Source: Escherichia coli
GTDB taxonomy: Bacteria > Pseudomonadota > Gammaproteobacteria > Enterobacterales > Enterobacteriaceae
Assembly: GCF_003334305.1 (NCBI RefSeq)
Contig: NZ_QOWS01000016.1
Direction: 5' to 3' (one strand)
Length of the DNA stretch: 64,000 nucleotides
Shown: in pieces, positions 1-64,000 of the stretch
How the letters are laid out: every line of letters begins with the position of its first letter
Numbering within the stretch: position 1 is the stretch's first letter
Notes under the pieces: generated by a model
Told to the model about the DNA's origin: nothing
Databases searched by the model: none
Seen by the model: the letters and a program-made list of their open reading frames with translations, nothing else
Made by a program: the position numbers and the translations under genes

Positions 1-252
1 AATGGAAAAAAAGTTCGGTCCGGCTTCGACCCCGACGCAGAAAATAAACAGCATAAAGCCAAGATTAAGCGCATCGGTGTTAATGCTGAAATGTTGTTGG
101 CCTAATAACAGCGATACGACTAAAACGCCAATGGAATTACCCAGTTGGATCGAACCAAGTCGTAACTTTCCGAGACATAGCCCAAGCGCGAGGACCACAA
201 ATAATAACAGAATGTAATTCCCATTTAACAATTCGGCGACGTTTATATTCAC
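1..252 (-). CDS. ybjL: Putative AAE-family transporter YbjL, N-terminal part only; gene continues beyond the left window edge
   Basis: Minus-strand frame running off the left edge translates to (V/M)[28 protein letters not shown]..., a hydrophobic N-terminus matching YbjL; apparent GTG start at ~250-252. Not in ORF track because it is edge-truncated. Confidence 0.7.
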
Positions 253-521
253 GGAGGCTAACTTCTTGTTTACTAGTAAGCTGTTGAAAGAAATGGTAAT
301 TTACGATAATGTTTTTTACCAGAATTCAGGGCGCAGATTCATTCAGCGCACCTAAACGATAGTAAAGTAACAATATATTTTACTAGTGTAATCACATTAG
401 GTATCAACGGCTATATGAATTGCGTTGGCCTATATTAGCATGGAATGCGAAGCGGCTTTATCTTACTGAACGCCACACTGGCGAAAAATGTGTTCGATAG
501 ACGCAGTGTCAGGAGGAACGA

Positions 522-899
522 GTGAAACATAAACAACGTTGGGCGGGGGCAATCTGCTGTTTTGTCCTCTTCATTGTGGTGTGCCTTTTTCTGGCGACGC
601 ACATGAAAGGCGCTTTTCGGGCTGCCGGGCATCCTGAAATCGGCTTGCTATTTTTCATTCTTCCTGGAGCAGTCGCCAGCTTCTTTTCACAGCGTAGAGA
701 AGTCCTGAAACCTCTGTTTGGCGCAATGCTGGCGGCACCCTGTTCGATGCTCATTATGCGGCTGTTTTTTTCACCGACGCGCTCATTCTGGCAAGAGCTG
801 GCATGGTTACTAAGCGCGGTGTTCTGGTGTGCGCTGGGGGCACTGTGTTTCTTATTTATCAGTAGTTTGTTTAAACCACAGCACAGAAAAAATCAGTAA
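522..899 (+). CDS. ybjM: Inner membrane protein YbjM
   Basis: 125-aa ORF with GTG start preceded by AGGAGG; strongly hydrophobic multi-TM protein; divergent from ybjL. Confidence 0.8.
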   Translation: MKHKQRWAGAICCFVLFIVVCLFLATHMKGAFRAAGHPEIGLLFFILPGAVASFFSQRREVLKPLFGAMLAAPCSMLIMRLFFSPTRSFWQELAWLLSAVFWCALGALCFLFISSLFKPQHRKNQ

Positions 900-918
900 A
901 GCCCTCAACGCGAGGGCT
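900..918. terminator. Hairpin between convergent ybjM and grxA (likely grxA terminator, possibly bidirectional)
   Basis: AGCCCTCaacgcGAGGGCT stem-loop; T-run follows on the minus strand. Confidence 0.5.
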
Positions 919-928
919 TGTCAGACGA

Positions 929-1186
929 TCAGGCGTCCAGATTTTCTTTCACCCATGCAGCAAAATCGGTATAGCCGCCGATATGTTGCTGATCGACAAA
1001 AATCTGCGGCACGGTTTCTACGGGTTTACCTGCCTTTTGTTGTAGATCTTCTTTAGTGATCCCTTCCGCACGAATATCTACATACTGATACTGAAAATCA
1101 TCGCGTTCATTGCTCAATTTCTCAGCCAGATCTTTTGCACGCACACAGTAAGGGCAACCCGGACGACCAAAAATAACGGTTTGCAT
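929..1186 (-). CDS. grxA: Glutaredoxin 1
   Basis: ORF track 929..1201 trimmed to internal ATG (MQTVIFGR.GCPYC...); CPYC active site; GAGGAGA RBS upstream of the trimmed start. Confidence 0.9.
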   Translation of the reverse strand: MQTVIFGRPGCPYCVRAKDLAEKLSNERDDFQYQYVDIRAEGITKEDLQQKAGKPVETVPQIFVDQQHIGGYTDFAAWVKENLDA

Positions 1187-1345
1187 TATTTCTCTCCTCA
1201 TAGATTTATGCCTGTAATGATCACGCTAAAATGTATTCGCTGAAAGTAGGTTTAACCTGTTGCATTAATTGCTAAAAGCTATAACTGTTAAACACAATAC
1301 AGTGAAAAGTTTTAGACTGAAGGCTCACTTTGCAGAGGGAAGCGT

Positions 1346-1633
1346 ATGCGCGCGATCGGTAAATTGCCTAAAAGCGTGTTGATACTGGAATTTATCGGAA
1401 TGATGTTGCTGGCGGTGGCGCTGCTGTCGGTAAGCGACTCCCTGTCGCTGCCTGAGCCATTTTCTCGGCCAGAAGTGCAGATTCTGATGATTTTTCTCGG
1501 TGTTTTGCTCATGCTTCCCGCTGCGGTGGTGGTTATTCTTCAGGTGGCAAAACGTCTTGCCCCACAGCTGATGAACCGTCCACCGCAATATTCACGTTCA
1601 GAAAGAGAAAAAGATAATGACGCCAACCATTGA
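1346..1633 (+). CDS. ybjC: Small inner-membrane protein YbjC
   Basis: 95-aa ORF, hydrophobic; overlaps nfsA start by 17 bp (operon arrangement ybjC-nfsA-rimK-ybjN). Confidence 0.8.
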   Translation: MRAIGKLPKSVLILEFIGMMLLAVALLSVSDSLSLPEPFSRPEVQILMIFLGVLLMLPAAVVVILQVAKRLAPQLMNRPPQYSRSEREKDNDANH

Positions 1634-2339
1634 ACTTATTTGTGGCCATCGCTCCATTCGCCATTTCACTGATGAACCCATTTCCGAAGCGCAGCGTGAG
1701 GCGATTATTAACAGCGCCCGTGCGACGTCCAGTTCCAGTTTTTTGCAGTGCAGTAGCATTATTCGCATTACCGACAAAGCGTTACGTGAAGAACTGGTGA
1801 CGCTGACCGGCGGGCAAAAACACGTAGCGCAAGCGGCGGAGTTCTGGGTGTTCTGTGCCGACTTTAACCGCCATTTACAGATCTGTCCGGATGCTCAGCT
1901 CGGCCTGGCGGAACAACTGTTGCTCGGTGTCGTTGATACGGCAATGATGGCGCAGAATGCATTAATCGCAGCGGAATCGCTGGGATTGGGCGGGGTATAT
2001 ATCGGCGGCCTGCGCAATAATATTGAAGCGGTGACGAAACTGCTTAAATTACCGCAGCATGTTCTGCCGCTGTTTAGGCTGTGCCTTGGCTGGCCAGCGG
2101 ATAATCCGGATCTTAAGCCGCGTTTACCGGCCTCCATTTTGGTGCATGAAAACAGCTATCAACCGCTGGATAAAGGCGCACTGGCTCAGTATGACGAGCA
2201 ACTGGCGGAATATTACCTCACCCGTGGCAGCAATAATCGCCGGGATACCTGGAGCGATCATATCCGCCGAACAATCATTAAAGAAAGCCGCCCATTTATT
2301 CTGGATTATTTGCACAAACAGGGTTGGGCGACGCGCTAA
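1617..2339 (+). CDS. nfsA: Oxygen-insensitive NADPH nitroreductase NfsA
   Basis: 240-aa ORF; sequence recognised as NfsA (MTPTIELICGHRSIRHFTDEPISEAQREAII...). Confidence 0.9.
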   Translation: MTPTIELICGHRSIRHFTDEPISEAQREAIINSARATSSSSFLQCSSIIRITDKALREELVTLTGGQKHVAQAAEFWVFCADFNRHLQICPDAQLGLAEQLLLGVVDTAMMAQNALIAAESLGLGGVYIGGLRNNIEAVTKLLKLPQHVLPLFRLCLGWPADNPDLKPRLPASILVHENSYQPLDKGALAQYDEQLAEYYLTRGSNNRRDTWSDHIRRTIIKESRPFILDYLHKQGWATR

Positions 2340-2399
2340 AACCGCCACGTCGATGTATGATACGCGGGCTTTTGACCAGGTCTGACAGAGAGGTGCAGG

Positions 2400-3302
2400 G
2401 TGAAAATTGCCATATTGTCCCGGGATGGAACGCTCTATTCGTGTAAGCGGCTGCGTGAAGCCGCTATACAGCGCGGTCACCTGGTTGAAATTCTTGATCC
2501 GCTTTCTTGCTACATGAACATAAATCCTGCGGCGTCTTCTATTCACTACAAAGGCCGCAAGTTACCCCATTTTGACGCAGTGATCCCGCGTATTGGCACC
2601 GCCATTACCTTTTATGGGACGGCGGCACTGCGCCAGTTCGAGATGCTGGGGAGCTATCCGCTCAATGAGTCGGTCGCCATTGCCCGGGCGCGTGACAAAT
2701 TGCGTTCCATGCAACTGCTGGCGCGTCAGGGCATCGACCTGCCTGTCACGGGCATTGCGCATTCGCCGGATGATACCAGCGATTTAATCGACATGGTCGG
2801 TGGTGCGCCGCTGGTGGTCAAGCTGGTTGAAGGCACGCAGGGAATTGGCGTCGTGTTGGCGGAGACGCGTCAGGCGGCGGAAAGCGTGATTGACGCTTTC
2901 CGCGGTCTGAACGCGCATATTCTGGTGCAGGAATATATCAAAGAGGCGCAAGGGTGCGATATCCGCTGTCTGGTTGTTGGTGATGAAGTGGTCGCTGCGA
3001 TTGAACGGCGAGCGAAAGAGGGCGATTTTCGTTCCAATTTGCATCGTGGCGGCGCGGCAAGCGTCGCCAGTATCACACCACAGGAGCGTGAAATCGCGAT
3101 AAAAGCCGCGCGAACGATGGCGCTGGACGTTGCTGGTGTGGATATTCTGCGTGCTAATCGCGGGCCGTTGGTGATGGAAGTGAATGCGTCGCCAGGGCTG
3201 GAAGGAATAGAAAAAACAACCGGTATCGACATCGCGGGTAAAATGATCCGCTGGATCGAACGCCACGCTACGACGGAATATTGCCTGAAAACGGGTGGTT
3301 AG
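2400..3302 (+). CDS. rimK: Ribosomal protein S6 glutamate ligase RimK (ATP-grasp)
   Basis: 300-aa ORF, GTG start; ATP-grasp fold protein recognised as RimK. Confidence 0.9.
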
Positions 3303-3389
3303 TCGCAATCACATTACTGATCATGGTTTTGCCTGCGCTTTTTGCGTAAGCTGTGCCGGTCTTTTTATCGGAAGAGGTTGTACAAAATT

Positions 3390-3866
3390 ATGACATCGCT
3401 GGTCGTTCCTGGTCTGGATACGTTGCGTCAATGGCTCGATGACCTGGGGATGAGTTTTTTTGAATGTGATAACTGTCAGGCTCTGCATCTGCCCCATATG
3501 CAGAATTTCGACGGTGTCTTTGATGCCAAAATCGATCTGATCGATAACACGATCCTGTTTTCTGCCATGGCGGAAGTCCGACCTTCAGCCGTATTGCCGC
3601 TGGCGGCGGATTTATCTGCCATCAATGCTAGTTCGCTGACCGTGAAAGCATTTCTTGATATGCAGGATGATAATCTGCCAAAGCTGGTGGTTTGCCAGTC
3701 TTTATCCGTTATGCAGGGCGTAACCTATGAGCAGTTTGCATGGTTCGTGCGTCAGAGCGAAGAGCAGATTTCGATGGTCATTCTTGAAGCTAATGCCCAT
3801 CAACTGCTGTTACCGACTGACGATGAAGGGCAAAACAACGTTACCGAAAACTATTTCCTCCACTGA
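3390..3866 (+). CDS. ybjN: YbjN-family putative sensory transduction regulator
   Basis: ORF track 3342..3866 trimmed to internal ATG (MTSLVVPGLDTLRQWLDD...), 158 aa. Confidence 0.8.
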   Translation: MTSLVVPGLDTLRQWLDDLGMSFFECDNCQALHLPHMQNFDGVFDAKIDLIDNTILFSAMAEVRPSAVLPLAADLSAINASSLTVKAFLDMQDDNLPKLVVCQSLSVMQGVTYEQFAWFVRQSEEQISMVILEANAHQLLLPTDDEGQNNVTENYFLH

Positions 3867-4216
3867 TAACTCCTTTCGAGCACGCAGTCGCTGGTGCAGT
3901 GGCTGCGCGCTGCAAAATTATCTGCTGTTTTTAACCTTTTCTTAAAGATTGTTTCACTTATCTTGTGTCGATTTGGCTTTATCACATAGAGCAAATACGC
4001 ATAAAAATTTGTTAAATACCGTTTTTTAATCCGAGCTATAGTCTCAAACCCTGGCTAAAGTTATTCTTGCGATGCTTTTATATAGCGAGCAGTGCTGGCC
4101 GGGAGAGAGTTCTCTTTTCTTACACCGCGCCGATAAAAAATATGCACGTTTATTGCATATCTTTCAGTGTGACAACTTTTGTTCGTTTGTTAACGAACTT
4201 TCAGAAGGAAAGAGAT

Positions 4217-5329
4217 ATGACCGCCTTAAATAAAAAATGGCTATCGGGTCTGGTTGCGGGTGCTCTGATGGCCGTCTCTGTCAGCACGCTCGCGGCTGAA
4301 CAAAAAACACTCCACATTTATAACTGGTCTGATTATATCGCCCCGGACACGGTGGCCAATTTTGAAAAAGAAACCGGTATTAAAGTCGTCTACGATGTTT
4401 TCGACTCTAACGAAGTACTGGAAGGCAAATTAATGGCGGGGAGCACCGGCTTTGACCTGGTGGTGCCGTCAGCAAGCTTTCTTGAACGCCAGCTGACAGC
4501 GGGAGTTTTCCAGCCGCTGGACAAAAGCAAATTGCCGGAGTGGAAGAATCTCGACCCGGAACTGCTGAAGTTGGTCGCCAAACACGATCCCGACAATAAA
4601 TTTGCTATGCCCTATATGTGGGCGACGACCGGGATTGGCTATAACGTCGATAAAGTCAAAGCGGTGCTGGGCGAAAACGCGCCCGTCGATAGCTGGGACT
4701 TGATCCTCAAGCCTGAAAATCTGGAAAAACTGAAAAGCTGTGGCGTCTCTTTCCTGGATGCGCCTGAAGAAGTTTTTGCTACCGTGCTGAATTATCTCGG
4801 CAAAGATCCCAACAGCACTAAAGCAGATGATTACACCGGACCGGCAACCGATCTGCTGTTAAAGCTGCGCCCGAACATTCGTTATTTCCATTCATCGCAA
4901 TACATTAACGACCTGGCAAACGGCGATATTTGCGTCGCTATCGGCTGGGCAGGCGATGTCTGGCAGGCGTCAAACCGCGCGAAGGAAGCGAAGAATGGCG
5001 TGAATGTCTCTTTCTCGATTCCGAAAGAAGGGGCGATGGCGTTCTTTGATGTCTTCGCCATGCCTGCGGATGCCAAAAACAAAGACGAAGCCTATCAGTT
5101 CCTGAATTACCTGCTGCGCCCGGATGTAGTAGCGCATATTTCCGACCATGTGTTCTATGCCAACGCCAATAAAGCAGCCACGCCGCTGGTGAGTGCGGAA
5201 GTCCGTGAGAACCCGGGTATTTATCCGCCTGCGGATGTTCGTGCGAAGCTGTTCACTCTGAAAGTGCAGGACCCGAAAATCGACCGTGTGCGCACCCGCG
5301 CGTGGACCAAAGTGAAGAGCGGAAAATAA
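4217..5329 (+). CDS. potF: Putrescine ABC transporter periplasmic binding protein PotF
   Basis: ORF track 4067..5329 trimmed to ATG at 4217 (MTALNKKWLSGLVAGALMAVSVSTLA signal peptide), 370 aa. Confidence 0.9.
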   Translation: MTALNKKWLSGLVAGALMAVSVSTLAAEQKTLHIYNWSDYIAPDTVANFEKETGIKVVYDVFDSNEVLEGKLMAGSTGFDLVVPSASFLERQLTAGVFQPLDKSKLPEWKNLDPELLKLVAKHDPDNKFAMPYMWATTGIGYNVDKVKAVLGENAPVDSWDLILKPENLEKLKSCGVSFLDAPEEVFATVLNYLGKDPNSTKADDYTGPATDLLLKLRPNIRYFHSSQYINDLANGDICVAIGWAGDVWQASNRAKEAKNGVNVSFSIPKEGAMAFFDVFAMPADAKNKDEAYQFLNYLLRPDVVAHISDHVFYANANKAATPLVSAEVRENPGIYPPADVRAKLFTLKVQDPKIDRVRTRAWTKVKSGK

Positions 5330-5423
5330 TCCGCAGCCTTAGATGCCGGGCGGGCGCACCACACCCGCCGGCAATTCGCACCATCATGGTGCGCTTGCAC
5401 ACATTCAATGCCGGAGAGCTGCC

Positions 5424-6557
5424 GTGAATGACGCTATCCCTCGCCCCCAGGCGAAAACCCGTAAGGCGCTGACGCCGCTATTAGAAATCCGCAACCTGAC
5501 CAAATCCTACGATGGCCAACATGCGGTGGATGATGTCAGCCTGACCATCTACAAAGGTGAAATCTTCGCGCTACTGGGCGCATCCGGCTGTGGCAAGTCC
5601 ACGCTGCTGCGTATGCTGGCAGGTTTTGAACAACCTTCTGCCGGACAGATAATGCTTGATGGCGTCGATTTGTCACAGGTTCCGCCTTACCTGCGCCCCA
5701 TCAATATGATGTTTCAGTCTTACGCGCTGTTTCCGCATATGACCGTGGAACAGAACATCGCTTTTGGCCTGAAACAGGACAAACTACCGAAAGCGGAAAT
5801 TGTCAGCCGGGTCAATGAGATGCTCGGCCTGGTGCATATGCAGGAGTTCGCCAAACGCAAACCGCATCAGCTTTCCGGTGGTCAGCGACAGCGTGTGGCG
5901 CTGGCCCGAAGCCTTGCCAAGCGCCCGAAACTATTACTGCTCGACGAGCCGATGGGCGCGCTGGATAAAAAGCTGCGTGACCGGATGCAGCTTGAAGTGG
6001 TGGATATTCTGGAGCGTGTCGGCGTGACCTGTGTGATGGTCACTCACGATCAGGAAGAGGCGATGACGATGGCGGGACGTATCGCCATTATGAATCGCGG
6101 GAAATTTGTCCAGATTGGCGAGCCAGAAGAGATCTACGAACATCCAACCACCCGCTACAGTGCTGAATTTATCGGTTCGGTTAATGTCTTTGAAGGTGTA
6201 CTCAAAGAGCGTCATGAGGATGGGCTTGTGCTTTATTCGCCTGGGCTGGTGCATCCACTGAAAGTCGACGCGGATGCCTCGGTGGTCGATAACGTGCCGG
6301 TACATGTGGCGCTGCGCCCGGAAAAAATCATGCTTTGCGAAGAGCCGCCCGCCAATGGTTGTAACTTCGCGGTGGGGGAGGTGATACACATTGCCTATCT
6401 CGGCGATCTTTCGGTGTATCACGTTCGTCTGAAAAGTGGGCAGATGATTAGCGCCCAGCTACAAAACGCCCATCGTCATCGTAAAGGGTTACCGACCTGG
6501 GGCGACGAAGTGCGTTTGTGCTGGGAAGTGGACAGCTGTGTGGTGCTGACGGTTTAA
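5424..6557 (+). CDS. potG: Putrescine ABC transporter ATP-binding protein PotG
   Basis: ORF track 5343..6557 trimmed to in-frame GTG (VNDAIPRPQAK...), 377 aa; Walker A GASGCGKST, signature LSGGQRQR. Confidence 0.85.
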   Translation: MNDAIPRPQAKTRKALTPLLEIRNLTKSYDGQHAVDDVSLTIYKGEIFALLGASGCGKSTLLRMLAGFEQPSAGQIMLDGVDLSQVPPYLRPINMMFQSYALFPHMTVEQNIAFGLKQDKLPKAEIVSRVNEMLGLVHMQEFAKRKPHQLSGGQRQRVALARSLAKRPKLLLLDEPMGALDKKLRDRMQLEVVDILERVGVTCVMVTHDQEEAMTMAGRIAIMNRGKFVQIGEPEEIYEHPTTRYSAEFIGSVNVFEGVLKERHEDGLVLYSPGLVHPLKVDADASVVDNVPVHVALRPEKIMLCEEPPANGCNFAVGEVIHIAYLGDLSVYHVRLKSGQMISAQLQNAHRHRKGLPTWGDEVRLCWEVDSCVVLTV

Positions 6558-6566
6558 GGAGCAAAG

Positions 6567-7520
6567 ATGAGTACACTTGAACCTGCTGCCCAGTCGAAAC
6601 CACCGGGCGGATTTAAGCTGTGGTTGTCGCAGCTGCAAATGAAGCATGGGCGCAAACTGGTCATTGCGTTGCCGTATACCTGGTTGATCTTGCTGTTTCT
6701 GCTGCCATTTCTGATTGTCTTTAAAATAAGCCTGGCAGAGATGGCGCGCGCTATTCCACCTTATACCGAACTGATGGAGTGGGCTGACGGGCAACTTTCC
6801 ATCACTCTTAATCTCGGTAATTTTCTGCAACTGACCGACGATCCGCTCTATTTTGATGCTTATCTCCAGTCGTTACAGGTAGCGGTGATTTCGACTATTT
6901 GCTGTTTACTGATCGGCTATCCGCTGGCGTGGGCGGTGGCGCACAGTAAGCCCTCGACCCGTAATATCTTATTACTACTGGTGATCCTGCCGTCGTGGAC
7001 CTCGTTTCTGATCCGCGTTTATGCCTGGATGGGAATATTAAAAAACAACGGTGTGCTGAATAATTTTCTGCTGTGGCTGGGGGTTATCGATCAACCGCTG
7101 ACCATTCTGCATACCAATCTGGCCGTTTATATCGGCATTGTTTACGCTTACGTGCCGTTTATGGTACTGCCGATTTATACCGCGTTGATTCGTATTGATT
7201 ATTCGCTGGTGGAAGCAGCGCTGGATCTCGGTGCACGACCGCTGAAAACGTTCTTTACTGTGATCGTGCCGCTGACTAAAGGTGGGATTATTGCCGGATC
7301 GATGCTGGTGTTTATCCCGGCTGTGGGCGAGTTTGTGATCCCGGAACTGCTCGGTGGCCCGGACAGCATCATGATCGGGCGCGTGCTATGGCAAGAGTTT
7401 TTCAATAACCGCGACTGGCCGGTGGCCTCGGCGGTAGCGATCATCATGTTGCTGCTGCTAATTGTGCCGATAATGTGGTTCCACAAACACCAGCAAAAAA
7501 GCGTGGGAGAACACGGATGA
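6567..7520 (+). CDS. potH: Putrescine ABC transporter permease PotH
   Basis: 317-aa multi-TM ORF following potG; stop overlaps potI start (ATGA). Confidence 0.9.
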   Translation: MSTLEPAAQSKPPGGFKLWLSQLQMKHGRKLVIALPYTWLILLFLLPFLIVFKISLAEMARAIPPYTELMEWADGQLSITLNLGNFLQLTDDPLYFDAYLQSLQVAVISTICCLLIGYPLAWAVAHSKPSTRNILLLLVILPSWTSFLIRVYAWMGILKNNGVLNNFLLWLGVIDQPLTILHTNLAVYIGIVYAYVPFMVLPIYTALIRIDYSLVEAALDLGARPLKTFFTVIVPLTKGGIIAGSMLVFIPAVGEFVIPELLGGPDSIMIGRVLWQEFFNNRDWPVASAVAIIMLLLLIVPIMWFHKHQQKSVGEHG

Positions 7521-8362
7521 ATAATTTACCGGTAGTTCGTTCGCCCTGGCGGATTGTGATTTTGCTGCTGGGCTTTACCTTTCTCTACGCGCCAATGCTG
7601 ATGCTGGTTATCTATTCGTTTAACAGCTCGAAGCTGGTGACGGTGTGGGCCGGCTGGTCAACGCGCTGGTATGGTGAGTTATTGCGCGATGACGCGATGA
7701 TGAGTGCGGTTGGTTTAAGCCTGACAATTGCTGCCTGTGCGGCAACGGCGGCGGCGATCCTCGGGACTATTGCGGCGGTGGTGCTGGTGCGCTTTGGCAG
7801 GTTTCGCGGATCAAATGGCTTTGCCTTTATGATCACCGCGCCGCTGGTGATGCCAGATGTCATCACGGGCTTGTCGCTGTTGTTATTATTCGTCGCGCTT
7901 GCTCATGCCATTGGCTGGCCTGCGGACCGCGGTATGCTCACCATCTGGCTGGCGCATGTCACTTTTTGTACGGCTTATGTGGCGGTCGTTATTTCTTCAA
8001 GATTGCGGGAACTGGATCGCTCGATAGAAGAAGCAGCGATGGATCTCGGTGCGACGCCGCTGAAAGTGTTTTTCGTCATTACGCTACCGATGATCATGCC
8101 CGCGATCATTTCTGGCTGGTTACTGGCTTTTACTTTGTCGCTTGATGATCTGGTGATCGCCAGCTTTGTTTCCGGGCCGGGAGCCACCACGTTACCGATG
8201 CTGGTCTTTTCCAGCGTGCGGATGGGGGTGAATCCGGAAATCAACGCCCTTGCAACGTTAATTCTCGGTGCGGTCGGAATTGTCGGATTTATCGCCTGGT
8301 ATCTGATGGCTCGCGCAGAAAAACAGCGGATACGCGATATCCAGCGTGCAAGACATGGCTGA
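7517..8362 (+). CDS. potI: Putrescine ABC transporter permease PotI
   Basis: ORF track 7475..8362 trimmed to ATG at 7517 (MNNLPVVRSPWRIVILLLGF...), 281 aa. Confidence 0.85.
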   Translation: MNNLPVVRSPWRIVILLLGFTFLYAPMLMLVIYSFNSSKLVTVWAGWSTRWYGELLRDDAMMSAVGLSLTIAACAATAAAILGTIAAVVLVRFGRFRGSNGFAFMITAPLVMPDVITGLSLLLLFVALAHAIGWPADRGMLTIWLAHVTFCTAYVAVVISSRLRELDRSIEEAAMDLGATPLKVFFVITLPMIMPAIISGWLLAFTLSLDDLVIASFVSGPGATTLPMLVFSSVRMGVNPEINALATLILGAVGIVGFIAWYLMARAEKQRIRDIQRARHG

Positions 8363-8392
8363 AGACACTAAAATTTGCCAACCTGGCTACAT

Positions 8393-8420
8393 AATGCCGC
8401 GCATGCCGCGGCATTGTTTT
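8393..8420 (+). terminator. Rho-independent terminator after potFGHI
   Basis: AATGCCGCG-catgc-CGCGGCATT stem followed by GTTTT. Confidence 0.55.
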
Positions 8421-8421
8421 C

Positions 8422-8910
8422 ATGGAAGACGAAACGTTGGGATTTTTTAAGAAAACATCTTCATCTCATGCTCGCCTGAATGTGCCTGCGCTGGTGCAGG
8501 TGGCGGCGCTCGCCATTATTATGATCCGTGGCCTCGACGTGCTGATGATTTTCAATACGCTGGGCGTGCGCGGTATTGGCGAGTTCATTCATCGCAGCGT
8601 ACAAACCTGGAGTTTAACGCTGGTCTTTTTAAGCAGTCTGGTGCTGGTTTTCATTGAGATCTGGTGTGCGTTTTCACTGGTGAAAGGGCGTCGCTGGGCG
8701 CGCTGGCTATATCTGCTGACACAAATCACCGCCGCAAGTTACTTGTGGGCGGCTTCGCTGGGGTACGGTTATCCGGAGCTGTTCAGCATTCCCGGTGAAT
8801 CAAAACGTGAAATCTTCCATAGCCTGATGCTGCAGAAGCTGCCGGATATGCTCATCCTGATGCTGCTGTTCGTTCCCTCGACCAGTCGGCGGTTCTTCCA
8901 GTTGCAATAA
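8422..8910 (+). CDS. ybjO: Inner membrane protein YbjO
   Basis: 162-aa hydrophobic ORF; start assignment uncertain because the ATG directly abuts the upstream terminator T-run. Confidence 0.7.
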   Translation: MEDETLGFFKKTSSSHARLNVPALVQVAALAIIMIRGLDVLMIFNTLGVRGIGEFIHRSVQTWSLTLVFLSSLVLVFIEIWCAFSLVKGRRWARWLYLLTQITAASYLWAASLGYGYPELFSIPGESKREIFHSLMLQKLPDMLILMLLFVPSTSRRFFQLQ

Positions 8911-8950
8911 TGTGTATAATCGTCGCCCCTGATGATGTGAAGGTCAATGT

Positions 8951-10078
8951 ATGCAGTGCGCACTTTACGACGCGGGTCGCTGTCGTTCCTGTCAGTGGAT
9001 AACGCAGCCGATTCCAGAGCAACTCTCCGCTAAAACCGCCGATCTTAAAAATCTGCTCGCCGATTTTCCGGTTGAGGAATGGTGCGCGCCGGTGTCAGGC
9101 CCGGAACAAGGGTTTCGTAATAAAGCCAAAATGGTGGTGAGTGGTAGCGTTGAAAAACCACTGCTCGGTATGCTGCATCGCGACGGCACACCAGAAGACC
9201 TTTGTGACTGCCCGCTTTATCCTGCCTCATTTGCGCCCGTTTTTGCGGCGCTAAAACCGTTTATCGCCCGTGCGGGGCTGACACCCTACAACGTGGCGCG
9301 TAAGCGTGGCGAACTGAAATACATTCTGCTGACTGAAAGCCAGAGCGATGGCGGCATGATGCTGCGCTTTGTACTGCGTTCTGAAACCAAACTGGCACAA
9401 CTGCGTAAGGCGCTGCCGTGGTTACAGGAACAACTACCGCAACTGAAAGTTATTACCGTCAATATTCAGCCGGTACATATGGCGATTATGGAAGGGGAGA
9501 CGGAGATCTACCTTACTGAACAACAGGCGCTGGCAGAGCGTTTTAATGACGTACCGCTGTGGATCCGTCCGCAAAGTTTCTTCCAGACTAATCCGGCGGT
9601 CGCCAGCCAGCTGTACGCTACCGCGCGCGACTGGGTACGGCAGCTGCCAGTTAAACATATGTGGGATCTGTTCTGCGGTGTGGGTGGCTTTGGTTTACAC
9701 TGCGCGACGCCTGACATGCAGTTAACCGGGATCGAAATTGCATCAGAGGCCATTGCCTGTGCAAAGCAGTCAGCCGCTGAACTGGGCTTAACGCGTTTGC
9801 AATTTCAGGCGCTGGACTCCACTCAGTTTGCCACCGCTCAGGGGGAGGTGCCGGAGCTGGTGCTGGTTAATCCGCCGCGCCGCGGCATTGGTAAACCGCT
9901 ATGTGATTATCTCTCAACAATGGCACCGCGTTTTATTATCTACTCCAGCTGTAACGCCCAAACCATGGCGAAAGATATCCGCGAACTGCCAGGTTACCGC
10001 ATCGAACGGGTACAGCTTTTTGATATGTTCCCGCACACCGCGCACTATGAAGTGCTGACGCTGCTGGTGAAGCAATAA
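8951..10078 (+). CDS. rlmC: 23S rRNA (uracil747-C5)-methyltransferase RlmC (RumB)
   Basis: 375-aa ORF; N-terminal Cys cluster ([14 protein letters not shown]) and SAM-methyltransferase core typical of RumA/RumB family. Confidence 0.9.
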
Positions 10079-10128
10079 AAAAGCCGCAGGTGCGGCTTCA
10101 GATTGCTGATCAGGTGCGCTTTGTTCAT

Positions 10129-10227
10129 GCCGGATGCGGCGTGTACGCCTTATCCGGCCTACAAAATCATGCTAAATCAATACATTGCAGAGTTGATGTG
10201 GGCCGGATAAGCGCAGCGCATCAGGCA
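10129..10227. repeat. REP/BIME-type extragenic palindromes between rlmC and artJ
   Basis: Two inverted REP units: GCCGGATGCGGCGTGTACGCCTTATCCGGCCTAC and GGCCGGATAAGCGCAGCGCATCAGGCA. Confidence 0.7.
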
Positions 10228-10252
10228 ATCTTACTTTTGTCATCAGTCTCAA

Positions 10253-10984
10253 TTACTGCGGAAACCACTGGTCATTGATTTTCTGATATGTACCGTCAGC
10301 TTTAATTGCTGCCAGCGCGTTATTCAGTTTTTCCAGCAGAGCTTTGTTATCCGGACGTACAGCGATGCCCAGACCGGTGCCGAAGTATTGCGGATCGGTC
10401 ACTTTTTCAGTAGCAACGCCCAGTTGCGGATTGGTTTTCAGCCATTCGTTTACCACCGCTGTGTCACCAAATACCCCATCAATACGACCATTTTTCAGAT
10501 CGATAAAGGCATTCTGATAACTGTCATAGGAGACAGTTTTCACTTCGGGGTGCTGATCCTGAATATATTTCTGGTGCGTGGTGCCGTTTTCCATCCCAAT
10601 ACGTTTGCCTTTCAGATCGGCAAACGTTTTGTAGGTATCTTTTTTGGCAATCACGACGGCTGAGTTTTCATAGTAGGGCGTGGTAAACGATACCTGCTTG
10701 CTACGCTCGGGCGTGATATCCATACCGGAGATTACGGCGTCATATTTTCTGAATTTCAGTGACGGGATCAGGCTGTCGAACGCGTGATTAGTAAAAGTAC
10801 ATTCTGCCTGCATTTGTTTGCACAAGGCTTTTGCCAGATCGATATCAAAGCCGACAATCTCATTATTAGCACCTATAGATTCAAAGGGTGGATAGGTGGC
10901 TGAAACGCCAAAATTGATTTTCTCTGCGGCAGAAGCACCGAAAGTAAAGGAAGCAAGTAAAGCGGCAAGAACTAACTTTTTCAT
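10253..10984 (-). CDS. artJ: Arginine ABC transporter periplasmic binding protein ArtJ
   Basis: ORF track 10253..11035 trimmed to ATG at 10984 (MKKLVLAALLASFTFGASA signal peptide), 243 aa. Confidence 0.9.
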   Translation of the reverse strand: MKKLVLAALLASFTFGASAAEKINFGVSATYPPFESIGANNEIVGFDIDLAKALCKQMQAECTFTNHAFDSLIPSLKFRKYDAVISGMDITPERSKQVSFTTPYYENSAVVIAKKDTYKTFADLKGKRIGMENGTTHQKYIQDQHPEVKTVSYDSYQNAFIDLKNGRIDGVFGDTAVVNEWLKTNPQLGVATEKVTDPQYFGTGLGIAVRPDNKALLEKLNNALAAIKADGTYQKINDQWFPQ

Positions 10985-11098
10985 GATGGAACTCCCGTCT
11001 GTCAATCTTATGATTTTTGGCCGTGTCTGCGGCATGGGATAACAATGCCATCAAGTGAATTTATATGCAATAAATATGATTAAATAATTTAAATGAAA

Positions 11099-11135
11099 TA
11101 AAAAAAGACGGATACCTTAGTGAGTTGTCCGTCTT
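11099..11135 (-). terminator. Rho-independent terminator after artPIQM
   Basis: AAGACGGA...TCCGTCTT stem; on the minus strand followed by a 6-7 nt T-run. Confidence 0.6.
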
Positions 11136-11157
11136 CATTATAAGAATTTATGCACTA

Positions 11158-11247
11158 TGTAGGCCGGATAAGGCGTCCACGCCGCATCCGGCACAGGCAC
11201 CGTGCTGATGTCTGATGCGACGCTGGCGCGTCTTATCAGACCTACAA
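11158..11247. repeat. REP-type extragenic palindromes between artJ and artM
   Basis: TGTAGGCCGGATAAGGCGTCCACGCCGCATCCGGCAC and GCGACGCTGGCGCGTCTTATCAGACCTACA. Confidence 0.7.
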
Positions 11248-11275
11248 ACCCCCCCGGCGAATGTACGCAGCTACA

Positions 11276-11944
11276 TTAATTTCGCCGTTCGAATGCCAGT
11301 GCTTTGCGCTCGATCAGACGCATCATCAGCGTCAGCAGGCCGTTGACGACCAGGTAAATAATCCCTGCCGCACCGAACACCATTACATCGTAGGTGCGTC
11401 CGTACAACAACTGGCTGTATCCCATCACTTCCATCAGCGTAATGGTGTAAGCCAGAGAGGTACTTTTGAACACCAGCACCACTTCGTTGGAATAAGAAGA
11501 GAGCGAGCGTTTAAAGGCATACGGCAGCAGGATCGCCAGCGTATCTTTTTTGCTCATTCCCAGGGCGCTACAGGACTGCCACTGACCTTCTGGGATCGCA
11601 CGAATTGCACCGTAAAACAGCTGCGTGGTATACGCCGCACTGTTCAGCGATAACGCAATCAGCGCACATAACCACGGTTCTGACAACAAATGCCACAGTG
11701 CCGGATACTCCTGCAAAGTCGGAAACTGGCCCGGCCCGTAATAAATCAGGAAGATCTGCACCAGCAGCGGCGTACCGGTAAACAGCGTGATATAACCCCG
11801 CACCAGCCACACCAGCACCGGCGTTTTCAGCGTCAGGATGATGGTAAAAATCAATGCCAGAATCAGTGCCACAATCAGCGAGGCAACGGTTAGCGTCAGG
11901 CTGGTGTGTAGCCCTTTCATCAGTTCGGGTAAATACTCAAACAT
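11276..11944 (-). CDS. artM: Arginine ABC transporter permease ArtM
   Basis: 222-aa multi-TM ORF; start overlaps artQ stop by 1 nt. Confidence 0.9.
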   Translation of the reverse strand: MFEYLPELMKGLHTSLTLTVASLIVALILALIFTIILTLKTPVLVWLVRGYITLFTGTPLLVQIFLIYYGPGQFPTLQEYPALWHLLSEPWLCALIALSLNSAAYTTQLFYGAIRAIPEGQWQSCSALGMSKKDTLAILLPYAFKRSLSSYSNEVVLVFKSTSLAYTITLMEVMGYSQLLYGRTYDVMVFGAAGIIYLVVNGLLTLMMRLIERKALAFERRN

Positions 11945-12660
11945 TAGCTGGGCCTCCGCTCAAAACGTGTCGCGCGCAGGTCAATGCGTTTGAGAATGTA
12001 CTGACTGAGCAGGGTGATCACCAGGTAAATCGCCGCCGCCACAATGTACCAGGTAAATGGTTCCTGGGTACGAGTAGCGATGCTTTTTGTTTGCAGCATT
12101 AAATCATTCACACTAATCAAACTGACCAGCGCGGTATCTTTCAGCAGCACCAGCCACTGGTTACCGAGGCCAGGCAGCGCATGACGCCACATCTGCGGCA
12201 TCACCAGACGGAAAAAGATAGCCGATTTCGACAGCCCCAGCGCCTGACCAGACTCCCACTGACCCACCGGCACCGCTTTCAACGCGCCCCGAAGCGTTTG
12301 CGAGGCATAGGCGGCATACAGCAGTGACAGAGCGATGACACCACAAAGGAACGGGCTAACGTCGAAGTTCTCAATGTCCATCTGCACTGGGATCTGCACG
12401 AACCCAAGATTGATAGTGAAGCCATCCGAAAGCGTCAGCAGCAGCTGCGAGGAGCCAAAATAGATAAACAGCACCACCAGAATTTCTGGCAGGCCACGCA
12501 GAATGGTTACCAGCGCTGAACCTGCCCACGCGACAGGACGCCATTTTGCCGACTCCCATACCGCAAAGAACATCGCCAGCGCCAGCCCGACAATCAATGC
12601 ACAAACGGCAAGGCCGACGGTCATCCCGGCGGCGCTTGCTAAAGGAAAAAATTCATTCAT
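11944..12660 (-). CDS. artQ: Arginine ABC transporter permease ArtQ
   Basis: 238-aa multi-TM ORF in artPIQM operon. Confidence 0.9.
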
Positions 12661-12666
12661 CAGGAA

Positions 12667-13398
12667 TTACTTCTGGAACCATTTGTTGTAGATGGTTTCG
12701 TAAGTGCCATCTTTCTTCACTTTTTCCAGCGCAGTGTTGAGTTTCTGCTGCAGCTCAGTGTTGCCCTGACGTACCGCGATGCCGAGGCCAGTGCCGAAGT
12801 AATCTTTATCGGTCACTTTGTCGCCCACCGCCGCCAGTTTCGGGTTATCTTTCAGCCACTCAGTGACCACTGCGGTGTCACCGAAGACGCCGTCGATACG
12901 CCCGTTTTGCAGATCCAGTTTTGCGTTCTGGTAGCTGTCATACGGAACGGTAGTGATTTCCGGGTGCTTATCCATAATGAATTTCTGGTGTGTCGTCCCG
13001 TTCTGTACGCCGACTTTTTTGCCTTTCAGCTGATCAACACTGGTGTATTTGCCTTGCTGACCCACAAACAGGGCAGAGTTGTCATAGTACGGGGTGGTAA
13101 ACAGCACCTGCTTTTCACGCTCCGGAGTGATATCCATGCCCGCCATCACGGCTTCTACGCGACGGAATTTCAGGCTTGGGATCAGGCTGTCAAACGCCTG
13201 GTTAGAGAAAGTGCAGGTTGCATCAATCTCTTTACACAGCGCTTGTGCCAGGTCGACGTCAAAACCAACGATCTGGTTGTTTGCATCAATCGATTCAAAC
13301 GGAGGATAGGATGCTTCGGTAGCAAAACGAATGGTTTCGGCAGCTGTGGCGGAAAGACTAAAACCTGCAATTAACGCGGCAATCAGAACTTTTTTCAT
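12667..13398 (-). CDS. artI: Arginine ABC transporter periplasmic binding protein ArtI
   Basis: 243-aa ORF with signal peptide; paralogous to ArtJ. Confidence 0.9.
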   Translation of the reverse strand: MKKVLIAALIAGFSLSATAAETIRFATEASYPPFESIDANNQIVGFDVDLAQALCKEIDATCTFSNQAFDSLIPSLKFRRVEAVMAGMDITPEREKQVLFTTPYYDNSALFVGQQGKYTSVDQLKGKKVGVQNGTTHQKFIMDKHPEITTVPYDSYQNAKLDLQNGRIDGVFGDTAVVTEWLKDNPKLAAVGDKVTDKDYFGTGLGIAVRQGNTELQQKLNTALEKVKKDGTYETIYNKWFQK

Positions 13399-13415
13399 TG
13401 TTGTTATCCCGAATC

Positions 13416-14144
13416 TTAGTGAGAGAGATAGTTTTTAAATGCTTCGGTTTGCGGCTCGGTAAAGCAGCTCGCGTCGCCTTGTTCTACGATATGACCATTT
13501 TCCATATACACCACTCGGCTGGCGGTTTTACGCGCCACTTCAACTTCGTGGGTGACGATCACCTGGGTAATATTCGTTTCTGCCAGCTCACGAATGATGC
13601 TGACGATTTGTGCCGTAATTTCCGGGTCCAGTGCGGCGGTCGGTTCATCGAACAGCAGTACCTGCGGTTCCATCATCAACGCACGGGCAATAGCAACACG
13701 CTGCTGCTGACCACCAGAAAGATGCAGCGGGTAACGATCGCTATAAGGTTTGAGACGCAGACGTTCCAGCAGTTTTTCTGCACGGGCCAGCGCCAGATCT
13801 TTACTCAACCCCAGTACACGGCAGGGCGCTTCAATCAGGTTTTGCTGCACGGTCAGATGCGGCCACAGGTTGTATTGCTGAAACACCATGCCAACGTTAC
13901 GACGCAAATCGCGAATCGCTTTGTCAGAGGCTGTTTTGGTGAAATCGAAATGGTTGCCTGCAATGTTGAGCGTACCGGAGCGCGGCATCTCAAGCAGATT
14001 GAGTACACGCAGCAGCGAGCTTTTACCCGCGCCGCTGGGGCCAAGTAACACCAGCGTTTCGCCCTGTGGGCAATCCAGCGTGATATCGAACAGCGCCTGA
14101 TGCGCGCCGTAGAAGCAATTAATGCCGTTTAATTGAATACTCAT
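13416..14144 (-). CDS. artP: Arginine ABC transporter ATP-binding protein ArtP
   Basis: ORF track 13416..14243 trimmed to ATG at 14144 ([13 protein letters not shown]...), 242 aa; Walker [10 protein letters not shown], signature LSGGQQQR. Confidence 0.9.
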
Positions 14145-14361
14145 TGACACTCGTATACTGGCAGTCTGATAGCTATTGAGGTCGAAGATAGTACCTTTGA
14201 CAGAATAATTATGCAATATTTCTGCTTTAAAAGTTAAAAGCAAAGCGCATTATTCAATAAACATAGCACAAAATAACGGGGGCGGTGGTCGGCGAGCATA
14301 AATGTCGGCATTCCTCACGAAATGCCGGACAATTTACGGGGTTTATTGGTTGATCAAGGCG

Positions 14362-14877
14362 TTAGCGATTCTCGATGGACTGACGGAGCGTACCCGCCGT
14401 GGCATGAACGCTGCCGCCTAAATAGCGTACATCGTCGATCACCCAACACTGGCCTTCCTGAATCATTAACACTTCATCCTGCCAGCTCTGATCACCCTGT
14501 TTTAGATCCACACGCAGAGGAATATTTCGCGCATCACGATTCGGGATTGTTGAGGCACTGGCAACACGGGCGCTCTCTGGCAAGGTTGTGCGACTGGAGA
14601 ATGGATCGTTGGTCAGTAGTTCCCGATGGTTATTATCCCGGGAGGCATCGCTAAGCAGTGTCGCCAGTTTGTCGCTCAGATAAGGGCGCAAGGCGGTGAT
14701 GTCGTTGCTGCGGTGCAAAATGCGGTAGTCATAAAATTGCTGGGCCACGTTATCCGGGCCTCCTTCAACGCAAGGACCACTGCGTGTGCCGTTATCTTTA
14801 TAAGCTGGAGTGACTGTGGTGCAGGCACTGAGGAGCAGTGCGCAGGGGATAAGCATTGTCAATTTGCTGTAGCGCAT
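14362..14877 (-). CDS. ybjP: Lipoprotein YbjP
   Basis: 171-aa ORF with lipobox-type signal (LLSAC). Confidence 0.8.
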   Translation of the reverse strand: MRYSKLTMLIPCALLLSACTTVTPAYKDNGTRSGPCVEGGPDNVAQQFYDYRILHRSNDITALRPYLSDKLATLLSDASRDNNHRELLTNDPFSSRTTLPESARVASASTIPNRDARNIPLRVDLKQGDQSWQDEVLMIQEGQCWVIDDVRYLGGSVHATAGTLRQSIENR

Positions 14878-15002
14878 AATGATTTCCTTATAAGCGATCG
14901 CTCTGAAAGCGTTCTACGATAATAATGATATCCTTTCAATAATAGCGTATCAGTCTGATAATGCTTTAGAGATCGAAGGCTTAACAAACAAGGAGATCGA
15001 TC

Positions 15003-15326
15003 ATGCAATTTTCTACAACCCCAACTCTGGAAGGCCAGATCATCGTTGAATATTGCGGTGTGGTGACCGGCGAAGCGATTTTAGGTGCCAATATTTTCCG
15101 TGATTTCTTTGCTGGTATCCGCGATATCGTTGGCGGACGCTCCGGTGCGTATGAAAAAGAACTGCGCAAAGCGCGGGAGATCGCCTTTGAGGAACTTGGC
15201 TCCCAGGCCCGGGCGCTGGGGGCCGATGCCGTCGTCGGTATTGATATCGACTACGAAACGGTCGGGCAAAACGGCAGTATGCTGATGGTTAGCGTCAGCG
15301 GTACGGCGGTGAAAACGCGTCGATGA
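15003..15326 (+). CDS. ybjQ: UPF0145-family protein YbjQ
   Basis: 107-aa ORF with AGGAG RBS; stop overlaps amiD start (ATGA). Confidence 0.8.
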
Positions 15327-16153
15327 GAAGAGTCTTCTGGCTGATCGCTGCCGCTCTGTTACTGGCAGGGTGTGCAGGCGAAAAAGGCATTGTCGAGAAA
15401 GAGGGATATCAGCTTGATACCCGACGCCAGGCGCAGGCGGCGTATCCGCGCATTAGAGTGCTGGTGATCCACTACACCGCAGATGATTTTGATAGCTCGC
15501 TGGCGACACTGACCGATAAGCAGGTCAGCTCGCATTATCTGGTCCCTGCGGTACCACCGCGATACAACGGTAAACCGCGCATCTGGCAACTGGTGCCGGA
15601 ACAAGAACTGGCCTGGCATGCGGGGATTAGCGCCTGGCGCGGGGCAACGCGCCTTAACGACACCTCTATTGGCATTGAGCTGGAAAACCGTGGCTGGCAA
15701 AAATCGGCCGGAGTGAAATATTTTGCCCCGTTTGAACCGGCACAGATTCAGGCGCTTATTCCACTGGCGAAAGATATTATTGCCCGTTATCACATCAAGC
15801 CGGAAAACGTAGTGGCACATGCGGATATCGCACCGCAGCGCAAAGACGATCCGGGGCCATTATTTCCCTGGCAGCAACTGGCGCAGCAGGGGATTGGTGC
15901 CTGGCCGGATGCGCAGCGGGTTAACTTTTACCTTGCCGGGCGCGCGCCGCACACACCGGTAGATACCGCGTCATTGCTGGAGCTTTTGGCGCGCTACGGT
16001 TATGACGTTAAACCTGATATGACACCGCGCGAGCAGCGGCGCGTGATTATGGCATTCCAGATGCATTTCCGCCCGACGTTATATAACGGCGAAGCGGATG
16101 CAGAAACTCAGGCGATTGCCGAAGCATTGCTGGAGAAATACGGGCAGGATTAG
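15323..16153 (+). CDS. amiD: N-acetylmuramoyl-L-alanine amidase AmiD (lipoprotein)
   Basis: 276-aa ORF; lipoprotein signal (LLLAGCAG) and Amidase_2-type domain. Confidence 0.9.
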
Positions 16154-17163
16154 CGCGGCAGTTTTCCGTGGTCGCGTAGCCAGGCGGCAGTTTTCTCGAT
16201 ACCTTCATCCAGGGTGATGACCGGCTGATAACCTAACTCTTCCTGCGCACGCGTAATATCCAGCGTAAAGTCAAAATTCAACTTGGAGACGCCGTAGTGG
16301 GTCAGCGGCGGCTCTTTTGCTGACTTGCGGCCTAAACGCTCCATGCTGCGGGCGATCATATCCAGCATCGGGTAGGGGACGGAACGAATACGACAGTCAA
16401 TATTCAACTCGTCGATCAGCTTCTGCACGATGCTGCGCAGTGTGCGATGCTCGCCGTTGGTGATGTTGTACACACGCCCGGAAGGTAGCTTATCGCAGGC
16501 TTCCTGGCTTGCCAGCCACATTGCGTGCACGGCATTTTCATAGTAGGTCATATCGACCAGCGCACTGCCGCCATGCGGTAACAGAATACTGCCGTAGTGG
16601 TGCATCATATGCGCCAGACGGGGAATAAAGACTTTATCGTGCGGTCCGAACAGACTTTGTGGGCGCAGAATAGTAAAGCGCGTTTGTGGATTCGCCTGCG
16701 AAAGCATATTGATCACTTCTTCGCTGGCTGCTTTGCTGCGGGCAAACTCGTTGGCGAAGCGGTGAGGGCGAAAATCTTCTTTAATATCGCGATGGTGGTG
16801 ATAATCGAAGTACAGGGAGGGGGAAGAGATATGAATAAAGTTACGCACACCCCAGGCGACAGCCCATTCACCCAGGCGGCGAGTGGCGCGAACGTTAGCC
16901 AGATCGAAAGCCTGTTGTGTCCCCCAGGGTGAGGTAAAGCTGGAGCAGTGCCACAGCGTATCAATGCCCGCGAGCATCACTTTAGCTTGTGATGAAACCA
17001 GCTCGGTCAGATCCGCCGGAACAAACTCTGCGCCCATTTTTTCCAGCAATTTGCCCATTGCCTCGTTGCGACCGGTCGCTCGCACGCTGATGCCTTTCTG
17101 GCATAAAAACTCTACCGCGTTTCGACCTAAGCCGCTGGTGGCGCCGGTAACCAGTACCTTCAT
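16150..17163 (-). CDS. ybjS: NAD-dependent epimerase/dehydratase family protein YbjS
   Basis: ORF track 16150..17226 trimmed to ATG at 17163 ([13 protein letters not shown], Rossmann motif), 337 aa. Confidence 0.8.
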
Positions 17164-17261
17164 ATCAATCCACTGTTGTTGAGAAAATAACGTGCGCATT
17201 CTTCCGTGATTTCCCCCATGATGCAATGGGAAACATGAAAGAATAACGCAGGTTTTGTCGA

Positions 17262-18692
17262 TTAATCTGTGCTTTGTTCTGCCAGTCTGGCGATTTGTTT
17301 TGCCATTCCGCGAAAAATAAACAGATGCGCGGGGATCATCAATAACCAGTAAAACAGCCCCGGCATACCGTGCGGATGCCAGAAAGCGCGGACATCGATA
17401 GTACGATAGTCGCCTTTATCTTCCAGGCTAAAACACAGTCGTCCCAGCCCCGGCGCTTTCATGCCAAATAACAACGTAAGTTGTTTTTCCGGTTCAACGA
17501 CAATCACTTTCCAGCTATCTACCGCATCGCCAGTCTGTAAATATTCGCGCTCCGGGCGGCCTTTCGCCAGCTTATGACCGATCGCGCGGTCCATCAACGC
17601 CCGTGTCTGCCACAAAATATTGCCAAAGAAATAACGCTCTTTACCGCCGATTTGGTTCACTACCTGCCATAAAGCAGCAAGGCTGGCGGACGTTTTAACG
17701 GTAAACCCCGCCTGTTTGGCAAAATAACCGTACTCCGGTCGCCAGCGGGCAAAGGCCTGAGCGTCGTAGCCCCAGTCGCTGGAGTTGACCAGTTTTTCCT
17801 CCTCTTTCAACGTGCTACGTACCGCGTCATCGAAAGCGATCAGCCGTTGTGGGATGAGTGCACGTAGCGCGGTATCATCCGCCAGCAGATCGTGTTTCAG
17901 CCCCTGAATCAACGCCCTGGCGGTGGTGGGCGGTACGGAAGTAATCACATTGAGAAACCACACCGAAATCCAGCGGGTGGGGAGGGGGATGGGGATCAAC
18001 CAGCGGCGCTTACCGCTCACCGCCATAAAATGTTCAAACTGTTGCTGATAACTGAGCACCTCTGGTCCGGCGGCTTCGAAGATGCGGTGTTCGCTGGCCG
18101 GATGATCTAACAACGCCACCAGATAGTGCAGCAAGTTTTCCAGCGCGATGGGCGTGGTGCGTGAACGTACCCAGCGTGGCGGCGTTAACACTGGCAGGTT
18201 GTAGACCATATCGCGCATGACTTCGAACGCCGCTGAACCTGCGCCAACGATAATTCCGGCCCGAAGTTCGGTCACAGGTACATTCGATTCACGAAGAATG
18301 TCCGCCGTAGCCTGACGAGCACGCAGATGATCCGACTGCTCATGTGGCGGGGCCTGCAACGAACTGAGAAAGATTAATTGCTTAACTGGTACTTCACGTA
18401 GCGCATCGCGGACGTTGAGAGCCACCTGGCGCTCCTGAGCGATAAAATCGCCGCCTTCGCCCATGCTGTGCACCAGAAAATAGACGGTATCGATATCCTG
18501 CAACAGGGCCGAAAGGTTATCCGGCCAGCTGAGATCGACTTTATGGCAACTGACGTTTGCCAGTTGCAGCTTTGCAAGCCTGTCGACATGACGTGCCGCC
18601 GCCAGGATCTGATGCCCTTGCTGGCTGAGTGTGCGCACCAGATGCTGACCAATGTAGCCACTGGCACCGAGAACTAAAATGCGTTGCGGCAC
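17262..18692 (-). CDS. ybjT: NAD(P)-binding domain protein YbjT
   Basis: ORF track 17262..18767 trimmed to in-frame GTG with AGGAGA RBS ([19 protein letters not shown]), 476 aa; 10 nt downstream of ltaE stop. Confidence 0.75.
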
Positions 18693-18702
18693 GTCTCTCT
18701 CC

Positions 18703-19704
18703 TTAACGCGCCAGGAATGCGCGCCAGTGGGCGGCGACTTCCGCCAGTTGTTCGCGCGAGACGTCAAGATGCGTCACCAGGCGGACAATCGGCGAGGCGT
18801 TAATCAGCACGTTTCTCGCTTTCATGTATTCGCCTAACGCGGCAGCATTTTCTTCCCCGACGCGAACAAACAGCATATTAGTGTCCTGACGCATCACATC
18901 CGCGCCTGCTTCACGCAGTTGCTCCGCCATCCAGGCGGCGTTGTCGTGATCTTCCTGCAACCGTGCGACGTTATTTTTCAGGGCATACATCCCGGCGGCA
19001 GCCAGAATCCCGGACTGACGCATCCCGCCACCGGCCATTTTCCGCCAGCGGATGGCACGTTTAATGTAATCACGATTACCGACGAGTAATGAACCGACTG
19101 GCGTCCCAAGACCTTTCGACAGGCAAATGGTGAACGAATCACAATATTGCGTGATCTCTTTCAGTTCGCAGCCGTAAGCCACCACGGCATTAAAGATGCG
19201 CGCACCGTCAACATGCAGCGCCAGATTGCGCTCGCGGGTAAATTCCCATGCTTCTTTCAGGTATTCACGCGGCAGCACTTTGCCGTTGTGGGTGTTTTCC
19301 AGACTGAGTAATTTGGTGCGGGCGAAATGGATATCGTCGGGTTTGATTTTCATCGCCACTTTATCCAGCGGTAGCGTGCCGTCGGCAGCCGCGTCGATGG
19401 GTTGCGGCTGAATACTGCCCAGCACCGCTGCGCCACCGGCTTCAAACAGATAGTTATGCGCGGCCTGACCGACAATATACTCTTCGCCACGTTCGCAGTG
19501 ACTGAGCAGAGCGACCAGGTTGGCCTGAGTGCCGGTAGGCAGAAAAATGGCGGCTTCTTTACCGGAAAGCTCTGCTGCATAGTCCTGCAGAGCATGAACG
19601 GTAGGGTCGTCTCCGTAAACGTCGTCCCCAACCGGGGCGGCCATCATCGCTTCGAGCATGGCGCGGCTCGGTCGGGTAACGGTATCACTGCGTAAATCAA
19701 TCAT
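18703..19704 (-). CDS. ltaE: Low-specificity L-threonine aldolase LtaE
   Basis: 333-aa ORF recognised as LtaE ([31 protein letters not shown]...). Confidence 0.9.
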
Positions 19705-19740
19705 GGCATGTCCTTATTATGACGGGAAATGCCACCCTTT

Positions 19741-21459
19741 TTACCTTAGCCAGTTCGTTTTCGCCAGTTCGATCACTTCATCGCCGCGTCCGCTGATAAT
19801 TGCGCGCAACATATACAGGCTAAAACCTTTGGCCTGTTCGAGTTTGATCTGCGGTGGAATGGCTAACTCTTCTTTGGCGACCACCACATCCACCAACACC
19901 GGACCGTCGATAGAGAAGGCGCGTTGCAGGGCTTCATCAACTTCAGACGCTTTTTCTACACGGATACCCGTAATGCCGCACGCTTCGGCAATGCGGGCAA
20001 AGTTTGTGTCGTGTAGTTCGGTGCCGTCAGTCAAATAGCCACCAGCTTTCATCTCCATCGCCACAAAGCCCAGCACGCTGTTGTTAAAGACGACAATTTT
20101 CACTGGCAGTTTCATCTGCACTACTGAGAGGAAATCGCCCATCAACATGCTAAAACCGCCATCGCCGCACATGGCGACCACCTGACGTTCTGGCTCTGTC
20201 GCCTGCGCACCCAGCGCCTGCGGCATGGCGTTAGCCATCGAACCGTGGTTAAACGAACCTAACAGGCGACGCTTGCCGTTCATTTTCAGATAACGTGCCG
20301 CCCATACCGTTGGCGTGCCGACGTCACAGGTAAAGATGGCGTCATCGGCGGCAAAATGACTAATTTGCTGCGCCAGATATTGCGGGTGAATGGCTTTCTC
20401 GCTCGGTTTAGCTAAATCGTCCAGCCCTTTGCGGGCATCGCGGTAATCTTCCAGCGCTTTATCCAGAAACTTGCGATCGGTTTTTTCTTCCACCAGTGGC
20501 AGCAATGCACGCAGAGTCGACTTGATATCGCCGACCAGTGCCATATCCACCTTGCTGTGAGCGCCGATGCTGGCTGGGTTGATATCAATCTGAATGATTT
20601 TGGCATCGGTCGGGTAGAAGGCGCGGTAGGGAAATTGCGTGCCGAGTAGCACTAACGTGTCGGCGTTCATCATGGTATGGAAACCTGACGAGAAGCCGAT
20701 TAACCCGGTCATTCCAACATCATACGGATTATCGTATTCGACATGTTCTTTACCGCGCAGGGCATGAACAATAGGCGCTTTAATTTTCCCGGCAAACTCA
20801 ACTAACTCTTTATGCGCCCCCGCGCAGCCGCTGCCACACATCAGGGCGATATTGCTGGAATAACGCAGCAGTTGCGCCAGTTTGCGTAACTCTTCTTCTT
20901 CCGGCGTCACGACTGGTTGTGGCGCATGATACCAGTGCGTGGTTGCCCCTTCTGGCGCAGGTTTTAACGCCACGTCGCCTGGTAACACGACAACCGAAAC
21001 GCCACGGTTAAGCACCGCTTTGCGCATGGCAATCGCCAGTACTTGTGGGATCTGCTCCGGGCTGGAAACCAGCTCGCAATAGTGACTACATTCGCGGAAT
21101 AGCTCTTGTGGGTGGGTTTCCTGGAAATAGCCGCTGCCAATTTCGCTGGAGGGAATATGAGCGGCAATCGCCAGTACCGGAACGTGATTGCGGTGGCAAT
21201 CGAACAGGCCGTTGATTAAGTGCAGGTTGCCGGGGCCGCACGATCCGGCGCAGACCGCCAGTTCTCCGCTAAGTTGTGCTTCAGCGCCAGCGGCAAAGGC
21301 CGCCACTTCTTCGTGGCGGGTGGACATCCACTCGATGGTGCCCATGCGATTAAGACTGTCACTAAGACCGTTCAGAGAGTCGCCTGTGACTCCCCAGATG
21401 CGTTTCACCCCTGCCGATTCGAGTGTTTTGGCGATATAAGCTGCAACCGTTTGTTTCAT
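19741..21459 (-). CDS. poxB: Pyruvate oxidase (ubiquinone-reducing) PoxB
   Basis: 572-aa ThDP/FAD enzyme recognised as PoxB ([34 protein letters not shown]...). Confidence 0.9.
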
Positions 21460-21556
21460 GGTTCTCCATCTCCTGAATGTGATAACGGTAACAAGTTTAG
21501 TTCATCTGACGGAGGGGGAAGGGATGGGAGAGAAAGGAGGCACTAACGGTTAAATA

Positions 21557-21582
21557 GCCCGATGAAAGGAATATCATCGGGC
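21557..21582 (-). terminator. Hairpin downstream of hcr (possible hcp-hcr terminator)
   Basis: GCCCGATGA...TCATCGGGC 9-bp stem; only moderately T-rich tail. Confidence 0.4.
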
Positions 21583-21591
21583 ATAAGGCGA

Positions 21592-22560
21592 TTATGCGAG
21601 AACCAAATCCCCCTGCGGATGGCAGGAGCAGGCCAGTACGTAACCTTCAGCGATTTCGGCGTCGGTCAGCGTCATTGTACTGCTCACCGTATATTCACCG
21701 GAAACCACTTTTGTCTTACAGCAGCCGCAAACACCCGCACGGCAGGCAGCGACAACCGGAACGTTATTGCTTTCCAGCGCCTCCAGTAGCGTGGTGCCAA
21801 CCGGGGCGTAAAATTCTCGTGCCGGTTGCAGTTTGGTGAATTTCAGACCGCTGGTCGCCGCTTCTGCTACTGGGGTGAAGAATTTCTCTTTAAAGAAACG
21901 CGTCACGCCGAGCGCTTTCACTTCCTGCTCTACCCAATCCATATACGGAGCCGGGCCGCAGGTCATCACGGTACGTGAAGCTAAGTCAGGTACACCTGCC
22001 AGCAGTTCGCGAGTGAGACGACCAGCGATAAAGCCTTCGGTAACGTTATTTTCTGCCACCAGCGTTACCGGATAGTTACGCCACTCATCGGCGAAAATAA
22101 CATCCTGCGGCGTACGCACGTTGTAGATCACCCGCACATCGGCCTGTGGACGGTTCTTCGCAAGCCAGCGACGCATCGACATAATCGGCGTGACGCCGCA
22201 GCCTGCCGCCAGCAACAGGAATTTATCTTCTGCTTTATCGTCGCAGGTAAATTCCCCCATCGCGTCCGAAAGCCAGAGATAATCACCGCGTTTTACATCG
22301 CGCGTCAGCCACTGGGAGCCGACACCGTCATCAATCCGCCGCACGGTCAGGGTGATATATTCACTCACGCCTGGCGTGGAGGAAATGGTGTAAGCACGCA
22401 GCGTTTCCGCTGAGTTTCGCACGCTGACCAGTGCATATTGCCCGGCGCGATATGGGTAGTAATCGTGGCAAATCAGGGAAATCGTCCACACATCCGGCGT
22501 TTCTTGCGTAATGTGATGAACCTGCATCCGCCACGGGCATTGATTCGTTGGCATCGTCAT
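21592..22560 (-). CDS. hcr: NADH oxidoreductase for hybrid-cluster protein, Hcr
   Basis: ORF track 21592..22566 trimmed to second ATG (MTMPTNQCPW...), 322 aa; C-terminal 2Fe-2S Cys cluster (CRAGVCGCC). Confidence 0.85.
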   Translation of the reverse strand: MTMPTNQCPWRMQVHHITQETPDVWTISLICHDYYPYRAGQYALVSVRNSAETLRAYTISSTPGVSEYITLTVRRIDDGVGSQWLTRDVKRGDYLWLSDAMGEFTCDDKAEDKFLLLAAGCGVTPIMSMRRWLAKNRPQADVRVIYNVRTPQDVIFADEWRNYPVTLVAENNVTEGFIAGRLTRELLAGVPDLASRTVMTCGPAPYMDWVEQEVKALGVTRFFKEKFFTPVAEAATSGLKFTKLQPAREFYAPVGTTLLEALESNNVPVVAACRAGVCGCCKTKVVSGEYTVSSTMTLTDAEIAEGYVLACSCHPQGDLVLA

Positions 22561-22571
22561 CGACAAACTCC

Positions 22572-24224
22572 TTACGCGCTCAACAGTTGCTTCATGTCTT
22601 CTTCAACAGTGGTGATAGAACGCAGGCCAAATTTCTCGTTCAGCACCGCCAGCAGGTCTGGTGTCAGGAAACCAGGTGCAGTCGGGCCGGTGACGATATT
22701 TTTCACGCCCAGAGAAAGCAGCGTCAGCAGAATGACGATCGCTTTCTGTTCAAACCAGGAGAGCACCAGCGACAGCGGCAGATCGTTGACACCGCAGCCC
22801 AGTTTCTCTGCCAGAGTGACAGCCAGAATAATCGCTGAGTAAGCATCGTTACATTGACCTGCATCTACCAGACGCGGCAGACCTTCGATATCGCCAAACT
22901 CAAGTTTGTTAAAGCGATATTTACCACAGGCCAGGGTCAGGATCAGGCAGTCATCCGGCACGCTGGTGGCGAAATCGGTGAAGTAGTGGCGCTCGCCGCG
23001 TGCGCCGTCACAGCCACCAAGCAGGAAGATATGACGCAGTTTTTCACGGCTCACCAGATCAATCAGCGTATCCGCTGCGCCAAGCAGCGTCTGGCGGCCA
23101 AAGCCCACGGTGATCAGGTGCGGAATTTCGCTGTACGGGAAGCCCGCCATTTGTTGCGCCTGGGCGATGACCGCAGAAAAATCTTCGCCATCCAGATGAC
23201 GCACACCCGGCCAGCCAACGATGCTGCGGGTCCAGATACGATCGTCATAAGCGCCTACGGTTGGGTCGATGATGCAGTTCGAGGTCATCACGATGGGGCC
23301 AGGGAAACGAGCGAACTCTACTTGCTGATTCTGCCAGCCGCTGCCGTAGTTACCGACCAGATGCTTGAATTTACGCAGCTCCGGGTAGCCATGCGCAGGC
23401 AGCATTTCGCCGTGGGTGTAGACATTAACGCCCGTGCCTTCGGTCTGTTCCAGCAGGTTGTAGAGATCTTTGAGATCGTGACCGGAAATCAGAATGCATT
23501 TACCCGCCGTCGCTTTGACGTTGACCTGGGTTGGCGTCGGGTGACCGTATTTACCGGTTTCGCCTGCATCCAGAATGCTCATCACTTTGAAGTTCATCTG
23601 GCCGATTTCCATTGAACACTCAAGAAGCGCGTTCATATCGGCAGGCCAGGTCCCCAGCCACGCCATGATTTTATGGTACTGGGCATAAATATCGTTGTCG
23701 TATTGACCGAGAACATGCGCGTGTTCCATATAGGCCGCCGCACCTTTCAGGCCATACAGGCACAGCAGACGCAGGCCGAGAATGTTTTCGCCAATCGCCG
23801 CTTTATCTTTGTTAGGGGTAAATTCTGCTGCCTGACGTTGCAGCTCGCCGAGATCGTCGCTCACCAGTTGCAGGTCAGCCATCGGGTTATCGACGCGCGC
23901 GTTGGCATCTACAGCCAGGCATTGCGCTTTCAGCGCCTCGCGCAGGGCAATCGCTTCACGAGCGTAGCCGACAATACGCGGAGAATCGAAGTTAACGTTG
24001 GTCAGGGTTGAGAAAAAGGCACGTGGCGCGAAGCTGTCAACATCGTGGTTGATGATGCCGTATTCACGCGCTTTTACCGCCCAGGCAGAAAGCCCTTGCA
24101 GCGCCGCGATGAGTAAATCCTGAAGGTCAGAAGTTTCCGCCGTTTTACCACACATCCCCTGCGCGTATGAGCAGCCGTTTCCTGCCGGAGTACGGATAGT
24201 TTGTTCACATTGCACACAAAACAT
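22572..24224 (-). CDS. hcp: Hybrid-cluster protein Hcp
   Basis: ORF track 22572..24230 trimmed to ATG at 24224 ([27 protein letters not shown]), 550 aa; N-terminal Cys cluster. Confidence 0.9.
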
Positions 24225-24320
24225 GATCACACCTTTTAAAGTTATATTTAATATACATGTTTAAGGTTAAGACGCTTAACGCGGGGATAAAAGGGATTTT
24301 TCATGCAACTTTAAGGGAGA

Positions 24321-24334
24321 TTGATTTAGCGCAA
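24321..24334 (-). promoter_or_regulatory. FNR-like site upstream of hcp
   Basis: Minus-strand TTGCG-ctaa-ATCAA, 8/10 match to the FNR consensus, ~100 bp upstream of the hcp ATG. Confidence 0.3.
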
Positions 24335-24367
24335 TTTTGGCGGCAGGGATCTACCGCCAGAGAGGTA

Positions 24368-25267
24368 TTACGCAGAGAAAAAGGCGATGAGGATCGGCAC
24401 TAACAGGCTAAGAATAAAACCGTGAACAATTGCCGCCGGGACCATATCCAGCCCGCCAGTACGTTGAAGAACGGGCAGGGTGAAATCCATTGATGTGGCA
24501 CCGCATAAGCCCAGTGCAGTAGAGCGGCTGCGGCGAATCAGCCCAGGGATCAACATAATAGCAATCAGTTCACGGGCCAGATCATTAAAAAACGCCGCGC
24601 TCCCGATTACCGGACCAAAAGATTCGGTCAATAAAATACCGGAAAGAGAATACCAGCCGAAACCGGAGGCCATTGCCAGCGCGGTATTGATGGGGAGATC
24701 AAGAATAAAGGCGTTAATTAAACCACCAATTAATGAACTGACAACCACCACCACGGCGACAATCATTCCCCGGCGATTAAGGACAATCTGCTTTAAGGTC
24801 ATGCCATTATTGCGCAACTGAATACCAACGAGGAAAAGTAGCAAAATTAACGTGTATTCACTGGCTTCGGTCGCGTGTTGTAAGAAAGCCAGTCCACTCA
24901 GACCAATGGCAAAACCAATCACTACTACGCCGCACAGTTTTAGCGACTCCAGCGCCATCGCAATACGCGACGGGAGTTTTTCTTGCTGATGGTGGTTGCG
25001 CCACGGCAGGCCTCGCTCCAGCCACATCAGGGCGGCAATATTACACAGTAAAATAACGGTAATACTGACGGCAGAATAATGCAGAATCGCCAACAGGTTA
25101 CTGGCGAGGTTATCGAGAAACGCCAGACTGATACCCATAAAAAAGAGAATAAGGTAAACCATCCAGCTTAATAGCTGATTAATAACTTTTAACGCAGCTT
25201 GTTGGCGAAGCGGAATGAGGTAACCCACAATCAGGGGAACCAGAATGATTAACAGCCCAGAAAACAT
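24368..25267 (-). CDS. ybjE: Lysine exporter LysO (YbjE)
   Basis: ORF track 24368..25315 trimmed to ATG at 25267 (MFSGLLIILVPLIVGYLIPL...), 299 aa multi-TM protein. Confidence 0.8.
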   Translation of the reverse strand: MFSGLLIILVPLIVGYLIPLRQQAALKVINQLLSWMVYLILFFMGISLAFLDNLASNLLAILHYSAVSITVILLCNIAALMWLERGLPWRNHHQQEKLPSRIAMALESLKLCGVVVIGFAIGLSGLAFLQHATEASEYTLILLLFLVGIQLRNNGMTLKQIVLNRRGMIVAVVVVVSSLIGGLINAFILDLPINTALAMASGFGWYSLSGILLTESFGPVIGSAAFFNDLARELIAIMLIPGLIRRSRSTALGLCGATSMDFTLPVLQRTGGLDMVPAAIVHGFILSLLVPILIAFFSA

Positions 25268-25721
25268 GAAAACCCAGTCCTTGCAAAGATGAAGTCGAAA
25301 TGCGCGATGACACACTACTGAAAGCGGAAGGACGAGTAAAGTTGCAATTAAAAGGAAATGTTATGCATAAGGAGCAGTAGAGTATTCGTTTTCATTTAAA
25401 GATATTCTTGCGCTTTAATTACAAACTGCACCGATGTTGGTGGCGTCAAAATCGCCGAGGCGTTCCCTGAAGGCCGGGGCAGCCCACATGGATGTGGGCT
25501 GAGGGCGCGTTTTACAGGGATGTTACCTCGCGCCCGACCCGGTAGCCGTAAGGTATAAGTCGAGGGCACCGCGCAGCGGCGATTTTGTTCGCCAGAGCCC
25601 GGGGGTGCATGGGGCGGCGGCGATTGGCCGCCCCCTGCGCGCTCTTTGCGCCAGTGGCAATATGTGGCTTAGCTCATGAAAGGAGCGCAACAAGATGATG
25701 AATCAACATATAACAACATCT

Positions 25722-25750
25722 TAAAAAAAGGCCTGATATTACGCCAGGCC
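25722..25750 (-). terminator. Rho-independent terminator of aqpZ
   Basis: GGCCTG...CAGGCC stem; on the minus strand followed by a 7-nt T-run. Confidence 0.6.
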
Positions 25751-25761
25751 TTCTGCGTTAA

Positions 25762-26457
25762 TTAATCACGCTTTTCCAGCAGGGTCCGGTAAATCAGACC
25801 ACCGATAATGCCGCCGACAATTGGCACCACCCAGAAGAACCACAGTTGTTCTAATGCCCAGCCGCCCTGGAAGATAGCAACCGCGGTGCTGCGCGCCGGG
25901 TTAACAGAAGTGTTAGTCACCGGAATACTAATTAAGTGAATCAGGGTTAAGGCCAGACCAATAGCGATCGGCGCAAAACCTGCCGGCGCGAATTTGTCGG
26001 TTGCGCCGTGGATCACCAACAGGAAACCTGCACTCAATACCAGTTCAACTACCAGCGCGGAAAGCATGGAATAACCGCCTGGTGAATGCTCGCCATAACC
26101 GTTAGAAGCAAAACCGCTGGCTGCCGCGTCAAAACCCGTTTTACCACTGGCAATTAAATACAGCAGCGCCGCTGCAACAATACCGCCGACAACCTGGGCA
26201 ATTACGTAGCCAACGACTTCTTTTGCCGGAAAACGTCCGCCAGCCCATAAACCAATAGTGACCGCCGGGTTAAAATGACCACCAGAAATATGACCAACAG
26301 CAAAGGCCATCGTCAGAACGGTCAGACCGAACGCCAACGCCACGCCGGCAAAACCAATGCCTAATTCCGGGAAGCCTGCGGCCAGAACAGCACTACCACA
26401 GCCACCAAAAACAAGCCAGAAAGTACCAAAACATTCAGCTGCTAATTTTCTGAACAT
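25762..26457 (-). CDS. aqpZ: Aquaporin Z
   Basis: ORF track 25762..26463 trimmed to ATG at 26457 ([19 protein letters not shown]...), 231 aa; both NPA motifs present (HFNPAVT, VNPARS). Confidence 0.9.
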
Positions 26458-26882
26458 ATCCACCTCAATTAAAAATTGACCCTGTGAAAAATATGGTCGT
26501 TTTATAGGGTCGTCGTAAAAAAGTGACGACGGAAATAATGCGCGGCTATTTTAAAAACGAAGGCGAGTCATTCACCAGATAAATAAATCCAGTAAATTTG
26601 ATTTAGGGCAACAGCGGGTTGCCCCATATAGTCATTTGTCTGATTGACAGTGTAGTGCAAGCAAAAGATTTAATCCTTTAGGCGTAATAAAAAATAATTT
26701 ATCATGCTAATTATTTGATTTTGTTGTTTTTGCAGACTTATCAGCAAGAGGGAGTATAACGCGATTATTCGCTCATTTTTCAGACATTTGCCATGCTTAA
26801 ATGTGATGTCATCACGTATTAGCAAGGCCTTTCCCGTTATACTGCCAGCGTAAAGGATAAGTCACATATTTCTGGAGGGGAT

Positions 26883-28541
26883 ATGATTCTTGAGCGCGTT
26901 GAAATTGTGGGTTTTCGCGGTATCAACCGTTTGTCGTTGATGCTGGAACAAAACAACGTCCTGATTGGGGAGAACGCGTGGGGTAAATCCAGCTTGCTGG
27001 ACGCCTTAACCCTGCTGCTATCGCCAGAATCAGATCTCTACCATTTTGAGCGCGACGATTTCTGGTTCCCGCCGGGAGATATCAACGGGCGAGAACATCA
27101 TCTGCATATTATTTTGACCTTCCGCGAATCGCTGCCAGGCCGACATCGGGTTCGCCGTTATCGGCCGCTGGAAGCGTGCTGGACGCCATGCACCGATGGC
27201 TATCACCGTATTTTTTATCGTCTGGAAGGGGAGAGTGCGGAAGACGGCAGCGTGATGACACTGCGCAGTTTTCTCGATAAAGACGGACATCCGATTGATG
27301 TCGAGGATATTAACGATCAGGCACGCCATCTGGTGCGTTTAATGCCGGTGCTGCGCTTGCGTGATGCCCGTTTTATGCGCCGTATTCGTAACGGCACGGT
27401 GCCAAATGTTCCCAATGTGGAAGTCACCGCGCGCCAGCTCGATTTCCTCGCCCGTGAGTTGTCCTCACATCCGCAAAATCTCTCTGATGGACAGATTCGT
27501 CAGGGACTTTCCGCAATGGTGCAGTTGCTTGAGCATTATTTCTCTGAGCAGGGGGCTGGACAGGCGCGATATCGTTTAATGCGGCGGCGGGCCAGCAATG
27601 AGCAACGAAGCTGGCGCTATCTGGACATCATCAACCGGATGATTGACCGACCTGGAGGGCGCTCGTATCGGGTTATTTTGCTCGGCCTGTTTGCTACTTT
27701 ATTGCAGGCAAAAGGCACATTGAGACTGGATAAAGACGCGCGTCCGTTATTGCTAATTGAAGATCCAGAAACCCGCCTGCATCCGATTATGCTTTCCGTT
27801 GCCTGGCATCTGTTGAATCTTTTGCCTTTACAGCGTATTGCTACCACCAACTCTGGCGAGCTGCTTTCGTTAACTCCAGTGGAACATGTTTGCCGCCTGG
27901 TGCGTGAATCTTCTCGTGTTGCCGCCTGGCGTCTGGGGCCAAGTGGCTTGAGCACCGAAGACAGCCGCCGCATCTCTTTTCACATTCGTTTTAATCGTCC
28001 GTCATCGCTGTTTGCTCGCTGCTGGTTGCTGGTGGAAGGGGAAACGGAAACCTGGGTTATCAATGAACTGGCGCGTCAGTGCGGACATCATTTTGATGCC
28101 GAAGGGATCAAGGTCATTGAGTTTGCCCAGTCCGGGCTAAAGCCACTGGTTAAATTTGCCCGCCGAATGGGGATTGAATGGCATGTACTGGTCGATGGCG
28201 ATGAAGCAGGGAAGAAATATGCCGCTACGGTACGCAGCCTGTTGAATAACGATCGGGAAGCCGAACGAGAACATTTAACGGCGTTACCGGCGCTGGATAT
28301 GGAACATTTTATGTATCGCCAGGGATTTTCCGATGTGTTCCACCGCGTGGCGCAAATCCCGGAAAATGTACCGATGAATCTGCGCAAAATTATCTCGAAA
28401 GCGATCCATCGCTCTTCCAAACCCGATCTTGCCATTGAAGTGGCAATGGAGGCCGGACGTCGTGGTGTGGACTCCGTACCGACGCTGCTGAAAAAAATGT
28501 TCTCACGCGTGCTGTGGCTGGCGCGCGGTCGCGCGGATTAA
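26883..28541 (+). CDS. ybjD: OLD-family protein YbjD: N-terminal ABC-type ATPase plus C-terminal Toprim domain, predicted nuclease of unknown role
   Basis: 552-aa ORF with GGAGGGG RBS; Walker A GENAWGKSS (~nt 26967-26990); acidic Walker-B-like patch LLLIEDPE; Toprim glutamate in LLVEGETE (~nt 28035-28049) and DxD in VDGDEAG (~nt 28194-28205). Confidence 0.85.
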   Translation: MILERVEIVGFRGINRLSLMLEQNNVLIGENAWGKSSLLDALTLLLSPESDLYHFERDDFWFPPGDINGREHHLHIILTFRESLPGRHRVRRYRPLEACWTPCTDGYHRIFYRLEGESAEDGSVMTLRSFLDKDGHPIDVEDINDQARHLVRLMPVLRLRDARFMRRIRNGTVPNVPNVEVTARQLDFLARELSSHPQNLSDGQIRQGLSAMVQLLEHYFSEQGAGQARYRLMRRRASNEQRSWRYLDIINRMIDRPGGRSYRVILLGLFATLLQAKGTLRLDKDARPLLLIEDPETRLHPIMLSVAWHLLNLLPLQRIATTNSGELLSLTPVEHVCRLVRESSRVAAWRLGPSGLSTEDSRRISFHIRFNRPSSLFARCWLLVEGETETWVINELARQCGHHFDAEGIKVIEFAQSGLKPLVKFARRMGIEWHVLVDGDEAGKKYAATVRSLLNNDREAEREHLTALPALDMEHFMYRQGFSDVFHRVAQIPENVPMNLRKIISKAIHRSSKPDLAIEVAMEAGRRGVDSVPTLLKKMFSRVLWLARGRAD

Positions 28542-29530
28542 CCGCGAAACATCGTGGCCATTTGTGGCTGAATAGCGTCGAGCATCTCATAGCGCCGACG
28601 GTATTCAGCCCGTTTTTTACTGGCGATTTCGGCAATCTCTTTTCGTGCTATCTGTGCTGGAAGGCGGTAATGGCGTTCAGCATCACATACGCCGCCAACC
28701 GATTCCCAGAAAGCGTTGTAATCGGCATGGATCTTGCCTTCTTTATCACGATAACGCAGGCTGCGGTAAATATGCGTTTCATTGCTGACGGCAATAATCT
28801 GCTCTACCTGCAAACGTTGGGCAAACAGACAGGCCGCTTCCATCACGAGGCGTTTGGGAAATAGCCCGTGGCAGGCTTTCGTCGCATTCTGGATTTCCTG
28901 ATGTGGAATTTCCCATTTTGCGCCTTGCAGTCCGCCAATAAACATCGTTCTTTTCCCCTGATATTCACACAGGGTAAACGTGATCTCTGCCAGAGGAATA
29001 CCTTCGCTGTTGCGAAACAGGATTGTGCTGTCACCTTCTTTATCCATTGAGATCATCATGGTCAGCTCAAGCGTGAACTGCTCGCCGTTTTTGCCTTCCA
29101 GTTTAGCCAGTTGCAGCCCGGGGGTATTCAAATATAAGCTGAATTCTTCCGCCGACATACATCCGCGGAGTAACGCATAATGGTAACGTAACGCCTCCAG
29201 CAATTGCTTACGGCTAAGATTCGCCGCAAGGTAAGGGCGATGCAGACGCACAGGCAGTCGCGGTTGGCGCGTTAACAACACATTGAGATTAGGCCAGTGG
29301 GAAAGTTCGTTCATCCACTCAACGCTTAAACGCGGCATAATCAACGAGCGCAGCAAAAATTTCTGGCGAAAACTACGGCGATGCCAGAATTTACCCGGCC
29401 GACACTGTCCACGTGCCAGACTAAGAAAAAGTGACAGGCTGCTGAGAGATTCAGATGGCGTAAAGGTCCGTTCAGTTAGCTGCGACATATTCATGAAATC
29501 AATGGTTATACATGACGTCGATTTCACCAT
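28538..29530 (-). CDS. ybjX: VirK/DUF535-family protein YbjX
   Basis: 330-aa ORF; stop overlaps ybjD stop by ~3 nt (convergent). Alternative starts at ~29494/29488 (MNMSQLTER...) cannot be excluded; no clear RBS at any candidate. Confidence 0.7.
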   Translation of the reverse strand: MVKSTSCITIDFMNMSQLTERTFTPSESLSSLSLFLSLARGQCRPGKFWHRRSFRQKFLLRSLIMPRLSVEWMNELSHWPNLNVLLTRQPRLPVRLHRPYLAANLSRKQLLEALRYHYALLRGCMSAEEFSLYLNTPGLQLAKLEGKNGEQFTLELTMMISMDKEGDSTILFRNSEGIPLAEITFTLCEYQGKRTMFIGGLQGAKWEIPHQEIQNATKACHGLFPKRLVMEAACLFAQRLQVEQIIAVSNETHIYRSLRYRDKEGKIHADYNAFWESVGGVCDAERHYRLPAQIARKEIAEIASKKRAEYRRRYEMLDAIQPQMATMFRG

Positions 29531-29585
29531 TGCGTATCTTAACCAAACATCAATAGTGTGATTACTAACGTAAATTTTAGGGTTT

Positions 29586-29602
29586 TGTTGATATTTCGTT
29601 GA
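29586..29602 (+). promoter_or_regulatory. PhoP-box-like direct repeat in the ybjX-macA divergent region
   Basis: TGTTGA-tattt-CGTTGA hexamer direct repeat with 5-nt spacer, ~43 bp upstream of the macA ATG. Confidence 0.3.
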
Positions 29603-29644
29603 AGTTAATGACCCGGATTGGCATATGGAGTATTCAGAATATTT

Positions 29645-30760
29645 ATGAAAAAGCGGAAAACCGTGAAGAAGCGTTACGTTATTGCGCTGGTGATAGTCAT
29701 CGCCGGACTGATTACGTTATGGAGAATTCTTAACGCACCCGTGCCGACTTATCAGACACTGATTGTGCGCCCCGGTGATTTACAGCAAAGCGTGCTGGCG
29801 ACCGGAAAGCTGGACGCGCTGCGTAAGGTTGACGTGGGCGCGCAGGTCAGCGGTCAGTTGAAAACTCTGTCGGTGGCGATTGGCGATAAAGTAAAAAAAG
29901 ACCAGCTTTTAGGGGTTATTGATCCTGAACAGGCTGAAAACCAGATTAAGGAGGTCGAAGCAACGCTGATGGAGCTACGTGCGCAGCGGCAGCAGGCGGA
30001 AGCGGAGCTGAAACTGGCGCGGGTGACGTATTCCCGTCAGCAACGTCTGGCACAAACGCAGGCGGTTTCACAGCAGGATCTCGACACCGCCGCGACGGAG
30101 ATGGCTGTGAAACAGGCGCAAATTGGCACCATTGACGCGCAAATCAAGCGCAATCAGGCCTCTCTCGATACGGCTAAAACCAATCTCGATTACACTCGCA
30201 TCGTTGCCCCGATGGCCGGGGAAGTCACGCAAATCACCACTCTGCAAGGCCAGACGGTGATTGCCGCACAACAAGCACCGAACATTCTGACGCTGGCAGA
30301 TATGAGCACCATGCTGGTAAAAGCGCAGGTTTCTGAAGCGGATGTAATCCACCTGAAGCCGGGGCAAAAAGCCTGGTTTACGGTACTTGGCGATCCACTG
30401 ACGCGCTACGAGGGGCAAATCAAGGATGTACTACCGACGCCGGAAAAGGTTAACGACGCTATTTTCTATTACGCCCGTTTTGAAGTCCCCAACCCCAATG
30501 GTTTGCTGCGGCTGGATATGACTGCGCAAGTGCATATTCAGCTCACCGATGTGAAAAATGTGCTGACGATCCCTCTGTCGGCGTTAGGCGATCCGGTTGG
30601 CGATAATCGTTATAAAGTCAAATTGTTGCGTAATGGTGAAACACGCGAGCGTGAAGTGACGATTGGCGCACGTAACGATACCGATGTTGAGATTGTCAAA
30701 GGGCTTGAAGCGGGCGATGAAGTGGTGATTGGTGAGGCCAAACCAGGAGCTGCACAATGA
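29645..30760 (+). CDS. macA: Macrolide efflux membrane fusion protein MacA
   Basis: ORF track 29618..30760 trimmed to ATG at 29645 ([18 protein letters not shown]...), 371 aa; coiled-coil periplasmic adaptor. Confidence 0.9.
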
Positions 30761-32703
30761 CGCCTTTGCTCGAATTAAAGGATATTCGTCGCAGCTATCC
30801 TGCCGGTGATGAGCAGGTTGAGGTGCTGAAGGGCATCACCCTCGATATTTATGCCGGTGAGATGGTAGCGATTGTTGGCGCTTCAGGTTCCGGTAAATCG
30901 ACCCTGATGAATATTCTCGGCTGTCTGGATAAGGCCACCAGCGGCACCTATCGCGTCGCCGGTCAGGATGTTGCCACACTGGACGCCGATGCGCTGGCGC
31001 AACTGCGCCGCGAGCATTTCGGCTTTATTTTCCAGCGTTACCATTTACTTTCGCATTTAACCGCCGAGCAGAACGTTGAAGTACCCGCCGTCTATGCCGG
31101 TCTTGAGCGGAAACAGCGGCTGCTTCGCGCCCAGGGGTTACTGCAACGACTGGGGCTGGAAGACCGTACAGAGTATTATCCGGCACAGCTTTCGGGTGGT
31201 CAGCAACAGCGCGTCAGCATCGCGCGGGCATTGATGAACGGCGGTCAGGTAATTCTTGCCGATGAACCAACCGGCGCACTGGACAGCCATTCTGGCGAAG
31301 AGGTGATGGCGATCCTGCATCAGCTGCGCGATCGCGGGCATACGGTGATTATCGTCACCCACGATCCGCAGGTCGCTGCTCAGGCCGAGCGGGTGATCGA
31401 AATTCGCGACGGCGAAATTGTGCGCAATCCTCCCGCCATTGAAAAAGTGAATGTTGCTGGCGGGACGGAGCCTGTTGTCAACACGGTGTCTGGCTGGCGG
31501 CAGTTTGTCAGCGGTTTTAACGAGGCGCTGACGATGGCATGGCGGGCGCTGGCAGCGAATAAAATGCGTACTTTACTGACCATGCTGGGGATTATTATCG
31601 GTATTGCGTCGGTGGTTTCCATTGTCGTGGTGGGTGACGCCGCCAAACAAATGGTGCTGGCGGATATTCGTTCTATTGGTACGAATACTATTGATGTCTA
31701 TCCCGGGAAAGATTTTGGCGATGACGATCCGCAATATCAGCAGGCGCTGAAGTACGACGACTTAATCGCCATCCAAAAACAACCGTGGGTCGCCTCAGCC
31801 ACACCTGCCGTCTCGCAAAACCTGCGCCTGCGTTATAACAATGTTGATGTTGCTGCCAGTGCCAATGGCGTGAGCGGCGATTATTTTAATGTCTATGGCA
31901 TGACCTTCAGTGAAGGAAACACCTTTAATCAGGAGCAGCTGAACGGTCGTGCGCAGGTCGTGGTTCTCGACAGTAATACTCGCCGCCAGCTTTTCCCCCA
32001 TAAAGCAGATGTGGTTGGCGAGGTGATTCTGGTCGGCAATATGCCCGCCAGAGTCATTGGTGTGGCGGAAGAAAAACAGTCGATGTTTGGTAGCAGTAAA
32101 GTGCTGCGTGTCTGGCTACCTTACAGCACGATGTCCGGGCGAGTTATGGGCCAGTCGTGGCTGAACTCCATTACTGTCAGGGTAAAAGAAGGATTTGACA
32201 GCGCCGAGGCGGAACAGCAACTCACGCGTTTACTTTCACTGCGCCACGGAAAGAAGGATTTCTTTACCTGGAACATGGACGGCGTCTTGAAAACTGTTGA
32301 AAAGACCACACGTACTTTACAACTGTTTCTGACGCTGGTGGCGGTGATTTCGCTGGTGGTGGGCGGTATTGGTGTAATGAATATTATGCTGGTGTCAGTG
32401 ACCGAGCGGACGCGGGAAATTGGCATTCGCATGGCTGTAGGTGCGCGAGCAAGCGATGTTTTGCAACAGTTCCTGATCGAAGCCGTACTGGTTTGCCTGG
32501 TGGGTGGCGCGTTGGGAATAACTCTGTCACTGTTAATTGCTTTCACCTTGCAGCTTTTCTTACCCGGCTGGGAGATTGGTTTTTCACCGTTGGCACTGCT
32601 GCTGGCGTTTCTCTGCTCGACGGCCACCGGGATTTTATTTGGATGGTTACCCGCACGAAATGCGGCACGACTGGATCCAGTAGATGCTCTGGCACGAGAG
32701 TAA
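30757..32703 (+). CDS. macB: Macrolide efflux ABC transporter MacB (ATPase-permease fusion)
   Basis: 648-aa ORF overlapping macA stop (ATGA); Walker [10 protein letters not shown], signature LSGGQQQR, C-terminal FtsX-type permease. Confidence 0.9.
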
Positions 32704-32711
32704 TTTTTGAG

Positions 32712-32745
32712 ATAAAAATGCCAGCCGATCGGGCTGGCATTTTGC
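32712..32745. terminator. Bidirectional terminator between macB and cspD
   Basis: ATGCCAGCC-gatcg-GGCTGGCAT stem flanked by A-run upstream and T-run downstream. Confidence 0.65.
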
Positions 32746-32775
32746 CTTTAGGATGTACACAATGAGACAGAAGAG

Positions 32776-33000
32776 CTATGCGACTGCCGCTTCTACTTCG
32801 ACGGGCACAATAACACTGGCGTGATTGCCTTTTGGCCCCTGGTGGACATCAAACTGAACGGATTGTCCAGCTTTTAGCGTTCTGTAACCATCCATCTGAA
32901 TGGTGGAATAATGAGCGAAAATATCTTCGCCGCCGCCTTCAGGGCAGATGAAACCAAACCCTTTGGCATTGTTGAACCACTTAACAGTACCCTTTTCCAT
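32776..33000 (-). CDS. cspD: Cold-shock-like protein CspD
   Basis: ORF track 32776..33030 (TTG-extended) trimmed to ATG at 33000 (MEKGTVKWFNNAKGFGFI...), 74 aa; RNP1-like KGFGFI motif. Confidence 0.9.
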   Translation of the reverse strand: MEKGTVKWFNNAKGFGFICPEGGGEDIFAHYSTIQMDGYRTLKAGQSVQFDVHQGPKGNHASVIVPVEVEAAVA

Positions 33001-33322
33001 GCTTCGACATCCTTCGCAAATCTTATACAAGTAAGATGGAATAAACCGGGGTCAGAGAGGGGGCTGTTCAAAACCTCGCCAACTCTAGAAATACAATTTA
33101 GAGAATTAGGGCGAGCCGTCAAGCGTTTGACAGGGGCCAGGGGGCAGGTATGAATCAAAAATTTGAAGCAGTTAACGCTATTGACAGGAATGTGACAGAT
33201 GTCGCTGATGCCAACGATAGATGATAGTTATCTATCATGTGGAGTAGATTGGTCAGGCAAATAAGCTCTTGTCAGCGGCAGGGCGTTCTGCCGATAACCG
33301 TAATCGAAGATGATAACTGACA

Positions 33323-33643
33323 ATGGGTAAAACGAACGACTGGCTGGACTTTGATCAACTGGCGGAAGAAAAAGTTCGCGACGCGCTAAAACCGCCATCT
33401 ATGTATAAAGTGATATTAGTCAATGATGATTACACTCCGATGGAGTTTGTTATTGACGTGTTACAAAAATTCTTTTCTTATGATGTAGAACGTGCAACGC
33501 AATTGATGCTCGCTGTTCACTACCAGGGGAAGGCCATTTGCGGAGTCTTTACCGCCGAGGTTGCAGAAACCAAAGTGGCGATGGTGAACAAGTACGCGAG
33601 GGAGAATGAGCATCCATTGCTGTGTACGCTAGAAAAAGCCTGA
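33323..33643 (+). CDS. clpS: ClpA adaptor protein ClpS
   Basis: 106-aa ORF immediately upstream of clpA; recognised as ClpS. Confidence 0.9.
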
Positions 33644-33673
33644 ATGCAGGCATAAAAATTGGGGGAGGTGCCT

Positions 33674-35950
33674 ATGCTCAATCAAGAACTGGAACTCAGT
33701 TTAAATATGGCTTTCGCCAGAGCGCGCGAGCACCGTCATGAGTTTATGACCGTCGAGCACTTGTTACTGGCGCTGCTCAGTAACCCATCTGCCCGGGAGG
33801 CGCTGGAAGCGTGTTCTGTGGATTTGGTTGCGCTCCGTCAGGAACTGGAAGCCTTTATTGAACAAACCACACCCGTTCTGCCTGCCAGTGAAGAGGAGCG
33901 CGACACACAGCCGACGCTGAGTTTTCAGCGTGTACTGCAACGTGCGGTCTTCCATGTCCAATCCTCCGGTCGCAATGAGGTAACCGGTGCAAACGTTCTG
34001 GTCGCTATCTTTAGCGAACAGGAGTCGCAGGCGGCATATCTGTTGCGTAAACATGAAGTCAGCCGTCTCGATGTGGTGAACTTTATCTCTCATGGCACGC
34101 GTAAAGACGAGCCGACACAGTCTTCTGATCCTGGCAGCCAGCCAAACAGCGAAGAACTAGCTGGTGGGGAGGAACGTATGGAGAATTTCACGACGAACCT
34201 GAATCAGCTTGCGCGCGTGGGCGGAATCGACCCACTGATTGGTCGTGAGAAGGAGCTGGAGCGTGCTATTCAGGTTCTCTGCCGTCGCCGTAAAAACAAC
34301 CCGCTGCTGGTGGGGGAATCTGGTGTCGGTAAAACCGCGATTGCGGAAGGTCTTGCCTGGCGAATTGTTCAGGGCGATGTGCCGGAAGTGATGGCTGACT
34401 GTACGATTTACTCTCTCGATATCGGTTCTCTGTTAGCGGGCACTAAATATCGCGGCGACTTTGAAAAACGTTTTAAAGCGTTGCTCAAGCAACTGGAGCA
34501 GGACACTAACAGCATCCTGTTTATTGATGAGATCCACACCATTATCGGTGCGGGGGCAGCGTCTGGTGGCCAGGTCGATGCGGCTAACCTGATCAAACCG
34601 TTGCTCTCCAGCGGTAAAATTCGCGTAATTGGTTCGACAACCTATCAGGAGTTCAGCAACATTTTCGAGAAAGACCGTGCTCTGGCGCGTCGCTTCCAGA
34701 AAATTGATATTACTGAACCGTCGATCGAAGAAACTGTTCAAATCATCAATGGCCTGAAACCGAAGTATGAAGCGCACCACGACGTGCGTTATACCGCAAA
34801 AGCGGTGCGTGCAGCGGTAGAGCTGGCGGTGAAATACATTAACGATCGTCATCTGCCGGATAAAGCCATTGACGTTATCGACGAAGCGGGCGCTCGCGCA
34901 CGCCTGATGCCGGTAAGCAAACGCAAGAAAACCGTTAATGTGGCGGATATTGAGTCCGTGGTGGCCCGTATTGCGCGCATTCCAGAGAAGAGTGTTTCTC
35001 AGAGTGACCGCGATACCCTGAAAAACCTCGGCGATCGCCTGAAAATGCTGGTCTTCGGTCAGGATAAAGCCATTGAGGCGCTGACTGAAGCCATTAAGAT
35101 GGCGCGTGCAGGTTTAGGTCACGAACATAAACCGGTTGGTTCGTTCCTGTTTGCCGGCCCTACCGGGGTCGGGAAAACAGAGGTGACGGTACAGCTTTCG
35201 AAAGCGTTGGGCATTGAGCTGCTGCGCTTTGATATGTCCGAGTATATGGAACGCCATACCGTCAGCCGTCTGATTGGTGCGCCTCCGGGATACGTTGGTT
35301 TTGATCAGGGAGGTTTGCTGACTGATGCGGTCATCAAGCATCCACATGCGGTGCTGTTGCTGGACGAAATCGAGAAAGCGCATCCGGACGTGTTCAATAT
35401 TCTGTTGCAGGTGATGGACAACGGTACGCTGACCGATAACAACGGACGCAAAGCGGACTTCCGTAACGTGGTGCTGGTGATGACCACCAACGCCGGGGTA
35501 CGTGAAACTGAGCGTAAATCCATTGGTCTTATCCACCAGGATAACAGCACCGATGCGATGGAGGAGATCAAGAAGATCTTTACACCGGAATTCCGTAACC
35601 GTCTCGACAACATTATCTGGTTTGATCATCTGTCAACCGACGTGATCCATCAGGTGGTGGATAAATTCATCGTCGAGTTGCAGGTTCAGCTGGATCAGAA
35701 AGGTGTTTCTCTGGAAGTGAGCCAGGAAGCGCGTAACTGGCTGGCCGAGAAAGGTTACGACCGGGCAATGGGCGCACGTCCGATGGCGCGTGTCATCCAG
35801 GACAACCTGAAAAAACCGCTCGCCAACGAACTGCTGTTTGGTTCGCTGGTGGACGGCGGTCAGGTCACCGTCGCGCTGGATAAAGAGAAAAATGAGCTGA
35901 CTTACGGATTCCAGAGTGCACAAAAGCACAAGGCGGAAGCAGCGCATTAA
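33674..35950 (+). CDS. clpA: ATP-dependent Clp protease ATP-binding subunit ClpA
   Basis: ORF track 33659..35950 trimmed to ATG at 33674 ([19 protein letters not shown]...), 758 aa; two AAA+ modules (GESGVGKT and GPTGVGKT). Confidence 0.9.
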
Positions 35951-35975
35951 TCTGATTGTTAGGTAGGTTGGTCAA

Positions 35976-36012
35976 GTCCGTAATCTCGAAAGAGGTTACG
36001 GACTTTTTGTTT
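35976..36012 (+). terminator. Rho-independent terminator of clpSA
   Basis: 12-bp stem GTCCGTAATCTC / GAGGTTACGGAC with GAAA tetraloop, followed by TTTTTGTTT. Confidence 0.7.
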
Positions 36013-36162
36013 ATGGGGTGGAGGAGGTTCAGACCCTTTTTTTAATGATGATGGTAAGTTGTTGATAATTAGTGCTGCGGGAAGGTAAGGATAAAAAAGG
36101 GTGCTGCAGGAGAATGGGATGGTTTTGCTTTATTAACAACGGGCTAAACGTGTAGTATTTGA

Positions 36163-36250
36163 GTTCACTGCCGTACAGGCAGCTTAGAAATCGACGGGGT
36201 GCGGTAAAACCTTTGCGAACGCGTTCACTGCCGTACAGACAGATAAAATG
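36163..36250 (+). CRISPR. Orphan type I-F CRISPR mini-array: two 28-bp repeats flanking one 32-bp spacer; no adjacent cas genes
   Basis: Repeat 1 (36163-36190) GTTCACTGCCGTACAGGCAGCTTAGAAA matches the E. coli/Yersinia-type I-F repeat; spacer (36191-36222) TCGACGGGGTGCGGTAAAACCTTTGCGAACGC; repeat 2 (36223-36250) GTTCACTGCCGTACAGACAGATAAAATG is degenerate at its 3' end, as expected for a terminal repeat. Putative leader 36013-36162. Confidence 0.8.
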
Positions 36251-36251
36251 C

Positions 36252-36281
36252 GAAAAAAAAGCTCGCACTTTCGTACGAGCT
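36252..36281 (-). terminator. Rho-independent terminator of serW
   Basis: GCTCG...CGAGC stem; on the minus strand followed by an 8-nt T-run. Confidence 0.6.
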
Positions 36282-36293
36282 CTTCTTTAAATA

Positions 36294-36381
36294 TGGCGGT
36301 GAGGGGGGGATTCGAACCCCCGATACGTTGCCGTATACACACTTTCCAGGCGTGCTCCTTCAGCCACTCGGACACCTCACC
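36294..36381 (-). tRNA. serW: tRNA-Ser (anticodon GGA)
   Basis: Reverse complement gives GGTGAGGTGTCCGAGTGGCTGAAGGAGCACGCCTGGAAAGTGTG...GGTTCGAATCCCCCCCTCACCGCCA: 88 nt, long variable arm, CU-GGA-AA anticodon loop, encoded CCA end. Confidence 0.9.
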
Positions 36382-36565
36382 AAATTGTTTTGCTACCAAA
36401 CCTCATGGGTGGCAACGGGGCGCTACTATAGGGAGTTGGAGTAAAACGGTCAAGAAGAATTTTAATGATAATTATTGTTTGCTCATACTGTAAACAAGTT
36501 GTGCAGTATATCTACATCGAGACAAGTTACGGACTTATACTTCCAAAGTACTTCATACATATCAC

Positions 36566-36596
36566 AAAATAAAAAGGCCGGTTAAACCGACCTTTT
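36566..36596 (-). terminator. Terminator downstream of infA (possibly bidirectional)
   Basis: GGCCGGTT-a-AACCGACC stem flanked by A-run and T-run. Confidence 0.55.
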
Positions 36597-36634
36597 ACTC
36601 GTTCTTTCTCTTCGCCCATCAGGCGGTAAAACAA

Positions 36635-36856
<222 letters not shown>

Positions 36857-37137
36857 ATCCTCTGGGGTATCACTACCGTAATTTGAACCGGCAAGATAAT
36901 GCCGAAGTTCTGTAAATAAGTAAAGATTTGCGCGCTAAATCGCAACAAACAGGTTCGGCACATTACTCCGAAAACACACGGCTAAGCCGCACCAAAAGCG
37001 CAACGTATAAGGGAGCGGTGAGATAAACGATGGGCGTTACCTGACGCGAAAAATTCCTTATCGGCAGCGGGGTAATGAGCGTAACCAACTCTGCGACCGC
37101 AATTATAACACTCTGGGGAGAAATGTGCCGAAAACAT

Positions 37138-37842
37138 TCATTCTTGTGGTGAAAACAAGCATCGTGGTACCCAGAAATTATTCGGCAATCGTCCGAGGCG
37201 CATTTGATTGAGATAATTAAGGTAATCCCGGCGGGGAATTTCGCAGGCACCAAGCGATGCTGTGTGATCGTTAAGGACCTGGCAGTCGATAAGCTTACCG
37301 CCATGACCGATAAATTCCTCACAGAATACCAGAAGCGCCGTTTTAGACGCATTTTCCATCCGGCTGAACATGGACTCGCCACAAAATAGCGTTCCCTGGG
37401 CCACGCCGTACATACCGCCGACAAGCTCATCTTCACGCCAGACTTCAATGGAGTGGGCATGGCCGAGTTCGTGAAGGCGATGGTAGGCTTCGACCACGCC
37501 ACGCGTGATCCAGGTTCCTTCTTCGCGATCGCTGGCACAGCCTTCAATGACCTGACCAAAAGCGTAATTCATCGTGACACGATAGGGCGAGCGTTTATGA
37601 AATCGCTTCATACTACGGCTGATATGCAGTGATTCTGGCCATAGCACCGCGCGGGGATCGGGCGACCACCAGAGGATGGGGTCGCCTGGAGAAAACCACG
37701 GAAAAATACCACGCTGGTAAGCCATTAACAGGCGCGCAGGGCTAAGATCGCCCCCAAGTGCCAGCAGGCCGTTAGGCTCACGTAATGCGCCTTCCGGGGA
37801 AGGGAAGGCTATTGAATGGCGAGAAAGCTGAACCAGGCGCAT
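37138..37842 (-). CDS. aat: Leucyl/phenylalanyl-tRNA--protein transferase
   Basis: 234-aa ORF recognised as Aat ([39 protein letters not shown]...). Confidence 0.9.
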
Positions 37843-37883
37843 GACCGCAAAACTCCACGCAAGTCGGATCGTTCAATAATAGC

Positions 37884-39605
37884 TTACAAACCCTGCTTGA
37901 ACTGGTAATAACGCCCCTGTCTGGCAAGCAGCTCTGCGTGAGTACCTTGCTCAATAATTTGCCCGTTGTCCATCACTATTATTTGTTGGAAACGAGAGAG
38001 TCCGCGAAGTCGATGGGTGACCATTAACACCGTTTTCTCACGCATCATTTCTGCAAGCAATTCAAGGATCTGGCTTTCGGTTGTGGCATCTAAGCCTTCG
38101 GTAGGTTCATCCAGCAACACCAGTGGCGCATCATGTAACAGCGCACGGGCGATAGCCAGACGGCGCAGTTCACCACCGGAGAGCTGGCGTCCGCCTTCAC
38201 CTAACCAACTGTTGAGACCTGCATCCTCGAGCAGCTTCTCCAGGCCAACGCGACGCAAGCTCTCCGCCAGAGCCTCATCACTACTGCCAGGCGAGGCGAG
38301 TAACAGATTATCACGCAGCGTGGCGCTAAACAGATGCACTCGCTGAGGAACAACGCTGATGGTCTGTCGTAGAGCCGCTTCATTCAGGCTGGCTATGGGG
38401 CTATCGTTAAGCAAAATCTCGCCCTGTTGCGGGTCCCAAGCGCGGGTCAGCAGTTGTAACAGTGTTGATTTGCCGCATCCGGTTCGCCCGAGAATCGCAA
38501 TATGTTCCCCGGCGTTTACCTGAAGAGAAATCCCTTTAAGTGCCTGTTGGGATTGCTCCGGATAAGTGAACTGAACATCCCGTAATGTCAGCGAAACGCG
38601 ATCGGCAACACGAGTTTGGGTATCAGGGAAGGTGACTTCCGGTTTTTGATCCGTTAAATCAGTGATCCGAACGGCAGAGGCAATGACTTGCCCCAGATGC
38701 TGAAATGCACCCGTTACTGGTGCCAGTGCTTCAAACGCGGCTAACGCGCAGAAGACAAACAGGGCAATTAACGCGCCGGGTTGAGCATTGCCGCCAACGC
38801 CGCCAGACGCCATCCACAGCATCAGGATCACCGCTAACGCGCCAATGAGTAGCATTATCGCTTGCGACAATGCGGTCAGTTCAGATTGACGGCGTTGCGC
38901 TTCCAGCCATTGAATTTCTGTATTCTCTAGTTGCGTGCGATAACGATCGCTGGCACCAAAAATGGTCAGCTCAGCTTGCCCTTGCAGCCAGGCCGTCAGT
39001 TGTTGGCGATACTGTCCGCGAAGATGAGTCAGATTTTGCCCGGTGCTTTTTCCCGCACGATAAAACAGCGGTGGCATCAGGAAAAGCGTCAGTAACATAA
39101 TGCCGCCCAGCGTAAAGGCGAGGGTGAAATCAAGGAAACTTAACCCGATTGTCACCACCATAATCACCACAAAAGCGCCCACCAGCGGCGAGATAACGCG
39201 CAGATAAAGATGATCGAGCGTATCAACATCCGCCACCACGCGATTGAGCAATTCGCCCTGACGATAGCGCGCCAGTCCGGCAGGGGAGAGGGGCAGCAAT
39301 TTGCTGAAGGTGTAAATGCGCAGATGCTGCAACACGCGGAAAGTCGCGTCGTGACTTACCAGACGTTCAAAATAACGCCCGGCAGTACGGGTGATTGCTG
39401 CGCCACGCACGCCCGCAGCGGGTAGCATATAGTTGAAGCTGTACAGTCCGGCAACCCCCGCAACCGCTGAGGCCGAGAGGAACCAGCCGGAAAGTGTCAA
39501 CAGACCGATACTGGCGAGCAGCGTGACAATTGCCAGCACGATACCAAGACTTAACATCCATTTATGACGTTTATACAGTGCCAGATAGGGTAGCAAAGCG
39601 CGCAT
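37884..39605 (-). CDS. cydC: Cysteine/glutathione ABC exporter subunit CydC (cytochrome bd biogenesis)
   Basis: 573-aa ORF; N-terminal TM domain plus C-terminal ABC ATPase (GRTGCGKST, LSGGELRR); directly follows cydD. Confidence 0.9.
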   Translation of the reverse strand: MRALLPYLALYKRHKWMLSLGIVLAIVTLLASIGLLTLSGWFLSASAVAGVAGLYSFNYMLPAAGVRGAAITRTAGRYFERLVSHDATFRVLQHLRIYTFSKLLPLSPAGLARYRQGELLNRVVADVDTLDHLYLRVISPLVGAFVVIMVVTIGLSFLDFTLAFTLGGIMLLTLFLMPPLFYRAGKSTGQNLTHLRGQYRQQLTAWLQGQAELTIFGASDRYRTQLENTEIQWLEAQRRQSELTALSQAIMLLIGALAVILMLWMASGGVGGNAQPGALIALFVFCALAAFEALAPVTGAFQHLGQVIASAVRITDLTDQKPEVTFPDTQTRVADRVSLTLRDVQFTYPEQSQQALKGISLQVNAGEHIAILGRTGCGKSTLLQLLTRAWDPQQGEILLNDSPIASLNEAALRQTISVVPQRVHLFSATLRDNLLLASPGSSDEALAESLRRVGLEKLLEDAGLNSWLGEGGRQLSGGELRRLAIARALLHDAPLVLLDEPTEGLDATTESQILELLAEMMREKTVLMVTHRLRGLSRFQQIIVMDNGQIIEQGTHAELLARQGRYYQFKQGL

Positions 39606-41372
39606 TTAAATCTCCTCCTGACGATGGGCCAGTAATGTGGCGAATGGGCCACCAGCCACACTTAATTCCGCGTAACGTCCTTGCTCAATAATCCGGCCAT
39701 CCTGCATAACCCAAATGACATCCCAGTCAGCAAGATCTTCTAACTGGTGGGTGACCATTAACGTTGTCTGGCGCAGAGAGGCGGCATTCAGCGCCTCCAT
39801 TACGCGCTGTTCACTGTGAGCATCAAGGCTGGCAGCGGGTTCATCCAACAGTAATAGCGAACAGGGATTTAGTAACGCACGGGCCACCGCCACGCGCTGC
39901 GCCTGCCCCACGGAAAGGCGGGCAGCCTGGTCGCCAACAGGCGTATCAACGCCTTGTGGCAGGAGCGGTAGAAACTCGCTGACCCAGGCGTTATCCAGCG
40001 CTGCTTGTAATTCTTGTTCGCTGGCATCAGGTCGCGCCAGTAGTACGTTATCCCGCAATGTTGCTGCCGGTAATTGTGGGTTTTGCCCAACCCAGGAGAG
40101 ATGTTTACGCCATGATTCTGGTGATAAATCGCGTAATTCTATCCCGTTGATTCGTAATGATCCCTGATATGAAAGAAAACCAGAAAGCGCGTTCAGCAGT
40201 GAGCTTTTACCTGAACCGCTGCGACCAACCAACACTGCACGTTGGCCTGCTGGCAAAGTAAAGTTCAGCGGTCCGGCCAGCGTTTTACCTTCCGGCGACG
40301 TGATAAACAGATCCTCGGCCTCAATGGTCACCGGATCGGTCGATGCTAATTCCGCCTCACCGCGCTGCGGATGGGCGAGCGGGGTTTCCATAAACGTTTT
40401 CAGACTGTCAGCTGCACCAACAGCCTGGGCTTTAGCATGATAAAACGTACCGAGATCGCGCAATGGCTGGAAAAACTCTGGCGCAAGGATCAGGGCCAGA
40501 AAACCCGCAGCCAGCGTCACACCGGTATCGTAGTGACCAAAATCCAGCTCGCCGAGATAGGAAAAACCAAAGTAGACCGCCACCAGAGCAATTGACAGCG
40601 AGGTAAAAAATTCGAGAATGCCGGAGGATAAAAACGCCAGCCGTAGCACTTCCATTGTCCGTTGGCGGAAATCTTCCGAAGCAGAACGAATACTTTCAAT
40701 TTCAGCTTCACCACGACCAAAAATACGCAATGTTTCCATGCCGCGCAGGCGATCGAGGAAATGCCCACTTAAGCGAGCAAGAGCGAGAAAGTTACGCCGG
40801 TTAGCATCGGCAGCCCCCATCCCAACCAGCGCCATAAACAACGGAATTAACGGTGCTGTGCCCAGCAGAATGAGCGCCGCAGCCCAGTTAGAGGGGAAGA
40901 TCGCCACCACAATCAGCAACGGCACCGACACTGCCAGCGCCATTTGCGGCAGGTAGCGTGCATAGTAATCATGCATATCGTCAATTTGCTCGAGTACCAA
41001 CGTCGCCCAGCTCCCCGCAGGTTTACCCTGAATCCACGCTGGCCCTGCTTGTTGCAGACGGTCGAGAACCTGACGGCGGATGGCAAAGCGGATATGCTGC
41101 CCGGCGTGATAACCCACCCGTTCGCGTAACCAGACCACCCATGCGCGCAGTACAAAGGTCAGAACCAGTAACGTAAAGGGAAGCAGCAGGGCTTCACGGG
41201 GAATATTCTCCATAATCATATGTTGCAGAATTCGCGCCATGAACCAGGCCTGGGCAATGATCAATATGCCGCTTACAAAGCCCAGCAGACGAGAAATATT
41301 CAGCCAACGTTGGGAGATGACGCTTTGCTGTTTTAACCAGCGGGTTAACTCTTTTTGACGGGATTTATTCAT
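39606..41372 (-). CDS. cydD: Cysteine/glutathione ABC exporter subunit CydD
   Basis: 588-aa ORF; TM domain plus ABC ATPase (GRSGSGKSS); abuts cydC start. Confidence 0.9.
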   Translation of the reverse strand: MNKSRQKELTRWLKQQSVISQRWLNISRLLGFVSGILIIAQAWFMARILQHMIMENIPREALLLPFTLLVLTFVLRAWVVWLRERVGYHAGQHIRFAIRRQVLDRLQQAGPAWIQGKPAGSWATLVLEQIDDMHDYYARYLPQMALAVSVPLLIVVAIFPSNWAAALILLGTAPLIPLFMALVGMGAADANRRNFLALARLSGHFLDRLRGMETLRIFGRGEAEIESIRSASEDFRQRTMEVLRLAFLSSGILEFFTSLSIALVAVYFGFSYLGELDFGHYDTGVTLAAGFLALILAPEFFQPLRDLGTFYHAKAQAVGAADSLKTFMETPLAHPQRGEAELASTDPVTIEAEDLFITSPEGKTLAGPLNFTLPAGQRAVLVGRSGSGKSSLLNALSGFLSYQGSLRINGIELRDLSPESWRKHLSWVGQNPQLPAATLRDNVLLARPDASEQELQAALDNAWVSEFLPLLPQGVDTPVGDQAARLSVGQAQRVAVARALLNPCSLLLLDEPAASLDAHSEQRVMEALNAASLRQTTLMVTHQLEDLADWDVIWVMQDGRIIEQGRYAELSVAGGPFATLLAHRQEEI

Positions 41373-41425
41373 TGCACGCTTAGCAGGTGAGTTATCAGAA
41401 TTATTTGCAGAGCAATGTTACAACG

Positions 41426-41467
41426 GGGAAAAAATAAAGGCGACCCATAGTCGCATGGTGTCGCCTT
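41426..41467 (-). terminator. Rho-independent terminator of trxB
   Basis: AAGGCGAC...GTCGCCTT stem; minus strand followed by TTTATTTTTT. Confidence 0.6.
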
Positions 41468-41494
41468 CTTTACTTTTGTTACTGATTTGTAAAA

Positions 41495-42577
<1,083 letters not shown>

Positions 42578-43004
42578 TCAAATTCTCCCGTCATTATCAC
42601 CTCTGCTACTTAAATTTCCCGCTTTATAAGCCGATTAAATGATGAATAAACGCCCCTGTTAATGAATATCTGGCATGTTGTACTAAAAATCGATGTTTTG
42701 CTTTGACAATCCCCTGGTGTTTTGCGAAAACATTCGAGGAAGAAAAAAAACAGTATTCTTATATGCGCATAACCATGCATGTAAATACCATGTTTACCGT
42801 GCTAGTGAAATCTACGTATGGCGTGGACAGACGCCATTCGTGATGTCGATAGCTGCCACAAGGCAACGGTCTTCTCACCGTAGACCCAGGCATTGCGCGC
42901 CGTGAATCTTCATGATTTCGGTCTATCGTGACGGGTAGCGACTCTGAACAGTGATGTTTCAGGGTCAGACAGGAGTAGGGAAGGAATACAGAGAGACAAT
43001 AATA

Positions 43005-43499
43005 ATGGTAGATAGCAAGAAGCGCCCTGGCAAAGATCTCGACCGTATCGATCGTAACATTCTTAATGAGTTGCAAAAGGATGGGCGTATTTCTAACGTC
43101 GAGCTTTCTAAACGTGTGGGACTTTCCCCAACGCCGTGCCTTGAGCGTGTGCGTCGGCTGGAAAGACAAGGGTTTATTCAGGGCTATACGGCGCTGCTTA
43201 ACCCCCATTATCTGGATGCATCACTTCTGGTATTCGTTGAGATTACTCTGAATCGTGGCGCACCGGATGTGTTTGAACAATTCAATACCGCTGTACAAAA
43301 ACTTGAAGAAATTCAGGAGTGTCATTTAGTATCTGGTGATTTCGACTACCTGTTGAAAACACGCGTGCCGGATATGTCAGCTTACCGTAAGTTGCTGGGG
43401 GAAACCCTGCTGCGTCTGCCTGGCGTCAATGACACACGGACATACGTTGTTATGGAAGAAGTCAAGCAGAGTAATCGTCTGGTTATTAAGACGCGCTAA
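43005..43499 (+). CDS. lrp: Leucine-responsive regulatory protein Lrp
   Basis: ORF track 42951..43499 trimmed to ATG at 43005 (MVDSKKRPGKDLDRIDRNILNELQKDGRISNVELSKRVGLSP...), 164 aa; HTH plus RAM domain. Confidence 0.9.
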   Translation: MVDSKKRPGKDLDRIDRNILNELQKDGRISNVELSKRVGLSPTPCLERVRRLERQGFIQGYTALLNPHYLDASLLVFVEITLNRGAPDVFEQFNTAVQKLEEIQECHLVSGDFDYLLKTRVPDMSAYRKLLGETLLRLPGVNDTRTYVVMEEVKQSNRLVIKTR

Positions 43500-43633
43500 C
43501 ACGGAACAGGTGCAAAATCGGCGTATTTTGATTACACTCCTGTTAATCCATACAGCAACAGTACTGGGGTAACCTGGTACTGTTGTCCGTTTTAGCATCG
43601 GGCAGGAAAAGCCTGTAACCTGGAGAGCCTTTC

Positions 43634-46600
43634 TTGAGCCAGGAATACACTGAAGACAAAGAAGTCACATTGACAAAGTTAAGTAGCGGCCGTCGCCTTC
43701 TGGAAGCGTTGCTGATCCTTATTGTCCTGTTTGCCGTCTGGTTGATGGCTGCCTTACTAAGCTTTAACCCTTCGGACCCCAGCTGGTCGCAAACGGCCTG
43801 GCATGAACCTATCCATAATTTAGGTGGGATGCCCGGTGCGTGGCTGGCAGATACGCTGTTCTTTATTTTTGGCGTGATGGCTTACACCATTCCCGTCATT
43901 ATTGTCGGCGGTTGTTGGTTTGCCTGGCGTCATCAGTCCAGTGACGAATACATTGATTATTTTGCCGTTTCGCTACGCATCATTGGCGTTTTGGCGCTCA
44001 TCCTTACCTCCTGTGGTCTGGCGGCAATCAACGCTGACGATATCTGGTATTTTGCCTCCGGTGGCGTCATTGGCAGCTTACTAAGCACTACGCTACAACC
44101 ACTGCTACACAGTAGCGGGGGAACTATTGCGCTGCTCTGCGTTTGGGCTGCGGGCCTGACGCTGTTCACCGGTTGGTCATGGGTGACCATTGCTGAAAAA
44201 CTCGGCGGCTGGATTTTAAACATTCTCACCTTCGCCAGTAATCGTACCCGTCGCGATGATACCTGGGTCGATGAAGATGAATATGAAGATGACGAAGAGT
44301 ATGAAGATGAAAACCACGGCAAACAGCATGAATCACGCCGTGCCCGTATTCTTCGCGGCGCGCTAGCGCGTCGTAAACGGTTGGCGGAAAAATTCATTAA
44401 TCCGATGGGGCGGCAAACAGACGCTGCGTTGTTCTCCGGTAAGCGGATGGATGATGACGAAGAGATTATCTACACTGCACGCGGTGTGGCTGCCGACCCG
44501 GACGACGTCCTATTTTCGGGCAATCGTGCAACGCAGCCAGAATATGACGAATACGATCCATTATTAAACGGTGCGCCAATTACCGAACCTGTCGCTGTAG
44601 CAGCTGCTGCTACCACGGCGACACAAAGCTGGGCTGCGCCGGTTGAACCTGTGACTCAGACGCCGCCTGTTGCCTCTGTTGATGTTCCACCTTCGCAACC
44701 TACAGTAGCCTGGCAGCCTGTACCGGGTCCACAAACGGGAGAGCCGGTTATTGCTCCTGCACCGGAAGGTTACCCACAGCAGTCACAATATGCGCAGCCT
44801 GCAGTGCAATATAATGAGCCGCTGCAACAACCAGTACAGCCGCAGCAGCCGTATTATGCACCTGCAGCTGAACAACCTGCGCAACAACCTTACTACGCTC
44901 CTGCGGCGGAACAACCTGTTCAGCAACCGTATTACGCCCCTGCGCCAGAACAACCGGTGGCAGGTAACGCCTGGCAAGCCGAAGAGCAGCAATCCACTTT
45001 TGCTCCACAGTCTACATACCAGACTGAGCAAACTTATCAGCAACCAGCCGCTCAGGAGCCGTTGTACCAACAGCCGCAATCCGTTGAACAGCAGCCTGTT
45101 GTGGAGCCTGAACCCGTTGTAGAAGAGACAAAACCCGCGCGTCCGCCGCTTTACTATTTTGAAGAAGTGGAAGAGAAGCGAGCCCGTGAACGTGAACAAC
45201 TTGCGGCCTGGTATCAACCGATTCCAGAACCGGTTAAAGAACCAGAACCGATCAAATCTTCGTTGAAAGCGCCTTCTGTTGCAGCAGTACCTCCAGTAGA
45301 AGCCGCTGCCGCTGTTTCTCCGCTGGCATCTGGCGTGAAAAAAGCGACACTGGCGACGGGGGCTGCCGCAACCGTTGCCGCGCCAGTCTTCAGTCTGGCA
45401 AATAGCGGTGGACCGCGTCCGCAAGTCAAAGAGGGGATTGGCCCGCAGTTGCCACGACCGAAACGTATCCGCGTGCCAACTCGTCGTGAACTGGCGTCTT
45501 ACGGTATTAAGCTGCCCTCACAGCGTGCGGCGGAAGAGAAAGCCCGTGAAGCCCAGCGCAATCAGTATGATTCTGGCGATCAGTATAACGATGATGAAAT
45601 CGATGCGATGCAGCAGGATGAACTGGCACGTCAGTTCGCCCAGACACAGCAGCAACGCTATGGCGAACAGTATCAACATGATGTGCCCGTAAACGCAGAA
45701 GATGCAGATGCTGCGGCAGAGGCTGAACTGGCTCGTCAGTTTGCGCAAACTCAACAACAACGTTATTCCGGCGAACAACCGGCTGGGGCGAATCCGTTCT
45801 CGCTGGATGATTTTGAATTTTCGCCAATGAAAGCGTTGCTGGATGATGGTCCACACGAACCGTTGTTTACGCCAATTGTTGAACCTGTACAGCAGCCGCA
45901 ACAACCGGTTGCACCGCAGCAGCAGTATCAGCAGCCGCAACAACCAGTTCCGCCACAGCAGCAATATCAGCAGCCGCAACAGCCGGTTGCGCCGCAGCCG
46001 CAGTATCAGCAGCCACAACAGCAGGTTGCGCCGCAGCCACAATATCAGCAGCCGCAACAACCGGTTGCGCCACAGCCGCAATATCAGCAGCCGCAACAAC
46101 CAGTTGCGCCGCAGCCGCAGTATCAACAGCCGCAACAACCGGTTGCACCGCAGCAGCAGGATACCCTGCTTCATCCGCTGTTGATGCGTAATGGCGACAG
46201 CCGTCCGTTGCATAAACCGACGACGCCGCTGCCTTCTCTGGATTTGCTGACACCGCCGCCGAGCGAAGTGGAGCCGGTAGATACCTTTGCGCTTGAACAA
46301 ATGGCTCGCCTGGTGGAAGCGCGTCTGGCTGATTTCCGTATTAAAGCCGATGTCGTCAATTACTCTCCGGGGCCGGTTATCACTCGCTTTGAACTTAACC
46401 TGGCTCCTGGCGTAAAAGCGGCGCGCATTTCTAACTTGTCACGGGACCTTGCCCGTTCACTTTCGACGGTGGCGGTGCGTGTCGTTGAAGTTATTCCTGG
46501 CAAACCCTATGTAGGTCTGGAGTTACCAAATAAAAAACGACAAACCGTTTATCTGCGCGAAGTTTTGGATAACGCCAAATTCCGCGATAATCCGTCGCCA

Positions 46601-47701
46601 TTAACCGTGGTGCTGGGTAAAGATATCGCCGGTGAGCCGGTGGTTGCCGATCTGGCGAAAATGCCGCACTTGTTGGTTGCGGGGACTACCGGTTCCGGTA
46701 AATCTGTCGGTGTGAACGCGATGATCCTGAGCATGCTTTATAAAGCACAGCCAGAAGATGTGCGTTTCATCATGATCGACCCGAAAATGCTGGAGCTTTC
46801 GGTTTATGAAGGCATTCCGCATCTGTTAACGGAAGTCGTTACTGATATGAAAGATGCCGCCAACGCGCTGCGCTGGTGTGTTAACGAGATGGAGCGTCGG
46901 TATAAACTGATGTCTGCGCTGGGTGTGCGTAATCTGGCGGGTTATAACGAAAAAATTGCTGAAGCCGATCGCATGATGCGTCCGATTCCAGACCCGTACT
47001 GGAAGCCGGGTGACAGTATGGATGCCCAGCATCCGGTGCTGAAAAAAGAACCATACATTGTGGTGTTGGTTGACGAATTTGCCGACCTGATGATGACGGT
47101 AGGTAAAAAAGTGGAAGAGCTGATAGCACGTCTGGCGCAAAAAGCCCGTGCCGCGGGTATCCACCTCGTACTGGCAACTCAGCGTCCATCGGTTGATGTT
47201 ATTACTGGTCTGATTAAAGCGAATATTCCGACCCGTATCGCCTTTACCGTATCCAGTAAGATTGACTCACGTACCATTCTTGATCAGGCTGGCGCGGAAT
47301 CACTGCTGGGGATGGGGGATATGCTCTACTCTGGGCCGAACTCCACGTTGCCGGTACGTGTCCATGGTGCTTTTGTTCGCGATCAGGAAGTTCATGCCGT
47401 GGTGCAGGACTGGAAAGCGCGTGGTCGCCCACAGTATGTTGATGGCATCACTTCCGACAGTGAAAGCGAAGGTGGCGCGGGCGGTTTCGATGGCGCTGAA
47501 GAACTGGATCCGTTGTTCGATCAGGCGGTGCAGTTTGTCACTGAAAAACGCAAAGCGTCAATTTCTGGCGTACAGCGTCAGTTCCGCATTGGTTATAACC
47601 GTGCAGCGCGTATTATCGAACAGATGGAAGCGCAGGGGATTGTCAGCGAACAGGGGCACAACGGTAATCGTGAAGTGCTGGCCCCACCGCCGTTTGACTA
47701 A
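43634..47701 (+). CDS. ftsK: DNA translocase FtsK
   Basis: 1355-aa ORF, TTG start with GGAGAG RBS; N-terminal TM domain, long Pro/Gln-rich repeat linker, C-terminal AAA motor (GTTGSGKS) and gamma domain. Confidence 0.9.
44843..44959 (+). repeat. 3 x 39-bp in-frame tandem repeat in ftsK linker ([13 protein letters not shown] units)
   Basis: Three near-identical 13-codon units read from sequence and translation. Confidence 0.8.
45890..46159 (+). repeat. 7 x 39-bp in-frame tandem repeat in ftsK linker ([10 protein letters not shown](P/Q)QY units)
   Basis: Seven near-identical 13-codon units; creates spurious ORFs on other frames and on the minus strand. Confidence 0.85.
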
Positions 47702-47710
47702 TTAATGCAT

Positions 47711-47745
47711 TGCCGGATAAGGCGCGGTAGCGTCGCATCCGGCAC
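47711..47745. repeat. Single REP element downstream of ftsK
   Basis: TGCCGGATAAGGCGCGGTAGCGTCGCATCCGGCA palindrome immediately after ftsK stop. Confidence 0.7.
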
Positions 47746-47855
47746 TCTATCAACTGAAAATTCAGTATTTTCTTCTTTCCTCAAGCTGATTATTAGCCTG
47801 GAATAGAGAGTAGAGGGAACTCCCGATCGGGAGTGACGTAATTTGAGGAATAATG

Positions 47856-48467
47856 ATGAAAAAAATTGCCATCACCTGTGCATTACTCTCAAGCTTAGTA
47901 GCAAGCAGCGTTTGGGCTGATGCCGCAAGCGATCTGAAAAGCCGCCTGGATAAAGTCAGCAGCTTCCACGCCAGCTTCACACAAAAAGTGACTGACGGTA
48001 GCGGCGCGGCGGTGCAGGAAGGTCAGGGCGATCTGTGGGTGAAACGTCCAAACTTATTCAACTGGCATATGACACAACCTGATGAAAGCATTCTGGTTTC
48101 TGACGGTAAAACACTGTGGTTCTATAACCCGTTCGTTGAGCAAGCTACGGCAACCTGGCTGAAAGATGCCACCGGTAATACGCCGTTTATGCTGATTGCC
48201 CGCAACCAGTCCAGCGACTGGCAGCAGTACAATATCAAACAGAATGGCGATGACTTTGTCCTGACGCCGAAAGCCAGCAATGGCAATCTGAAGCAGTTCA
48301 CCATTAACGTGGGACGTGATGGCACAATCCATCAGTTTAGCGCGGTGGAGCAGGACGATCAGCGCAGCAGTTATCAACTGAAATCCCAGCAAAATGGGGC
48401 TGTGGATGCAGCGAAATTTACCTTCACCCCGCCGCAAGGCGTCACGGTAGATGATCAACGTAAGTAG
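47856..48467 (+). CDS. lolA: Outer-membrane lipoprotein carrier protein LolA
   Basis: ORF track starts at 47853 (MMKKIA...); second ATG at 47856 has better spacing from GAGG; 203 aa with signal peptide ([21 protein letters not shown]). Confidence 0.9.
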
Positions 48468-48477
48468 AGGCACCTGA

Positions 48478-49821
48478 GTGAGCAATCTGTCGCTCGATTT
48501 TTCGGATAATACTTTTCAACCTCTGGCCGCGCGTATGCGGCCAGAAAATTTAGCACAGTATATCGGCCAGCAACATTTGCTGGCTGCGGGGAAGCCGTTG
48601 CCGCGCGCTATCGAAGCCGGGCATTTACATTCTATGATCCTCTGGGGGCCACCGGGTACCGGCAAAACAACCCTCGCTGAAGTGATTGCCCGCTATGCGA
48701 ACGCTGATGTGGAACGTATTTCTGCCGTCACCTCTGGCGTGAAAGAAATTCGCGAGGCGATCGAGCGCGCCCGGCAAAATCGCAATGCAGGTCGCCGCAC
48801 TATTCTTTTTGTTGATGAAGTTCACCGTTTCAACAAAAGCCAGCAGGATGCATTTCTGCCACATATTGAAGACGGCACCATCACTTTTATTGGCGCAACC
48901 ACTGAAAACCCGTCGTTTGAGCTTAATTCGGCACTGCTTTCCCGTGCCCGTGTCTATCTATTGAAATCCCTGAGTACAGAGGATATTGAGCAAGTACTAA
49001 CTCAGGCGATGGAAGACAAAACCCGTGGCTATGGTGGTCAGGATATTGTTCTGCCAGATGAAACACGACGCGCCATTGCTGAACTGGTGAATGGCGACGC
49101 GCGCCGGGCGTTAAATACGCTGGAAATGATGGCGGATATGGCCGAAGTCGATGATAGCGGTAAGCGGGTCCTGAAGCCTGAATTACTGACCGAAATCGCA
49201 GGTGAACGTAGCGCCCGCTTTGATAACAAAGGCGATCGCTTTTACGATCTGATTTCCGCACTGCATAAGTCGGTACGTGGTAGCGCACCCGATGCGGCGC
49301 TCTACTGGTATGCGCGAATTATTACCGCCGGTGGCGATCCGTTATATGTCGCGCGTCGTTGCCTGGCAATTGCTTCCGAAGATGTCGGCAATGCCGACCC
49401 ACGGGCGATGCAGGTGGCAATTGCGGCCTGGGATTGCTTTACTCGCGTTGGCCCGGCGGAAGGTGAACGCGCCATTGCTCAGGCGATTGTTTACCTGGCC
49501 TGCGCGCCAAAAAGCAACGCTGTCTACACTGCGTTTAAAGCCGCGCTGGCGGATGCTCGCGAACGTCCGGATTATGACGTGCCGGTTCATTTGCGTAATG
49601 CGCCGACGAAATTAATGAAGGAAATGGGCTACGGGCAGGAATATCGTTACGCTCATGATGAAGCAAACGCTTATGCTGCCGGTGAGGTTTACTTCCCGCC
49701 GGAAATAGCACAAACACGCTATTATTTCCCGACAAACAGGGGCCTTGAAGGCAAGATTGGCGAAAAGCTCGCCTGGCTGGCTGAACAGGATCAAAATAGC
49801 CCCATAAAACGCTACCGTTAA
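48478..49821 (+). CDS. rarA: Replication-associated recombination protein RarA (MgsA/YcaJ), AAA+ ATPase
   Basis: 447-aa ORF, GTG start with AGAGG RBS; Walker [10 protein letters not shown]. Confidence 0.9.
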
Positions 49822-49890
49822 TGTTATCGTTGCGGTAATGTTGTTACTGTATCCCTGTGGTCGCAGGCTGTGGCCACATCTCCCATTTAA

Positions 49891-51204
<1,314 letters not shown>

Positions 51205-51225
51205 TACCCAATTTTTCTGAATCTA

Positions 51226-51250
51226 AAAAGCGCCTGCGGGCGCTTTTTTT
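51226..51250 (+). terminator. Rho-independent terminator of serS
   Basis: AGCGCC-tgcg-GGCGCT stem followed by a 7-nt T-run. Confidence 0.7.
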
Positions 51251-51258
51251 GTCTCCCT

Positions 51259-51272
51259 TTGATACCGAACAA
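51259..51272 (+). promoter_or_regulatory. FNR-type binding site upstream of dmsA
   Basis: TTGAT-accg-AACAA, 9/10 match to TTGAT-N4-ATCAA; ~170 bp upstream of the dmsA ATG, consistent with an anaerobically activated promoter and long leader. Confidence 0.45.
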
Positions 51273-51442
51273 TAATTACTCCTCACTTACACGTAATACT
51301 ACTTTCGAGTGAAAATCTACCTATCTCTTTGATTTTCAAATTATTCGATGTATACAAGCCTATATAGCGAACTGCTATAGAAATAATTACACAATACGGT
51401 TTGTTACTGGAATCAATCGTGAGCAAGCTTGAGTGAGCCATT

Positions 51443-53887
51443 ATGAAAACGAAAATCCCTGATGCGGTATTGGCTGCTGAGGTGAGTCGCCGTGGTTTGG
51501 TAAAAACGACAGCGATCGGCGGCCTGGCAATGGCCAGCAGCGCATTAACATTACCTTTTAGTCGGATTGCGCACGCTGTCGATAGCGCCATTCCAACAAA
51601 ATCAGACGAAAAGGTTATCTGGAGCGCCTGTACAGTTAACTGTGGTAGTCGCTGCCCGCTACGTATGCACGTCGTGGACGGTGAAATCAAATATGTCGAA
51701 ACGGACAATACCGGCGATGACAATTACGACGGCCTGCACCAGGTTCGCGCCTGTCTGCGTGGGCGTTCCATGCGTCGCCGTGTCTACAATCCGGACCGCC
51801 TGAAATATCCGATGAAACGAGTCGGGGCGCGCGGTGAAGGCAAATTCGAGCGCATTAGCTGGGAAGAAGCCTACGACATCATCGCGACCAATATGCAGCG
51901 CCTGATCAAAGAGTACGGCAACGAGTCTATCTATCTGAACTATGGCACCGGTACGCTGGGCGGCACCATGACCCGCTCCTGGCCGCCGGGAAATACCCTG
52001 GTCGCGCGCCTGATGAACTGCTGCGGCGGTTATCTTAACCATTACGGTGACTACTCTTCTGCGCAAATTGCGGAAGGTTTGAACTATACCTACGGCGGCT
52101 GGGCAGATGGTAACAGCCCGTCGGATATCGAAAACAGTAAATTGGTAGTGCTGTTTGGTAATAACCCAGGCGAAACGCGAATGAGTGGCGGTGGGGTGAC
52201 TTACTATCTTGAACAGGCACGCCAGAAATCTAATGCCCGCATGATCATCATCGATCCGCGCTATACCGACACCGGTGCCGGGCGCGAAGATGAGTGGATC
52301 CCTATTCGTCCAGGAACAGATGCCGCACTGGTTAACGGTCTGGCGTATGTCATGATCACCGAAAACCTGGTGGATCAGGCATTCCTTGATAAATATTGCG
52401 TTGGCTACGATGAGAAAACCCTGCCCGCTAGCGCGCCGAAAAATGGCCACTATAAAGCTTATATTCTGGGTGAAGGGCCAGATGGCGTGGCTAAAACACC
52501 GCAATGGGCCTCGCAAATCACCGGTATCCCGGCAGAGAAAATCATTCAACTGGCACGGGAAATCGGCAGTACCAAACCGGCGTTTATCAGCCAGGGATGG
52601 GGGCCACAGCGCCACGCCAACGGCGAAATCGCGACTCGCGCTATCTCGATGCTGGCGATTCTGACCGGTAACGTCGGTATTAACGGAGGCAACAGCGGCG
52701 CGCGTGAAGGTTCATACAGCTTACCGTTTGTCCGTATGCCGACCTTGGAAAACCCGATCCAGACCAGCATTTCGATGTTTATGTGGACCGATGCCATTGA
52801 ACGTGGCCCGGAAATGACAGCGCTGCGTGATGGTGTACGCGGGAAAGATAAGCTGGATGTGCCGATCAAAATGATCTGGAACTATGCCGGTAACTGCCTG
52901 ATTAACCAGCATTCTGAAATCAACCGTACCCATGAAATCCTTCAGGATGATAAGAAGTGCGAGCTGATTGTGGTTATCGACTGCCACATGACCTCATCGG
53001 CGAAATATGCTGACATCCTGCTGCCTGACTGCACCGCTTCCGAACAGATGGACTTTGCACTGGATGCATCCTGCGGGAATATGTCTTACGTGATTTTCAA
53101 CGATCAGGTGATTAAACCGCGCTTTGAATGTAAGACCATCTATGAAATGACCAGCGAACTGGCAAAACGTCTTGGCGTTGAGCAACAGTTTACTGAAGGC
53201 CGTACACAGGAAGAGTGGATGCGGCATCTGTATGCCCAGTCGCGGGAAGCGATTCCTGAACTGCCAACGTTTGAAGAGTTCCGCAAGCAGGGGATCTTTA
53301 AAAAGCGCGACCCACAAGGGCATCACGTTGCTTATAAAGCCTTCCGTGAAGATCCGCAGGCAAACCCACTGACTACGCCATCGGGCAAAATTGAGATTTA
53401 TTCGCAGGCGCTGGCTGACATTGCCGCTACCTGGGAATTGCCAGAAGGCGATGTGATCGATCCACTGCCGATCTACACGCCGGGCTTTGAAAGTTATCAG
53501 GATCCGCTGAACAAACAGTATCCGCTGCAGCTTACGGGTTTCCACTATAAATCTCGCGTTCACTCAACTTACGGCAACGTTGATGTGCTGAAAGCGGCTT
53601 GCCGTCAGGAAATGTGGATCAACCCGCTTGATGCGCAAAAACGCGGTATCAACAACGGCGATAAAGTCAGGATCTTTAACGATCGTGGTGAAGTTCATAT
53701 TGAGGCGAAAGTGACGCCACGAATGATGCCGGGTGTGGTCGCACTGGGTGAAGGTGCCTGGTATGACCCGGATGCAAAACGTGTCGATAAGGGCGGTTGT
53801 ATTAACGTACTGACCACTCAACGTCCGTCTCCTCTCGCTAAGGGGAATCCGTCACATACAAACCTTGTTCAGGTTGAAAAGGTGTAA
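51443..53887 (+). CDS. dmsA: Anaerobic DMSO reductase catalytic subunit DmsA (molybdopterin)
   Basis: 814-aa ORF; twin-arginine signal (SRRGLVKTTAIGGLAMA...AHA); N-terminal Cys cluster for 4Fe-4S. Confidence 0.95.
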   Translation: MKTKIPDAVLAAEVSRRGLVKTTAIGGLAMASSALTLPFSRIAHAVDSAIPTKSDEKVIWSACTVNCGSRCPLRMHVVDGEIKYVETDNTGDDNYDGLHQVRACLRGRSMRRRVYNPDRLKYPMKRVGARGEGKFERISWEEAYDIIATNMQRLIKEYGNESIYLNYGTGTLGGTMTRSWPPGNTLVARLMNCCGGYLNHYGDYSSAQIAEGLNYTYGGWADGNSPSDIENSKLVVLFGNNPGETRMSGGGVTYYLEQARQKSNARMIIIDPRYTDTGAGREDEWIPIRPGTDAALVNGLAYVMITENLVDQAFLDKYCVGYDEKTLPASAPKNGHYKAYILGEGPDGVAKTPQWASQITGIPAEKIIQLAREIGSTKPAFISQGWGPQRHANGEIATRAISMLAILTGNVGINGGNSGAREGSYSLPFVRMPTLENPIQTSISMFMWTDAIERGPEMTALRDGVRGKDKLDVPIKMIWNYAGNCLINQHSEINRTHEILQDDKKCELIVVIDCHMTSSAKYADILLPDCTASEQMDFALDASCGNMSYVIFNDQVIKPRFECKTIYEMTSELAKRLGVEQQFTEGRTQEEWMRHLYAQSREAIPELPTFEEFRKQGIFKKRDPQGHHVAYKAFREDPQANPLTTPSGKIEIYSQALADIAATWELPEGDVIDPLPIYTPGFESYQDPLNKQYPLQLTGFHYKSRVHSTYGNVDVLKAACRQEMWINPLDAQKRGINNGDKVRIFNDRGEVHIEAKVTPRMMPGVVALGEGAWYDPDAKRVDKGGCINVLTTQRPSPLAKGNPSHTNLVQVEKV

Positions 53888-53897
53888 GGAGTAACCG

Positions 53898-54515
53898 ATG
53901 ACAACCCAGTATGGATTTTTTATTGATTCCAGCCGTTGCACCGGTTGCAAAACCTGCGAGCTGGCCTGTAAAGACTACAAAGATTTGACGCCAGAAGTCA
54001 GCTTCCGCCGCATTTATGAATATGCTGGCGGCGACTGGCAGGAAGATAACGGTGTCTGGCACCAGAACGTGTTTGCCTACTATCTGTCGATTTCATGTAA
54101 CCACTGCGAAGATCCGGCTTGTACTAAAGTCTGCCCGAGCGGTGCGATGCATAAACGCGAAGATGGTTTTGTTGTGGTCGATGAAGATGTATGCATTGGC
54201 TGCCGCTACTGTCATATGGCTTGCCCGTATGGCGCACCGCAATATAACGAAACGAAAGGCCATATGACCAAATGCGATGGTTGTTATGACCGTGTTGCGG
54301 AGGGTAAAAAGCCGATCTGTGTTGAATCTTGCCCGCTGCGGGCGCTGGATTTCGGTCCTATCGACGAGCTGCGTAAAAAACATGGCGATCTGGCGGCCGT
54401 TGCGCCGTTGCCGCGAGCTCACTTTACCAAACCGAATATTGTGATCAAACCCAATGCCAACAGCCGCCCGACCGGGGATACCACTGGCTACCTGGCAAAC
54501 CCGAAGGAGGTGTGA
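53898..54515 (+). CDS. dmsB: DMSO reductase iron-sulfur subunit DmsB
   Basis: 205-aa ORF with four ferredoxin-type Cys clusters (CTGCKTC, CNHCEDPAC, CIGCRYC, CDGC...C). Confidence 0.95.
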   Translation: MTTQYGFFIDSSRCTGCKTCELACKDYKDLTPEVSFRRIYEYAGGDWQEDNGVWHQNVFAYYLSISCNHCEDPACTKVCPSGAMHKREDGFVVVDEDVCIGCRYCHMACPYGAPQYNETKGHMTKCDGCYDRVAEGKKPICVESCPLRALDFGPIDELRKKHGDLAAVAPLPRAHFTKPNIVIKPNANSRPTGDTTGYLANPKEV

Positions 54516-54516
54516 G

Positions 54517-55380
54517 ATGGGAAGTGGATGGCATGAATGGCCGCTGATGATCTTCACGGTCTTCGGGCAATGTGTAGCGGGTGGTTTTATCGTTCTGGCT
54601 TTGGCGCTGCTCAAAGGCGACCTGCGAGCAGAAGCCCAGCAGCGTGTTATCGCCTGCATGTTTGGCTTATGGGTGCTGATGGGCATTGGCTTTATCGCCT
54701 CTATGCTCCATCTTGGTTCACCGATGCGCGCCTTTAACTCGCTCAACCGGGTAGGGGCTTCAGCACTCAGTAACGAAATCGCCAGCGGTTCGATCTTTTT
54801 TGCTGTAGGCGGCATCGGCTGGTTGCTGGCAATGCTGAAAAAGCTGTCACCGGCATTGCGTACGCTATGGCTGGTGGTGACGATGGTTCTTGGCGTCGTC
54901 TTTGTCTGGATGATGGTGCGTGTGTATAACAGCATTGATACCGTTCCGACCTGGTACAGCATCTGGACGCCGATGGGCTTCTTCCTGACGATGTTCATGG
55001 GCGGCCCGTTACTGGGTTACCTGTTGCTGAGTCTGGCTGGCGTCGATGGCTGGGCGATGCGTCTGCTGCCAGCCATTTCTGTACTGGCACTGGTGGTGAG
55101 TGGTGTGATGTCAGTGATGCAGGGCACAGAGCTGGCAACTATTCATAGTTCTGTGCAGCAGGCCGCAGCGCTGGTGCCGGACTATGGTGCGCTGATGTCC
55201 TGGCGGATCGTGCTTTTGGCCGTTGCCCTGTGCTTGTGGATTGCACCACAGCTAAAAGGTTATCAGCCTGCGGTTCCGCTACTATCCGTCTCATTCATTC
55301 TGCTTCTGGCAGGGGAATTAATCGGTCGCGGCGTATTCTATGGTTTGCATATGACCGTGGGGATGGCCGTCGCAAGCTAA
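54517..55380 (+). CDS. dmsC: DMSO reductase membrane anchor subunit DmsC
   Basis: ORF track 54454..55380 trimmed to ATG at 54517 (MGSGWHEWPLMIFTVFGQ...) with AGGAGG RBS, 287 aa multi-TM. Confidence 0.9.
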   Translation: MGSGWHEWPLMIFTVFGQCVAGGFIVLALALLKGDLRAEAQQRVIACMFGLWVLMGIGFIASMLHLGSPMRAFNSLNRVGASALSNEIASGSIFFAVGGIGWLLAMLKKLSPALRTLWLVVTMVLGVVFVWMMVRVYNSIDTVPTWYSIWTPMGFFLTMFMGGPLLGYLLLSLAGVDGWAMRLLPAISVLALVVSGVMSVMQGTELATIHSSVQQAAALVPDYGALMSWRIVLLAVALCLWIAPQLKGYQPAVPLLSVSFILLLAGELIGRGVFYGLHMTVGMAVAS

Positions 55381-55388
55381 TCAGTAAC

Positions 55389-55420
55389 AACCGGGGTTTC
55401 GGCCCCGGTTCTCTTTTATT
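55389..55420. terminator. Bidirectional terminator between dmsC and ycaC
   Basis: AACCGGGG-tttcgg-CCCCGGTT stem followed by T-rich tract; sits between convergent stops. Confidence 0.6.
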
Positions 55421-56042
55421 TCTGCTTCGTTAACGTGTCATAACTGGTCATCAAATTACGATAATCAGGAATATGGTTAGAGAACAACGTCGCCAGTCCT
55501 TCAATATCATTACGCCAGTCACGGTGCAGCTCGCACGCCACGCCGAACCATGTCATCAATTGCGCACCTGCTTGCGACATGCGATCCCATGCCGAATGCC
55601 GGGTAATTTCATTAAAGGTCCCTGACGCGTCAGTCACAACAAAGACATCAAACCCTTCTTCAATGGCTGAAAGCGCCGGGAATGCCACGCAAACTTCGGT
55701 TACCACACCGGCAATAATTAACTGTTTTTTACCTGTCGCTTTGACTGCTTTTACAAAATCTTCGTTATCCCAGGCGTTAATATTTCCCGGGCGAGCAATG
55801 TAAGGTGCATCGGGGAATTGTGCTTTCAGTTCTGGAACTAATGGACCGTTAGGACCGGTTTCAAAACTGGTGGTAAGAATAGTAGGTAAGTTGAAATACT
55901 TAGCCAGGTCACCCAGCGCCAGCACGTTATTTTTAAACTTATCGGGTTCGATATCCCGTACAAGGGAAAGTAAACCAGCCTGATGATCAACAAGCAAAAC
56001 GGCAGCATCATTTTTATCAAGACGAACATACGGTTTGGTCAT
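55416..56042 (-). CDS. ycaC: Isochorismatase-family hydrolase YcaC
   Basis: 208-aa ORF recognised as YcaC (MTKPYVRLDKNDAAVLLVDHQAGLL...). Confidence 0.85.
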   Translation of the reverse strand: MTKPYVRLDKNDAAVLLVDHQAGLLSLVRDIEPDKFKNNVLALGDLAKYFNLPTILTTSFETGPNGPLVPELKAQFPDAPYIARPGNINAWDNEDFVKAVKATGKKQLIIAGVVTEVCVAFPALSAIEEGFDVFVVTDASGTFNEITRHSAWDRMSQAGAQLMTWFGVACELHRDWRNDIEGLATLFSNHIPDYRNLMTSYDTLTKQK

Positions 56043-56356
56043 CCTCTTCTCCTTTCGAGAGTCAGTGGTACGTCTGAAATCGGTCAGACGTGATGCATTG
56101 CTCTGAAAGCATAGACGGGAAATATGAGTTTGCTGTGACCATGAAATTTTTCGACTGAACGAAGCGTATGAAATTTGTGTTAGATCAATAAAAACAATCA
56201 GATGAGATTAATCATCTCTTCAGCATTAGCGTTATGAATGAGTAATATAAATCGATAATACCGCCGCTGCGATATGCGCGTATTTTCACCCATTGACAAT
56301 GTTTTTGGCGGTGGCATGATGCGCATGAAATTTGAACTTCCTCACGGTTTTAATTC

Positions 56357-57505
56357 ATGTCCACGTATACCCGGCCTGTCATGCTTTTGCTGTCTGGCCT
56401 GCTTTTGTTGACTCTGGCGATCGCGGTGTTAAATACACTCGTGCCGCTTTGGCTCGCCCAGGAACACATGTCCACATGGCAGGTAGGCGTTGTCAGCTCA
56501 TCCTATTTTACCGGCAACCTTGTCGGTACATTGCTGACAGGGTATGTCATTAAGCGCATTGGCTTTAACCGCAGCTATTATCTGGCCTCCTTCATTTTTG
56601 CCGCTGGCTGTGCCGGCCTTGGCCTGATGATTGGATTCTGGAGCTGGTTGGCTTGGCGTTTTGTCGCGGGCGTCGGCTGTGCCATGATTTGGGTGGTTGT
56701 TGAGAGCGCGCTGATGTGCAGTGGGACGTCACGTAACCGTGGGCGTTTGCTTGCTGCGTATATGATGGTTTATTACGTGGGAACGTTTTTAGGCCAGTTA
56801 CTGGTCAGCAAAGTTTCAACCGAGCTGATGTCCGTATTGCCGTGGGTTACAGGTTTGACGTTGGCAGGGATCTTACCGCTGTTGTTTACGCGTGTGCTGA
56901 ATCAGCAGGCTGAAAACCATGATTCGACGTCAATTACGTCAATGCTAAAACTCCGTCAGGCGCGGCTTGGCGTGAATGGCTGCATTATCTCAGGAATCGT
57001 TCTGGGATCTCTATATGGCCTGATGCCGCTGTACCTCAATCACAAAGGGGTGAGCAATGCCAGCATTGGTTTCTGGATGGCGGTACTGGTCAGTGCGGGT
57101 ATCCTTGGACAATGGCCGATTGGACGTCTGGCGGATAAGTTTGGTCGACTGCTGGTGTTGCGTGTTCAGGTCTTTGTCGTCATTCTCGGCAGTATCGCGA
57201 TGCTTAGCCAGGCGGCGATGGCCCCAGCGTTATTCATCCTCGGTGCCGCTGGCTTTACGCTATATCCGGTGGCGATGGCATGGGCTTGCGAGAAAGTTGA
57301 ACATCATCAACTGGTGGCGATGAACCAGGCCTTACTGTTGAGCTATACTGTGGGAAGTCTGCTTGGCCCGTCATTTACCGCTATGCTAATGCAGAATTTC
57401 TCCGATAATTTATTGTTTATCATGATCGCCAGCGTATCGTTTATCTATTTGCTGATGCTGCTGCGCAACGCCGGTCATACGCCGAAACCCGTTGCTCACG
57501 TGTAA
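56357..57505 (+). CDS. ycaD: MFS transporter YcaD
   Basis: 382-aa, ~12-TM ORF. Confidence 0.85.
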
Positions 57506-57714
57506 ATGAATTCAAGCAGAGTGTGAACTTACTGTTTCACACTCTGCTTTTTTGTTTCTTCTATCTGACTTGCTTTATTCCAAATTTTATTCGTTTAAAA
57601 ATAAAATGTGCAGCAGGTTATAATTTTGCATTTCGCTATTTCCGCACTTCTTATTTGCCGCGCATAATCCCTCGTTTTACAGATGCCCCTTTAATTTTGG
57701 CGAAGGATTTGTCT

Positions 57715-59145
57715 ATGGCTGGGAATGTTCAGGAAAAACAGTTGCGATGGTACAACATTGCGCTGATGTCTTTTATCACTGTCTGGGGTTTTGGCAACGT
57801 TGTTAATAACTATGCCAACCAGGGGCTGGTGGTTGTTTTTTCATGGGTGTTTATCTTTGCACTCTATTTCACACCTTATGCGCTAATTGTTGGTCAGTTA
57901 GGCTCGACCTTCAAAGATGGGAAGGGCGGGGTCAGTACCTGGATTAAACACACGATGGGACCCGGACTGGCTTATCTCGCCGCGTGGACCTACTGGGTGG
58001 TGCATATTCCCTATCTGGCACAAAAACCCCAGGCAATTCTGATTGCGCTCGGTTGGGCGATGAAAGGCGACGGTTCGCTAATCAAAGAATATTCAGTCGT
58101 AGCGTTACAGGGGTTAACGCTGGTGCTGTTTATCTTCTTTATGTGGGTTGCTTCACGCGGTATGAAATCGCTGAAAATCGTCGGTTCTGTGGCAGGGATT
58201 GCGATGTTTGTTATGTCGCTCCTGTATGTGGCGATGGCGGTAACCGCGCCTGCGATTACTGAAGTGCATATTGCGACCACAAACATTACCTGGGAAACGT
58301 TCATTCCTCATATCGACTTTACCTACATTACCACTATTTCAATGCTGGTTTTCGCGGTTGGCGGAGCAGAGAAGATTTCTCCTTACGTTAATCAAACGCG
58401 CAACCCAGGAAAAGAATTTCCAAAAGGGATGCTATGCCTGGCGGTGATGGTTGCGGTTTGTGCCATTCTGGGCTCACTGGCGATGGGGATGATGTTTGAC
58501 TCGCGTAATATCCCGGATGACTTAATGACTAACGGTCAATATTACGCCTTTCAGAAGCTGGGCGAGTATTACAACATGGGTAATACTTTAATGGTGATTT
58601 ACGCCATTGCGAATACCCTGGGACAAGTAGCTGCGCTGGTATTCTCGATTGATGCCCCGCTTAAAGTGCTATTAGGTGATGCTGACAGCAAATATATTCC
58701 AGCCAGTTTATGTCGTACCAACGCTTCTGGTACGCCCGTTAATGGCTATTTTCTGACCCTGGTGCTGGTGGCAATTCTGATTATGCTGCCGACTCTCGGC
58801 ATCGGTGATATGAACAATCTCTATAAATGGCTGTTGAATCTTAACTCGGTAGTGATGCCGCTGCGTTATTTATGGGTATTTGTTGCATTTATTGCAGTCG
58901 TTCGCCTGGCGCAGAAATATAAACCAGAATATGTCTTTATTCGTAATAAGCCTCTGGCAATGACCGTCGGGATTTGGTGTTTTGCCTTTACCGCCTTTGC
59001 CTGCTTGACGGGGATCTTCCCGAAAATGGAAGCCTTCACTGCAGAGTGGACCTTCCAGTTGGCGCTGAATGTTGCAACGCCGTTTGTGCTGGTAGGATTA
59101 GGACTGATTTTCCCGCTGCTGGCGCGTAAAGCGAATAGTAAATAA
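57715..59145 (+). CDS. ycaM: APC-family amino acid transporter YcaM
   Basis: ORF track 57523..59145 trimmed to ATG at 57715 (MAGNVQEKQLRWYNIALMSF...), 476 aa; the upstream extension is AT-rich promoter-like sequence. Confidence 0.8.
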   Translation: MAGNVQEKQLRWYNIALMSFITVWGFGNVVNNYANQGLVVVFSWVFIFALYFTPYALIVGQLGSTFKDGKGGVSTWIKHTMGPGLAYLAAWTYWVVHIPYLAQKPQAILIALGWAMKGDGSLIKEYSVVALQGLTLVLFIFFMWVASRGMKSLKIVGSVAGIAMFVMSLLYVAMAVTAPAITEVHIATTNITWETFIPHIDFTYITTISMLVFAVGGAEKISPYVNQTRNPGKEFPKGMLCLAVMVAVCAILGSLAMGMMFDSRNIPDDLMTNGQYYAFQKLGEYYNMGNTLMVIYAIANTLGQVAALVFSIDAPLKVLLGDADSKYIPASLCRTNASGTPVNGYFLTLVLVAILIMLPTLGIGDMNNLYKWLLNLNSVVMPLRYLWVFVAFIAVVRLAQKYKPEYVFIRNKPLAMTVGIWCFAFTAFACLTGIFPKMEAFTAEWTFQLALNVATPFVLVGLGLIFPLLARKANSK

Positions 59146-60054
59146 TTATTGTGGTCGGTGACGCTGACTCTGGCAGATCTGACCCGTTTTTACATAATCG
59201 AGAAATGCGCGCAAGCCGCAGGACATATACTGGCGGTTTGGATAATAGATCTGGAAGCCTGGACGCTCTGTGCTCCAGTCTTCCAGTACACATTCTAAAC
59301 GACCAGTATCAAGGTACTCCTTGATCTGTTCATAGAGCAGATACCCGATACCAGCACCCATCAAAACGGCCTCCAGTTCAGCATCAACATCATCCAGAAT
59401 GATATTTCCTGCGACAGCAATTTCCAGCTCCTTTGCAAATTGCCAGTGGAAAGGTTTGCCGCTGGGATAACGAAAAACAACACATTGATGATTAAGCAGA
59501 TCATGAGGATGGCGGGGTTTGCCATATCTTGCAAAGTACTCTGGCGTTGCTGCTACACATAATTTCACTGGCGGGCCGATCGCCACGCTGATCATATCTT
59601 TTTCGACGATGCCACTAAGTCGAACGCCAGCGTCAAAGCCCTGTTGGACGATATCGACAAGAGAATCGTCAGTTGTGAGCTCGACTTTAATATCAGGATA
59701 TTCACGTGTGAAACCAACCAGTAAAGGCATTAAAAATATACGTGCAGCTACCCGGGCGGCATTGATTTTGAGCGTTCCTGTCGGTGTCAGACGAAAATCA
59801 TTCATCTCATCTAACATGATCTGAATTTCGTCGAAAGCTGGGCGCAATCGTTCATAGAGATTAGAACCCGCTTCCGTTAACGATACGCTTCGGGTTGTCC
59901 GATTGAATAAGCGAATTTTAAGACGTTGTTCCAGTGTTTTAATACTATGGCTAATGGCGGACGAGGATAAGCCTAATTCATCGCCCGCTGCACGAAAGCT
60001 TTGATTACGGGCCACGGCAAAGAAAGTGGCAAAGTCAGACATATTCATCCGCAT
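59146..60054 (-). CDS. ycaN: LysR-type transcriptional regulator YcaN
   Basis: 302-aa ORF with N-terminal HTH (FRAAGDELGLSSSAISHSIKTLEQRL) and LysR substrate-binding domain; divergent from ycaK. Confidence 0.85.
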   Translation of the reverse strand: MRMNMSDFATFFAVARNQSFRAAGDELGLSSSAISHSIKTLEQRLKIRLFNRTTRSVSLTEAGSNLYERLRPAFDEIQIMLDEMNDFRLTPTGTLKINAARVAARIFLMPLLVGFTREYPDIKVELTTDDSLVDIVQQGFDAGVRLSGIVEKDMISVAIGPPVKLCVAATPEYFARYGKPRHPHDLLNHQCVVFRYPSGKPFHWQFAKELEIAVAGNIILDDVDAELEAVLMGAGIGYLLYEQIKEYLDTGRLECVLEDWSTERPGFQIYYPNRQYMSCGLRAFLDYVKTGQICQSQRHRPQ

Positions 60055-60066
60055 TAGTGAAAATCC

Positions 60067-60085
60067 TTCATTAACTCATCCTGAA
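60067..60085. promoter_or_regulatory. LysR-type T-N11-A box in the ycaN-ycaK divergent region
   Basis: TTCA-N11-TGAA interrupted dyad located 13 bp from the ycaN start. Confidence 0.3.
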
Positions 60086-60153
60086 TCATCACGTTTACAG
60101 GATTATGCCGCCTGCGTAAAGTGCGCTCCAGAACTTAACGTGGAGGTAAAATT

Positions 60154-60744
60154 ATGCAGTCTGAACGTATTTATTTGGTATGGGCCCATCCTCGTCATGA
60201 TTCATTGACCGCACATATTGCTGATGCGATCCATCAGCGGGCAATGGAGCGGAAAATACAGGTGACGGAACTCGATTTATATCGGCGTAATTTCAACCCG
60301 GTGATGACGTCGGAAGATGAACCAGACTGGAAGAATATGGATAAACGTTATTCTCCAGAGGTTCATCAGCTTTATTCAGAGCTGCTTGAGCATGACACGT
60401 TAGTGGTGGTTTTTCCTCTCTGGTGGTACAGCTTCCCGGCAATGCTAAAAGGATATATTGACAGAGTATGGAATAATGGGCTGGCTTATGGAGATGGGCA
60501 CAAATTACCATTCAATAAAGTTCGTTGGGTGGCGCTGGTTGGAGGAGACAAAGAATCATTTGTCCAGATGGGCTGGGAAAAAAATATAAGCGATTATTTA
60601 AAAAATATGTGCAGTTATCTTGGTATTGAAGATGCCGATGTCACTTTCTTGTGTAATACAGTGGTATTCGATGGGGAAGAACTTCACGCGAGCTATTATC
60701 AGTCGTTATTATCTCAGGTACGGGATATGGTAGATGCACTATAA
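60154..60744 (+). CDS. ycaK: Flavodoxin-fold NAD(P)H:quinone oxidoreductase-like protein YcaK
   Basis: 196-aa ORF with GGAGG RBS; resembles MdaB/KefF-type NAD(P)H dehydrogenases. Confidence 0.8.
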   Translation: MQSERIYLVWAHPRHDSLTAHIADAIHQRAMERKIQVTELDLYRRNFNPVMTSEDEPDWKNMDKRYSPEVHQLYSELLEHDTLVVVFPLWWYSFPAMLKGYIDRVWNNGLAYGDGHKLPFNKVRWVALVGGDKESFVQMGWEKNISDYLKNMCSYLGIEDADVTFLCNTVVFDGEELHASYYQSLLSQVRDMVDAL

Positions 60745-60825
60745 GATGTGTTAAAAACGCTGTAGCAGAATGAAGCGCGGAATAAAAAAGCGGCAACTCA
60801 ATAAAGTTGCCGCTTTACGGGGAAA

Positions 60826-61566
60826 TTAGAACATTACCTTATGACCGTACTGCTCAAGAATGCCTTTCACGCGTTCCATGGTCTCTTTCTTCGGTGGTTT
60901 AACACCGTCGAGTTTGTACTCTTCACCCATTGCCACCCATTTGTGTTTGCCCAGCTCGTGGTAGGGGAGAAGCTCGATTTTCTCAACGTTGCCCATATCA
61001 CGGGTAAATTCACCGAGGCGATGCGCTGAATCGTCATCGTCAGACCAGCCTGGGACAACAACGTAGCGGATCCACACCTTCACATTTTTGTTCGCCAGAT
61101 ATTTGGCGAACTCCAGCGTGCGGTGATTGGAAACTCCAACCAGATTTTGGTGGATCTCGTCGTTCATCTGTTTGAGATCGAGCATTACCAGGTCGGTTAC
61201 TTCCAGCAGTTCATCAATCACCGGATCGTAACGACGAACAAAACCGTTGGTGTCCAGACAGGTATGAATGCCTTCTTTTTTGCAGGCGCGGAACCAGTCA
61301 CGAACAAACTCAGCTTGTAGGATTGCCTCACCGCCGGATGCGGTAACGCCGCCGCCGGAAGCGTTCATAAAGTGGCGATAGGTCACCACCTCTTTCATTA
61401 AATCTTCAACGGTAACTTCTTTACCGCCATGCGTATCCCAGGTGTCGCGGTTATGACAATACAGGCAGCGCATCAGGCAGCCCTGGAAAAAGGTGATAAA
61501 GCGAATACCTGGGCCGTCTACGGTTCCACAGGATTCAAAGGAGTGAATGCGACCAATAACTGACAT
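60826..61566 (-). CDS. pflA: Pyruvate formate-lyase activating enzyme PflA (radical SAM)
   Basis: ORF track 60826..61593 trimmed to ATG at 61566 ([20 protein letters not shown]...), 246 aa; CxxxCxxC radical-SAM motif ([10 protein letters not shown]). Confidence 0.9.
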
Positions 61567-61688
61567 TGCGGTGTTTCTCCAGATGTGGCCCATCTGAGGC
61601 CGTGTTGGTGCGCAGCTCGAAGGCTACGTCGAGTCTGTTTTGGCAGTCACCTTAAAGTATAGATAGCTGACAAAAAAGGCTCTCGTGC

Positions 61689-61715
61689 TAAAAAAGGCCC
61701 CACTTTCGTGGAGCC
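61689..61715 (-). terminator. Rho-independent terminator of pflB
   Basis: Minus strand GGCTCCAC-GAAA-GTGGGGCC stem-loop followed by a 5-nt T-run. Confidence 0.7.
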
Positions 61716-61757
61716 TTTATTGTACGCTTTTTACTGTACGATTTCAGTCAAATCTAA

Positions 61758-64000
<2,243 letters not shown>

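Follow-up and report, generated by a model that had tools for sequence, protein, structure and literature searches.

The closest described relatives of the array reported here are the type I-F arrays that most E. coli strains keep between clpA and serW without any cas genes, which Mojica's group designates CRISPR4.1-2 of locus CRISPR-III and which correspond to CRISPR3, or 'anti-CRISPR', in the naming of Touchon and Rocha (for nomenclature and a description of the locus, see PMC3903273). Spacers matching cas1, cas3 or csy2 were found in all cas-less arrays of the clpA-serW locus, and an anti-CRISPR role was proposed for them (Touchon and Rocha, 2010; PMC2886076). According to the summary that the review PMC8616872 gives of the work of Almendros et al. 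(2016; Nat Microbiol 1:16081), which we cite through that review, expression of native orphan arrays is constitutive, and these arrays both act by interference on plasmids that bear I-F cas genes and prime the acquisition of further spacers. Two other kinds of minimal arrays are relevant for comparison, namely the CreR/CreA mini-arrays (bioRxiv 10.1101/2023.03.10.532045), which act as crRNA-like regulators on the promoters of cas or toxin genes, and the single-spacer mini-arrays carried by viruses and plasmids (PMC8616872).

The array described here was found in a window of 64 kb (the whole stretch of E. coli DNA that was analysed) and belongs squarely to the orphan anti-cas CRISPR4 arrays, with which it agrees in every respect that could be tested: position in the clpA-serW locus, repeat, leader, degenerate terminal repeat, lack of I-F cas genes, and a spacer matching an I-F cas gene (cas3) next to a CC PAM. 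Nothing essential separates it from them, only which spacer has been retained, since the window variant keeps an anti-cas3f spacer alone, K-12 MG1655 an anti-cas1f spacer alone, and other strains both or more. The feature is already known, its locus, spacer class and mechanism having been published between 2010 and 2016. What is added here is scale (5,426 complete genomes) together with detail on alleles, on plasmids and phages and on the terminal hairpin, with no new biology. It serves as a textbook example of how a CRISPR array can be turned on its own Cas machinery.

The locus is a genuine orphan type I-F array made of two repeats and one spacer, the smallest array possible. The features of the array and its flanks are the following:

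35948-35950: stop codon of clpA, from direct reading
35974-36005, + strand: intrinsic terminator hairpin of clpA, an inverted repeat of 14 stem pairs followed by a T-run
36013-36162, + strand: A+T-rich CRISPR leader, kept from the clpA-proximal I-F array (CRISPR4.1)
36163-36190, + strand: repeat 1, GTTCACTGCCGTACAGGCAGCTTAGAAA, a perfect type I-F repeat
36191-36222, + strand: the single spacer, 32 nt, TCGACGGGGTGCGGTAAAACCTTTGCGAACGC
36223-36250, + strand: repeat 2, terminal and degenerate, GTTCACTGCCGTACAGACAGATAAAATG
36253-36288, - strand: terminator hairpin of serW, 16 stem pairs and a T-run, directly after the array
36294-36381, - strand: serW, tRNA-Ser(GGA) (ARAGORN; Rfam tRNA, 53.8 bits)

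The type I-F repeats read on the + strand and lie exactly 60 nt apart from start to start, as given by a repeat finder. Across the 64-kb window, repeat 1 alone matches the I-F consensus when up to three mismatches are allowed, and it has none, while 100 shuffles yielded no match at all. It is the same, letter for letter, as all 14 full repeats in the two arrays of an I-F-positive strain, and it scores 50.1 bits on the + strand (E = 1e-10) against the Rfam family CRISPR-DR4 (RF01317), for which the gathering score is 35. It contains the Cas6f hairpin CUGCC-GUACA-GGCAG, with a 5-bp stem and a 5-nt loop (-8.6 kcal/mol), and it is also the source of the 8-nt 5' handle of the crRNA, CUUAGAAA. One could still argue that a pair of similar 20-28-mers has come together by chance, there being only two copies, of which the second stays under the Rfam threshold. 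This is a vanishingly improbable reading, refuted by the identity of repeat 1 with the repeats that genuine arrays carry at this locus, by the empty shuffles, by the identity of the leader and by the match of the spacer to cas3f (see below for both), and hard to reconcile with the exact 60-nt period.

On the upstream side, the T-run that follows the clpA terminator forms the edge of the leader. The 150 nt preceding repeat 1 are the same, without a single difference, as those of K-12 MG1655 and as the clpA-proximal leader of the I-F-positive strain CFSAN064035, and it is this identity with the leader of an active I-F array that makes 36013-36162 a retained leader. A promoter scan found no sigma-70 consensus promoter in this leader, the best candidates of a lenient scan matching at only 8 of 12 positions. 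On the downstream side serW is the conserved boundary of the array locus, and its terminator may well end the array transcript too. The array is thus tightly fitted between two terminators, and the locus has been conserved in essentially every E. coli, both of which could be taken to favour a role of the transcript that needs no Cas protein, for example by acting as a small RNA or by affecting clpA termination or serW expression in cis, the cas3f match then being historical. We consider such a role very improbable, given that no Rfam family other than CRISPR-DR4 and tRNA reached its gathering score, that the 98-nt array region folds no more stably than its shuffles (z = -0.71), and that spacer content varies among strains, K-12 having a different one, which makes it unfit for a sequence-specific small RNA.

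No cas gene accompanies the array in the window. Searches by tblastn with Cas1f, Cas3f, Csy1-3 and Cas6f returned from the window only the spacer (11 aa of Cas3f) and noise (E > 0.09), and blastn with the whole I-F operon returned only the spacer and the serW terminator, on which grounds cas remnants in the window were rejected. The window is collinear from ybjL to pflB with E. coli E2863, at ~99.4% identity, and the counterpart region of that strain is annotated with core genes only, none of them a cas gene. The second array that I-F-positive strains hold in the serW-infA interval is absent from the window as well. Lacking cognate cas genes, the array is classed as an orphan, which does not disqualify it as a CRISPR array. 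Beyond the window, the rest of the source genome is presumably free of cas genes too, since none of the 1,560 genomes that bear the spacer has cas3f (see below). An earlier note on this stretch, made from the sequence alone, had already recognised a type I-F repeat pair around a 32-nt spacer, with a second repeat degenerate at its 3' end, had taken 36013-36162 for the leader and had seen no cas gene in the window. All of this stands, on the zero mismatches and the 50.1-bit + strand CRISPR-DR4 score of repeat 1, on the agreement of repeat 2 at only three of its last eight positions, on the leader of CFSAN064035, and on the tblastn and blastn searches with the I-F operon and the collinearity with E2863, respectively.

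Between serW and infA, a segment of 108 nt (36463-36570) stands where I-F-positive strains hold ~1.5 kb of leader and second array. Within or next to it, two weak resemblances to the leader side were noted, that of 36460-36487 to 36040-36067 (71%) and that of 36517-36536 to the arm of the clpA terminator at 35986-36005 (85%); both may be due to chance. Much farther away, at 44841-44952 of the window and inside ftsK, the alignment with E2863 breaks into overlapping segments with a length difference of 39 nt, which suggests a difference in repeat copy number, perhaps in the linker region of FtsK.

The home locus of the complete system was examined in two I-F-positive references, APEC E12053 (L001) and CFSAN064035 (L006), which share the order clpA, array, cas1f, cas3f, csy1, csy2, csy3, cas6f, serW, array, infA. 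Their repeats are identical to repeat 1 of the window and have the same orientation. The active clpA-proximal array (CRISPR4.1) of both strains thus resembles the window array in repeat, orientation and position beside clpA, and the leaders are homologous or identical to that of the window. However, these active arrays hold 8-13 spacers, whereas the window array has one, and the hairpin of their terminal repeat (GTTCACTGCCGTACAGGCAGTATTCACA) is intact, whereas that of the window is mismatched. They are also followed by cas1f, cas3f, csy1-3, cas6f and a second array beyond serW, none of which is present in the window. A different arrangement was seen in the GTDB representative E. coli SCPM-O-B-8794 (L009, NZ_JAATUR010000002.1; positions 1480-1600), where an I-F array repeat breaks off at GTTCACTGCCGTAAAG and runs straight into the middle of cas3f, with the junction ~70 nt upstream of the protospacer, so that cas1f and the 5' part of cas3f have been deleted. 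This fusion may represent an intermediate in cas loss.

Both copies of cas3f contain the target of the spacer. The match is perfect in CFSAN064035 (32/32, positions 9101-9132) and extends over 31 of 32 positions in E12053 (17196-17227), in each case preceded by CC, and no chance match of this kind appeared in 100 shuffles. The spacer reproduces the non-target strand of cas3f, its match being on the coding strand, and in type I-F systems the PAM is 5'-CC on the protospacer strand when the spacer is read in crRNA orientation. The protospacer encodes residues 425-435 of Cas3f (STGCGKTFANA), which include the Walker-A or helicase motif I (STGCGKT). The sole mismatch in E12053 falls at spacer position 12 and is synonymous, a TGT/TGC difference at the wobble base of the Cys codon. 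In type I Cascade/Csy complexes every sixth position of the crRNA is left unpaired, and position 12 is one that we take to belong to this non-pairing series. Because the mismatch sits there, both allele families of cas3f should be recognised by the spacer. The pattern extends to three more spacers that other strains, K-12 among them, carry in orphan arrays: their targets lie in cas1f or cas3f, show 0-3 mismatches to the spacer and are likewise preceded by CC.

One might go further and see in the one-spacer variant a specially robust anti-cas device, in which a single guide covers every I-F system of E. coli, but we find this doubtful. It is just as questionable that the spacer owes such robustness to its start in codon register on motif I, which would place the non-pairing positions 6, 12, 18, 24 and 30 on wobble bases; the two cas3f families do differ at position 12, one of these would-be non-pairing positions. 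If this reading were true, cas3f would have few synonymous routes of escape, and the variant would work despite its mismatched terminal hairpin, which would imply relaxed requirements of Cas6f for the last repeat. The idea that the spacer was chosen for an unusually conserved target found no support. Its protospacer differs between the two cas3f alleles at one of 32 positions, and 55% of the candidate CC-flanked protospacers in cas1f and cas3f, compared over two alleles, do as well or better, differing at no more than one position. When one genome per species was searched leaving the five non-pairing positions free, only the E. coli representative matched, which offers no evidence of coverage of I-F systems in other species.

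The terminal repeat deserves attention in a one-spacer array, since the sole crRNA has to draw its 3' hairpin and handle from it. Repeat 2 agrees with repeat 1 at 22 of 28 positions overall, 19 of the first 20 and only 3 of the last 8, a 3' divergence of the kind that terminal repeats usually undergo. Against CRISPR-DR4 it reaches 20 bits, under the gathering score of 35. The change G17A introduces a C·A mismatch into the hairpin stem, and the predicted stability drops to -1.4 kcal/mol, no better than that of shuffles, compared with -8.6 kcal/mol in the canonical repeat. At the cleavage site, G20 and A19 are still present. The same terminal repeat, GTTCACTGCCGTACAGACAGATAAAATG, is common to K-12, D7 and JNEC-KY171, while CB7453 has another variant of a degenerate terminal repeat. 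Binding or cleavage by Cas6f may be impaired by the mismatched stem, and with the 3' hairpin coming from this repeat the processing of crRNA from the one-spacer variant is a presumed step. The mismatched hairpin under the sole crRNA of one-spacer variants is a concrete point that can be tested.

The distribution of spacer and target was studied in 5,426 complete E. coli genomes. The anti-cas3f spacer matched 1,801 of them, in array context in 1,560 and in cas3f only in 241. A separate search with 232 nt of cas3f gave 241 genomes, 201 with the allele type of E12053 and 40 with that of CFSAN064035, i.e., the spacer matches the minority family (40 genomes) perfectly and the majority one (201) with one mismatch. 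As 1,560 and 241 add up to 1,801, no genome holds both the spacer and cas3f. The anti-cas1f spacer of K-12 behaves in the same way, with 2,568 matched genomes that divide into 2,327 in array context and 241 in cas1f only, again with no co-occurrence. Genomes with multiple hits were considered as possible cases of spacer and target together, and were rejected because the spacer was duplicated within the array.

Sequence conservation of the array is also very high, ~1,548 of the 1,560 copies being 100% identical over the 52 nt tested, and the spacer has been retained where the leaders in front of it vary at several positions. In K-12 MG1655 (L008, 3750-3850) the two-repeat architecture is that of the window, with the anti-cas1f spacer TTCACAGGTAACATACTCCACCCGCCCACCAT in place of the anti-cas3f one. 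D7 (L005, 2980-3120) and an IMG/VR contig (L013, 3870-4000) have both, the anti-cas3f spacer first and the anti-cas1f spacer after it, from which we infer that the arrays of the window and of K-12 are alternative one-spacer derivatives of a longer array.

A search of phages with the spacer gave no match. Seven PLSDB and two IMG/VR matches were obtained, but a plasmid or viral origin of the spacer was rejected, all of them being chromosomal fragments with the clpA-serW region. The 73.7-kb 'plasmid' NZ_CP148399.1 (L007) and the IMG/VR entries L012 and L013 consist of chromosomal macB-clpA-infA-cydCD fragments, and their plasmid and virus labels are database mislabels; these are not mobile carriers of the array. 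The clpA-infA region had been named in the earlier note as the residence of E. coli I-F systems, with orphan arrays whose spacers match I-F cas genes. The gene order of the two I-F-positive strains and the match of the spacer to cas3f (31/32 and 32/32, with CC PAM) bear out both statements, which are also accurate with respect to PMC2886076, PMC3903273 and Almendros et al. (2016), the last as summarised in PMC8616872. The note had also proposed searching cas genes, phages and plasmids with the spacer, which led to cas3f and to no genuine phage or plasmid target, and comparing the clpA-serW interval across genomes, where the spacer in its array (1,560) and cas3f (241) proved mutually exclusive among the 5,426 complete genomes.

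We regard it as probable that this orphan array is a heritable block on the re-acquisition of a I-F system. The array would be transcribed from its leader, as published work indicates, and in the absence of Cas proteins the transcript would remain inert. Upon entry of a I-F cas operon into the cell, the incoming Cas6f would cut the array transcript, and the Csy complex would load the anti-cas3f crRNA and bind the incoming cas3f beside its CC PAM. Recruitment of Cas2/3 would then lead to the destruction of the cas-bearing DNA or, if it had been integrated, to cells that die or delete the cas DNA, and it is through this attack that the array would act as a heritable block against I-F. The anatomy of the array, its target, the PAM and the mutual exclusion were observed directly. 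For transcription, processing and interference we rely on the literature on native orphan arrays, to which the one-spacer variant would conform by analogy. None of the plasmid and phage collections searched contains a carrier of the target, so that the incoming vehicle assumed by the model is undocumented in them. The failure of the scans to find a consensus promoter in the leader and the weakened hairpin of the terminal repeat also count against the model. If it operates as proposed, the array helps to explain why most E. coli lack I-F systems and why orphan arrays persist.

The mutual exclusion is equally expected from a pure relic of autoimmunity, and both phylogeny and the sharing of one locus by the two states confound it. 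In such a scenario, which PMC2886076 ascribes to Diez-Villasenor et al. (2010), a I-F-positive ancestor took up spacers from its own cas genes, self-targeting selected for the deletion of cas, and the mini-array has persisted without function. The spacer is as self-acquisition would have left it, fully identical to a cas3f allele of the resident type and with the correct PAM at its target, and mutual exclusion would follow automatically. The damaged hairpin of the terminal repeat and the existence of decayed copies (in D7 a spacer shortened to 31 nt by a 1-nt deletion, in JNEC-KY171 a point variant) also fit an inert remnant, and the genome in which an array repeat is fused to a 5'-truncated cas3f shows that such deletions occur. 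Against this, ~1,548 of 1,560 copies do not differ over 52 nt and the spacer is retained even where the leaders differ; ordinary spacers are lost fast, whereas cas-matching ones are found in every cas-less array, as argued in PMC2886076; and orphan arrays are expressed and interfere with cas-carrying plasmids (Almendros et al., 2016, in the account of PMC8616872). An inert relic is therefore unlikely, disfavoured mainly by the published interference experiments and also by the near-invariance of the spacer. An autoimmune origin and a present protective function are compatible, and both may hold, the one for how the array arose and the other for what it does now.

Both I-F-positive strains contain in addition, between cas3f and csy1 and in reverse orientation, a degenerate two-repeat unit with a 25-nt pseudo-spacer (11074-11150 in CFSAN064035, about 19166-19243 in E12053). 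Positions 1-5 and 7-11 of the pseudo-spacer match a CC-flanked site ~100 nt away, upstream of csy1 (11232-11252 with the CC PAM at 11253-11254 in CFSAN064035, near 19344 in E12053), and position 5 co-varies in guide and target, being T/T in CFSAN064035 and G/G in E12053. To judge from the sequence, this unit has the anatomy of the CreR/CreA type, a class already described for I-F systems.

The window array shares with CreR/CreA mini-arrays the layout of two repeats and one spacer and a guide directed to the cognate cas locus. Those elements, however, are located inside the cas locus, with degenerate repeats and a short pseudo-spacer, and since they pair with a promoter over the PAM-proximal ~11 nt only, they repress without cleaving, whereas the window array has no cas genes in cis and its spacer pairs over 32 nt in a coding region. 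Because its guide matches at full length within a coding region and no cas genes lie in cis, it is not a regulator of the CreR/CreA type, and it appears to be built for interference, not for regulation. With the single-spacer mini-arrays of viruses and plasmids (PMC8616872) it has in common the minimal layout and an action in trans with Cas proteins encoded elsewhere. These, however, belong to mobile elements and are aimed at hosts or competitors, whereas the window array is chromosomal, vertically inherited and placed in the core genome, and its target is the Cas machinery itself.

A last observation concerns the downstream boundary of the locus in other strains. In L003 (3231-3460) and in D7 (L005, 3110-3240) the terminal repeat is followed by a partial second copy of the serW terminator and of the 3' end of serW, together with a short unique insert, all ahead of the real serW. 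This duplication resembles a scar left behind by an element formerly integrated at the tRNA gene.

Follow-up and report, generated by a model that had tools for sequence, protein, structure and literature searches.

The analysed window, a stretch of 64,000 nucleotides from an Escherichia coli genome (contig NZ_QOWS01000016.1), contains ftsK in the gene order lrp-ftsK-lolA-rarA, with lrp upstream and lolA and rarA downstream of it. The same order is present in K-12 and in 15 other genomes. The gene encodes the DNA translocase FtsK and starts with TTG, and the length of 1355 aa given for it in a first-pass annotation of this DNA was confirmed (Table 1). The NCBIfam FtsK equivalog profile NF007615 scored 3117 bits against the window protein, with a cut-off of 1566, over residues 1-1355 of the 1355-position profile. 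An identical allele in NZ_CP030939.1 is annotated as ftsK.

FtsK of the window has the expected domain order: a 4TM anchor, a linker, the alpha domain, the FtsK/SpoIIIE P-loop motor, and the gamma domain. A Pfam scan run on residues 156-1355 returned no domain between approximately residue 192 and residue 865. The linker, which holds both of the repeat tracts described below, is Pro/Gln-rich and lies outside the solved structures, which begin at residue 844 (2IUS); tract B ends at residue 843, one codon ahead of the crystallised motor (2IUS, 844-1355). The FtsK linker has been described as unstructured, Pro/Gln-rich, and of a length that differs between species, with parts of it reported to be in contact with FtsQ, L, I, and Z (PMC5357621). 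A short acidic repeat (Table 1) has counterparts at the same place of ftsK in other genera.

Table 1. Features of the ftsK locus, with positions in the window
Feature	Position	Strand	Basis or remark
ftsK CDS (DNA translocase FtsK)	43634-47701	+	TTG start, 1355 aa plus stop; ORF list
N-terminal membrane domain	43634-44206	+	ends at ~residue 191 (approximate); Pfam FtsK_4TM tail in truncated query
Short acidic repeat, 6/18-bp period	44270-44311	+	TRF
ms06 MLVA amplicon, 340 bp	44733-45072	+	primer sites 44733-44752 and 45053-45072, exact matches (PMC8215070 Table 1)
Other-frame ORF	44751-45122	+	judged non-coding
Other-frame ORF	44783-45424	-	judged non-coding
Tract A, three in-frame 39-bp units, residues 404-442	44843-44959	+	TRF and ftsK-frame reading
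Longest other-frame ORF over tract B, 260 aa	45518-46300	-	ORF list; judged non-coding
ELARQF-type 14-residue motif, copy 1, residues 663-676	45620-45661	+	
ms07 MLVA amplicon, 626 bp	45630-46255	+	primer sites 45630-45649 and 46236-46255, exact matches (PMC8215070)
ELARQF-type 14-residue motif, copy 2, residues 698-711	45725-45766	+	
CVN001 MLVA amplicon, 484 bp	45777-46260	+	primer sites 45777-45795 and 46241-46260, exact matches
Other-frame ORF	45843-46184	+	judged non-coding
Other-frame ORF	45867-46253	-	judged non-coding
Tract B, seven in-frame 39-bp units, residues 753-843	45890-46162	+	TRF and ftsK-frame reading
FtsK motor (alpha, beta, gamma), residues 844-1355	46163-47698	+	PDB 2IUS chain alignment; Pfam
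Pfam FtsK_alpha, residues 866-966	46229-46531	+	
Pfam FtsK_SpoIIIE, residues 974-1187	46553-47194	+	
Pfam FtsK_gamma, residues 1290-1350	47501-47683	+	

Two 39-bp tracts and a conserved motif pair

Both of the 39-bp repeat tracts noted in the first pass were recovered by TRF and by reading the sequence in the ftsK frame. For tract A, TRF reported an array of 2.9 copies at 44841-44955 (period 39 bp, 78% match, score 125), and the three in-frame units occupy exactly the interval originally assigned to them. Each unit encodes 13 residues, one of the three peptides being a variant with a terminal V, and the units lie 8-10 of 39 nt apart in pairwise comparison, nearly all of these differences being synonymous. 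The array reported for tract B comprises 6.9 copies at 45890-46159 (39 bp, 88% match, score 407), and its seven units are 2-9 of 39 nt apart pairwise. Their 13-residue peptides have ends of the (P/Q)QY type; the seventh ends in D and reaches 46162, slightly past the end first proposed at 46159. When the codons of the linker were shuffled (n=200), the top TRF score was 58, against 407 for tract B and 125 for tract A, and shuffling the codons of tract B alone gave scores of at most 202 against the real 407. Since the shuffled scores fall below the real ones, the arrays are no by-product of a Pro/Gln-rich composition.

A segment of 14 residues at about 45617-45766 had also been described as duplicated. 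Two copies of this ELARQF-type motif are indeed present (Table 1), separated by 21 codons and hence not in tandem, and they differ by eight synonymous and no nonsynonymous changes (pN/pS 0). Across the Enterobacterales, sampled at one genome per species, the motif occurs in one to three copies, and the version shared by E. coli and Citrobacter, FAQTQQQRY, is present twice. This distribution identifies an ancient conserved linker motif that has been kept as a split pair, not a recent duplication. The pair may merit attention from researchers working on the FtsK linker.

The differences between units also identify the frame that is translated. Among tract B units, 70 differences are synonymous and 30 nonsynonymous in the ftsK frame (pN/pS 0.11), while tract A units show 22 and 4, respectively (pN/pS 0.05, pS 0.82); codon position 3 of ftsK takes 70/100 of the differences in tract B and 22/26 of those in tract A. 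Because the differences are mostly synonymous, it is the ftsK frame that is coding, and the ORFs in other frames are compositional by-products; for the same reason, the arrays are old and not freshly expanded. The long ORFs that lie over the repeats in other frames and on the opposite strand, dismissed as spurious in the first pass, do exist, and their being long and open is what real overlapping genes would also look like. Changes at position 3, however, are silent for FtsK yet alter the other frames, which would encode monotonous strings of Leu/Arg or Ser/Arg/Asn. Repeats rich in CAG and CCG are stop-free in several frames from composition alone, and RefSeq annotates only ftsK over the repeats in K-12 and the other genomes inspected. 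That these ORFs are genes is therefore extremely improbable, and the original dismissal stands on the pattern of substitution in the ftsK frame.

Unit number across E. coli genomes

The ftsK CDS of K-12 MG1655 likewise starts with TTG and comprises 3990 nt, encoding 1329 aa, which bears out the K-12 length given in the first pass. Alignment with the MG1655 protein accounts for the 26 additional residues of the window protein as one 13-aa unit in each tract: three units against two in tract A, and seven against six in tract B. The tract region of ftsK is present in all 5,426 complete E. coli genomes, from which spread samples of 60 were drawn to read tract spans, one sample per tract. For tract A, spans of 321 bp (2 units), 361 bp (3 units), and 400 bp (4 units) were found in 19, 21, and 19 of the 60 genomes, respectively, the sample also including one partial match that is unreadable as a unit count. 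Spans of tract B were read with a long-flank BLAST query; flanks of ~120 nt split the alignments in roughly half of the genomes. The tract B region measured 1562 bp (6 units) in 22/60 genomes, 1601 bp (7 units) in 29/60, and 1679 bp (9 units) in a single genome; two genomes gave 1577 bp, which is 24 nt shorter, and six gave split matches that are unreadable as unit counts.

Direct dissection of alleles from 17 E. coli genomes widened this range, with 2, 3, or 4 units in tract A and, in tract B, 5, 6, 7, 8, or 9 units or, in EC2001, a single one. Comparing repeat counts among E. coli strains, as the first pass had advised, thus revealed counts of 2-4 and 1-9 and no uniform state. CFT073 and 536 carry 15-nt partial units (QQPQY) in tract B besides full ones. 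FtsK ranges from 1290 to 1381 aa over the 17 genomes, and every allele is in frame and full-length. Insertions and deletions among these alleles are confined to the two tracts, save for a 4-aa deletion in one strain, and amino-acid substitutions, too, are concentrated in the linker, which has 29 variable columns compared with four in the motor and two in the anchor.

Tandem repeats are well known for causing misassembly, and at 273 bp tract B exceeds a typical short read, so units might have been expanded or collapsed to create the difference between the window and K-12. The one-unit allele of EC2001, a singleton among the matches listed, could itself be an assembly collapse; the literature contains an ms07 allele '1' sized by PCR (PMC8215070), which lends independent support to a one-unit allele of this kind. 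For the window, positions 44700-46300 are 100% identical in independent complete genomes (e.g. AMSHJX01, strain 41), and at least eight further genomes match the tract B region at 100% identity, which excludes the collapse or artefact that the first pass had advised checking for. In addition, the 2-9 differences per 39 nt make the units individually distinguishable, and PCR fragment sizing in MLVA studies yields the same ladder of alleles (PMC5217547, PMC8215070). The length difference from K-12 is almost certainly real.

The K-12 laboratory derivatives DH1, DH5alpha, MC4100, and J53 have kept the K-12 spans at both tracts, and ST131 is monomorphic at CVN001, a typing locus that covers tract B (PMC5217547). 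Together these observations indicate that the tracts are stable over clonal time. A phase-variable contingency locus was considered and rejected. The indels measure 39, 24, and 12 nt, all multiples of 3, and 17/17 alleles are full-length; every change therefore preserves the frame. Nor was any switching seen within a clone, the K-12 derivatives having one allele and ST131 being monomorphic at CVN001.

Unit strings and the gain or loss of units

To follow individual units, each distinct 39-nt sequence was assigned a letter and the resulting strings were compared between alleles. Tract B of the window reads ABCDEFG, from which that of 20KM2762 differs by an exact 78-bp duplication (ABABCDEFG). 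Perfect adjacent copies, the mark of recent events, of units also occur in NA3664 ('dede...'), N17 ('OOQQ...'), and G5 ('...LL.'). K-12 reads HIJKLM and has relatives shorter by one unit, HIJKM and HIKLM. Several units are exact chimeras: unit 2 of K-12 combines the 5' end of window unit 2 with the 3' end of window unit 3, unit 3 of window tract A corresponds to units 3|4 of four-unit alleles, and the single unit of EC2001 corresponds to units 1|7. The 15-nt partial units are explained by a 24-nt deletion between two CAGCCGCAR direct repeats within a unit.

The perfect adjacent duplicates and exact junction chimeras fit misaligned pairing of units, by replication slippage or by unequal recombination. 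Slippage, which the first-pass annotation had named as the typical source of such variation, is thus compatible with the strings but shares them with its competitors, as slippage, unequal or RecA-dependent recombination, and gene conversion would each be expected to leave this same sequence evidence. The strings also qualify the earlier description of the window as carrying two extra units. One additional unit per tract is correct relative to K-12 and only relative to K-12, because the chimeras fit a loss in K-12 at least as well; the chimeric second unit of K-12 suggests that K-12 lost units and not that the window gained them. The allele of G5 Panama, by contrast, is a mosaic (A I C J K L L M), so that loss in K-12 over gain in the window is no more than a tentative reading.

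We therefore consider it very likely that the FtsK linker of the window contains two in-frame 39-bp minisatellites whose unit number changes by mispairing, whose length is tolerated, and which serve as typing markers. In the mechanism that we propose, the linker, which joins the membrane anchor of FtsK to its DNA-pumping motor, houses both minisatellites. Mispairing of units during replication or recombination would add or remove whole 13-codon units, and pairing of the 9-bp direct repeats inside a unit would remove 24 nt. As all of these changes are in frame and the linker is presumably tolerant of length, the alleles would persist and be stably inherited within lineages, and it is this stable inheritance that would allow the tracts to serve as typing markers. 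The window has a 3+7-unit allele (1355 aa) and K-12 a 2+6-unit allele (1329 aa).

Constraint on the linker and known typing loci

A cross-species scan that used a single genome for each species yielded 79 FtsK loci. At the site that corresponds to tract B, a 39-bp array is present in 'Escherichia sp. ESNIH1', in Citrobacter sp. FP75, and in Citrobacter werkmanii, where it has 5.1 copies (97% match). E. albertii has kept tract A, while its tract B is degenerate and largely lost, with an alanine run. More distant Enterobacterales have other Pro/Gln repeats in the tract B slot, between conserved EPLFT and (D/E)SLIHPFLMR motifs, examples being (QQP)x18 in Moellerella and 24-bp units in Serratia. 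In Vibrio, Shewanella, and Aeromonas, the FtsK linkers covered by the 79-locus scan are short and without such repeats. Linker variation across species matches the published description of an unstructured, Pro/Gln-rich region of variable length (PMC5357621).

The low pN/pS values show that constraint acts on the peptide, or at the least on its composition. Judged from these substitution counts, the label 'neutral spacer' is oversimplified, as the peptide is not free to drift. A stronger reading of the constraint is that copy number is functionally tuned, the units being selected modules that form a set-length tether or multivalent binding sites for the divisome or envelope, with alleles kept by selection and unit number adjusting how far the motor reaches or when the cell divides. 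Such tuning would agree with the near-saturation of synonymous sites in tract A, where the protein is almost identical, with the 5-9 units found in most tract B alleles, and with the reported contacts of linker parts with divisome proteins. Tuning would likewise be expected to preserve a 39-bp array at this site, as is seen in Citrobacter, 'Escherichia sp. ESNIH1', and Salmonella, or Pro/Gln repeats of another kind, as in other Enterobacterales. However, viable isolates have anywhere from 1 to 12 tract B units, E. albertii has largely lost the tract, and the frequent exchange of P and Q within units suggests selection on composition over a specific motif. In S. Enteritidis, moreover, exchanging an 84-bp indel of the ftsK linker between two strains had no effect on survival in egg white, the only assay used (PMC6137255). 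We regard tuning of this kind as very unlikely.

A related proposal starts from the unit peptide being nearly constant while synonymous sites approach saturation. The 13-residue units, together with the ELARQFAxxQQxRY(G/S) pair just upstream, might form a functional linker module, such that alleles of 1-12 units would change chromosome-dimer resolution or division timing. This is unlikely. The natural series of alleles (1-12 units in tract B, 2-4 in tract A) offers a ready set for testing linker length against FtsK function. A pair of length-tolerant minisatellites remains the reading that we prefer. Its significance beyond housekeeping is small and the biology is ordinary. It does explain why annotated lengths of E. 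coli FtsK differ (1290-1381 aa here), 1329 aa not being 'the' E. coli length, and it ties raw coordinates to three named typing loci (ms06, ms07, and CVN001).

Copy-number polymorphism of both tracts is already known: they are long-used MLVA markers, ms06 for tract A and CVN001/ms07 for tract B, and the polymorphism is in this respect an ordinary finding. CVN001 belongs to the generic E. coli MLVA of Lindstedt et al. 2007. Tract A and ms06 are the same locus, with no difference between them. The published ms06 alleles, 2, 3, and 4 (301-379 bp; PMC8215070), are exactly the three tract A states found here. Tract B is likewise the same locus as CVN001 and ms07, as both primer pairs bracket the array and the period is 39 bp, again with no difference. 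The alleles published for ms07 in a Shigella/E. coli MLVA scheme are 1, 3, 6, 7, 8, 10, and 12 (PMC8215070). CVN001 has a 39-bp unit and its allele is calculated as (size-250)/39 (primers in Table 1 of PMC8143711), which for the window gives (484-250)/39 = 6. This value is one unit below the direct count because the 250-bp offset contains one unit. In Swedish ESBL isolates the CVN001 alleles 4, 5, 6, 7, and 8 were reported at 1%, 40%, 40%, 13%, and 5%, respectively (PMC5217547), and the tract B counts sampled here agree with these frequencies once the one-unit offset is applied.

Similar loci are known outside E. coli. In the tolA gene, the VNTR SENTR1/SE-10 has a 45-bp unit and belongs to the same MLVA scheme as SENTR2 (PMC2430564 Table 1); like the ftsK tracts it is an in-frame minisatellite in an envelope/division protein, but gene and period differ, and the likeness is one of analogy only. 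The 39-bp repeat of Salmonella ftsK, known as STTR7/SENTR2 and present in 9.3 copies in S. Enteritidis (PMC2430564), is closer. It belongs to another genus, and its orthology with the E. coli arrays is probable from gene, position, and period. It resembles them in gene, in period, and in its use for typing, and in Salmonella, too, linker indels remove whole repeats.

Repeat tracts and motifs of the FtsK linker

The NCBIfam profile for FtsK, NF007615, has 1355 positions and aligns from 1 to 1355 with the FtsK encoded in the window. Its length is that of the 1355-aa form and not of the 1329-aa form found in K-12. Tracts A and B, both located in the linker, share a period of exactly 13 residues and units that start with QQP, while a unit of one differs from a unit of the other at 18-21 of 39 nucleotides, leaving approximately half in common.

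Coordinates of ftsK and its repeat features
Feature	Sequence	Coordinates	Description
ftsK	window (+)	43634-47701	1355 aa
Acidic repeat	window	44270-44311	14 residues, 6/18-bp period; shortly after membrane domain
Tract A	window	44843-44959	three units
Motif, first copy	window	45620-45661	14 residues; linker
Motif, second copy	window	45725-45766	14 residues; linker
Tract B	window	45890-46162	seven units
Single tract B unit	EC2001 locus (NZ_CP133811.1)	2930-2968	
(QQP)x18	Moellerella wisconsensis ftsK	2477-2637	9-bp microsatellite, perfect (100% match)

The two copies of the motif upstream of tract B differ by eight synonymous and no nonsynonymous substitutions. One to three copies of the form (A/E)L(A/R)xxFAxxQQxRY(G/S) are present per linker across Enterobacterales, in genera including Serratia, Yersinia, Hafnia, Pantoea, Pectobacterium, Proteus, and Photorhabdus; Vibrio, Shewanella, and Aeromonas, whose linkers are short, lack it. 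This looks like a conserved functional motif of the FtsK linker, and a limited look at the literature found no prior description of it. Separately, Mangrovibacter, Morganella, Moellerella, and others carry comparable acidic D/E/Y repeats at the site where the window has its acidic repeat.

The tract B slot in other species

In Moellerella wisconsensis, whose FtsK is 1392 aa long, the slot equivalent to tract B is occupied by (QQP)x18. Escherichia albertii NBRC 107761 retains a degenerate tract B of approximately two recognisable units just upstream of DTLLHP; in front of this tract lie 11 consecutive alanines, for which a 6-bp repeat codes.

Length variation among E. coli alleles

Tract B of CFT073 and 536 includes 15-nt partial units encoding QQPQY, each corresponding to a 39-nt unit that has lost 24 nt through a deletion between its two CAGCCGCAR direct repeats. 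Other genomes commonly have spans that fall 24 nt below a ladder of whole units. Among the 17 alleles dissected, the only indel outside tracts A and B is the loss of four residues (AAAT) from the alanine-rich part of the linker in Z1324SEC0014, at window-equivalent residues 577-580.

Tract B of EC2001 consists of one unit only, resulting in an FtsK of 1290 aa, and this genome gave the sole single-piece match among the best 30 matches listed. The remaining unit is chimeric, joining the 5' end of unit 1 to the 3' end of unit 7. The allele could be a genuine deletion of 234 bp, or it could be the product of assembly collapse. In favour of the deletion, an allele '1' of ms07, the MLVA typing locus whose primers bracket tract B, has already been published, sized by PCR (PMC8215070).

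Follow-up and report, generated by a model that had tools for sequence, protein, structure and literature searches.

The window analysed here is a stretch of 64,000 nucleotides of Escherichia coli DNA, in which the genes ycaN and ycaK are read away from each other on the two sides of a short control region (Table 1). Its section from 59000 to 60900 is 100% identical to several RefSeq E. coli genomes, where ycaM, ycaN, ycaK and pflA are the annotated genes. An earlier note on this DNA had described ycaN as a LysR-type regulator and ycaK as a flavodoxin-fold NAD(P)H oxidoreductase-like gene, divergently transcribed across 99 bp. Both descriptions are confirmed: Pfam, the NCBIfam family NF007280 and the RefSeq names agree on the two genes, and the open reading frames leave a gap of exactly this length between them.

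Table 1. Features of the ycaN-ycaK locus, in window coordinates; positions with a minus sign are relative to the predicted ycaK transcription start.
Feature	Position	Strand	Basis or remark
ycaN, LysR-type transcriptional regulator, 302 aa	59146-60054	minus	ORF, Pfam, RefSeq name
ycaK, flavodoxin-fold NAD(P)H oxidoreductase, 196 aa	60154-60744	plus	ORF, NF007280, Flavodoxin_2
Divergent control region ycaN/ycaK, 99 bp	60055-60153		between both start codons
Proposed YcaN recognition site, dyad TTAGTGAA-N5-TTCATTAA	60054-60074		7/8 symmetric pairs
Core T-N11-A box TGAAAATCCTTCA (TGAA-N5-TTCA)	60058-60070		inside the 21-bp dyad
Earlier dyad TTCA-N11-TGAA, TTCATTAACTCATCCTGAA	60067-60085		left arm in conserved box, right arm lineage-specific
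Second conserved block	60078-60086		ATCCTGAAT in E. coli, ATCTCAAAT in most others
Inverted repeat ATCCTG-N14-CAGGAT	60078-60103		centre near -39; E. coli and Pseudocitrobacter only
Predicted ycaK -35, TTTACA	60094-60099	plus	consensus scan
Candidate ycaN -10, CATAAT (GATAAT in most species)	60102-60107	minus	A54, T55 invariant
Predicted ycaK -10, TAAAGT	60117-60122	plus	consensus scan; 17-bp spacer to -35
ycaK Shine-Dalgarno, GGAGG	60142-60146	plus	7 nt before ATG, read from sequence

Regarding the products, YcaN has the N-terminal winged helix-turn-helix of the LysR type (HTH_1, PF00126, residues 7-63, E-value 2.2e-20 in Pfam) followed by the C-terminal substrate domain (LysR_substrate, PF03466, residues 91-290, E-value 8.8e-34), and its length agrees with the size of about 300 amino acids expected of such regulators. 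Its start codon, the ATG at 60054-60052, is kept in 27 of the 28 loci that we compared. YcaK matches Flavodoxin_2 in Pfam (E-value 4e-40) and, over residues 1-195, the family NF007280/PRK09739 'NAD(P)H oxidoreductase' with 353.5 bits; this family is an equivalog with a curated cut-off of 162 bits, and YcaK is a member of it. Among the PDB matches, KefF and NQO1/NQO2-type NAD(P)H quinone reductases are the nearest solved structures, and these matches include no structure of YcaK or YcaN itself. Judging from its matches, YcaK would be an NQO1/NQO2-like flavoprotein and is a predicted reductase. Oxidoreductase screening libraries include it, and no physiological substrate was found in the literature searched.

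Some observations concern the surroundings of the pair. The gene ycaN (minus strand) is read towards ycaM (plus strand), and at 59145-59146 the two stop codons touch, with no base between the genes. Further away, a 39-bp unit is repeated in tandem at 45890-46159 (6.9 copies, 88% match, consensus CAGCAGCCGCAACAACCGGTTGCGCCGCAGCCGCAGTAT) inside an open reading frame of 1355 amino acids (43634-47701), which we take to be ftsK; the repeat would presumably encode a proline/glutamine-rich linker. The spacer between the convergent genes ycaK and pflA (60745-60825) contains a hairpin, GCGGCAACT...AGTTGCCGC. A study based on RIL-seq reported 'ycaK.3UTR' as an RNA partner of the candidate small RNA AceK-int (PMC8175672).

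For the comparison with other bacteria, 25 YcaK homologues were aligned, one genome per bacterial species was scanned, 80 loci were fetched and tblastn was run with YcaN. All of the 24 proteobacterial loci with a YcaK of at least 44% identity carry a divergent YcaN orthologue (44-75% identity), the start of which lies 97-156 bp upstream on the opposite strand. These loci come from Enterobacterales, Caballeronia, Janthinobacterium, Pseudomonas, Billgrantia and Chelativorans, and the clustering of all flanking open reading frames left ycaN and ycaK as the sole genes common to them. The gap is 99 bp in all three closer relatives obtained by exact-protein look-up; one of them, Pseudocitrobacter, also shares with E. 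coli the position of the pair between ycaD and pflA. Among the more distant loci, where the YcaK identity does not exceed 46% and which come mainly from Firmicutes and Actinobacteria, with a few from Proteobacteria, tblastn detected no YcaN orthologue, the exceptions being two weak LysR-family matches in non-divergent positions.

The neighbours of the YcaK homologues in Firmicutes and Actinobacteria, which we named by eye from their N-terminal sequences, are heterogeneous and include an HxlR-like regulator (one locus) and zinc-dehydrogenase-like genes (two Streptomyces loci); in Edwardsiella the neighbour, named in the same way, is a NemA-like reductase. We also considered ycaM as a part of the module and rejected it, as tblastn finds it in the E. 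coli loci and Escherichia only, it is convergent with ycaN and it survives the deletion of ycaN-ycaK. When the same genomes (L003-L024) are compared with E. coli, the identity is 57-74% for YcaN and 49-61% for YcaK, the regulator being consistently the more conserved of the two. Caballeronia, a betaproteobacterium, holds a copy of the enterobacterial type (YcaN 72%), which suggests a horizontal transfer of the pair.

Within E. coli, both genes are present in about 3321-3328 of the 5426 complete genomes and around 39% lack both of them; ycaM is present in about 4372 of the 5426. We compared the alleles of L001 (NZ_CP028644.1) and L002 (NZ_CP069589.1) with the section 57556-60783 of the window. 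In the deletion allele, 59259-60769 is replaced by around 40 unrelated bases and ycaM is kept, a loss that takes ycaK, the control region and most of ycaN at once. The other allele lacks the whole of 57556-60783, which brings the ycaD terminator almost next to that of pflA. Among the 3328 E. coli genomes that carry the control region, 3327 are at least 99% identical over 60030-60180.

The intergenic alignment comprised the 17 species without large gaps, and window coordinates are obtained by adding 60051 to the column number. As the neutral reference we took the four-fold degenerate third positions under invariant amino acids of the flanking genes, where the majority fraction was 0.53-0.58 and none of the 62 sites was invariant. 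The mean majority fraction of columns 4-71 was 0.84, with 22 of the 68 columns invariant, and that of columns 72-105, the ycaK leader, was 0.54, with no invariant column. Thus, the right ~34 bp evolve at the neutral rate except in the Shine-Dalgarno region, where a purine-rich GAG or GGAG is kept. Given that the proteins are 49-74% identical, the silent sites are saturated and therefore the left two-thirds of the region are held by selection. As judged from this alignment, strong purifying selection acts on the control region, and the invariant columns are the arms of a dyad together with the key positions of the -35 and -10 hexamers. All 99 bp are also 100% identical in two metagenomic relatives (L083 and L085) whose YcaK is only 87-90% identical.

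The dyad in question is the proposed recognition site of Table 1, which overlaps the start codon and the ribosome-binding site of ycaN. Its invariant columns in the 17 species are T4, G6-A10, T17-A19, T21 and A22, and the 21-bp sequence has no other match with up to 2 mismatches in the whole window. In all of the 28 loci, which cover alpha-, beta- and gammaproteobacteria, a T-N11-A box with 3 or 4 of its 4 symmetric pairs intact is separated by exactly 3 nt from the start codon of ycaN. From the box to a -35-like hexamer there are 23 nt in 26 of the 28 loci and 24 nt in the two most distant ones, and the hexamer is followed, with the same layout in the 28 loci, by 17 nt and a -10 of the form TAnnnT. 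The half-sites are TGA...TCA in all the loci except those of Billgrantia and Chelativorans, which have TAA...TTA or TAA. In precisely these two genera the recognition helix of YcaN is SPPAVSL instead of the S(S/P)SA(I/V/M)SH found elsewhere (a change from SPSAISH to SPPAVSL). This co-variation of half-site and recognition helix, which amounts to roughly one evolutionary event, supports the view that YcaN may read the box itself.

As the dyad covers the Shine-Dalgarno and the start codon of ycaN, it could also be read as an RNA hairpin in the leader of the ycaN mRNA that controls translation instead of a DNA site; moreover, at one arm position the variation between T and C would give A-U or G-U pairs on the minus-strand RNA. 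Nevertheless, the consensus fold of the 17 leaders is a stem of only 4 bp (-0.37 kcal/mol, one compensatory change), the arms keep an invariant sequence and do not co-vary, and the Rfam search gave no family match in the intergenic region. The hairpin would also leave unexplained the fixed spacing to the -35 and -10 of ycaK. We therefore rejected it and regard it as highly improbable.

Another site had been proposed before. According to the earlier note the 99 bp hold a TTCA-N11-TGAA dyad, which it calls a T-N11-A box. The string is indeed present, and its left arm (TTCA, 60067-60070) is invariant across species, being the right half of the conserved TGAA-N5-TTCA dyad. However, the two occurrences of the pattern in the window compare with 1.37 expected, and 42 of 100 shuffled sequences hold at least as many. 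We also counted the perfect inverted repeats with 4+4 arms and spacers of 3-15 nt; the region holds 8, the earlier dyad included, the shuffled sequences hold 4.8 +/- 2.6, and at least one is present in 98% of the shuffles of the 99 bp. The geometry does not agree either, because a LysR T-N11-A box measures 13 bp overall (LysR literature), whereas the outer T to A of the earlier dyad span 19 bp and its inner bases are A-N11-T. Finally, the right arm (TGAA, 60082-60085) belongs to the Escherichia/Pseudocitrobacter lineage only, and 15 of the 17 aligned species have other bases there, mostly CAAA.

Consequently, with a count at the level of chance, the wrong geometry and no conservation, the operator proposed earlier is not supported, and the dyad cannot be called a T-N11-A box. 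Could it be the recognition site of YcaN all the same? Its right arm falls within a conserved block. Pseudocitrobacter, with a YcaK 67% identical to that of E. coli, has the same arm, which could therefore be a secondary half-site in that lineage. Nevertheless, the arm differs in most species despite their near-identical YcaN recognition helices, and the string overlaps a dyad that is better and has the right geometry. We thus find it quite unlikely that the earlier dyad is the site. The conserved T-N11-A box starts 9 bp further left and has only the TTCA arm in common with the earlier dyad.

Between the conserved box and the -35 there is a second conserved block, at about -52 to -44, in which A27, T28 and A34 are invariant and A32 and T35 reach 94%. 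The E. coli form of this block is found only in Escherichia and Pseudocitrobacter, and the other species have the alternative form of Table 1 or a similar one; the right arm of the earlier dyad is contained in it. The block is a candidate activation site, a role that we infer from its position and conservation. The inverted repeat ATCCTG-N14-CAGGAT, which begins in the same block, is absent from most of the other aligned species and is made by the same lineage-specific bases as the right arm. Inspection of the 17-species alignment and of the 28-locus table revealed neither a second conserved symmetric T-N11-A site, including at a distance of 15 bp, nor a symmetric activation site conserved across species.

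Regarding the promoters, the consensus scan and the invariant columns independently give the same promoter-like site for ycaK. Its hexamers match the sigma-70 consensus at 9 of 12 positions and their spacer is within the 16-18 bp of such promoters. In the 17 species, T43, T44, A46 and C47 of the -35 are invariant and A48 reaches 94%, and in the -10 the invariant positions T66, A67 and T71 are those of TAnnnT. The predicted transcription start of ycaK would be at about 60129-60130, around 7 nt past the -10, which would place the centre of the dyad (60064) at about -65.5. In LysR regulators the recognition site is usually near -65 and the activation sites are near -35 (LysR literature); with reference to the predicted start, a dyad-symmetric T-N11-A box near -65 is what we find. 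The position of the box, together with the conserved sequence adjoining the -35, matches this published layout. For ycaN, the candidate -10 sits within the spacer of the ycaK promoter, and no conserved -35 was found in the aligned control regions, so the assignment of a ycaN promoter is tentative; its predicted transcription start would be near 60095.

Taken together, gene content and site layout argue that ycaN-ycaK is a canonical LysR module of two genes, in which the regulator most likely controls the adjacent reductase gene. We consider it probable that YcaN binds the conserved T-N11-A dyad at 60054-60074 and controls ycaK from there. In the mechanism that we propose, YcaN, as a dimer of its oligomer, would bind TTAGTGAA-N5-TTCATTAA around 65 bp upstream of the predicted ycaK start and would make weaker contacts with the block at 60078-60086 and the surroundings of the -35 hexamer. 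A co-inducer would shift these downstream contacts, so that RNA polymerase could use the weak TTTACA-17-TAAAGT promoter and ycaK would be transcribed. The most plausible co-inducers would be quinone-like compounds, electrophiles or the products of their action. The same binding would repress ycaN, because the site covers its start codon and its ribosome-binding site and adjoins its candidate -10.

The earlier note had seen in this arrangement a LysR regulator and its target gene. The comparative part of the evidence, which consists of the co-inheritance, the selection and the layout, agrees with this claim, but published ChIP-exo lists no YcaN site at this locus and the text of a published RNA-seq study does not name ycaK. 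In the ChIP-exo experiment, which used a chromosomally myc-tagged YcaN in glucose minimal medium, six weak sites were reported (signal/noise 1.06-4.45), near cspE, ynjB, yobF, ung, rho and yihQ. There was no site at ycaN-ycaK and none at ycaC or ycaD. Peaks at the own promoter were seen in the same dataset for the LysR regulators YbdO, YfiE and YhjC, and the weak YcaN peaks include sites of several unrelated regulators of that dataset, for example the one at yihQ. The ChIP-exo of YcaN may simply have failed. In the RNA-seq study of a ycaN deletion, the genes that the text names as affected include ycaC, ycaD and focA, and ycaK is not named as one of them; the study also describes a formate phenotype and gives ycaK as a predicted Nac target. 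A review of LysR regulators published in 2024 gives PycaC and PycaD as targets of YcaN.

These data would fit a different account, in which the ycaK of E. coli is not under the control of YcaN, the targets of YcaN lie elsewhere (ycaC, ycaD, focA or more distant genes), Nac or another factor drives ycaK, and the box serves the autoregulation of ycaN only. The altered expression of ycaC, ycaD and focA with the formate phenotype, the prediction of ycaK as a Nac target, the targets listed in the review and the missing ChIP-exo peak at ycaK all speak in its favour. However, a box of the YcaN type is absent from the ycaC-ycaD intergenic region (56043-56356), where we allowed up to 3 mismatches for the 21-mer and up to 1 for the 15-mer. 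Moreover, ycaK is always linked to the box, at a fixed distance and in a fixed phase, whereas in the other species examined ycaC is never linked to ycaN and ycaD is linked only in Pseudocitrobacter. Since ChIP-exo gave no peak at ycaC or ycaD, the effects on these genes would be at best indirect.

For these reasons we gave little weight to ycaC and ycaD as targets, as their intergenic region has no box and ycaC has no linkage elsewhere. The ChIP-exo and RNA-seq results were also weighed lightly, because both experiments were run without any candidate inducer and the weak peaks include sites also listed for unrelated regulators. In our opinion the account with targets elsewhere is unlikely.

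The closest characterised analogue of ycaN-ycaK is CrgA-mdaB of Neisseria meningitidis, the likeness being one of layout and not of orthology. CrgA is an autorepressor and an activator of the divergent NADPH quinone oxidoreductase gene, with induction upon exposure to electrophiles, and its T-N11-A motifs are found between the two genes, beside the -35 of the target and over the promoter of crgA itself. Residues 1-289 of YcaN align over the full length with the CrgA structure 3HHG (E-value 1.3e-30), which places both in the same LysR branch, and ycaN-ycaK shares the divergent arrangement of a regulator of the CrgA branch and a gene for a putative flavodoxin-fold NAD(P)H quinone oxidoreductase. 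There are also clear differences. YcaN is not the orthologue of CrgA, the identity over the alignment being modest, and YcaK matches reductases of the NQO1/NQO2 and KefF types, MdaB not being among its PDB matches. CrgA has two T-N11-A sites 15 bp apart plus octamers, whereas in ycaN-ycaK one symmetric T-N11-A is conserved. Furthermore, for YcaN both binding and induction are predictions from sequence.

The promoters of the BenM/CatM and CbnR type, with a recognition site at about -65, activation sites at about -35 and a sliding-dimer mechanism, offer a second comparison. As in these systems, the regulator of ycaN-ycaK is divergent, a symmetric T-N11-A lies at about -65 from the predicted start of a weak target promoter, and the conserved sequence between box and -35 is less symmetric. 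Nevertheless, the half-sites are TGAA/TTCA instead of ATAC/GTAT, the activation sites are not delineable by symmetry, and the recognition site abuts the start codon of the regulator, which is unusually close. Regarding the E. coli paralogues, YafC (160 bits) and AaeR (121 bits) are among the best NCBIfam matches of YcaN over its full length. The curated cut-offs, 470 and 425 respectively, are far higher, and YcaN therefore belongs to a separate orthologous group that has a conserved partner gene of its own.

As the earlier note had stated, the inducer and the physiological role are not established, and the 2024 review lists function and ligand of YcaN as unknown. YcaN belongs to those LysR regulators of E. 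coli that still lack an assigned function and ligand, and the flavoprotein YcaK lacks an assigned substrate. The conserved operator and promoter define precise mutations to be tested in gel-shift and reporter work, and they suggest that the reported targets ycaC and ycaD are indirect. Once the inducer is found, this compact unit of regulator, operator and promoter could be a chassis for a biosensor. The pair fills a gap in the regulatory network of E. coli and leaves the understanding of LysR regulation unchanged.

A wider reading, which we put forward as a possibility that we would not yet favour, is that ycaN-ycaK might be a horizontally mobile detoxification cassette of two genes that answers a specific quinone-like or electrophilic compound, with an operator-promoter of around 70 bp that is nearly unchanged in gamma- and betaproteobacteria and has the same architecture in alphaproteobacteria. 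If this were true, the published targets ycaC and ycaD would be indirect, and the presence of the pair in around 61% of the E. coli genomes and its absence from around 39% would mark an ecological difference between E. coli lineages.
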